A DNA stretch of 6,831 bases, taken from positions 1-6,831 of the IMG/VR virus record IMGVR_UViG_2565956635_000006, one strand, 5' to 3'. The notes under the pieces are model-generated. The model searched no databases. It was not told where the DNA came from and saw nothing but the letters and a program-made list of their open reading frames with translations. Positions 1 to 6,831 of this stretch are shown here, piece by piece; the first letter of the stretch is position 1, and the number at the start of each line of letters is the position of its first letter. The stretch is from a virus. Lineage: Duplodnaviria; Heunggongvirae; Uroviricota; Caudoviricetes. The translations under genes and the position numbers were made by a program.

Positions 1-516
1 ATGAAATTTAAAAAATGTCTTCTGCCTGTGGCAATGTTAGCGTCATTCACTCTGGCAGGATGCCAGTCAAATGCTGATGATCATGCTGCCGATGTTTATC
101 AAACCGATCAACTGAATACCAAACAAGAAACTAAAACCGTTAATATTATTTCCATTCTTCCCGCAAAAGTTGCCGTAGACAACGCCCAAAATAAACGGAA
201 CGCACAAGCCTTCGGCGCGCTTATTGGCGCTGTCGCTGGCGGTGTTATCGGCCACAACGTCGGGTCTGGCAGCAATTCCGGAACGACGGCAGGTGCAGTT
301 GGCGGCGGAGCTGTAGGCGCGGCAGCGGGTTCGATGGTGAATGATAAAACCTTAGTGGAAGGTGTTTCTTTAACATATAAGGAAGGCACCAAAGTGTATA
401 CCTCCACCCAGGTGGGTAAAGAGTGCCAGTTTACGACAGGTTTAGCCGTTGTTATTACCACGACGTATAACGAAACGCGTATTCAGCCAAATACCAAATG
501 TCCTGAAAAGAGCTAA
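1..516 (+). CDS. Outer-membrane lipoprotein with glycine-zipper domain (YcfJ / Rick_17kDa_Anti-like), 171 aa
   Basis: ATG at window position 1, stop TAA 514-516. Signal peptide MKFKKCLLPVAMLASFTLAG|C with lipobox LAGC; residue after the Cys is Gln, not Asp, so outer-membrane sorting is expected. Gly/Ala zipper GALIGAVAGGVIGHNVGSGS...GAVGGGAVGAAAGS resembles the GAVAGGVIGH motif of YcfJ-type lipoproteins (from memory). Upstream RBS lies outside the window. Confidence 0.7.
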   Translation: MKFKKCLLPVAMLASFTLAGCQSNADDHAADVYQTDQLNTKQETKTVNIISILPAKVAVDNAQNKRNAQAFGALIGAVAGGVIGHNVGSGSNSGTTAGAVGGGAVGAAAGSMVNDKTLVEGVSLTYKEGTKVYTSTQVGKECQFTTGLAVVITTTYNETRIQPNTKCPEKS

Positions 517-531
517 TAATCAGGAGGAGTC

Positions 532-1071
532 ATGAAGAAAGTTTTTCTTTGCGCCATCTTAGCCTCCTTAAGCTATCCGGCTATCGCCTCATCATTGCAG
601 GATCAACTCTCGGCTGTCGCAGAAGCGGAACAGCAAGGTAAAAATGAAGAGCAAAGGCAGCATGACGAATGGGTCGCGGAGCGCAACAGGGAAATCCAGC
701 AAGAGAAGCAACGTCGCGCAAACGCCCAGGCCGCGGCTAATAAAAGAGCGGCAACGGCAGCGGCGAATAAGAAAGCTCGTCAGGATAAACTGGACGCCGA
801 AGCCACTGCGGACAAAAAACGCGATCAAAGTTATGAAGATGAGCTACGCAGCTTAGAGATTCAGAAACAAAAACTGGCGCTGGCGAAAGAAGAAGCCCGC
901 GTCAAGCGCGAAAACGAATTTATCGATCAGGAACTGAAGCACAAAGCTGCGCAAACCGATGTGGTGCAATCTGAAGCTGACGCAAACAGAAATATGACTG
1001 AAGGCGGTCGCGATCTGATGAAAAGCGTGGGTAAAGCAGAAGAGAACAAATCGGACAGCTGGTTTAACTAA
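532..1071 (+). CDS. Secreted/periplasmic coiled-coil protein, Ala/Lys/Glu/Gln-rich (TolA domain II-like composition), 179 aa
   Basis: Consensus SD AGGAGG at 522-527, 4 nt before ATG 532; only 15 nt after the upstream stop, so it is operonic with the lipoprotein. Sec signal peptide MKKVFLCAILASLSYPAIA|SS (AxA cleavage site). The mature part is highly charged with AAANK(R/K)A-type repeats. Family unknown. Confidence 0.65.
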   Translation: MKKVFLCAILASLSYPAIASSLQDQLSAVAEAEQQGKNEEQRQHDEWVAERNREIQQEKQRRANAQAAANKRAATAAANKKARQDKLDAEATADKKRDQSYEDELRSLEIQKQKLALAKEEARVKRENEFIDQELKHKAAQTDVVQSEADANRNMTEGGRDLMKSVGKAEENKSDSWFN

Positions 1072-1109
1072 GCGATGTCAGTAACTTCAAGCCTATGATT
1101 CGTGAGTAT

Positions 1110-1140
1110 AAAAAACCCTCTGTAGTAACAGAGGGTTTTG
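1110..1140. terminator. Bidirectional rho-independent terminator shared by the convergent plus-strand operon and the minus-strand lysis operon
   Basis: Perfect inverted repeat aaaaccctctg (1112-1122) / cagagggtttt (1129-1139) with a 6-nt loop tagtaa. The GC core stem CCCTCTG/CAGAGGG is flanked by an A-tract on one side and a T-tract on the other, so the hairpin is followed by a U-run in both transcripts (UUUUG on plus, UUUUUUAUAC on minus). It lies 41 nt after the stop of the 532-1071 gene and 128 nt after the Rz stop. Confidence 0.65.
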
Positions 1141-1266
1141 TTCATTCATAGTGCAGGGTTCAAATCATTCCCACTCAATTATTTACGACATACATAACCA
1201 ATTGACTGATAACAACTTTCTGCAGCCTGATTTTCACCGTACCGTTTTATATACCGTCACCAAAAA

Positions 1267-1764
1267 TCAGTACCACGATTTTTGCTTCTTCAGTGAATCG
1301 TATTGCTGTTCGCAGGATTCTCCTGCAATCCGATACTTTTCAGCCTCAGCTGCTGTTGCGTTGTAAACTCGGTTGCTTTCTTCAAGCATGTCGGCGAGCA
1401 CACCGATGACCTTGCTGGCTGGCGTGCCAGTGGGGAAAGATCCGGTATAGTGTTCGGCGAGTCGCTTGGTTTTGTCAAGCTCGGCGCGCAGGCTGTCAGC
1501 AGCGGCATTAGCATGCTCAGCATCAACACGCGCCACATCGATACGGGATTGTGCTTCACGTTCAATTTGTGTTTTCTCCTGATCACGTTGTGACCTGGCC
1601 TTATCATCAGCCTGTTTCTGATCTTCCTGTGCCTGCGCATACCCGGCGTCGTACTGACGACTGCCGTGTGCATTCCAGGCTACAACTCCTGATATGACCA
1701 GAACAGCAAGCATCGCCATGATAACCAACTGTTTCCTGTATGCTTTTGCGAATGCCCAGATCAT
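1267..1764 (-). CDS. Rz-like i-spanin (inner-membrane spanin subunit), 165 aa
   Basis: ATG at 1764-1762 overlaps the endolysin stop TGA at 1763-1761 (ATGA overlap, translational coupling). Type II membrane topology: basic N-terminus [12 protein letters not shown] followed by one [20 protein letters not shown], then a long charged coiled-coil periplasmic domain rich in Q/E/R/D/A. Last gene of the lysis cassette and carries an embedded lipoprotein ORF. Confidence 0.75.
1290..1538 (-). CDS. Rz1-like o-spanin (outer-membrane lipoprotein) embedded in the +1 frame of the i-spanin gene, about 82 aa precursor
   Basis: Fully embedded alternative frame inside 1267-1764. Encodes [16 protein letters not shown]|C with lipobox LTAC followed by a Pro/Ser-rich mature region ([24 protein letters not shown]...) with extra Cys, the hallmark of Rz1 proteins. 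Start is uncertain: in-frame ATGs at 1538, 1523, 1514 and 1508, none with a strong SD. Confidence 0.5.
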   Translation of the reverse strand: MWRVLMLSMLMPLLTACAPSLTKPSDSPNTIPDLSPLARQPARSSVCSPTCLKKATEFTTQQQLRLKSIGLQENPANSNTIH

Positions 1765-2390
1765 ACCGCCAGCACCTTACTGGCAGTGATGTATCGCGCG
1801 CGCCGGTCATCAATGCCGTTCCGGCCACCATTGATAAGCAGAGTTACACGTGCAATATCTCCGGTATACTTCATGCAGCCTTTGCTGGAGAAGAACCACG
1901 CCGCGCTACGAGCCGCGTATTCGTCCTGCGCCAGCAGTTCAGGACTCTCCAGCAGGTCAACCTTAAGACCGTTTCCACAGTCACGATAGTTATTCAAACC
2001 GGTAATCTGGATAAGTCCGCGCCCACGGTAGTTCCAGCCATCGCCAGGAGCATTGTTACCCATGCGTTTGCTGTACACCAGATTGGCAATCGCTCTCTGG
2101 CGCTCAGGTGGCAATGGTGGTTCGCCTGCGCGTCGCCCCAATGCGTTGGCCTGTCCCTGAGTGAGACGCCCAGCCCGAACAAAGTTAGCCAGTCCGCTGA
2201 CGCTGTAGTTGAAATTTTCCTGCAACCGGGTGAAACCTCCAGACTCATGCCCGACCTGAGCAATAAACATTGCCTGATCTTCTGGTTTGCTGATACCAAA
2301 CTCTTTCATCGCAGAAGTTATATGCGAGAACCAGCGTGCGGCCAGCGCCTCGCTAATACCAGCAGCTCGCTGGAATTGTTTAATCTCCAT
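1761..2390 (-). CDS. Phage endolysin, glycoside hydrolase family 19 (chitinase-fold lysozyme), 209 aa
   Basis: Start ATG at 2390-2388 preceded by SD GAGGT (minus-strand context TCGAGGTCTAAACATGGAG). The 264-aa ORF in the track is a 5' over-extension; the upstream part overlaps the holin-like gene in another frame. Protein begins [20 protein letters not shown] and contains [10 protein letters not shown]...LQENFNYS with two Glu (positions 49 and 58) plus [12 protein letters not shown], consistent with GH19 phage endolysins of the SPN1S type (from memory). GC is about 58-67% in hand-counted 60-nt blocks. Confidence 0.85.
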
Positions 2391-2688
2391 GTTTAGACCT
2401 CGATACTTTGAAAATTTGAACGACGTTACCGCGCGTTTTAATAACCGCAGCGAGCATGACAGCGTTGATAATGACCTCAGATAAATCCACAGCCATTGGC
2501 GTGCGGAACCAGATTGCATAGGCGACACGAACAGGAATACTGGCCGCAGCAACAATCAGGAAATAAGCAAGCCATCCTCCCCACCTTCGGTGTTGAGAGC
2601 CGTTACGCCGGAATGTGACAACGCGAATTGCTATGCCAGTGCAAATAACTGCATTGGTGATAAGCAAAAAAAACTCATGCGTTACCAT
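2380..2688 (-). CDS. Holin-like / lysis-associated small membrane protein, 102 aa
   Basis: ATG at 2688-2686 with SD GGAG 8 nt upstream (GGGGAGAAAAGACGATG). Overlaps the upstream gene by 14 nt and the endolysin start by 11 nt. Two hydrophobic segments ([19 protein letters not shown]; [23 protein letters not shown]) separated by a basic loop, and a charged C-terminal tail KVSRSKHGD, which is holin-like architecture. Position immediately 5' of the endolysin. Confidence 0.6.
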
Positions 2689-3079
2689 CGTCTTTTCTCC
2701 CCGGAATTAACTCGCGTGGATTATCGGAACGGTGATAGAGCCATATACCAATACGCACAGCGACAATTGCTGACACGAATGCGCCTGCAGAGAAAACAAT
2801 CCCTTTTTCAAAAGAGTCCTGCGTGATGGTAGGGATCAGGCTGGCTATGCCGATAAGAATTGATGCTGCTGGTTTGTAAAAGAGAAGGCCGCAAAGAAAG
2901 CTGAGCATCGACAGGAGCACCCGGCGACGGATGGGGTACTCTACTGCAGAGGTAACAAAAATTACCGCTCCAGCCAAAGCACCCAAAGCAACCTCAGGAG
3001 GAACTCCTGCTATCACCGCCGCCAGAGAACTCATGCTAAGCCACTGATTTAAAGTTTCACTGGTTAGTTGAGCTGACAT
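2675..3079 (-). CDS. Holin-like membrane protein (3-4 predicted TM segments, charged C-terminal tail), 134 aa
   Basis: Start taken at ATG 3079-3077 (MSAQLTSETLNQ...) with upstream GGTGG 5 nt away; the track's start at 3088 is a GTG three codons upstream in the same frame. Hydrophobic segments LAAVIAGVPPEVALGALAGAVIFV, LLSMLSFLCGLLFY, ILIGIASLIPTI, AGAFVSAIVAVRIGIWLY, then charged tail [19 protein letters not shown]. First gene of the tightly overlapped lysis cassette. Confidence 0.55.
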   Translation of the reverse strand: MSAQLTSETLNQWLSMSSLAAVIAGVPPEVALGALAGAVIFVTSAVEYPIRRRVLLSMLSFLCGLLFYKPAASILIGIASLIPTITQDSFEKGIVFSAGAFVSAIVAVRIGIWLYHRSDNPRELIPGRKDDGNA

Positions 3080-3253
3080 GTTTTCCACCGTTTATATGCA
3101 TAACAACCTCCTGAACAGTAAAGCATTACGCATGATAAACCATTTATGGTTTTTTGTTACTTTAACATCGTCAATTCCCTGTTTTTCATGCCGAGAATAA
3201 AGCTCACCTTTTACATGACTCTGAAGAAACAAACAGTGAAGATCAGGTTGAAT

Positions 3254-3276
3254 ACCGCACCATTTAATGGCGCGGT
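3254..3276 (-). other. Stem-loop just after the stop of the small membrane gene (possible weak terminator or RNA stability element)
   Basis: Minus-strand ACCGCGCCAT-TAA-ATGGTGCGGT: 10-bp stem with one G-U wobble and a 3-nt loop, 6 nt after the TGA at 3284-3282. No U-tract follows, so it is not a canonical intrinsic terminator. Confidence 0.25.
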
Positions 3277-3281
3277 AGCAG

Positions 3282-3566
3282 TCAAATAGAGAAATAAACA
3301 CAAAAACAAAAAACAACAGGAACAGCAAAATCCAACAGACTTCCCACATCCCACACGCGTGGATCAAAACCTCCCCACCACGGCATGTTGATGCGTTTCC
3401 CTTTCCCAAACTTTTCTATCCAGCGATATTCTGCCTGGGTGTGTTCACGCGCAATGAAGAACGTACAACCGGCTATCGCACCGTAAGCCCAGTTTCCGGT
3501 AGAAAGGCCAACCAGTATCTGCGCAATAACCGCGCATACTGCATGTGTTATTGGTGTTGTATCCAT
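3282..3566 (-). CDS. Small integral membrane protein of unknown function (2 predicted TM), 94 aa, immediately downstream of the tailspike
   Basis: Start ATG 3566-3564 with SD AAGGA (AAAAGGATAAAAATATG); the track's start at 3602 abuts the tailspike stop and lacks an SD. TM1 AVCAVIAQILVGLSTGNWAYGAIAGCTFFIA, basic/aromatic loop REHTQAEYRWIEKFGKGKRINMPWWGGFDPRVW, TM2 LLDFAVPVVFCFCVYFSI. A weak hairpin follows the stop (see 3254-3276). Confidence 0.5.
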   Translation of the reverse strand: MDTTPITHAVCAVIAQILVGLSTGNWAYGAIAGCTFFIAREHTQAEYRWIEKFGKGKRINMPWWGGFDPRVWDVGSLLDFAVPVVFCFCVYFSI

Positions 3567-3602
3567 ATTTTTATCCTTTTTTAATTTAGCAAATTGATAC
3601 AA

Positions 3603-6377
3603 TTACACTCCTGATACTTCAATAGATAGTTGAATCTTATTTGGCATCTTGTTGCTTAAATATATGGTTGCAAAGTCAAACGAAATATTTAAGTTATTTT
3701 CATCACCATCATTATCTGAAAGAACTCCGGTTTTCAATACAACATTTTGCTTATTAATTTCTTTTAAAGGAGAAAAATCAGATCGGTCACCACGATGAAT
3801 AATAACACCAACTGCAATTACCCCATGAATATCAAGTATGTCGTGCATATCAAGGCGAACACATGGTACGTATCCACCAACAAGGATACTTGTAGATTTG
3901 TTGGCTTCAAGTGTTATTAGATATTTTCCGTCTGGTTGAACTATTGTTCCTGCTATTCCATCTGGCGTGTTGAACATACCGCAGTATCTGTATCCTGCTC
4001 CAACAGGAACAATTCTGTTACCGCCAAGATCATGGAAATTTCGAACAATTATTGCACCAGGAACAGATGAATAAACCATTACTGCCTCTGTTTGCCCTGA
4101 TACAGAGTCTGATGTTTCTGGGTTCGCCATGCATAAATTACCACCAAAATAAATATTTTGGATTAGAGGGGTGAGGCCATCATTAACCTCAAAACGTAAA
4201 AAGCCCTTGAGAACAGTCCTTGCGGTATTATTCTTAATAACAACAGGAAGTTCTTTATAGTAAGAGTTTCTGTCTGTCTGTGCCAGAGTTGTTTCAATAA
4301 AAACAAGAGGTCTGTGATTACGTTGAGTTGCATTCACAGGTTTGTACCTCAAGTTGTATGGCAAAGACATCTCAGTAAAACCATCAATATAATTACAGTT
4401 CTGAATCGTGAACCCACCACCACTATATCTTACAAAAAAAGGAGCCGGGCCGCTAAATCCCCTGACGTTCATTCCATCATACACTTCATTTAATCCGCGT
4501 ATTACACCAGCATAATACAAATTGACTGAATTGCCGCCTGTAAAAGTTGTTTCGTATGATGGGCCGTGTCCACCGCAACATGAATTTCTTGTATCGCCAT
4601 CAGGGAAAAATTTAACTCCATCATATGCAGTTCCACCACCCATCATCGTTGGATTTATAATGTTATTATACAGTGATACCATTTGAGTCCCGCTTACATC
4701 AAGCCCCCTCCTGCAAGCAAATGCTGTCATATCCACGACTGTGCAATAGCTGCTATTGTATATTTCAACACCATAACCAGTGCCGTTTGTTAAATCATAT
4801 GCACGGTTTGAGTATTCAATATATGGTTCTATTATTTTCGTTCTGTAGCTTGACTCAAGAAAAATTCCAGTTTCTGAAAAGCCGATTAGTTTTATTCCTT
4901 CTATATGCATATCAACAGCGCCATCTATCACAAGACCACGGAACCCCAAATCACCAGGAGATGCGTTCTGCGTGACAGGTCTTTCAAAATTGAAATCACC
5001 GACAATTCTGCCGTAGCATGGTTTTCTTTTATATATATTTGCCTTTCTTGTGATTTTAAACTCGTCTCCAACAGATGGTTTAAACGGGAATGGTCCCTGA
5101 GCATATTCAAATTTTGCTGTTTTAGTGTCGTAATCCCAATGAGTTATGTATCTTGATATTCCGGCGTTAGCTCCGGTGACACCTGTTACTTTTACCTGAT
5201 TGTATTGTTTTGTTAATGTTGCATCATTACCAAATGAGAATTCACCTCCGGATACAGATGCTGTTACGGTCGTTGAGTAATCATTGCTCGCAGAGTAGAA
5301 AAAATAAAATGCACCTGATATCTCCGCTTTTTTTGTTGCATTATCAAAAGCAGTAACAACATGCATTTCACCTTCACAAGCCTGTCCTCTATTATCTGTC
5401 TGAATTAAGCGATTGCCATGAATCATAATTATATCGCCTGCATCAACAGAATATGCTGAGTTAATTGATATTGATGTGTCACCAGGATTTATTGTTGAAT
5501 TATAGTCAATTGGCGTGGCATCTCCACCTTCGAGTCTTATGAAATAATCATCAATCCAGTTTGGACCAAGAGGCTCTTTTGCGGTTGACTTTAAGACAAC
5601 CTTGCCATCAGCTACCCAGTCATAGTTATAATTATCCCCGCCGCATTTTATGCGGCTAATCAAATACACACCAGAATCCCACTTCAGGCGTTTTCCGTTA
5701 GATGCGCAGTAAATGATGGCATTTGTTATTGCGTCTGTATCGTCAGTAATGCCATCCCCTTTTGCACCAAAATCGCGAACATTGACGATATCCCGCATCT
5801 TATCCTGGAACGTTCGATATACTGCCCCAAAACCATACTGAATAAACCAACCAAAACCACCAACAACCCCGGCGATTGCAGCATCGACATAATTACGCAT
5901 TGAGCGATTATTTACAGCATCCTGCTCAAGTGATGGATCTGCAAGGTTAGAAATTCTGTTTTGCTTTGCATCGTAATATTTTGCAAGCAAAGATGGTTTC
6001 ATCAATGCACGTCTGAACCACCCAAAACATCGCTGGATCAGCATCGTCAGGTAGTCAAATGCATCCTCATGAACTTCGGGGAAAAATTTTCCCTGATTGC
6101 GAAGATCAGTCTCCTGCACCACATCAAGCACACGCTCTATCGTGATTTTCCAGCCAGCAGCAAGCGGCGACGGAAGAACAACAGAACCGCCACTATAAGT
6201 GCCCGCCCCAGTTACCGTATAACCGGTATCCAGAACCAATTCTGTTACGTTACCGTTCAGGTCAGACACCTGAACAACCAGGTCTGTTTTTTTGAAAATG
6301 CGGAAGGTATACGGAAATGATGTCGTAACGCCGTTACCTGTGTATTCGTTGTGGTCAACTTCGGTTGAGACCGTCAT
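3603..6377 (-). CDS. Phage tailspike protein: conserved N-terminal particle-binding domain plus right-handed beta-helix (pectate-lyase-like) polysaccharide depolymerase / receptor-binding domain, 924 aa
   Basis: ATG 6377-6375 with SD GGAG 7 nt upstream (TCTGGAGATTTAACATG); stop TAA 3605-3603. N-terminus MTVSTEVDHNEYTGNGVTTSFPYTFRIFKKTDLVVQV...ETDLRNQGKFFPEVHEDAFDYLTMLIQR matches, from memory, the conserved head-binding domain of epsilon15/phiV10-type tailspikes. Residues about 199-222 (NVRDFGAKGDGITDDTDAITNAI) are the classic pectate-lyase-superfamily motif. Marked GC drop in the C-terminal two thirds. Confidence 0.9.
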   Translation of the reverse strand: MTVSTEVDHNEYTGNGVTTSFPYTFRIFKKTDLVVQVSDLNGNVTELVLDTGYTVTGAGTYSGGSVVLPSPLAAGWKITIERVLDVVQETDLRNQGKFFPEVHEDAFDYLTMLIQRCFGWFRRALMKPSLLAKYYDAKQNRISNLADPSLEQDAVNNRSMRNYVDAAIAGVVGGFGWFIQYGFGAVYRTFQDKMRDIVNVRDFGAKGDGITDDTDAITNAIIYCASNGKRLKWDSGVYLISRIKCGGDNYNYDWVADGKVVLKSTAKEPLGPNWIDDYFIRLEGGDATPIDYNSTINPGDTSISINSAYSVDAGDIIMIHGNRLIQTDNRGQACEGEMHVVTAFDNATKKAEISGAFYFFYSASNDYSTTVTASVSGGEFSFGNDATLTKQYNQVKVTGVTGANAGISRYITHWDYDTKTAKFEYAQGPFPFKPSVGDEFKITRKANIYKRKPCYGRIVGDFNFERPVTQNASPGDLGFRGLVIDGAVDMHIEGIKLIGFSETGIFLESSYRTKIIEPYIEYSNRAYDLTNGTGYGVEIYNSSYCTVVDMTAFACRRGLDVSGTQMVSLYNNIINPTMMGGGTAYDGVKFFPDGDTRNSCCGGHGPSYETTFTGGNSVNLYYAGVIRGLNEVYDGMNVRGFSGPAPFFVRYSGGGFTIQNCNYIDGFTEMSLPYNLRYKPVNATQRNHRPLVFIETTLAQTDRNSYYKELPVVIKNNTARTVLKGFLRFEVNDGLTPLIQNIYFGGNLCMANPETSDSVSGQTEAVMVYSSVPGAIIVRNFHDLGGNRIVPVGAGYRYCGMFNTPDGIAGTIVQPDGKYLITLEANKSTSILVGGYVPCVRLDMHDILDIHGVIAVGVIIHRGDRSDFSPLKEINKQNVVLKTGVLSDNDGDENNLNISFDFATIYLSNKMPNKIQLSIEVSGV

Positions 6378-6480
6378 GTTAAATCTCCAGATAGTCGCAG
6401 CACCCGTTGCGCCGCATATCTGGTTATTCTATTACCTGAAAAACCACATATGGATAGAAATACTGTGAATATAAATAGAT

Positions 6481-6497
6481 ATTACCTTTTAGGTAAT
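6481..6497. promoter_or_regulatory. Perfect palindrome ATTACCT-TTT-AGGTAAT, candidate operator for a phage-encoded dimeric regulator
   Basis: 7-bp inverted arms with a 3-nt spacer in the divergent intergenic region. The half-site ATTACCT recurs at 6431-6437. Function is inferred from symmetry only. Confidence 0.3.
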
Positions 6498-6533
6498 TTG
6501 CAAAACGTGCTGGATAGCAAACAAATTATTTGA

Positions 6534-6553
6534 TACTGTATAAATATACAGTT
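6534..6553. promoter_or_regulatory. LexA binding site (SOS box) overlapping the promoter region of the downstream plus-strand small ORF
   Basis: TACTGTATAAATATACAGTT is CTGT-N8-ACAG with an AT-rich spacer and matches the E. coli consensus TACTGTATATATATACAGTA at 18 of 20 positions. It lies 20 bp upstream of ATG 6574 and overlaps a TATAAAT -10-like hexamer (6539-6545), with TTGATA (6530-6535) just upstream. Confidence 0.7.
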
Positions 6554-6573
6554 ATTGCATGGAGAAGATTAAG

Positions 6574-6831
6574 ATGCAGCAGTATCACTATCCACTGGAA
6601 GACGGATTTACCGAAAGGATTCACACGCCGGGAGGCGTCAAGTCACTGGTGGAGGGATCGCACTTGATGAAATTACTCCGGGATCTCGATAAGGATGGAT
6701 TTAATGTCGATGGCCCACTTGCCGAACTGACTGCACTGATTAACTACGTCACCAGCTCACAGATGTCTATGCAGGATCTGCAAACACATCTCGACTATTG
6801 TGCCGAACAATTACGAAAACAAACCACATAA
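6574..6831 (+). CDS. Small acidic soluble protein of unknown family, predicted SOS/LexA-regulated (85 aa; 90 aa if started at 6559)
   Basis: SD GGAG at 6561-6564, 9 nt before ATG 6574; the alternative ATG at 6559 has no SD. Stop TAA 6829-6831 is the last triplet of the window. No TM or signal peptide; rich in D/E. I recognise no family; the C-terminal ...LRKQTT weakly echoes P22 Mnt (...LYKKTT) but the N-terminus lacks a ribbon-helix-helix motif. Confidence 0.55.
   Translation: MQQYHYPLEDGFTERIHTPGGVKSLVEGSHLMKLLRDLDKDGFNVDGPLAELTALINYVTSSQMSMQDLQTHLDYCAEQLRKQTT

Follow-up and report, generated by a model that had tools for sequence, protein, structure and literature searches.

The first 1,266 nucleotides of the DNA analysed here (a stretch of 6,831 nucleotides, hereafter the window) almost certainly represent the int-distal attachment-site junction (attR) of a prophage of the Uetakevirus group, similar to phiV10 and epsilon15, that lies at the 3' end of guaA in the Escherichia coli chromosome, with the two genes that open the window, yfgH and yfgI, belonging to the host core genome. 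The tyrosine-integrase system of the phiV10/epsilon15 family uses a 17-bp core, AATCATTCCCACTCAAT, and a single exact copy of this core is found in the window (0.01 expected). A sequence-only reading of the same DNA had proposed that the two genes are a lysogenic-conversion moron, and had kept as a fallback that the prophage ends somewhere in 1072-1266 and that they are host envelope genes. It is the fallback that stood up.

Two host genes beside the prophage

The leftmost features of the window are as follows.

1-516, plus strand: host gene yfgH, encoding an outer-membrane glycine-zipper (SlyB-like) lipoprotein; annotated as yfgH in E. coli K-12 and in the lysogen HB37
522-527, plus strand: AGGAGG, the ribosome-binding site of yfgI as read from the sequence, inside the 15-nt spacer between yfgH and yfgI
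532-1071, plus strand: host gene yfgI, encoding a secreted DUF5384 protein; annotated as yfgI in K-12 and HB37

The earlier description of a two-gene unit, with a glycine-zipper lipoprotein at 1-516 and a signal-bearing protein at 532-1071, agrees with the open reading frames, the domain match and the lipobox. In the annotation of both K-12 and HB37, yfgH starts 3 nt ahead of the window, its first codon being just outside. The N-terminus of YfgH is a signal peptide with the lipobox LAGC at its end, as read from the sequence, and the protein matches the glycine-zipper 2TM domain of Pfam (PF05433, E 4.8e-8, above its cutoff) and, among PDB sequences, the structure of the SlyB lipoprotein (7ojf, E 4.5e-10); its NCBIfam matches are all sub-threshold. 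YfgI begins with a signal sequence (…AIA/SS) and matches DUF5384 over its full length (PF17358, E 4.1e-62, 209 bits against a gathering cutoff of 25). It had also been labelled a TolA-like coiled-coil protein, a label that we withdraw: no TolA model is found among its Pfam matches, NCBIfam gives zero matches of any kind, and there is no match among PDB sequences at E of 0.1 or below that would lend structural support. As far as these sequence comparisons go, the resemblance of YfgI to TolA is compositional only.

Of 5426 complete E. coli genomes, 5422 have the yfgHI region, annotated as yfgH and yfgI, in a search with positions 1-1300 of the window. K-12 MG1655, which is free of the prophage, has the gene order pdeF, yfgG, yfgH, yfgI and then the convergent guaA, 92 bp beyond yfgI. 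The window genes are 98-100% identical to these E. coli genes of the YfgH/SlyB family and of DUF5384, and lie in the same chromosomal context; there is no difference between the two sets, and they are the same genes. The pair is also found together in other species of Escherichia and in Shigella, Citrobacter, Pantoea, Xenorhabdus, a Pseudomonas and a Haemophilus. In Escherichia, guaA is adjacent to the pair, and at one Citrobacter locus it is about 2.7 kb away. YfgH has been described as a glycine-zipper lipoprotein that stabilises the outer membrane under envelope stress (bioRxiv 10.64898/2025.12.22.696046), and yfgHI has been treated as one locus, its orthologues in S. Typhi, srgIL, being called an operon (PMC11619404). 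YfgI is the conserved DUF5384 partner of YfgH. Both yfgH and yfgI belong to the host core genome and simply happen to adjoin an attachment site on the chromosome.

The attachment site and the exact boundary

The 195-bp gap between yfgI and the first phage gene (1072-1266) is made up of host DNA, the att core and a phage arm, in that order.

1072-1162, no strand: the B' side of the junction, host DNA from between yfgI and guaA, which aligns collinearly with the empty site of K-12
1112-1139, no strand: bidirectional intrinsic terminator hairpin of yfgI/guaA, with a 12-bp stem in folds of both strands
1163-1179, no strand: the 17-bp att core AATCATTCCCACTCAAT, reverse-complementary to the core published as attgagtgggaatgatt (PMC9782041)
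1180-1266, no strand: phage arm of attR (the lysis-side attP arm), collinear with attP of phiV10, Tyrion and epsilon15
1240-1260, minus strand: 21-nt block GTGACGGTATATAAAACGGTA, invariant in an alignment of four phages
1251-1260, minus strand: predicted integrase arm-type site GTGACGGTAT, inside the 21-nt block

The published sequence attgagtgggaatgatt is the att core of phiV10, epsilon15 and vB_EcoP_ZX5, experimentally verified as the attP/attB core, and for ZX5 both integration and excision at the guaA site have been shown by PCR and sequencing of attB, attL and attR (PMC9782041). Read on the minus strand, 1165-1179 is ATT GAG TGG GAA TGA, the last four codons of guaA and its stop codon (the product ends in ...ATIEWE*), and the core spans two further bases past the stop. 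At the unoccupied site of K-12 the core lies at 6957-6973 of the extracted locus (L001), where it overlaps the guaA stop at 6959 and adjoins yfgI.

Comparison with a prophage-free relative had been proposed as a way of finding the boundary, and it located both the att site and the boundary. The window is collinear with the empty K-12 site through the yfgI stop and the hairpin up to position 1179, and from 1180 onwards the two are unrelated; phage genomes, for their part, begin to match the window at 1162-1164. Within 1072-1162 a few substitutions and one additional base separate the window from K-12, and most E. coli genomes are about 95% identical to the window in this segment. The core is present in all four sites, with the following flanks.

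attB (K-12): left flank cagggtca, core, right flank ggtagctgg
attP (phiV10): left flank tagctgtt, core, right flank tatttacgg
attR (window): left flank cagggttca, core, right flank tatttacga
attL (HB37 lysogen, not the window): left flank tagctgtt, core, right flank agtcgctgg

These flanks show the exchange expected of site-specific recombination. We assign the window junction to the int-distal end because virion-derived relatives run in the order spanins, attP, terminator, int; the name attR follows the lambda convention and the ZX5 paper.

The sequence-only reading also held that the two genes share a bidirectional terminator with the spanin genes. The hairpin exists: it consists of AAAACCCTCTGT-AGTA-ACAGAGGGTTTT with T-runs in both directions, the folding z-score of 1072-1160 is -4.2, and in the lysogen the phage spanin genes lie upstream of it. 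As a phage feature the claim does not hold, since the hairpin is identical in K-12 and is the host yfgI/guaA terminator. A scan for consensus terminators did not report it, probably because the A and T runs pair and lengthen the stem, a limit of the stem and tail rules of the scan.

As to the phage arm, GTGACGGTAT carries a protein_bind annotation for integrase on each arm in the RefSeq record of epsilon15, and the motif is likewise repeated in both attP arms of phiV10. Because the count of the ACGGTA hexamer across the window is not significant by itself, the claim of an arm-type site is based on the annotation of the epsilon15 record together with the 21-nt invariant block; more generally, the functions of the arm site and of the IHF sites are predicted from that record and from conservation.

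The phage side and its relatives

Beyond the phage arm, the window continues with the lysis genes.

1267-1764, minus strand: i-spanin of the Rz type (DUF2514), encoded last in the lysis cassette (PF10721, E 1.6e-21; phrog_312, E 9e-51)
1290-1538, minus strand: o-spanin (Rz1-like lipoprotein, lipobox LTAC), embedded in the i-spanin gene (phrog_11621, E 2e-25)
1761-2390, minus strand: GH19 endolysin (PF00182; phrog_181, E 2e-91; HB37 annotation)
2380-2688 and 2675-3088, minus strand: two holin-family genes (PF05449, E 4e-27, and PF16931, E 4e-12; phrog_217 and phrog_198)

The Pfam and PHROG matches bear out the earlier statement that spanin genes converge on the genes at 1-1071, and an equivalent embedded o-spanin gene is annotated in phiV10 and epsilon15. 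After the holins come a small membrane ORF and a tailspike of 924 aa. The window shares the order of tailspike, holins, endolysin, spanins and att with the Uetakevirus phages phiV10, epsilon15 and ZX5. In these three, the att site is at the 3' end of guaA; the window has the identical core, the same target and the same phage arm with GTGACGGTAT, and nothing in its junction is different from theirs. The differences from phiV10 and TL-2011b are found in the body of the tailspike and in the small membrane ORF, which occupies the place of their O-acetyltransferase gene.

The window holds one prophage end only, and the other end was seen in the near-identical lysogen HB37, which is 98.4% identical to the whole window and 99.9% identical over 1-1300. 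There the order is guaA, core, tyrosine integrase, an epsilon15-like gene set, tailspike, holins, endolysin, spanins, core and yfgI. The sequence-only reading had suggested looking for a direct repeat at the other prophage end, and HB37 provides it: two core copies lie about 39.5 kb apart, the second between guaA (1578 bp, intact) and the gene for a P4-type tyrosine integrase. The genomes of phiV10, Tyrion and epsilon15, which derive from virions, have attP, a terminator and int directly after the spanin/Rz genes and carry no lipoprotein gene or other extra gene there.

How often is the site occupied? With positions 1120-1266 as the query and at least 80% of it covered, 549 of the 5426 complete E. 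coli genomes, or about 10%, have a prophage at this site, and the remaining genomes match only the 60 host nucleotides of the query, under guaA, which is the pattern of an empty site. A longer junction query (1080-1380) was covered in 182 genomes, which is an undercount because Rz varies between prophages. The whole window, this tailspike included, is covered in only eight genomes.

A phage record that overruns its attachment site

Both host proteins match PHROG families over their full length, YfgH and YfgI finding phrog_1277, which bears the label "DNA methyltransferase", and phrog_1094. TL-2011b is the only phage with yfgHI among 50,697 phage records and appears there twice, as the GenBank and the RefSeq copy. 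TL-2011b belongs to the same prophage family and occupies the same site as the window prophage. Its record starts about 190 bp before int, directly after the expected position of the attL core, and a complete phage follows; at its right end it overruns the attR core by about 3.5 kb, taking in yfgI, yfgH, yfgG and a fragment of pdeF. The host pair is in TL-2011b because the record runs past attR into host DNA, and the RefSeq annotation of the record names YfgH "DNA methyltransferase". It is probably this over-extended record that seeded the PHROG families of YfgH and YfgI.

The PHROG matches were considered as a sign of phage origin and rejected on these grounds. We also considered whether TL-2011b might be a genome produced by aberrant excision (of the transducing type), and rejected this as well: its int end is complete, and no compensating loss accompanies the host DNA.

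Other explanations of the junction

In lambda, bor is a lipoprotein moron that lies downstream of Rz on the opposite strand. The position and orientation of yfgHI relative to the spanin genes are like those of bor, and the sequence-only reading preferred, on this basis, to see a bor-like lysogenic-conversion moron expressed from the prophage. Several further observations point the same way: YfgH is an outer-membrane lipoprotein that weakly resembles TraT, a lipoprotein of serum resistance (28.1 bits where the cutoff is 31; PDB 9fs5, E 0.038), the two PHROG families match both proteins from end to end, and the TL-2011b record holds both genes. We nevertheless give this explanation practically no credence. 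The likeness to bor is one of position only, that is, of a lipoprotein gene convergent to spanin genes. The two genes have no sequence relationship: the Bor family is absent among the Pfam matches of YfgH at E of 0.01 or below, and BLASTP of YfgH against lambda Bor returned nothing at E of 100 or below. Moreover, yfgHI lies outside the att core, on the host side; it occupies the same locus in genomes without the prophage, K-12 among them, a finding that the sequence-only reading had itself named as a refutation, and only some 549 of the 5426 have the site occupied; and it is absent from the genomes that derive from virions (phiV10, Tyrion and epsilon15) and, among the 50,697 phage records, from all but the over-extended TL-2011b. 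Lysogeny of ZX5 at the guaA site left serum sensitivity unchanged (PMC9782041). As host core neighbours of the att site, yfgH and yfgI are therefore not lysogenic-conversion genes.

The pair might still be ancient mobile cargo, either a domesticated moron or a product of specialised transduction, that became fixed beside the att hot spot at guaA. The orthologues are patchy in Salmonella, srgIL being present in Typhi and absent from Typhimurium (PMC11619404); the yfgI-guaA interval is variable in Escherichia, with an acyltransferase gene at one locus (L013) and an extra ORF of 234 aa at another (L012); and the pair directly adjoins an active att site. Against this, the pair occurs in many genera with no guaA within the fetched flank, its GC content of 47-50% is host-like, no att-like repeat was found on its far side within the window (the DNA upstream of yfgH being outside), and, the overrun of TL-2011b apart, no phage genome among the 50,697 records carries it. 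We consider such an origin highly improbable. A different doubt concerns the prophage itself, which could be a decayed remnant instead of a complete, excisable element: the window shows just 5.7 kb of phage DNA, non-phage or partial insertions occur in this interval at some Escherichia loci, and in KC-Dl-1 the corresponding region contains a further insertion of some 3.3 kb. This, too, seems unlikely, as all the visible phage ORFs (spanins, endolysin, holins and tailspike) are intact, the core and the predicted arm site are unmutated, and HB37, the closest lysogen, has a full-length element of about 39.5 kb with its integrase. We accordingly retain the view that window 1-1266 is the attR junction of a Uetakevirus prophage next to host core genes.

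Integration and a possible exchange of terminators

Integration would proceed by Int-mediated recombination of attP with the 3' end of guaA inside the core; the arm-type site at 1251-1260 would assist, and so would IHF sites of the kind annotated in epsilon15. The gene guaA would stay intact because the phage brings an identical guaA end. In the lysogen, the host terminator at 1112-1139 would terminate both the yfgHI transcript and the late (lysis) transcript of the phage, and would keep these two convergent units apart.

The phage has a similar hairpin of its own. On the int side of attP, it carries a hairpin with 10-nt stem arms, AACCCTCTGT and ACAGAGGGTT, that match the arms of the host guaA/yfgI terminator exactly, the loop being different and the spacer longer. 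In the free phage, this hairpin follows the spanin genes, and it is annotated as a terminator in phiV10 and epsilon15; in the lysogen, it follows guaA. The arrangement suggests that terminators are swapped at integration, with guaA receiving the phage copy and the late operon receiving the bidirectional host terminator, and that this may be a selected design, a proposal drawn from the hairpin sequences that we regard as possible rather than probable.

What do these observations mean? The host genes, the phage family, the attachment site and the core sequence are all already known; the value of the analysis is chiefly one of annotation hygiene, and its biology is not new. The prophage boundary is now set to the base, by the core at 1163-1179, and two host genes are struck from the list of candidate phage morons, a reading into which automated pipelines could be misled by the presence of host proteins in phage families. 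The true variable cargo slot of this phage family lies between the tailspike and the holins, where ORF 3282-3602 is the candidate conversion gene. The terminator swap is the sole mildly new angle. If it is true, both guaA, which serves an essential pathway, and the phage late operon would be correctly terminated in both states, the host terminator would also shield yfgHI from antisense late transcription, and the attP region would originally have been captured from a host guaA 3' region.

Terminator Hairpins on Both Sides of the Integration Event

The prophage family carries its own copy of the hairpin that terminates transcription between host guaA and yfgI. The hairpins compared are as follows.

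L006 (phiV10) 1782-1805: phage copy, on the int side of attP
L005 (E. coli lysogen HB37, attL side) 7893-7916: phage copy
Window 1114-1137: host guaA/yfgI terminator

In a sequence comparison, the 10-nt stem arms of the phage hairpin, AACCCTCTGT and ACAGAGGGTT, are the same as those of the host terminator. The copies differ in the loop, which in guaA orientation reads TTTT in the phage and TACT in the host, and in the spacer between core and hairpin, which is longer in the phage. Because the stem arms are identical, guaA and the phage late operon would exchange equivalent terminators upon integration, and the comparison suggests that the attP region was at some time captured from host DNA. Within window 1072-1160, a simple terminator scanner called nothing at the very clear 1112-1139 hairpin, likely because base pairing between the A run and the T run on either side uses up the T-tail; the absence of terminator calls by this scanner should not be over-read.

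The interval between yfgI and guaA differs among other Escherichia.

L013 (Escherichia sp. E1V33) 4742-5881: acyltransferase-like membrane protein, 379 aa, directly after yfgI
L012 (E. whittamii) 4564-5268: extra 234-aa ORF between yfgI and guaA

In the E1V33 locus, guaA was not found within 4 kb, nor was the exact att core found. These genes may be what is left of further elements that inserted into this hot spot or close to it.

Host Genes yfgH and yfgI in Phage Databases

Two PHROG families, phrog_1277 and phrog_1094, match host YfgH and YfgI (window 1-516 and 532-1071) over their full length; phrog_1277 is labelled “DNA methyltransferase”, the name that YfgH also bears in the RefSeq annotation of Escherichia phage TL-2011b. 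The record of that phage (NC_019445.1; L004 1-3534) extends about 3.5 kb beyond attR. This looks like database contamination, and such entries could misdirect automated prophage annotation. YfgH itself resembles SlyB. It also shows a weak similarity to TraT, a lipoprotein of complement resistance, that stays below threshold (28.1 bits in Pfam, where the cutoff is 31; E 0.038 for PDB 9fs5); this hints at a fold common to these outer-membrane lipoproteins.

Variable Regions of the Prophage

The top whole-window match, strain KC-Dl-1 (NZ_CP063046.1 3815188-3825335, hit H77; 99.0%), is 10.1 kb long instead of 6.8 kb and contains features annotated “AAA family ATPase” and “response regulator”; the equivalent prophage region thus has about 3.3 kb of inserted DNA in this strain. 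Two features of the window itself are relevant here.

Window 3603-6377, minus strand: tailspike, 924 aa
Window 3282-3602 (within 3089-3602), minus strand: small protein of 94-106 aa, predicted to be membrane-bound; phrog_1443

The N-terminal adaptor of the tailspike (about residues 1-230) is widely shared and matches many PHROG tail families, and the body is a pectate-lyase/beta-helix module of low GC (33-41%). Among 5426 complete E. coli genomes there are just 8 in which at least 80% of the whole window is covered; the receptor-binding module of this window is therefore rare, and it has probably been exchanged horizontally.

ORF 3282-3602 lies between the tailspike and the holins; phrog_1443 has no assigned function, and a Pfam search with the product gave no match. 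At exactly this position, phiV10 and TL-2011b instead carry an O-antigen O-acetyltransferase gene. As a candidate moron, this ORF is preferable to yfgHI, and the tailspike-holin interval is the real variable, or conversion, slot of the phiV10/epsilon15-like family.

Follow-up and report, generated by a model that had tools for sequence, protein, structure and literature searches.

The timing of lysis, and with it the burst size, is set by holin expression, and a prophage in which this expression leaks kills its host. In phage lambda, gene S combines an RNA stem-loop (sdi) with a dual start (S107/S105), and lysis timing follows from the balance of holin and antiholin. To our knowledge, few other cis-acting controls of holin translation have been described beyond this one. 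Related devices exist elsewhere. In the transposase gene of IS10 (Tn10), the 5' arm of an inverted repeat overlaps the element's own promoter and the 3' arm covers the ribosome-binding site. Only transcripts entering from outside can therefore fold, which silences them; such 'fold-back inhibition' of read-through RNA was reportedly described by Davis, Simons and Kleckner in 1985. The lysis gene L of the RNA phages MS2 and fr relies for its expression on ribosomes that terminate close by and then reinitiate.

The sdi/dual-start system of lambda has been reviewed (PMC9636201). Phage N4 carries a pinholin, gp63, together with a non-essential lysis regulator, gp62, that shows both antiholin-like and holin-like behaviour (PMC12642591), and in the Burkholderia P2-like phages KS5, KS14, KL3 and AP3 a pair of adjacent genes has been named, by position, 'putative antiholin + holin (DUF754)' (PMC3091744, PMC5247547). 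Here we analyse a stretch of 6,831 nt from a tailed-phage record (IMG/VR IMGVR_UViG_2565956635_000006, positions 1 to 6,831; hereafter the window), in which two overlapping genes for small membrane proteins precede a GH19 endolysin and are themselves preceded by a short upstream open reading frame (uORF).

A lysis cassette at the right end of an epsilon15-type prophage

The window forms the right end of an E. coli prophage of the epsilon15/phiV10 type (Uetakevirus) and includes its lysis cassette (Table 1), where genes for a Phage_holin_8 protein of 134 aa, a DUF754 protein of 102 aa, a soluble GH19 endolysin and the Rz/Rz1 spanins follow one another in this order. The genes overlap mutually, with own Shine-Dalgarno (SD) sequences at least for the holin and endolysin genes. 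The coordinates given in the original prediction were all correct, as were its overlaps of 14 nt between the two membrane-protein genes (2675-2688) and 11 nt between the second of them and the endolysin gene (2380-2390). RefSeq annotates the same 405-nt and 309-nt genes in the 100% identical prophage of E. coli KC-Dl-1, and 2013 of 5426 complete E. coli genomes match parts of a 2.5-kb stretch comprising the cassette and its flanks.

The cassette has the make-up of a canonical holin-endolysin-spanin system, with an endolysin devoid of signal or SAR sequence (hydropathy maximum 0.57 in a 19-residue window), an i-spanin and an embedded lipoprotein o-spanin. An endolysin that is soluble needs a large-hole holin. 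On the 5' side, the GC-rich hairpin that follows the 94-aa ORF is, from its predicted fold, possibly a weak terminator dividing this ORF from the lysis leader; having no T run, it was passed over by a terminator scan.

Table 1. Features of the lysis cassette and its leader in the window (positions are those of the window).
Feature	Position	Strand	Remark
134-aa membrane protein, Phage_holin_8 (PF16931)	ATG 3079 to TGA 2677-2675 (2675..3079)	-	profile match
102-aa membrane protein, Phage_holin_3_7 (PF05449, formerly DUF754)	ATG 2688 to TAA 2382-2380	-	profile match
GH19 endolysin, soluble, no TMD or SAR segment	1761..2390, start ATG 2390	-	
Rz-like i-spanin (DUF2514)	1267..1764	-	one N-terminal TMD
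Rz1 o-spanin embedded in Rz, +1 frame, lipobox LLTAC	about 1538-1290	-	
11-bp GC-rich hairpin directly after upstream 94-aa ORF	3253..3277	-	MFE structure
14-bp palindrome-like motif AACCATAAATGGTT, core CATAAATGGTT at 3148-3138	3138..3151	-	conserved leader block begins here
Leader hairpin hp1, ~20 bp	3090..3140	-	SD in apical part, uORF start codon inside
hp1 5' arm GUUUAU(C)AUGCGUAAUG	3140-3124	-	
hp1 3' arm UGUUAUGCAUAUAAAC	3105-3090	-	
Consensus SD AGGAGG of uORF	3107..3112	-	duplex energy with anti-SD -11.0 kcal/mol
uORF, 14 codons + stop, encodes MHINGGKHVSSTNQ	3057..3101	-	out of frame with 134-aa gene
Weak SD-like GGTGG, 5 nt 5' of ATG 3079	3085..3089	-	duplex energy -5.1 kcal/mol
Candidate hairpin hp2, codons 3-17 of 134-aa gene	3029..3073	-	both uORF stop codons in 5' arm

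The two membrane proteins form a known and common module

Both membrane proteins belong to holin families. The 134-aa protein matched the Pfam profile Phage_holin_8 with 46.6 bits (gathering cutoff 26.4) and phrog_198 'holin' at 7e-42, and the 102-aa protein, whose relatives are present in 229 phage records, matched the full Phage_holin_3_7 profile with 94.4 bits (gathering cutoff 25.4) and phrog_217 'holin' at 9e-36; NCBIfam gave 0 matches for both. The former has 3-4 hydrophobic segments and a charged C-terminus. The latter has three (~5-26, 37-61 and 64-85, Kyte-Doolittle), and its loop RRNGSQHRR and basic C-terminus fit an N-out/C-in orientation, judged by hydropathy and charge only; its gene has an SD of its own, GGGGAG. 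The 102-aa protein is likely the true holin, class-I-like, as far as its sequence indicates, and the 134-aa protein is a putative accessory or antiholin-like partner, the antiholin reading resting on its TMDs and on the adjacency of its gene to a DUF754 holin gene. An antiholin encoded by a separate gene, such as LysA of P2, delays triggering of the holin, and its loss brings lysis forward.

An overlapping pair in the same order was found directly 5' of the endolysin gene in all eight distant phages sampled (Ralstonia RSA1, Burkholderia Mana, Aeromonas LPM4, Pseudomonas D3, E. coli HK639, Hafnia yong2, Salmonella TR2 and Klebsiella KpCHEMY26). In these pairs the first gene encodes ~113-134 aa and the second, a PF05449/DUF754 gene, ~88-106 aa, both proteins having several predicted TMDs; a Pfam scan of three sampled pairs assigned the first gene to PF16931 and the second to PF05449. 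The gene arrangement of KS5, KS14, KL3 and AP3 is likewise common to the window, and the two-membrane-protein module itself is already known and common. The holin/antiholin or two-component holin arrangement proposed in the original prediction is the standard, putative reading of such a pair, made from gene position: family membership of both proteins and the conserved order and overlap of their genes uphold it, while the roles assigned in the literature are predictions only.

Two characterised systems were compared. N4 also has two adjacent small membrane proteins beside its endolysin, but these are described as having one and two TMDs and the endolysin as being of the SAR type, whereas that of the window is soluble; with such different topologies, gp62/gp63 was not retained as an experimental precedent (PMC12642591). 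We also rejected a lambda-type dual start at the in-frame GTG 3088 (-9), which has no SD at a useful distance and no conserved positive charge in the 3-residue extension (MEN, MVT, MVI, MVF and others); this GTG is kept merely as part of GGTGG.

A strong SD and a uORF precede the first lysis gene in at least ten genera

In the window, AGGAGG is followed by a 5-nt spacer (TTGTT) and ATG 3101, and the uORF extends to a TGA (3059-3057) located 20 nt past ATG 3079. GGTGG is the sole SD-like element of the 134-aa gene and is nearly invariant among relatives. The strong SD and the upstream ATG occur at the same place in 39 of 46 distinct leader variants and 64 of 93 loci, from at least ten enterobacterial genera (E. 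coli, Salmonella, Enterobacter, Klebsiella, Citrobacter, Kluyvera, Pseudocitrobacter, Erwinia, Scandinavium and Buttiauxella), and to judge from this recurrence their presence is not due to chance; the upstream ATG is missing in the other 29 of 93 loci (~31%). Duplex energies of the uORF SD range from -9 to -12.7 kcal/mol in most relatives, against -5 to -6 for the first gene, whose SD stays weak in almost all uORF-bearing lineages. In every case the uORF crosses this weak-SD start and ends 13-20 nt past it. Two features typical of translational coupling are present, namely a strong SD within 5-9 nt of the uORF start (5 nt in the window) and a stop near a downstream start with a weak SD.

The uORFs fall into two frame classes: a 22-nt class, to which the window belongs and which stops at +20, and a 23-nt class of 12 codons, in which 27 of 29 variants stop at +13. 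In these 27 variants of the latter the stop occupies nt 14-16 of the gene and remains TAA by way of CTA-A or TTA-A, or TGA in Buttiauxella, where Leu5 is replaced by Met. Leu5 is encoded by xTA without exception, Leu19 by all six codons, and synonymous constraint in the 134-aa gene is seen at L5, L14 and S15. Either hp2 or amino-acid constraint would account equally well for conservation of the uORF stop. Since the peptides of the two classes are unrelated, the peptide is unlikely to be the selected feature, and we set aside a functional uORF peptide. Programmed frameshifting that takes ribosomes from the uORF into the gene and yields an N-extended antiholin was also discarded: it would need opposite shifts in the two classes, no slippery site is conserved, and position -15 is occupied by an in-frame TAA.

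Losses of these elements are in line with the coupling model discussed below. In one lineage (L083) there is neither upstream SD nor upstream AUG, and the first gene has its own AGGAG (-7.4). Hairpin and upstream AUG have been lost together in L056 and L035, and hairpin and upstream SD in L065.

The SD and uORF start lie inside a conserved hairpin

The strong SD and the uORF start codon are enclosed in a leader hairpin, hp1, which was not mentioned in the original prediction. It was the MFE hairpin in most of 44 folded leader variants (dG -14 to -29 kcal/mol), four having a weak one or none, and its stem counts 21-23 pairs in epsilon15-type leaders and 16 pairs, one bulged C and additional apical pairs in the window. 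Of the cells counted, 86.9% were paired, versus 35-50% when the partner was slid, and the covariation score was 0.297 versus 0.229 after shuffling (0/500), these cells being phylogenetically non-independent and the structure derived from the same sequences. Pair 15-58 alternates between GC (20) and AU (15), and the apical stem covaries although its sequence changes completely. Non-Watson-Crick cells comprised 197 G.U versus 22 A.C; G.U made up 62% of them, compared with ~15-32% when the partner was slid, and A.C was not enriched; the excess of G.U favours pairing on the sense RNA strand. The G.U/A.C asymmetry itself is weakened as a proof of RNA structure by the G+T-rich strand and by slid controls that already reach ~4:1, but the G.U enrichment still holds.

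RNAalifold returned no consensus structure from a 44-sequence MAFFT alignment, which we put down to the register of the alignment, since hp1 emerges both from folds of single sequences and from explicit pair counts. An Rfam covariance-model scan of the window gave no family at E <= 1. Two other roles for hp1 were dismissed: it has no U run after it, as an intrinsic terminator would, and a loop-to-SD pseudoknot (loop CACC with GGUG in epsilon15) is not conserved in the window class.

A second candidate hairpin, hp2, was paired in 86% of cells versus 17-41% when slid, with little covariation, and the first-gene start sits in the 23-nt gap between predicted hp1 and hp2. The upstream AUG had an unpaired probability of 0.0 with hp1 formed and of 0.4-0.65 without the 5' arm; as both SD and start are inside hp1, use of the uORF would require the hairpin to be absent or opened. 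When the leader was folded without far-upstream sequence, the AUG of the first gene was predicted to be largely unpaired, a point against the coupling model discussed below: its probability was 0.9 for the window and 0.56 for epsilon15, and with 110 nt upstream it was 0.09 and 0.65, respectively. Palindrome, hp1 and the weak GGUGG before the first gene together make up a conserved leader of ~75 nt, which is better conserved than the protein that follows (in Buttiauxella, 64% aa identity and a near-identical leader). The distant phages with the same gene pair have an ordinary SD before the first gene and lack both the hairpin and the uORF of the window; because they do without such a leader, it is, on this comparison of sequences, lineage-specific and dispensable.

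A palindrome shared with other operon heads

Conservation climbs steeply at the palindrome AACCATATATGGTT, directly 5' of hp1. The motif, AACCATAWATGGTT, occurs again at 6452-6442 of the window, 5' of the tailspike gene, and at 5/5 intergenic operon heads in epsilon15. CATATRWGGTT, followed 6-7 nt on by a -10-like hexamer, precedes gp3, tailspike and lysis genes; this hexamer is poor in the window (CGTAAT), and the 5' arm of hp1 contains -10-like hexamers of its own (TATCAT/TATTGT and TATGAT). The genes upstream of the cassette are divergent in epsilon15, so that a promoter for the cassette itself has to lie within 161 nt. A sigma-70 consensus scan gave nothing in the epsilon15 spacer and one chance-level match in the window, and a literature search found no transcript mapping for Uetakeviruses.

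Discussion

We tentatively favour structure-gated translational coupling as the most likely mechanism, with a probability of about 0.4: the first lysis gene would be translated in dependence on the uORF, under a gate formed by the hairpin. The conserved leader would then control ribosome entry to the cassette. With its weak SD and a start between two predicted hairpins, the first gene would be poor at initiating alone, and would be served mainly by ribosomes that have translated the uORF, melted the flanking structure and terminated just past its AUG. The uORF would be usable solely when hp1 is unformed, as might be the case on transcripts starting inside the 5' arm at the cassette's own promoter, on RNA cleaved by RNase III, or co-transcriptionally, and RNA reading through from upstream genes would stay silent, as in IS10. 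Fold-back gating of this kind has as its key assumption, taken by analogy, that transcription starts inside the 5' arm. The coupling foreseen in the original prediction is in line with a conserved uORF that carries the sole strong SD and spans a weak start, and is complicated by the enclosure of that SD and start in a hairpin and by the 29 loci without upstream ATG; an effect on lysis timing, also suggested there, is hypothetical. The L083 lineage, which keeps hp1 without a uORF, speaks against the coupling model and implies that hp1 has a role beyond gating the uORF. The poor -10-like hexamer of the window, the negative sigma-70 scan of the epsilon15 spacer and the distant phages that manage with an ordinary SD also count against the model.

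Such a role is central to a reading that we regard as somewhat unlikely, in which hp1 does no more than serve RNase III processing or mRNA stability, the lysis mRNA owes its 5' end and half-life to cleavage, the SD-like run and ATG are kept as parts of the stem and apical structure, and the first gene uses its own GGUGG. The AU/GU-rich stem of 20-23 bp reaches the length of an RNase III site (about two turns, >= 20 bp of dsRNA), the homologous stretch of the epsilon15 record AY150271 is labelled 'RNaseIII' (a feature label only), and besides the hairpin retained in L083 without SD or upstream AUG, the AUG columns are not more conserved than the adjacent UAAA columns. However, across very different apical sequences it is the purine-rich SD side that is kept and the partner side that adapts, in both frame classes the uORF continues without a stop through the gene start and has a conserved stop position, and the first-gene SD is weak in almost all uORF lineages; moreover, we found no demonstration of RNase III cleavage in these phages in the accessible literature. 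The same anatomy, with a uORF that covers the entire ribosome-binding region of the first gene and has a far stronger SD, would also be expected if the uORF were translated but negative, occluding the 134-aa start with little reinitiation, lowering the amount of the accessory protein and shifting the ratio of the membrane proteins. This we consider quite unlikely, as a weak SD, an occluding uORF and a sequestering hairpin would together leave almost no product of a strongly conserved gene, and a stop 13-20 nt from the AUG is within the known range of bacterial reinitiation, for which the scanning model of Adhin and van Duin is said to be the basis.

The block might also act as DNA, the inverted repeat being a protein-binding or promoter feature, with a late promoter and a regulator-binding palindrome, and the RNA hairpin and uORF mere by-products. 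The recurrence of the palindrome at operon heads, its position at the start of the conserved block and the -10-like hexamers in the 5' arm all fit this idea, yet the G.U enrichment points to pairing of the sense RNA, covariation persists in the apical stem despite a complete change of sequence, and arms of 20 nt are far longer than usual operator half-sites; it is very unlikely in our view. Palindrome and hairpin could be joined with structure-gated coupling in a further, unlikely scheme, where the leader is a promoter-selective safety catch on a lethal gene set at the prophage end: only mRNAs from a palindrome-dependent late promoter would lack the 5' arm, expose the SD, translate the uORF and load the lysis genes, whereas read-through RNA from upstream tail or lysogenic-conversion genes would fold into the 20-bp hairpin and be untranslated, and maybe cut by RNase III.

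Structure-gated coupling would combine elements of the three systems described above. As in lambda S, an RNA stem-loop with an SD directly 5' of a holin-family gene would set where ribosomes start, but the window has no functional dual start, the regulated start is that of a separate out-of-frame uORF, and the stem is ~20 bp long. The IS10 arrangement would, by analogy, suit a lethal gene set 3' of genes possibly expressed in lysogens; it differs in that a start inside the 5' arm is an assumption in the window, and in that the sequestered start is the uORF's and not that of the protein gene. With gene L of MS2/fr the locus would share a lysis gene with a poor start, fed by termination at out-of-frame stops a few nt away, although here, in a DNA phage, a dedicated uORF of 12-14 codons would take the place that the end of a long upstream gene has there, and the mechanism is a proposed one.

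What is new beyond the known gene pair is a conserved hairpin enclosing the SD and start of a uORF, which may serve as a safety catch on lysis. If true, this hairpin-plus-uORF leader would represent a second solution, different from that of lambda, to the control of holin translation in a widespread prophage family, and would be relevant to the engineering of epsilon15, phiV10 or SPN1S-type phages and to the use of their lysis cassettes.

The lysis cassette lies at the end of an epsilon15-type prophage

On the minus strand of the window, the tailspike gene is followed by a 94/106-aa ORF, the genes of the 134-aa and 102-aa membrane proteins, the GH19 endolysin gene and an Rz-like spanin gene. 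Positions 1200-3700 match a prophage in E. coli KC-Dl-1 at 100% identity, and HEMP4, phiv142-3, phiV10, Tyrion, epsilon15 and Klebsiella relatives at 75-98%; these are epsilon15-type phages throughout, placed in Uetakevirus wherever a genus has been assigned. An att core, ATTGAGTGGGAATGATT, has been described for phiV10, epsilon15 and ZX5 (PMC9782041). Its exact copy in the window places the lysis cassette at the extreme right end of the prophage, beside host yfgI, with the prophage boundary about 90 nt past the end of Rz, adjoining the yfgI terminator hairpin.

In KC-Dl-1, about 3.4 kb encoding an AAA ATPase, an integrase fragment and a response regulator separate yfgI from the prophage end (window 1072-1266 compared with 1055-4567 of the relative's record L001). 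Since this stretch is missing from the window, the latter derives from another strain or another arrangement. The 94-aa membrane protein encoded between the tailspike and lysis genes corresponds to phrog_1443 (unknown function) and has near-identical copies in lambda-like phages (Gally, JEP4, mEp460 and others), and thus appears to be a mobile accessory gene. A GC-rich 11-bp hairpin lacking a T run directly follows it.

Coordinates of features in the window and of motif copies in epsilon15
Feature	Position	Strand	Remark
Perfect repressor operator ATTACC-N5-GGTAAT	6497-6481	minus	about 29 nt before the motif at 6452-6442; perfect operator at 6482-6496
Motif CCATATGTGGTT before tailspike	6452-6442	minus	
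Tailspike, 924 aa	6377-3603	minus	
Membrane ORF, 94/106 aa	3566/3602-3282	minus	
GC-rich 11-bp hairpin	3277-3253		
Leader palindrome AACCATAWATGGTT	3151-3138		
Leader hairpin	3140-3124 with 3105-3090	minus	one bulged C
Strong SD AGGAGG	3112-3107	minus	5 bases before ATG 3101
uORF, 14 codons, MHINGGKHVSSTNQ	ATG 3101, stop 3059-3057	minus	ends 20 nt past ATG 3079
134-aa gene	ATG 3079, end 2675	minus	
Second predicted hairpin	3029-3073	minus	codons 3-17 of 134-aa gene
102-aa gene	ATG 2688, end 2380	minus	
GH19 endolysin	start 2390	minus	
att core copy	1163-1179		
yfgI terminator hairpin	1113-1140		
Motif copies in epsilon15 (record L084)	2988, 19940, 24751, 33752, 35953		next genes gp3, tailspike, gp23, gp40, gp43

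The two membrane proteins form an old two-gene module

The original prediction had placed two overlapping holin-like genes before the endolysin. All of its coordinates were correct, including the overlaps of 14 nt between the membrane protein genes and of 11 nt between the 102-aa gene and the endolysin, and the start of the first gene is identical in the RefSeq, epsilon15, Tyrion and Klebsiella records. Both proteins match holin families: the 134-aa protein Pfam Phage_holin_8 and phrog_198, and the 102-aa protein Phage_holin_3_7 (formerly DUF754) and phrog_217. From hydropathy and charge, the former has 3-4 hydrophobic segments and an RRR loop, and the latter is compatible with three TMDs, N-out/C-in, and a basic C-terminus. 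The endolysin N-terminus is not hydrophobic, so a large-hole holin is required, and Rz harbours an embedded Rz1 with the lipobox LLTAC.

The 102-aa family is widespread (229 phage records), and tblastn with the 134-aa protein retrieved only 37 records, almost all epsilon15-like. We inspected eight distant phages: Hafnia yong2, the N4-like Salmonella TR2 and Klebsiella KpCHEMY26, Pseudomonas D3, the P2-like Ralstonia RSA1, Burkholderia Mana and Aeromonas LPM4, and E. coli HK639. All eight carry a gene of about 122-134 aa directly upstream of the DUF754 gene, overlapping or abutting it, and this partner was Phage_holin_8 by Pfam in the three scanned, indicating an old, mobile two-gene module. 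The two-holin arrangement is real. It is also ordinary and already annotated: the pair has been termed "putative antiholin + holin" on the strength of its location and TMDs alone (PMC3091744, PMC5247547), and our literature search found no experiments on either protein. A cluster of 232-aa proteins from Logan assemblies (P0067, 21 members) matches PF16931 as well as PF05449, apparently through fusion of the two genes over their 14-nt overlap; the fusion may be natural or a frameshift or assembly artefact.

A conserved predicted hairpin encloses the Shine-Dalgarno sequence and the uORF start

We compared the leader across 93 loci (46 distinct variants) from at least 10 enterobacterial genera. 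Conservation sets in sharply at the palindrome and remains high into the first codons of the 134-aa gene, and DNA farther upstream varies with genomic context. The leader is more conserved than the protein, being almost identical in Buttiauxella at 64% amino acid identity. Where distant phages carry this gene pair, an ordinary SD precedes the first gene and a uORF is absent.

The leader folds into a predicted hairpin, which in epsilon15 has a 21-23-bp stem (-29 kcal/mol). In a 44-sequence alignment, 86.9% of its cells were paired, against 35-50% with the partner slid, and covariation exceeded all 500 shuffles, although the sequences are related and the structure was derived from them. Pair 15-58, for example, appears as GC in 20 sequences and as AU in another 15. 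The effect is present in the basal and apical halves alike, and the apical half retains pairing in lineages where its sequence is wholly different. RNAalifold returned no structure on this alignment, and no Rfam family matched. In epsilon15-type leaders (L002, L003, L087 and others), the loop contains UCACC, resembling the 16S rRNA 3' end, which could form a pseudoknot with the GGUGG before the first gene; it is absent from the window class.

The strong SD, its 5-nt spacing and the 14-codon uORF with its stop were confirmed in the window. These elements are real and conserved: 39 of 46 variants (64 of 93 loci) have both the SD and the upstream AUG. What the original prediction missed is the larger leader, whose hairpin holds the SD in its apical part and the uORF AUG midway along its 3' arm. 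The AUG has an unpaired probability of 0.0 with the hairpin formed and 0.4-0.65 without the 5' arm.

Two frame classes exist, distinguished by the loss of a single base from the 3' arm. The uORF stops at +20 in the 22-nt class, to which the window belongs, and has 12 codons in the 23-nt class, where 27 of 29 variants place the stop at nt 14-16 of the gene. Because the two classes encode unrelated peptides, the peptide is unlikely to be what selection keeps. The 23-nt-class stop position is retained even in lineages with the first four codons all altered, and in Buttiauxella, where Leu5 has become Met and the stop TGA. Leu5 is always CTA or TTA, Leu14 always CTT and Ser15 always AGY, while Leu19 uses all six codons; this constraint would fit either the uORF stop or the second predicted hairpin. 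The latter was 86% paired against 17-41% slid, with slight covariation, and both hairpins together would leave about 23 nt single-stranded around the start codon.

Exceptions were also observed. The L083 lineage (15 loci) keeps the hairpin, lacks the SD and upstream AUG, and has its own AGGAG before the gene. Hairpin and upstream ATG are both lost in L056 (11 loci) and L035, hairpin and SD in L065; L037 has ATA instead of the upstream ATG, and L042 reads ATG-TGA.

A motif recurs at operon heads

Divergent genes precede the lysis cassette of epsilon15, and the tailspike gene there is closed by a terminator, so the cassette must have a promoter of its own within 161 nt; no sigma-70 consensus was found in that region. 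The sequence CATATRWGGTT occurs five times in epsilon15, each time between genes and in the orientation of the gene that follows. The palindromic motif also occurs in the window before the tailspike and in the lysis leader. A -10-like hexamer lies 6-7 nt after the gp3, tailspike and lysis copies. At the tailspike head of the window, a -10-like GTAATAG lies 6-7 nt past the motif. The arrangement looks like an operon-head module, the motif being a putative site of a second phage regulator or a late-promoter element. If it is a late promoter, its transcripts would begin in the hairpin 5' arm or loop, leaving the SD and uORF exposed some 20 nt into the RNA, a geometry as at gp3, and the full hairpin would form only in RNA arriving from upstream.

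Structure-gated translational coupling as a tentative mechanism

The interpretation given in the original prediction finds partial support. We tentatively favour structure-gated translational coupling (probability about 0.4). The 134-aa gene, whose sole SD, GGTGG, has a duplex energy of -5.1 kcal/mol against -11.0 for the uORF SD, would initiate poorly alone and be served by ribosomes finishing the uORF, which terminate 13-20 nt past the AUG of the 134-aa gene. The uORF would be usable only with the hairpin absent or opened, and the hairpin could be avoided by a transcription start within the 5' arm, by RNase III cleavage or by co-transcriptional loading. Translation would then pass to the downstream genes at the stop-start overlaps, and each of these genes has an SD of its own (GGGGAG before 2688, GAGG before 2390).

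The epsilon15 record marks the stretch homologous to the hairpin as an RNase III site. It seems unlikely that the hairpin is purely an RNase III or stability element. A repressive rather than coupling uORF appears improbable, and we give slightly less credence still to a DNA-level promoter or operator of which the RNA features are by-products. The non-Watson-Crick cells of the hairpin comprise 197 G.U and 22 A.C; as the strand is G+T-rich, this excess favours the sense RNA strand only moderately.

A late-promoter start within the hairpin would share the logic of IS10 fold-back inhibition, where the hairpin forms only in RNA from outside. The leader would represent a new variation on known controls, namely lambda sdi, uORF coupling and fold-back inhibition.

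Follow-up and report, generated by a model that had tools for sequence, protein, structure and literature searches.

The closest described counterparts by position are conversion genes located next to the tailspike gene. In epsilon15, the Uetakevirus slot between tailspike and holin holds gp22, a 66-aa protein with two transmembrane (TM) segments that is known as an 'alpha-polymerase inhibitor'; the Pseudomonas phage D3 protein Iap is presumably its analogue. The gp22 gene is encoded on the strand opposite to the tailspike, behind an annotated terminator, and is paired with gp21, a Wzy-like polymerase. Oac of phiV10 and the gtrABC/oac modules of the P22/Sf6 type are likewise membrane-protein cargo found just beyond the tailspike gene, and in P22 and Sf6 gtrABC or oac sit between the tailspike and the prophage end. 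These are large multi-TM enzymes of known families (acyltransferase-3, GtrA/B/C) with serotype-specific action, and phiV10 Oac is encoded antisense. Other accessory envelope proteins encoded beside the receptor-binding gene are T5 Llp and Cor of phi80, N15 and HK022, which are outer-membrane lipoproteins specific for FhuA. Lambda Tfa, Mu U and P2 G are soluble proteins of the Caudo_TAP type; their genes lie directly downstream of and co-directional with the fibre gene and are transferred together with its receptor-binding end. Small phage inner-membrane proteins that work independently of an outer-membrane receptor are T4 Imm, P22 SieA (PMC10883804) and HK97 gp15; the prophage itself produces SieA and gp15.

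The window analysed here, a stretch of 6,831 nucleotides from the Caudoviricetes record IMGVR_UViG_2565956635_000006, carries a gene for a 94-aa membrane protein between its tailspike and its lysis cassette (Table 1). The protein is small and hydrophobic as is gp22, but the two gave an hhalign probability of only 0.2% over 5 aligned columns. Unlike gp22, the small gene is co-directional with the tailspike, has no polymerase partner and follows receptor-binding proteins (RBPs) of many specificities. A replacement gene for a Wzy-type polymerase is not found in the window. Compared to the Oac and Gtr modules, the protein is short (94 aa), has no Pfam family and is not tied to one type of receptor-binding domain (RBD). 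Llp and Cor differ from it as well: the small protein has no lipobox, the prediction is that of an integral protein of the inner membrane, and there is no link to a single receptor. In contrast to Tfa, U and G, it is hydrophobic, its sequence is constant while the RBDs upstream vary, and its family also exists outside any phage context.

Table 1 Features of the small gene and its surroundings in the window
Feature	Positions	Strand	Evidence
A+T-rich spacer before the lysis cassette, 193 nt	3089..3281	minus	sequence, consensus scan
11-bp stem-loop UACCGCGCCAU-UAA-AUGGUGCGGUA, from 5 nt past the stop codon	3253..3277	minus	sequence
Small-gene CDS, 94 aa, PHROG 1443 family, three-helix membrane protein	3282..3566	minus	sequence, PHROG, AF2, dN/dS
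Conserved core, approx. codons 24-80 (W26...REHTQAEYRWI...NMPWWGGFD...D79)	3327..3497	minus	alignment
Gap between tailspike stop and small-gene start, 36 nt	3567..3602	minus	sequence
Shine-Dalgarno-like AAGGA, 7 nt upstream of the small-gene ATG	3574..3578	minus	read directly from sequence
Tailspike receptor-binding part, aa 184-924	3606..5828	minus	98% identity to E. coli YP3
Tailspike N-terminal anchor, Uetakevirus-type, aa 1-183; upstream boundary of the exchangeable cassette	5829..6377	minus	phiv142-3 match

The small gene extends on the minus strand from an ATG at 3566-3564 to a TGA at 3284-3282, and the tailspike ends with a TAA at 3605-3603 on the same strand. The coordinates, the separate Shine-Dalgarno sequence, the 36-nt gap and the AT-rich spacer of about 190 bp before the holin genes (193 nt, 37-40% G+C) given in the preliminary description are all correct. 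A consensus scan of the gap revealed no promoter-like or terminator-like site; upstream of the small gene there is only a weak promoter-like match, inside the 3' end of the tailspike gene. A longer reading of the frame from a TTG at 3602 (106 aa) is available. The ATG is preferred because the N-terminus M-D-x-[TS]-P is conserved in the PHROG 1443 family. The PHROG 1443 HMM matches the protein with E = 2.9e-54, residues 1-94 corresponding to profile positions 1-94 of 97, and RefSeq lists the identical 94-aa CDS as WP_024179080.1. With a dN/dS of 0.18-0.33 against eight homologues, the gene is under purifying selection. The open reading frame is a genuine gene, far beyond chance.

The gene had been called an orphan, which is wrong given its membership in a very large family. 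PHROG 1443 comprises 441 clusters at 50% identity and 583 clusters at 90% identity, and each of the 150 representatives listed from the 50% set is a stand-alone protein, 58-146 aa in length. DNA of the small gene is present in 1828 of 5426 complete E. coli genomes, that is in about one third and often in several prophages at once, with a median of 2 places per genome. The gene is also found in 433 viral contigs of IMG/VR. Across bacterial orders, members retain 59-68% identity. Aeromonas and alphaproteobacteria further carry members of the family on the chromosome, as stand-alone genes. Several Aeromonas species share the syntenic locus pirin-X-RIO1, where X is the PHROG 1443 member, and a copy follows ligA in three high-G+C loci, namely in a Sphingomonas species and two alphaproteobacterial MAGs. 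Intact copies are present in Aeromonas jumbo phages as well, with no annotated lysogeny genes in the stretch examined.

Databases uniformly label the members as hypothetical, and PHROG 1443 is listed as a family of unknown function. An all-against-all BLAST comparison of the neighbours in 58 genome loci yielded no universal partner gene, and batch PHROG and Pfam scans of these neighbours yielded no recurrent one either. Candidate partners were rejected: phrog_3108 co-occurs in two loci only, and phrog_1361 and the Peptidase_S74 fibre protein accompany the gene in lambdoid prophages alone. In the literature, the core motif was found in no paper. The phiv142-3 study did not test orf5, and the main text of the LF82 CRISPRi preprint does not mention the small gene.

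The 94-aa protein has no match in Pfam, where 58 distant members produced scattered noise only, and none in NCBIfam. PADLOC assigned it to no known defence system, so that families for superinfection exclusion or defence are without a match in PADLOC, Pfam and NCBIfam. A sequence profile search of the PDB was equally negative, and Foldseek found no fold match at E <= 0.001 in PDB and BFVD. One Aeromonas member carries a stray UniRef label as Lgt (prolipoprotein diacylglyceryl transferase). This label was discarded after an hhalign comparison (probability 0.03%) with an Lgt sequence confirmed against PDB 5azb. The Tai tail-assembly-inhibition systems are not membrane proteins and are unrelated to the small protein. 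An identity as tail-fibre assembly protein or chaperone was rejected in view of the three hydrophobic helices, the lack of a Pfam match and the conservation behind unrelated RBDs.

The AlphaFold2 (AF2) model of the protein has a pLDDT of 93.3 and contains helices at residues 4-23, 26-52 and 74-93. The model thus corrects the earlier assignment of two TM segments. Polar residues are near-invariant at H8, R40-E41, Q44, E46, W72 and D79, alongside a conserved loop (R58/N60-M-P62/W64-G-G-F-D68/R70), and the helix geometry of the model places H8, E41 and D79 at a similar depth. The loop 40-73 contains a mean of 5.5 K+R across the family. Helix 3 forms the C-terminus of the protein, and across the family a mean of 3 residues follow it. 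These features suggest an inner-membrane protein with N-in/C-out topology and a polar cluster predicted to lie at the cytoplasmic membrane interface. This topology is based on the positive-inside rule and the AF2 monomer, and it disagrees with TMHMM and SignalP as run by the annotators of phage 21, who reported 2 transmembrane domains, an N-in/C-in orientation and a 29-aa signal sequence. The interfacial motifs of the protein are rich in Arg and Trp and could bind lipid phosphate.

Among phages, the gene is closely linked to RBP genes. Of the 80 closest IMG/VR contigs, 79 encode an RBP module upstream on the same strand, which is a lambdoid Stf in 56 cases, of Uetakevirus type in 16 and P22-like in 7. 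The preceding open reading frame likewise ends at most 100 nt away in 79 contigs, and the median gap is 12 nt. Other copies follow gpJ-type fibres or an Mtd-sized gene. In two betaproteobacterial loci, the copy lies between such an Mtd-sized gene (383 aa, PHROG 2889) and bAvd with a reverse transcriptase. Even proteins that are at least 75% identical to the small protein follow RBPs of unrelated specificity, lambdoid side fibres included. In P22-like prophages, the gene is located between the tailspike and the prophage end. The phage copies are 'RBP trailers': the next and usually the last gene on the RBP strand, a few to a few tens of nucleotides behind the RBP gene. In distant taxa, a large same-strand open reading frame is found upstream in only 18 of the 58 genome loci, so that the linkage is a trait of the phage branch and not of the whole family.

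The tailspike gene of the window is a mosaic. It is 94% identical to that of phiv142-3 over aa 1-221 only, and its receptor-binding part is 98% identical to aa 143-883 of the tailspike of a P22-like prophage in E. coli YP3. The same RBD is present in 10 complete E. coli genomes. In all of them, at least 76% of the query 3200-3700, a stretch that includes the small gene, is matched. The receptor-binding part and the 5' part of the small gene thus travel together between Uetakevirus and P22-like prophages. The conserved core of the small gene is identical in three phage backbones, and the mosaic junctions with the phiv142-3 and the P22-like YP3 relatives lie at its two edges, inside the gene. 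Third-position identity is 0.82 in codons 20-72 and 0.69 in the flanks. A decayed copy, a pseudogene scar, is found behind the tailspike of a virulent Kuttervirus. Conserved motifs flanking RBDs have already been proposed as recombination hotspots (PMC10408124).

The expression of three homologues can be followed in published RNA-seq data of the E. coli LF82 prophages (PMC9928086, Table 1, S1 and S4). In lysogens grown in LB, GALLYPH_17, PERCE_24 and TRITO_22 are at prophage background, with 7-23 normalised reads per replicate. The median background of Gally is 15.6 and the cut-off for morons 78, and none of the three homologues is included in Table 1 of that study (PMC9928086). Expression above background in the uninduced lysogen, by which morons are recognised, was accordingly seen for none of the three. 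In macrophages, GALLYPH_17 (log2FC 4.9) and PERCE_24 (log2FC 3.0) rise together with the upstream RBP genes, whereas TRITO_22 is transcriptionally silent and not co-induced with its upstream fibre genes (PMC9928086). Co-transcription with the RBP is therefore not universal. The Gally copy is expressed above the tailspike in every condition except one LB replicate (PMC9928086). This level and its upstream gap of 240 nt make a promoter of its own possible. Given its trailer position close behind the RBP gene on the same strand, the small gene is in all likelihood read as part of the late RBP transcript; an autonomous moron that is active in the lysogen is the less likely case.

The spacer downstream ends at the GTG start of the first holin-like gene and contains a promoter-like GTAACA-17-TATCAT (3160-3132) and a GGAGG (3111-3107). 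It is about 90% identical to that of phiv142-3, except for a 19-nt insertion in phiv142-3. The hairpin at its upstream end has no U tract, and its stem is kept in phiv142-3. The consensus scan for terminators did not call this hairpin, which might terminate transcription weakly or mark a site of RNA processing.

The small protein had been proposed to be an inhibitor of the epsilon15 type that shields lysogens by altering the O-antigen. The slot is indeed shared with the conversion genes of epsilon15 and phiV10, but a sequence relation to gp22, the antisense strand and expression in the lysogen, where homologues stay at prophage background in LB, are not found. A broader version, in which the protein inhibits glycan assembly at a conserved Und-P-dependent step (Wzx, Wzy, WaaL or WecA), would entail that the O-antigen or another glycan receptor is lost or altered and that the cell or the progeny phage is protected from adsorption. 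Such an inhibitor would fit a slot used by Oac in phiV10 and by a Wzy-like polymerase with its 66-aa inhibitor in epsilon15, as well as the position of the P22-like copies between tailspike and prophage end. Most enterobacterial podovirus copies follow O-antigen-specific tailspikes, and the interfacial motifs with their possible affinity for lipid phosphate would suit a small membrane protein of this kind. Nevertheless, the broader version appears distinctly improbable, and a serotype-specific glycan modifier is unlikely. The absence of similarity to gp22 and of any Pfam match leaves no relation to a glycan-modifying family, and the gene is co-directional with the late genes, whereas the known conversion genes in this slot are antisense. 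Lambdoid side tail fibres precede 56 of the 80 closest phage copies, and gpJ-type or Mtd-sized genes precede others. All three LF82 copies are at background in LB lysogens, and intact copies occur in the Aeromonas jumbo phages described above. O-antigen polymerisation takes place in the periplasm, as does modification by Gtr and Oac, but the prediction puts the conserved polar cluster on the cytoplasmic side.

An additional holin or antiholin had been named as the other option; more broadly, the protein might control when lysis occurs, through an effect on the membrane or the proton-motive force. The genes that come directly after the small gene in the window are two holin-like ones, which match Phage_holin_8 and Phage_holin_3_7, an endolysin and a spanin. 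Copies in betaproteobacterial prophages are similarly found just upstream of a holin and lysozyme (L049), of an unidentified 132-aa gene and a GH108 endolysin (L040), or of a lysozyme (L029, L035). The small size, the three hydrophobic helices and the probably late expression would also agree with such a role. However, the small protein matches no holin family in Pfam or PHROGs, Phage_holin_8 being reached below threshold in only 1 of 58 distant members (E = 0.0036). Lambdoid and P22-like copies lie at the tail-fibre end, with no lysis genes within the 4-5 kb examined on either side, and in the window the hairpin and the 193 nt separate the gene from the holins. Holins are poorly conserved, whereas in this protein numerous polar positions are invariant and members from different bacterial orders still share 59-68% identity. 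Helix 3 ends the protein, so a charged C-terminal tail is absent, and the chromosomal copies are located among housekeeping genes. A holin role is unlikely, and a place in the lysis module in general is very unlikely. The view that the gene stands apart from the overlapped lysis block is borne out, as it is a separate membrane-protein gene whose close homologues in lambdoid and P22-like phages are far from lysis genes; the holin or antiholin alternative offered along with it is weak. A further alternative is that the gene is a hitch-hiking 'linker', kept mainly as downstream homology for RBD swaps, whose protein adds little for the phage and retains the role of the bacterial housekeeping membrane protein from which it would descend, in ion, lipid or redox homeostasis. 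The mosaic junctions inside the gene, the identical RBD on Uetakevirus and P22-like anchors with the small gene downstream, the higher third-position identity of the core, the decayed Kuttervirus copy and the silent TRITO_22 point in this direction, as do the RBD-flanking motifs already proposed as recombination hotspots (PMC10408124). On the other hand, the dN/dS of 0.18-0.33 and the intact frames in hundreds of prophages show selection on the protein itself. For a homology arm the reading frame need not be intact, and the excess in third-position conservation is modest. The linker alternative is rather doubtful.

The explanation tentatively preferred here, at less than even confidence, is that of an accessory protein of the inner membrane which is linked to the RBP, is made late, acts alone and provides a late benefit independent of the receptor, with the core of its gene serving as a homology arm. 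The protein would work without a conserved phage partner and would bind or modify a membrane component conserved across Proteobacteria, for which a lipid-phosphate carrier, an ion or a conserved inner-membrane protein are candidates. The phage would most probably gain from an effect that does not depend on the receptor and that takes hold in the producing cell at a late stage of infection. This effect might be a block of genome entry of secondary phages at the inner membrane or the shutdown of an envelope process, and would be neither serotype-specific O-antigen chemistry nor hole formation. Independent of the function of the protein, the conserved core would act as the downstream homology arm for the exchange of RBD cassettes between phage genera. 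By analogy with Imm, SieA and gp15, the favoured functional comparison, the protein may have a generic role in superinfection exclusion. No sequence relation to these three was detected with Pfam, PHROGs and PADLOC. The prophage expression of SieA and gp15 contrasts with the small-gene homologues, which are not expressed in LB, and unlike this comparison set PHROG 1443 has syntenic chromosomal members in non-prophage contexts. Several points speak against the preferred explanation. A superinfection block that is confined to late infection gives little obvious benefit, and for the syntenic chromosomal homologues a biochemical housekeeping role is more plausible than exclusion. The missing co-induction of TRITO_22, the possible separate promoter of the Gally copy, the deviating TMHMM and SignalP topology and the restriction of the RBP linkage to the phage branch count against it as well. 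It is unlikely that the family represents a new class of accessory proteins, in which a bacterial three-helix inner-membrane protein with a polar H/E/D-R site at the cytoplasmic interface was captured as a universal RBP trailer in sipho-, podo- and myoviruses and would combine the late switch-off of a conserved inner-membrane function, for example of the genome-entry route or of a lipid-carrier step, with a portable homology arm.

In phage genomes, no region is exchanged more actively than the 3' flank of the receptor-binding gene, and this is where the small gene is located. Swapping RBDs to engineer the host range will often carry the gene along or cut through it. Should the protein keep out secondary phages or put an envelope process out of action, phage-phage and phage-host interaction would have a very common determinant that has so far been overlooked. 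If the gene mainly is a recombination anchor, it helps to account for the movement of identical RBDs among Uetakevirus, P22-like and Kuttervirus backbones. Carriers of the gene for laboratory work are phage 21 (gene 24), mEp460 and the LF82 prophages.

The small gene is real: it is a selected member of a large membrane-protein family without assigned function, and in many phage lineages it is fixed as the trailer of the receptor-binding protein (RBP) gene, co-directional and close behind it. The window takes in the end of a Uetakevirus prophage (epsilon15/phiV10-like), whose late genes are all carried on the minus strand. Read on this strand, the coordinates and spacings of the preliminary description are all correct. 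The encoded protein matches PHROG 1443 over its full length (E = 2.9e-54), an identical 94-aa CDS is called by RefSeq, and dN/dS against eight homologues is 0.18-0.33. The gene had been called an orphan, which is not borne out: its relatives number 583 at the 90% cluster level, and the family has 441 representatives at 50%.

Features of the window around the small gene and the prophage end
Feature	Position	Strand	Remarks
Tailspike, 924 aa	6377..3603	-	stop at 3605-3603
AAGGA	3578-3574	-	7 nt 5' of the small-gene ATG (3566-3564)
Candidate ORF (small gene), 94 aa	3566..3282	-	36 nt behind the tailspike; stop TGA, 3284-3282
Stem-loop, 11 bp	3253-3277	-	begins 5 nt past the small-gene stop; without U tract
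Promoter-like GTAACA-17-TATCAT	3132-3160	-	includes palindrome AACCATAAATGGTT
Strong GGAGG	3111-3107	-	followed by ATG at 3101
14-codon ORF MHINGGKHVSSTNQ*	within 3057-3111	-	starts at ATG 3101; other frame
Holin-like gene, Phage_holin_8	3088..2675	-	start GTG 3088 / ATG 3079
Holin-like gene, Phage_holin_3_7	2688..2380	-	
GH19 endolysin	about 2390..1761	-	
Rz-type spanin	1764..1267	-	
ORF embedded in the spanin gene	1290-1673	-	other frame; LLTAC lipobox-like motif
Host gene yfgI (DUF5384)	532..1071	+	annotation of complete E. coli genome KC-Dl-1
Host gene yfgH (glycine-zipper lipoprotein)	1..516	+	annotation of complete E. coli genome KC-Dl-1

The gene context is the informative part of the evidence. 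In annotated phages the same protein is encoded behind the RBP across unrelated architectures: in the Uetakevirus phiv142-3, in the lambdoid prophages Perceval and Tritos of E. coli LF82, in lambdoid phage 21, where a 92-aa acidic protein separates it from the side tail fibre, and in the P22-like Gally, between tailspike and int. More distant settings are a Comamonas prophage, where it comes after a gpJ-like central fibre, and a Salmonella contig, where two tailspikes flank it. Two betaproteobacterial loci (L036 and L038, Comamonas nitrativorans and Pigmentiphaga humi, about 4785-8051) have it flanked on one side by an Mtd-sized gene (383 or 370 aa) and on the other by the bAvd-reverse transcriptase pair belonging to a diversity-generating retroelement. 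The 383-aa gene matches PHROG 2889, and the gaps are 10 and 4 nt. In E. coli the member is most often found in a lambdoid prophage ordered J-Lom-Stf-(89/93 aa)-Peptidase_S74 fibre-member, after which the genes run on the opposite strand. In this commonest setting, seen in lambdoid prophages at prfC, a Pin-like invertase gene (Resolvase + HTH_7) is located on the opposite strand ~230 nt downstream of the member; no alternative fibre segment was seen between the two.

Linkage was counted in the closest 80 of 433 IMG/VR contigs, in which a same-strand RBP module was sought within 4.5 kb upstream. Such a module is recognisable in 79 of the 80 (56 phage-21-type Stf, 16 Uetakevirus and 7 P22-like). 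The preceding ORF ends at most 100 nt before the member in 79/80, with a median gap of 12 nt, and a predicted prophage end follows within 30 nt in 25/80. Of 5426 complete E. coli genomes, 1828 contain small-gene DNA, at a median of two places and a maximum of seven. The family also extends beyond phages. Several Aeromonas species share a syntenic chromosomal copy between the pirin and RIO1 kinase genes, and at three loci of high G+C content, one from a Sphingomonas species and two from alphaproteobacterial MAGs, a copy is found behind ligA. No recurring partner gene was found across 58 species-representative loci, and the protein therefore most likely acts alone, on something common to Proteobacteria. 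A phrog_3108 gene (~160 aa, no Pfam match) is located at most two genes from the member in an Aeromonas phage (locus L004, 2499-2993) and in a Comamonas prophage (locus L005, 6970-7518).

The small gene moves with receptor-binding domain (RBD) cassettes and is not bound to one receptor. With the phiv142-3 tailspike the window tailspike has only the N-terminal anchor (aa 1-221) in common, and with those before the Gally and Salmonella members hardly more than a short motif. The receptor-binding part of the window tailspike (aa 184-924; 3606-5828, minus strand) is 98% identical to that of a tailspike in E. coli YP3 (locus L009, 5287-7935), encoded by a P22-like prophage. The YP3 tailspike has a different head-binding N-terminus and is followed by the small gene as last gene of the prophage. 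The switch point adjoins a conserved DFGAKGDGITDDT motif. Ten complete E. coli genomes carry the window-type RBD, and in these same ten at least 76% of the query 3200-3700, which spans the small gene, is matched. In IMG/VR, window-type and phiv142-3-type RBDs are each found on both Uetakevirus and P22-like anchors.

The small gene itself serves as the downstream site of crossover when RBDs are exchanged. In a three-way DNA alignment of the window, the P22-like relative and phiv142-3, the junctions fall inside it: from the tailspike to about codon 80 the window is the same as the P22-like relative, and from about codon 24 past the 3' end, up to and including the hairpin, it is the same as phiv142-3. 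The core common to all three (about 3327-3497) codes for the invariant motif, with a third-position identity of 0.82 versus 0.69 in the flanks. Spacer and holin start are about 90% identical to phiv142-3 except for a 19-nt insertion in the latter. A decayed, unannotated copy lies directly behind a tailspike gene of the virulent Salmonella Kuttervirus vB_SalA_KFSST3 (Ackermannviridae; locus L099, 6001-6170), with an in-frame stop past C34 and a truncation past EHTQAEYRWI; it looks like the scar of a cassette import. For lytic phages, conserved motifs beside RBDs have been suggested to act as recombination hotspots, and Lederberg- and Uetakeviruses were described as having little similarity downstream of the RBP gene (PMC10408124). 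In a subset of these viruses, the small gene is a conserved RBD flank.

Published RNA-seq of E. coli LF82 (PMC9928086) includes three family members. In LB-grown lysogens all three fall outside the set of genes that exceed prophage background at least 5-fold, with 7-23 normalised reads per replicate; for Gally, which the authors term 'devoid of any moron', the moron cut-off is 78 against a median background of 15.6. In macrophages GALLYPH_17 (log2FC 4.9) and PERCE_24 (log2FC 3.0) are up along with their upstream RBP genes, and TRITO_22 (Tritos) is silent there too. Two of the three measured members share the regulation of their RBP gene and are not expressed in resting lysogens. For phiv142-3, a published study attributes iron-acquisition and serum-growth phenotypes to deletion of orf6, the tail-fibre gene directly upstream of the member orf5; complementation with orf6 restored the phenotype, and the absence of polar effects on genes downstream is given only as 'data not shown' (PMC7724020).

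The protein had been described as having two membrane spans. The AlphaFold2 model (pLDDT 93.3) instead has three helices (4-23, 26-52 and 74-93), of which the first two pack as a tight hairpin; before the third comes a 33-residue loop with many polar and aromatic residues. The conservation is unusual for a small phage membrane protein. In the close family (Escherichia, Salmonella, Aeromonas and Comamonas members, 57-87% identity to the window protein), invariant or near-invariant positions are D2, P5, H8, Q16, G20, G24, W26, G29, C34, the run R40-E-H-T-Q-A-E-Y-R-W-I50, G54, G56, R58, N60-M-P62, W64-G-G-F-D68, R70, W72, S76, D79, P83 and C87. H8, R40, E41, Q44, A45, E46, W72 and P83 are kept in at least 90% of sequences at 30-59% identity. 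Lys+Arg average 5.5 in the 40-73 loop and are almost nil in the N-terminal tail, the helix 1/2 turn and the C-terminal tail. By the positive-inside rule the loop would therefore be cytoplasmic, which would give an N-in, C-out topology; the annotators' TMHMM and SignalP results for the phage 21 homologue disagree with it. In the model the hairpin sets H8 opposite E41, with D79 of helix 3 at similar depth, suggesting a His/Glu/Asp-plus-Arg cluster at the cytoplasmic membrane interface. Pfam, NCBIfam, PADLOC and PDB sequence-profile searches gave no match, and thus no function by homology. All database sources examined label the family hypothetical, apart from one stray 'Lgt' label on one member, refuted by profile comparison.

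We favour an N-in, C-out protein with a polar site toward the cytoplasm that would act autonomously on a conserved inner-membrane component and provide a receptor-independent benefit late in infection. The preferred guess for this benefit is inner-membrane exclusion of secondary genomes, or else shutdown of an envelope process. The descriptive half alone is very likely right; the whole package, including target, topology, autonomy and late benefit, is a tentative reading. A serious rival, partly compatible with it, is that the gene is mostly a hitch-hiking linker with a housekeeping biochemical activity, which we consider improbable.

The preliminary description had proposed an epsilon15-type inhibitor of glycan assembly that protects lysogens. 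The epsilon15 precedent is correct: gp22, a 66-aa, two-TM 'alpha-polymerase inhibitor', and a Wzy-like protein are encoded between tailspike and holin, and phiV10 carries Oac in the same slot as the small gene. These conversion genes, however, lie on the opposite strand, in epsilon15 past an annotated terminator, whereas the small gene runs in the same direction as the tailspike gene and starts 36 nt after it, and a consensus scan of this gap found no promoter-like or terminator-like site. Together with the lack of similarity between gp22 and the family, the background-level LB expression of the homologues and the independence of RBD type, this argues against the proposal. A serotype-specific modifier also fits poorly with the 56/80 copies behind lambdoid side fibres, the intact copies in Aeromonas jumbo phages and the predicted cytoplasmic side of the conserved site; even a generic glycan-pathway inhibitor seems quite unlikely. 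The suggested holin or antiholin is very doubtful. The gene does have lysis genes as neighbours, both in the window and in four betaproteobacterial prophages, but the protein has no holin-family match (Pfam, PHROGs), lacks a charged C-terminal tail and is very highly conserved, lambdoid and P22-like copies lie away from lysis genes, and chromosomal homologues are located among housekeeping genes. Conversion genes, Cor/Llp, Tfa and Imm/SieA-like exclusion proteins resemble the small gene only in position or architecture; it lacks their testable hallmarks of membership.

Databases already list the gene, as a hypothetical protein. Among the papers found and the database names examined, none describes its function, its systematic RBP linkage across phage types or its mosaic-junction role. 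It represents a prevalent, tractable and well-defined lead, for which a mechanism is only proposed.

The spacer between the small gene and the first holin-like gene (193 nt, 37-40% G+C) contains further elements. The stem of the hairpin is kept in phiv142-3, with a different loop; at the corresponding position, ahead of its holin-like gene, epsilon15 carries an annotated RNase III site. The promoter-like element, also kept in phiv142-3, could be a promoter or regulator-binding site of the lysis cassette. The 14-codon ORF runs into the start of the first holin-like gene, its region has one mismatch to phiv142-3, and it may be translationally coupled to, or control, the holin. The ORF embedded in the spanin gene is as expected for an Rz1 o-spanin of the embedded kind annotated in epsilon15 and phiV10.

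The two plus-strand genes are host yfgH and yfgI, and the prophage boundary therefore lies between about 1072 and 1266. In KC-Dl-1, whose prophage is a 100% match to window 3200-3700, yfgI and the spanin gene are set apart by an additional AAA ATPase gene, an integrase fragment and a response-regulator gene (locus L008, 6927-9671). The window lacks all three and therefore derives from another, though related, strain. PHROGs lists yfgH as phrog_1277, annotated 'DNA methyltransferase', and yfgI as phrog_1094. This looks like an error by carry-over across a prophage boundary, and the mislabelling has passed into the RefSeq record of phage TL-2011b.

Follow-up and report, generated by a model that had tools for sequence, protein, structure and literature searches.

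A mosaic tailspike gene in an epsilon15/phiV10-like Escherichia coli prophage and its receptor-binding module shared with P22-like prophages

How a temperate phage comes to carry a tailspike whose two ends differ in base composition, and what that difference says about where the parts came from, is the question raised by the locus described here. The window, by which we mean the whole stretch of 6,831 nucleotides that was analyzed, contains a long minus-strand gene (3603..6377) for a tailspike of 924 amino acids (aa). A preliminary description had read this gene as a conserved N-terminal anchor at ~50% GC fused to a beta-helix receptor-binding module at 27-43% GC, and had attributed the step to a horizontal replacement from a lower-GC donor lineage that switched the host range toward a glycan. 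Judged on sequence homology, the tailspike is a recombinant of two modules with separate histories, very probably (at roughly 0.88 by our estimate) exchanged by phage recombination.

The prophage around the tailspike gene

The left end of the window is annotated as E. coli chromosome (1..1162, plus strand) and holds yfgH (1-516), yfgI (532-1071) and the host/prophage junction, in the region of which phiV10 matches over 27 nt (1111-1137). The yfgH-yfgI part was matched in 5422 of 5426 complete E. coli genomes. The prophage backbone follows on the minus strand (1163..3281), as identified from Pfam hits, the L001 annotation and DNA identity to lysis cassettes, with an Rz-like spanin (1267-1764), a GH19 endolysin (1761-2390), a holin (2380-2688), a holin-like gene (2675-3079) and an AT-rich gap (3089-3281). 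The lysis cassette shares ~80% DNA identity with the cassettes of epsilon15, phiV10 and Tyrion, and this end of the prophage is epsilon15/phiV10-like, with megablast matches to epsilon15, phiV10, TL-2011b and ZX5.

The tailspike gene of this epsilon15/phiV10-like (Uetakevirus-like) prophage was assigned from its open reading frame, from RefSeq, where the identical reading frame is annotated in near-identical genomes, and from PHROG, where phrog_14558 ('tail spike protein') matches at E = 0. Its context is of the Uetakevirus type, with a gp19-like gene upstream and two holin-type genes, the GH19 endolysin and the Rz spanin downstream, and the gene order around it agrees with that of phiV10 and TL-2011b. 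The spikes of phiV10 (gp25, O157-specific) and epsilon15 (gp20) share with the window a homologous N-terminal anchor, the gene order and the prophage architecture, whereas their receptor-binding part is unrelated to the window module. The systems also differ just after the spike, where phiV10 and TL-2011b carry an O-acetyltransferase and the window prophage carries a small membrane gene of 94 aa (3282..3566, minus strand) that belongs to phrog_1443 (PHROG match 2.9e-54). No Pfam or PADLOC match was obtained for this small gene, and NCBIfam returned a sub-threshold match only (15 bits against 40).

Two parts of one protein with different relatives

The anchor module (aa 1-197; 5787..6377, minus strand), as delimited by homology, PHROG and AlphaFold2, comprises an N-terminal beta domain (aa 7-85) and a helical neck (~aa 100-194). 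Its DNA is 92-96% identical to that of sibling prophages that occupy the identical chromosomal site and carry other receptor-binding modules. Against these siblings DNA homology extends from 6831 to 5716-5788 and is found again from 3524-3574. Homology to phiV10 is lost earlier, at 5943 (aa 145), as is that to TL-2011b, at 6032; blastn to phiV10 gives 83% over 5943-6831 and ~70% inside the anchor. A Uetakevirus-type anchor of ~200 aa, homologous to those of gp25 and gp20, is thus present in the tailspike, and the anchor of the phiV10 spike has been defined as its first 205 aa (Pas et al., 2023; PMC10408124). In PHROG, the similarity of at least 16 tail families is confined to aa 1 to ~160-240 of the protein, with phrog_1171 and phrog_13893 among those matching aa 1 to ~230. 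Anchor matches in the PDB are Dpo31/Dpo36 and the Carin-1 tail fibre (8ck1), the N-terminal 125 aa sharing 46% identity with one chain in the solved Carin-1 assembly of tail and tail fibre. AlphaFold2 (monomer, shallow alignment) gave pLDDT ~90 for aa 11-80 and low confidence for the neck (aa 86-193). From its relatives, the anchor appears to be the lineage-specific part that fixes the spike to the tail.

The rest of the protein, the receptor-binding/depolymerase module of aa 198-924 (3603..5786, minus strand), was delimited by homology, AlphaFold2 and Foldseek. Its DNA is 98.9-99.4% identical to the tailspikes of three P22-like prophages (L009-L011), in which the same module is fused to the P22 head-binding domain PF09008, a domain for which the Pfam search gave no match in the window tailspike. 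The shared segment is larger than the module itself. It is a block of 2468 bp (3319..5786, minus strand; blastn) made up of the module, the 36-nt spacer that separates the small gene from the tailspike stop codon (3567..3602, minus strand) and ~81 codons of that gene. Identity of this block to the three P22-like prophages is 98.0-99.2%, its ends always lie at 3319-3324 and 5786, and the spacing of 36 nt is equal in the P22-like loci (CDS 5677-5964 and 6001-8652). The P22-like E. coli spikes concerned (from HB37, YP3 and 266917_2; e.g., WP_284729714.1 and WP_021556114.1) share aa 198-924, the spacer and most of the small gene at 98-99.4% DNA identity, while their N-terminus, the PF09008 domain of 156 aa, has no similarity to the window anchor and the copies sit in other prophage backbones at other chromosomal sites (bioA-ybhB, torT). 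Strain HB37 has both versions, epsilon15-like and P22-like. In a single pairing of prophages, window against HB37, identity is 99.3% in the module, 97.1% in the backbone and 95.9% in the anchor. Five copies of the block differ at 17-53 of the 2468 sites, and only two variable sites separate the copies by anchor type.

When checked separately, the two halves of the tailspike therefore find different relatives, as the preliminary description had anticipated: the anchor is epsilon15-like and paired elsewhere with other modules (92-96%), and the module is found in P22-like prophages (~99%). Its view of an exchangeable beta-helix receptor-binding module on a conserved particle-attachment domain is borne out, the gene being a recombinant by homology. 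One could suppose instead that no horizontal exchange took place and that the C-terminal part evolved fast in an arms race over a constrained N-terminus, receptor-binding parts being the most variable phage genes (PMC5380687). This account is already refuted and we give it practically no credence: siblings with anchors 92-96% identical share no DNA similarity whatsoever with the C-terminal part, spikes built on a non-homologous P22-type N-terminus match that part at 99%, and the borders are sharp to within one codon.

The 5′ border lies at aa 197/198 (5786/5787). In the DNA alignment the window tracks its epsilon15-like siblings through codon 197; from codon 198 onward it tracks the P22-like copy. 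Codons 198-214 (VNVRDFGAKGDGITDDT; 5736..5786, minus strand) form a short stretch of DNA that is kept across different module types and in both phage lineages. Two siblings with other modules (L004 and L006) are alike across this junction motif only, with matches of 66 nt and 46 nt at 80-87% identity that stop ~5 nt short of its 5′ end. The transition had been placed near the start of the pectate-lyase motif, which agrees with the Pfam and structural limits, since PF12708 starts at aa 197 and AlphaFold2 is confident from aa 195.

The fold of the module is clearer from its predicted structure than from its sequence. PF12708 covers aa 197-226 only, a cap motif (33.6 bits; gathering cut-off 27), and PF13229 (Beta_helix) stays under its cut-off (21.7 against 25.9 bits). 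In the AlphaFold2 model (monomer; mean pLDDT 78.8, mostly >90 for aa 200-660), the module is predicted to carry a right-handed parallel beta-helix followed by C-terminal beta domains, likewise the arrangement of LKA1 gp49, phi297 gp61, AP22 gp54, the Klebsiella K1 lyase and the Sf6 and HK620 tailspikes. Foldseek matched the first four at probability 1.0, with E down to 2.5e-14. Compared with the solved beta-helix depolymerases, sequence identity is 8-12% and TM-scores are 0.3-0.6, so that neither lyase or hydrolase chemistry nor substrate is transferable from them. The PDB holds no sequence-level relative of the module beyond the cap motif of 40-50 residues, and tblastn against 50,697 records of isolated phages recovered none with this module subtype, the one match being a stretch of 30% identity in Bacillus phage Mater. 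The detectable relatives that carry an organism name are all from Enterobacterales (Escherichia, Citrobacter, Plesiomonas). The signature of GH28 enzymes consists of the four motifs NTD, G/QDD, GHG and RIK in that order. Membership of this family, which the RefSeq name 'GH28-related' implies, was rejected: NTD and G/QDD are absent, which leaves GHG (aa 603) and an RIK that is out of order (aa 242). In NCBIfam the tailspike matches nothing but a rhamnogalacturonidase model, with a score of 16 bits where the cut-off is 500. Residues D328, R330, E502, R556, R557, D560, H604, E631 and D665 are conserved across the module family and are candidate catalytic residues, and we regard the module as a beta-helix receptor-binding and probable glycan-cleaving unit.

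Base composition of the two parts

Split at the homology junction, aa 1-197 have a GC content of 46.0% (GC3 43.7%) and aa 198-924 of 39.0% (GC3 29.0%). Split at aa 220, the values are 45.9% against 38.8% for GC and 42.3% against 29.0% for GC3 (Fisher p = 0.0004), with a difference in GC1+2 (47.7% against 43.8%) that is not significant (p = 0.15). The four 60-nt counts of the preliminary description were reproduced exactly (51.7%, 26.7%, 36.7% and 43.3%), but the sampled blocks are extremes rather than typical, and the contrast of ~50% against 27-43% shrinks by about half, to ~46% against 39%. The flanks had been overstated as well: the endolysin has 54.3% GC (blocks 45-68%) where 58-67% was claimed, and the small gene 46.7% (blocks 30-58%) where 48-53% was claimed. 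A uniform profile had been named as the result that would speak against a mosaic, and the exact profile shows a significant step. The step falls inside the bracket of 5700-6000 given earlier for the transition; for GC3 the maximum-likelihood change point follows codon 265 (support interval, codons 115-296).

The compositional setting of the family comes from IMG/VR, where a scan with the anchor alignment, on which our population count is based, recovered 70 complete spikes on the tailspike's anchor type that represent 32 receptor-binding module types. In 29 of the 32 the module falls below the anchor in GC content, and about ten types do not exceed the window module. Thus, low GC is no mark of a special or recent import, and a lower-GC donor lineage is not demonstrated by it. 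Sampling noise in hand-picked 60-nt blocks is an exceedingly improbable source of the step, although block values do overlap widely (27-52% for the C-terminal and 37-58% for the N-terminal blocks) and the blocks first sampled were extremes. None of 5000 codon permutations reached the GC3 change point, and the permutation p for total GC is 0.009, so that the step is more than chance; its recurrence in 29 of 32 independent module types leaves this account already refuted.

The low GC could also follow from what the protein needs, if a beta-helix rich in Asn, Ser, Thr, Ile, Tyr and Gly draws on AT-rich codons with no separate history of the part. The slightly lower GC1+2 of the module (43.8% against 47.7%) and the AT-richness of nearly all module types are in line with this, but the GC1+2 difference has p = 0.15 and the signal sits in GC3 (p = 0.0004). 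Orthologues that share both fold and family have GC contents of up to 51-52% (GC3 54-56%), and homology proves a separate history independently. We therefore regard an explanation from protein needs as very improbable and already largely refuted.

More weight, though still as an unlikely explanation, can be given to a recent import of the module from a phage of a lower-GC bacterial lineage, with the AT-richness as an unameliorated donor signature. The shift is mainly synonymous (GC3 42% against 29%, GC1+2 not significantly different). Orthologous modules (L023, L025-L027; 67-75% amino-acid identity) have GC3 of 38-56%, so that the window allele is unusually AT-rich for its own family. Window-type anchors are also found in Proteus, a low-GC genus. 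Yet no homologue from a low-GC genus was found, the named relatives of the module being those in Escherichia, Citrobacter and Plesiomonas, and with 29 of 32 module types below the anchor GC a single special import is not needed. The P22-like partner, moreover, has a head-binding domain of its own at 39-41% GC. The lower-GC donor lineage proposed earlier was not found, and exchange is demonstrated with one partner only, a second lineage of coliphages. On the reading of two recombined modules, the GC step would be a by-product of joining an anchor at ~46% GC to a generally AT-richer pool of modules, mostly at synonymous sites. A GC step inside the tailspike genes of this anchor family is the norm and is, alone, no sign of a recent or exotic import.

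Exchange of the module and its possible receptor

From present-day homology borders we infer how the exchange may have proceeded. Epsilon15-like and P22-like E. coli prophages share the 2.47-kb block (3319-5786) as an almost uniform allele that circulates between them, most likely through recombination between co-resident or co-infecting phages. The 3′ crossover would fall in the conserved small membrane gene. Within a lineage the 5′ crossover would fall in the anchor; between lineages it would fall in the short conserved stretch that codes for the beta-helix cap (VNVRDFGAKGDG..TDDT). Because the lineages share only short patches of 5′ identity, a crossover between them would need microhomology or illegitimate recombination. 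As a consequence, adsorption specificity would be altered and the rest of the virion left unchanged.

The small gene is a candidate 3′ recombination arm. It has 84-97% DNA identity in epsilon15-like siblings with other modules, and its segment 3319-3500 is 92.9% identical to L028, which carries a receptor-binding module without DNA similarity to that of the window. It is kept 3′ of divergent receptor-binding modules in both the epsilon15-like and the P22-like lineages. A phrog_1443 gene also lies behind the tailspike in Lederbergvirus Gally, and in phage 21 it comes after the side tail fibre gene with one short ORF between. This extends its position after a host-range gene from epsilon15-like and P22-like podoviruses to lambdoid siphoviruses such as phage 21. 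Tentatively, the exchanged unit may be a 'host-range cassette' of module plus 94-aa phrog_1443 gene, with the DNA of the latter as a common 3′ docking arm in three unrelated temperate coliphage lineages and with a module that may bind a non-O-antigen glycan, a suggestion that we consider doubtful. The small gene lies within 700 nt after the spike in only ~7 of the 32 module types on the window's anchor type in IMG/VR, and is thus not a general 3′ arm. Pas et al. reported that Uetake- and Lederbergvirus prophages lack conserved flanking motifs (PMC10408124), whereas the window block has conserved flanks, a gene on the downstream side and a short motif on the 5′ side; the cassette, if real, would contradict that report.

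Four of ten lysogens could be O-typed from RefSeq wzx/wzy names: HB37 is O6, KC-Dl-1 and YP3 are O4, and 201609 is O154. Neither O4 wzy nor O6 wzy was found in the other six carriers of the module. Where Pas et al. (2023) look for lysogens that share one O serogroup, the four typed here fall into at least three. O6 was rejected as the receptor, since HB37 is O6 but a chimeric query (module plus O6 wzy) found O6 wzy in 0 of 9 other carriers, and O4 was rejected as a sole-serogroup explanation, since O4 is confined to KC-Dl-1 and YP3, with 201609 being O154. In a look for a capsule type in common, a kps locus was not found in HB37 along the pheV island (three 49-kb steps). The genomes of 1517k and KOr019 are rearranged in the region used for O-typing by synteny. 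The usual rule that the spike of a prophage matches the O antigen of its host does not obviously hold for the window module. As part of the doubtful cassette suggestion, the module, with lysogens of O4, O6 and O154, may recognize a surface glycan other than the O antigen. A host-range change toward a glycan is a reasonable reading of the exchange, but the switch as put forward in the preliminary description is not supported, the lysogens having no common O serogroup.

That phages exchange receptor-binding modules over a conserved anchor is textbook knowledge. The main finding therefore confirms an established rule and breaks none, and the window tailspike is a clear but ordinary example of phages swapping host-range modules. 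Documented swaps include the endorhamnosidases of P22, Det7 and 9NA and the endosialidases of K1F and CUS-3 (PMC5380687, PMC10408124), serogroup-specific receptor-binding modules are common to eight coliphage genera (Pas et al., 2023; PMC10408124), and the anchor-plus-module architecture with horizontal transfer across Uetake- and Lederbergviruses has been described (PMC10408124, PMC5380687). In those cases, too, one receptor-binding module is found on different genus-specific anchors through horizontal transfer. The window differs from them in that its module subtype is absent from the isolated phages searched and its lysogens span several O groups. What this locus offers is a precisely mapped natural graft point at aa 197/198, just before VNVRDFGAKGDG, at which the same 727-residue module is joined to two unrelated virion anchors. 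Graft points of this sort are needed for retargeting phages or tailocins. The module subtype is one without an isolated phage or a solved structure and, given that its lysogens differ in O group, several serogroups may share the receptor that it targets.

Two sets of relatives for one tailspike

The anchor (aa 1-197) and the receptor-binding module (aa 198-924) of the tailspike (3603-6377, minus strand, 924 aa) have different relatives. The anchor was compared with yfgI-site sibling prophages carrying different spikes (L004-L008), phiV10 and TL-2011b. DNA homology between the window and its E. coli siblings runs from 6831 down to 5716-5788, is interrupted, and resumes from 3524-3574, with the anchor 92-96% identical to the same-site siblings; homology is lost earlier in phiV10, at 5943 (aa 145), and in TL-2011b, at 6032 (aa 115). 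A protein search with aa 221-924 recovered proteins 98-99% identical over that stretch whose N-terminus is the P22 head-binding domain (PF09008). Megablast of complete E. coli genomes found 12 copies of the module DNA in 10 genomes, at least three of them within genes whose annotation reads phage head-binding domain or tailspike protein. Searched separately, as the preliminary description had proposed, the anchor leads to epsilon15-like siblings and the module to P22-like prophages, and the mosaic and horizontal replacement that it had read into the gene are proven by homology; the borders and the sharing between lineages are likewise shown.

The stretch at 3319-5786, comprising the module, a spacer and most of a small membrane gene, is 98.0-99.2% identical to three P22-like loci of E. 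coli (L009-L011), with identical end points. Five block copies differ at 17-53 of 2468 positions, and only two variable sites sort epsilon15-type from P22-type copies; the block is one allele pool common to two phage lineages. Between the window and the HB37 copy of the same prophage, the module is 99.3%, the backbone 97.1% and the anchor 95.9% identical, and the excess in the module fits a more recent common ancestry of that part. HB37 (NZ_CP053080.1), a chicken isolate, has both anchor versions of the module, one in an epsilon15-like (L001) and one in a P22-like prophage (L009), with 21 differences in 2468 nt. Two module copies are likewise found in strain 2452. The window alone has a cluster of six substitutions (3781-3786 and 3803; aa 864-866) that turns GESID into GDRSD near the C-terminus, where the other four sequenced copies mutually agree; a multi-nucleotide event and a compensated frameshift are both conceivable origins of the cluster.

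At the 5′ junction the window resembles the epsilon15-like siblings through codon 197 (...AVYRTFQDKMRDI) and the P22-like copy from codon 198 on (VNVRDFGAKGDGITDDT...). Similarity to siblings with other PF12708-type modules spans only a motif of roughly 50 nt (matches of 66 and 46 nt, 80-87%). In the AlphaFold2 model, aa 7-85 make up an N-terminal beta domain predicted with confidence, and the helical region after it (aa 86-193), probably a trimeric neck, is predicted with low confidence. From aa 195 onward the model is confident again, with a beta-helix followed by C-terminal domains, and the PF12708 Pfam match starts at aa 197, so that the crossover in the DNA and the border between structural domains fall together. 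On its 3′ side the block takes in the 36-nt spacer and about 81 codons from the start of the small gene, ending at 3319-3324.

The anchor-plus-module layout and horizontal module exchange are long established for P22/Det7/9NA, K1F/CUS-3 and HK620/Sf6 (PMC5380687), and both have been described for E. coli Uetake- and Lederbergvirus prophages (Pas et al., 2023; PMC10408124). The present tailspike adds another example, one whose module belongs to an uncharacterised subtype.

Base composition of anchor and module

The four 60-nt GC counts behind the preliminary description were reproduced exactly, and those blocks proved to be extremes, since the C-terminal part contains 60-nt blocks of 27-52% GC and the N-terminal part blocks of 37-58%. 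The values of 58-67% for the endolysin and 48-53% for the small gene did not hold (54.3% and 46.7% as computed). The GC step is real, significant and at the predicted place, its size being about 7 GC points and not 10-25: GC is 46.0% and GC3 43.7% for aa 1-197, against 39.0% and 29.0% for aa 198-924. With the gene split at aa 220, the contrast is significant in GC3 (Fisher p = 0.0004) and not in GC1+2 (47.7% vs 43.8%, p = 0.15). The likelihood change point in GC3 falls after codon 265 (support codons 115-296) and beats 5000 of 5000 codon permutations, and that in total GC has p = 0.009.

From 80 loci with this anchor gathered from IMG/VR, 70 with complete spikes, 32 module clusters were drawn at a threshold of at least 70% identity. 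Module GC is below anchor GC in 29 of these (means for anchor and module: GC 46.5% vs 41.7%, GC3 44.5% vs 33.1%), and a GC step is thus the rule for tailspikes on this anchor. Module GC spans 35-52%, which places the window module on the low side, with about ten clusters equal or below. Low GC is not a requirement of the protein, because module orthologues of 67-75% amino-acid identity (L023, L025-L027) reach 45-52% GC, with GC3 of 38-56%. In the P22-like copies the head-binding domain (the E. coli P22 type) is itself at 39-41% GC, and the step is accordingly absent. Import from a lower-GC lineage, as formerly proposed, is not established: no lower-GC donor was found, the named module relatives being Escherichia, Citrobacter and Plesiomonas, and such a donor is a possibility. 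The O6 O-antigen cluster of HB37 has 35% GC (31% for wzx-wzy), and the AT-richness of the module may be likened, purely by analogy, to that of other AT-rich, often-exchanged surface-glycan loci.

Gene neighborhood and the small membrane gene

E. coli chromosome with yfgH (1-516) and yfgI (532-1071) occupies positions 1-1162 and is present in 5422 of 5426 complete E. coli genomes. The prophage end starts at about 1163, its kin being epsilon15, phiV10, TL-2011b and ZX5 (Uetakevirus group); a 27-nt phiV10 match at 1111-1137 is probably the attachment-site core. The minus strand encodes a DUF2514 Rz-like spanin (1267-1764), a GH19 endolysin (1761-2390), a 3TM holin (2380-2688), a second holin-like gene (2675-3079), the 94-aa membrane gene (3282-3566) and the tailspike, and the plus strand a gp19-like gene (6574-6831). 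Eight complete genomes have this whole arrangement at 97-99% identity. A 264-aa endolysin form from a mechanical ORF list (1761-2555, minus strand; TTG start, overlapping the holin) is an ORF-calling artefact; both in RefSeq and in phiV10 the annotated endolysin has 209 aa (1761-2390).

The yfgI/Rz junction is an insertion hot spot (window 1072-1266; L005 2719-3177; L029 1444-4188), with IS200C in one relative and, in KC-Dl-1, the closest relative of the window, a 3.3-kb block of an AAA ATPase, an integrase fragment and a response regulator. An AT-rich non-coding gap (3089-3281, ~37-40% GC) separates the holin-like gene from the small gene; since phiV10 and TL-2011b have an O-acetyltransferase, a lysogenic-conversion gene, between spike and holin-like gene, the gap is a variable cargo slot. 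A second such slot lies outside the window, just past the gp19-like gene, and holds a YafO-family toxin with a partner gene in two siblings (L007 7742-8681; L008 7793-8732) and an unrelated 729-nt hypothetical gene in the HB37 prophage (L001 9870-10598).

The small gene (phrog_1443) is 84-97% identical at the DNA level in epsilon15-like siblings with other modules, and its part at 3319-3500 is 92.9% identical in the P22-like prophage L028 (gene at 5757-6053), whose module has no DNA similarity to that of the window; it therefore forms a homology island 3′ of divergent modules in both lineages. A core motif in its 94-aa product, FIAREHTQAEYRWI...GKRxNMPWWGGFD, is very conserved; the product matches nothing in Pfam or PADLOC and has only a sub-threshold NCBIfam hit. 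Further copies lie in L112 (4001-4288) and in lambdoid phage 21 (L111 4501-4794), where the gene follows a side tail fibre gene and one short ORF. The sitABCD iron/manganese transporter operon is carried as phage cargo directly after the phage 21 homologue (L111 4886-8335). Pas et al. reported conserved module-flanking motifs in lytic genera only (PMC10408124), whereas here a conserved phrog_1443 gene comes after the tailspike in both epsilon15-like and P22-like prophages, a small departure. Of the 32 module types that occur with this anchor, only ~7 have the gene within 700 nt of the spike, and it therefore cannot be a general recombination arm.

Proposed exchange route and evidence on the receptor

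Exchange would most likely proceed by recombination between temperate phages that share a host cell, as prophages or through co-infection. The two lineages do meet in one cell, as HB37 shows, and two same-specificity prophages per cell are the natural setting for exchange. One crossover would fall in the conserved small gene. The site of the other would depend on the partner: the anchor if it belongs to the same lineage, the short conserved cap-coding motif if it does not. The virion would stay as it was apart from its new adsorption specificity. We infer this crossover mechanism, as we do the enzymatic activity and the effect on host range.

Foldseek against the PDB matched beta-helix tailspike depolymerases, including LKA1 gp49, phi297 gp61, AP22 gp54, a Klebsiella K1 lyase and the Sf6 and HK620 spikes, with probability 1.0 and an identity of only 8-12%; by sequence, no solved structure was matched outside the cap motif. 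The module is covered by phrog_14558 and occurs in 0 of 50,697 isolated phage records. The RefSeq name "GH28-related" was rejected as a family identity, the GH28 signature motifs being absent.

Lysogens of these prophages usually share one O antigen (PMC10408124). O types read from RefSeq wzx/wzy names were O6 for HB37, O4 for KC-Dl-1 and YP3, and O154 for 201609; O4 wzy and O6 wzy are both absent in the remaining six carriers. This diversity among the typed carriers rules out an O antigen common to all lysogens and leaves the glycan target proposed in the preliminary description not established. The spikes catalogued by Pas et al. include similar multi-serogroup ones, for which those authors suggest a target other than O antigen (PMC10408124). 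In HB37 the O6 wzx is frameshifted (L014 11290-12544), and in 201609 the O154 cluster is broken by IS903B and an IS630 remnant (L019 19872-24016). With damaged O-antigen clusters, both may be rough strains, and their possible roughness bears on what the spike actually binds.

Follow-up and report, generated by a model that had tools for sequence, protein, structure and literature searches.

A LexA-gated SPC32H-type antirepressor gene, annotated as hypothetical, predicted beside the tailspike gene of an Escherichia coli Uetakevirus prophage

Does the short open reading frame that stands divergent from the tailspike gene in this piece of phage DNA encode a trigger of prophage induction held in check by host LexA, and if so, is this trigger a new one? 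The question was raised by a preliminary description of the window (the whole stretch of DNA that was analysed, 6,831 nucleotides), which had noticed a LexA-like palindrome in front of a small acidic ORF and had proposed a LexA-repressed antirepressor, or another SOS-induced effector, by which the prophage could respond to SOS with no repressor of the RecA-cleavable kind. The features that bear on the answer are collected in Table 1.

Table 1. Coordinates of the features discussed in the text (positions in the window)
Feature	Position	Strand	Basis or remark
yfgH (host)	1-516		
yfgI (host)	532-1071		
att core ATTGAGTGGGAATGATT	1163-1179	-	prophage/chromosome junction; exact match to published core
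Tailspike gene, 924 aa	3603-6377	-	divergent neighbour of ant; ORF list, E. coli annotation
Perfect palindrome ATTACCT-TTT-AGGTAAT, core TTACC-N5-GGTAA	6481-6497	.	probable operator of Rep or of a Cro-like regulator
Candidate ant promoter: -35 TGGATA (6511-6516), 17-nt spacer, extended -10 TGaTACTGT (6531-6539)	6511-6539	+	by eye
Alternative ant promoter: -35 TTGATA (6530-6535), -10 TATTGC (6553-6558)	6530-6558	+	by eye
LexA (SOS) box TACTGTATAAATATACAGTT	6534-6553	.	predicted operator of the ant promoter; score, alignment, conservation
Shine-Dalgarno GGAG	6561-6564	+	9 nt before the ATG; read from the sequence
ant, SPC32H-type antirepressor, 85 aa	6574-6831	+	identity to SPC32H Ant; match to PDB 5D50 chain E

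The window opens in host DNA. The att core is the one that PMC9782041 gives as the attP/attB core of phiV10, epsilon15 and vB_EcoP_ZX5, and behind it lie, all on the minus strand, genes for a spanin (DUF2514/Rz-like), an endolysin and a holin, a small membrane-protein ORF and the tailspike gene, whose product is labelled 'glycosyl hydrolase family 28-related protein' in E. coli genomes. Because host genes and an att core are followed here by lysis genes and a tailspike, we read the window as the right end of a Uetakevirus prophage; by its sequence it is an epsilon15/phiV10-like element integrated at the 3' end of guaA, between guaA and yfgI. A GC-rich hairpin at about 1116-1139 (AAACCCTCTGT...ACAGAGGGTTTT) resembles a yfgI terminator. 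A search of annotated phages with blastn returned 35 records, among which the window region was 95-98% identical at the DNA level to the E. coli phages phiV10, TL-2011b, phiv142-3 and vB_EcoP_ZX5, where the small gene is called hypothetical, and about 78% identical to the Salmonella phages SPC32H and SPC32N. A prophage of E. coli HB37 is collinear with the window, 98.4% identical to it and complete from integrase to Rz (about 39.5 kb).

Of the 20 positions of the box, 18 agree with the LexA consensus TACTGTATATATATACAGTA and two do not, as the preliminary description had counted. Not one of 200 dinucleotide-preserving shuffles of the window contained a site with three or fewer mismatches, and the box is the sole perfect CTGT-N8-ACAG in the whole window. 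We scored it with a Berg-von Hippel/Lewis-type heterology index (HI), using a matrix built by ourselves from 25 E. coli LexA boxes of the literature (Lewis 1994; Fernandez de Henestrosa 2000); values from this matrix lie about 1-3 units below the published HIs, and the rank order agrees. On this 25-site matrix the box obtained the low score of 1.87, which falls in the range of dinD, mucAB and umuDC and equals the strongest chromosomal SOS boxes, against 11.2 for the runner-up 20-mer in the window. The best sites of the 200 shuffled windows had a median of 13.8 and a minimum of 7.5. An HI below 15 is the usual working threshold for LexA boxes (PMC11002266), and the site combines such a value with the CTGT-N8-ACAG arms of an E. 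coli LexA operator. This confirmed that 6534-6553 is a near-consensus LexA box. Upstream of it, a second LexA-like site, TACTGTGAATATAAATAGAT at 6461-6480, gave an HI-type score of 11.3, not clearly better than shuffled sequence; its arms are not kept in phiV10 or SPC32H, and we rejected it as a chance match or a degenerate duplicate. The stretch ATACTGTGAATATAAATAGATATT at 6460-6483 repeats the LexA-box region directly but imperfectly (75%), 73 nt 5' of the real box, and is probably non-functional as a second box.

The gene behind the box was examined at the protein level. The stop codon of ant is formed by the last bases of the window, and the product is an acidic protein with a pI of 5.1, 12 acidic and 7 basic residues; with its Shine-Dalgarno motif, the small acidic ORF of the preliminary description is a real gene, separated from the tailspike gene by an intergenic region of 196 nt. 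Aligned over its full length with the Ant protein of phage SPC32H, it shows 87% identity and 95% similarity (E=3e-57). A phmmer search of the PDB matched one sequence, chain E of 5D50, 'Anti-repressor protein', which aligned from residue 3 to 86 with residues 2-85 of the window protein (E=3.8e-47); this entry is a crystal structure of SPC32H Ant bound to its repressor. The suggestion that the protein belonged to no family and might be a new antirepressor has thus to be given up, its counterpart being an antirepressor that is present in the PDB and comes from another phage of this genus, while the regulatory part of the proposal, an antirepressor placed under LexA, is very probably right, as the characterised SPC32H ant is its orthologue. 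In the GenBank record of SPC32H the gene, SPC32H_020, is labelled 'ant: anti-repressor protein' and occupies the same position, divergent from tsp; a small gene divergent from the tailspike gene is found alike in the window, SPC32H, phiV10 and the HB37 prophage. An alignment of six Ant sequences (window, phiV10, SPC32H, Erwinia, a Klebsiella phage and an Enterobacter phage) holds 43 invariant columns. By these comparisons of sequence and position, 6574-6831 is an orthologue of SPC32H ant.

General family databases do not lead to this identification. The protein falls in phrog_450 (E=3.8e-47), a family without assigned function; phrog_1760, 'anti-repressor', is matched weakly and locally over its 50 C-terminal positions (E=4e-7). 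None of the NCBIfam models covers the protein, and Pfam gave no family above cut-off, neither a Bro-N nor an ANT/KilAC domain being found in the Pfam scan; a DUF724 match of 17.7 bits was ignored, the cut-off being 38.4. Since there is no Pfam or NCBIfam family and phrog_450 carries no function, homologues of ant have been labelled 'hypothetical'.

The closest known system is therefore Ant/Rep of Salmonella phage SPC32H (Kim & Ryu 2013, J Virol 87:11775; Kim et al. 2016, PNAS 113:E2480; PDB 5D50, 5D4Z). The two share the genus Uetakevirus, an Ant of nearly the same length (85 aa in the window, 86 in SPC32H) encoded divergently from the tailspike, a LexA box at -39 from the ATG, an upstream palindrome at the same spacing and, taking the equivalent E. 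coli prophage of HB37, an HTH-type Rep homologue without an S24 domain. The window differs in its E. coli host, in integration at guaA, in a Rep that, judged by the HB37 prophage, is only 43% identical and in a gene left unannotated ('hypothetical protein'). The homologues in phiV10 (gp24, PhiV10p24), epsilon15 (gp19), TL-2011b, phiv142-3 and vB_EcoP_ZX5 have the same synteny and the same box position and, unlike SPC32H Ant, are annotated as hypothetical only. The preliminary description had likened the gene to 186 Tum and to the antirepressors of Gifsy- and Fels-2-type prophages. The likeness holds for the regulatory logic and fails for membership, as the protein is an SPC32H-type Ant: 186 Tum and the Gifsy-1, Gifsy-3 and Fels-2 antirepressors (Shearwin 1998; Lemire et al. 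2011, PMC3121763) are also small antirepressors repressed by LexA, acting on a non-cleavable repressor that is inactivated by protein-protein binding, as would be the case in our model of the window. Our comparison of Ant with Tum, GfoA and GfhA covered their description and regulatory logic, and the place of ant beside the tailspike gene differs from the location of these antirepressors. SPC32H Ant is reportedly, according to Kim and Ryu, structurally distinct from those antirepressors of Sipho- and Myoviridae. P22 Ant and the Bro-N/KilAC-type proteins share with the small Ant the name and the inactivation of a repressor by binding, but they are about 200-300 aa long and belong to another domain family; ant of P22, moreover, is controlled by Mnt/Arc and not by LexA. 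Judged by its sequence, the window protein is a member of the SPC32H Ant family and not of the Bro-N/P22 type.

A single-protein search of genome contigs gave 3 loci only and the viral contigs were mostly near-identical copies, and the diversity among the loci compared is that drawn from phage BLAST matches. In some 80-85 related loci the first base of the box precedes the ATG of ant by 39-40 nt, its CTGT/ACAG arms are invariant and its 8-nt spacer varies (ATAAATAT, ATAAACAT, ATATTTAT, ATGTTTAT and GTATTTAT; in phiV10, with a G in the spacer, TACTGTGTATTTATACAGTT). The same invariant arms at the same fixed distance are found in Citrobacter, 'Ca. Erwinia dacicola' and Enterobacter phage BUCT554, while in a Klebsiella phage with an Ant that shares 60% identity with that of the window, the left arm is weakened to ATGT. 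In the alignment of ant upstream regions the window box matches the SPC32H box TACTGTATGTTTATACAGTG column for column and is nearer to the consensus (HI-type 1.9 against 2.9), so that by alignment it is the same operator as that of SPC32H ant. In 458 aligned nt only one position separates SPC32H from SPC32N, a C to A change in the right ACAG arm of the box, which lifts the HI-type score from 2.9 to 6.8. A single-nucleotide mutation of the LexA site is said to cause constitutive Ant synthesis in SPC32N, and we take the C to A change to be this point mutation, described by Kim and Ryu in 2013. By analogy with the SPC32H work, the E. coli box would be bound by LexA and would make the gene SOS-inducible.

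These observations bear on the objection that the box is a chance inverted repeat in AT-rich DNA, or was left behind as the prophage decayed, and that SOS does not regulate the ORF in this host. The intergenic region is indeed AT-rich and a promoter scan was negative, both of which favour such a reading; but it would have to account for the empty shuffles, for an HI-type score of 1.87 and for arms that stay invariant around a variable spacer at a fixed distance in about 85 loci. Decay is, moreover, hard to reconcile with the completeness of the HB37 prophage from int to Rz and with a close relative that is a viable, mitomycin-inducible phage (PMC9782041). We consider this explanation very improbable.

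The negative scan was for a sigma-70 promoter by consensus in 6300-6831, where none was found at its threshold; hence the statement that the box overlaps the -10 is a reading by eye. In the first of the two assignments of Table 1 the extended -10 includes the left arm of the box, and its elements, CTGGATA and TGnTACTGT, are kept in all seven aligned relatives. Both assignments, made by eye as they are, would place the LexA box on the core promoter. The translation start was set at 6574 because an upstream in-frame ATG at 6559, which would give an ORF of 90 aa, is out of frame in phiV10 and SPC32H; that ATG also overlaps the Shine-Dalgarno. The sequence GCATGGAGAAGA is kept in the window, phiV10, SPC32H and Citrobacter braakii, differs slightly in Erwinia and Enterobacter BUCT554 and has diverged in the Klebsiella phage. 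As the box sits in a divergent intergenic region, one might also suppose that it mainly regulates the tailspike gene or late transcription rather than ant. It is, however, 20 nt from the ATG of ant and 157 nt from that of the tailspike gene, the promoter-like elements conserved across it are oriented towards ant, and the box mutation of SPC32H is said, in the abstract of Kim and Ryu, to act via constitutive synthesis of Ant. LexA control of the tailspike gene, a secondary suggestion of the preliminary description, found no support; there is scarcely any likelihood that the tailspike is the main target, and we retain ant as the gene that the box would control.

An antirepressor needs a repressor to act on. 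As the window ends at the stop codon of ant, we examined the Rep protein of the collinear HB37 prophage, a 194-aa HTH protein (9174-9758 of the HB37 prophage locus) that is 43% identical to SPC32H Rep over its full length and matches chain A of PDB 5D50, 'Repressor', with E=3.5e-42. A domain scan of the HB37 protein detected HTH_3 alone, and the Peptidase_S24 self-cleavage domain was found in neither HB37 Rep nor SPC32H Rep, in keeping with repressors whose inactivation calls for an antirepressor. The HTH and the C-terminal, Ant-binding region are still recognisably conserved between the two Reps, and both carry the putative recognition segment NLVNRW. According to passages in PMC9986798, the C-terminal tetramerisation domain of Rep is the Ant-binding domain, and passages there and in PMC9638917 describe how a tetramer of SPC32H Ant binds Rep and releases it from DNA; a passage in PMC7380047 has self-cleavage of LexA lead to Ant synthesis, upon which the repressor is inhibited by Ant. 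For the E. coli version the Ant-Rep interaction would follow by analogy with SPC32H, and the pairing is an assumption, because between the E. coli and the Salmonella phages Rep is 43% identical while Ant is 87% identical. This asymmetry may reflect diversification of Rep for immunity around a constrained Ant-binding surface, or an Ant that is cross-reactive (prophage crosstalk).

In view of the strength of the box, the orthology of Ant, the position of the operator, its conservation and the S24-less Rep of the equivalent prophage, we believe that the locus is very probably a LexA-gated ant trigger of the lysis-lysogeny decision of a Uetakevirus prophage. In an undamaged lysogen, host LexA would occupy the box at the ant core promoter and silence ant. 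On DNA damage, active RecA would promote self-cleavage of LexA, and ant would be expressed, with translation beginning at the ATG at 6574; its 85-aa product would then bind the non-cleavable prophage repressor Rep, and with Rep disabled the lytic promoters would be derepressed and the prophage induced. In vB_EcoP_ZX5, which is 97.8% identical to the window region, mitomycin C raises the titre 100-fold, from 10^7 to 10^9 PFU/mL (PMC9782041).

A different inducer is conceivable all the same. The small Ant may be controlled by LexA and yet be redundant, or have another SOS-induced role, the inducer of E. coli Uetakeviruses being a neighbouring gene of the Bro-N/KilAC type. The divergence of Rep to 43% with Ant held at 87% favours this view. 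Bro-N genes adjoin ant in phiV10, ZX5 and HB37, and overexpression of the Bro-N protein ORF4 of ZX5 lowered lysogeny and repressor transcription and promoted lytic growth (PMC9782041); that study, however, examined the Bro-N gene alone and left the small gene 'hypothetical'. On the other hand, Ant, the LexA box and their spacing are strongly conserved across genera and among the roughly 10% of E. coli genomes that carry them, whereas the Bro-N gene is absent from SPC32H and Enterobacter BUCT554 and varies in position and orientation between relatives, and the preserved HTH and Ant-binding region of Rep also speak against a Bro-N inducer. We regard this possibility as unlikely and keep the small Ant as the probable trigger. 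The Bro-N gene lies at 3269-3964 of ZX5 (small ant at 2696-2953), at 7766-8350 of phiV10 (small ant at 7196-7453) and at 35916-36572 of the HB37 prophage locus. In ZX5 and phiV10 it follows the small ant on the same strand, so that the LexA-controlled promoter could serve both genes; in phiV10 a terminator is annotated between the two.

Furthermore, the intergenic region contains a second palindrome (Table 1). All 85 loci compared have it at the same place, precisely 52 nt upstream of the LexA box and with no more than one mismatch; the arms are conserved and the centre is variable. Palindromes of this kind, 15-17 bp long, occur about a dozen times per phage genome and almost exclusively between genes. 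The HB37 prophage carries 11 perfect copies of the core, 10 of them intergenic in a locus that is about 90% coding, and by a looser pattern 12 copies against 0.07 expected. In the HB37 prophage locus we noted palindromes at positions 3982, 9040, 9102, 9814, 9862 and 10199, and further at 12101, 12163, 18864, 35835, 36844, 36937 and 38056; in SPC32H they lie at 9529, 9605, 9667, 10391, 10408, 10438, 11973 and 12035, three of them between rep and cro and three shortly after rep. Both phages have pairs spaced 62 bp apart, and further copies precede int and the structural operon or lie beside ant. The layout around rep and cro, with its 62-bp pairs, is that expected for operators of Rep or of a Cro-like protein, and the palindrome is probably, by this sequence pattern, an operator of tetrameric Rep or of a Cro-like regulator sharing its sites. 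That the copy in the window in particular is a Rep operator, which would put ant or the divergent tailspike promoter under dual control of LexA and Rep, is a more tentative proposal, and we would not call it likely. If true, Ant, by removing Rep, would bring about more ant, a positive feedback giving a switch-like induction.

The answer to the second half of our question is that the trigger is not new. The SOS-controlled LexA-Ant-Rep switch of Uetakevirus is already known, and as it has been characterised both genetically and structurally, the locus has little value as a discovery; what is new here is an annotation point only. The ant module was found in 529 of 5,426 complete E. coli genomes (about 10%), and among the matches listed, all 24 that had a feature under the match called it 'hypothetical protein'. 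The practical use of the finding is the annotation of ant in E. coli genomes and in phiV10, TL-2011b and related phages. The 2022 study of the 98%-identical E. coli phage ZX5 overlooked the small ant and dealt with a different 'anti-repressor' (PMC9782041). Recognising ant predicts that such E. coli prophages, which include those of avian pathogenic and O157-associated strains, would be SOS-inducible via LexA rather than by cleavage of their repressor.

Two further observations concern the cargo of these prophages. Between the tailspike and the lysis genes, 3092-3602 of the window holds an ORF for a predicted membrane protein of 106 aa (3602 to 3282, minus strand) and AT-rich non-coding DNA, whereas the same slot holds an O-antigen acetylase gene (oac) in phiV10 and SPC32H; in HB37 a hypothetical gene of 285 nt is annotated there. 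The slot in the window is a different, uncharacterised cargo or serotype-conversion slot. In the best E. coli match, NZ_CP063046.1 (3815188-3825335, 99.0%), the window is found in two pieces over 10.1 kb, and this prophage has an insertion of about 3.3 kb with genes for a response regulator and an AAA family ATPase, perhaps a moron or a defence-type element.
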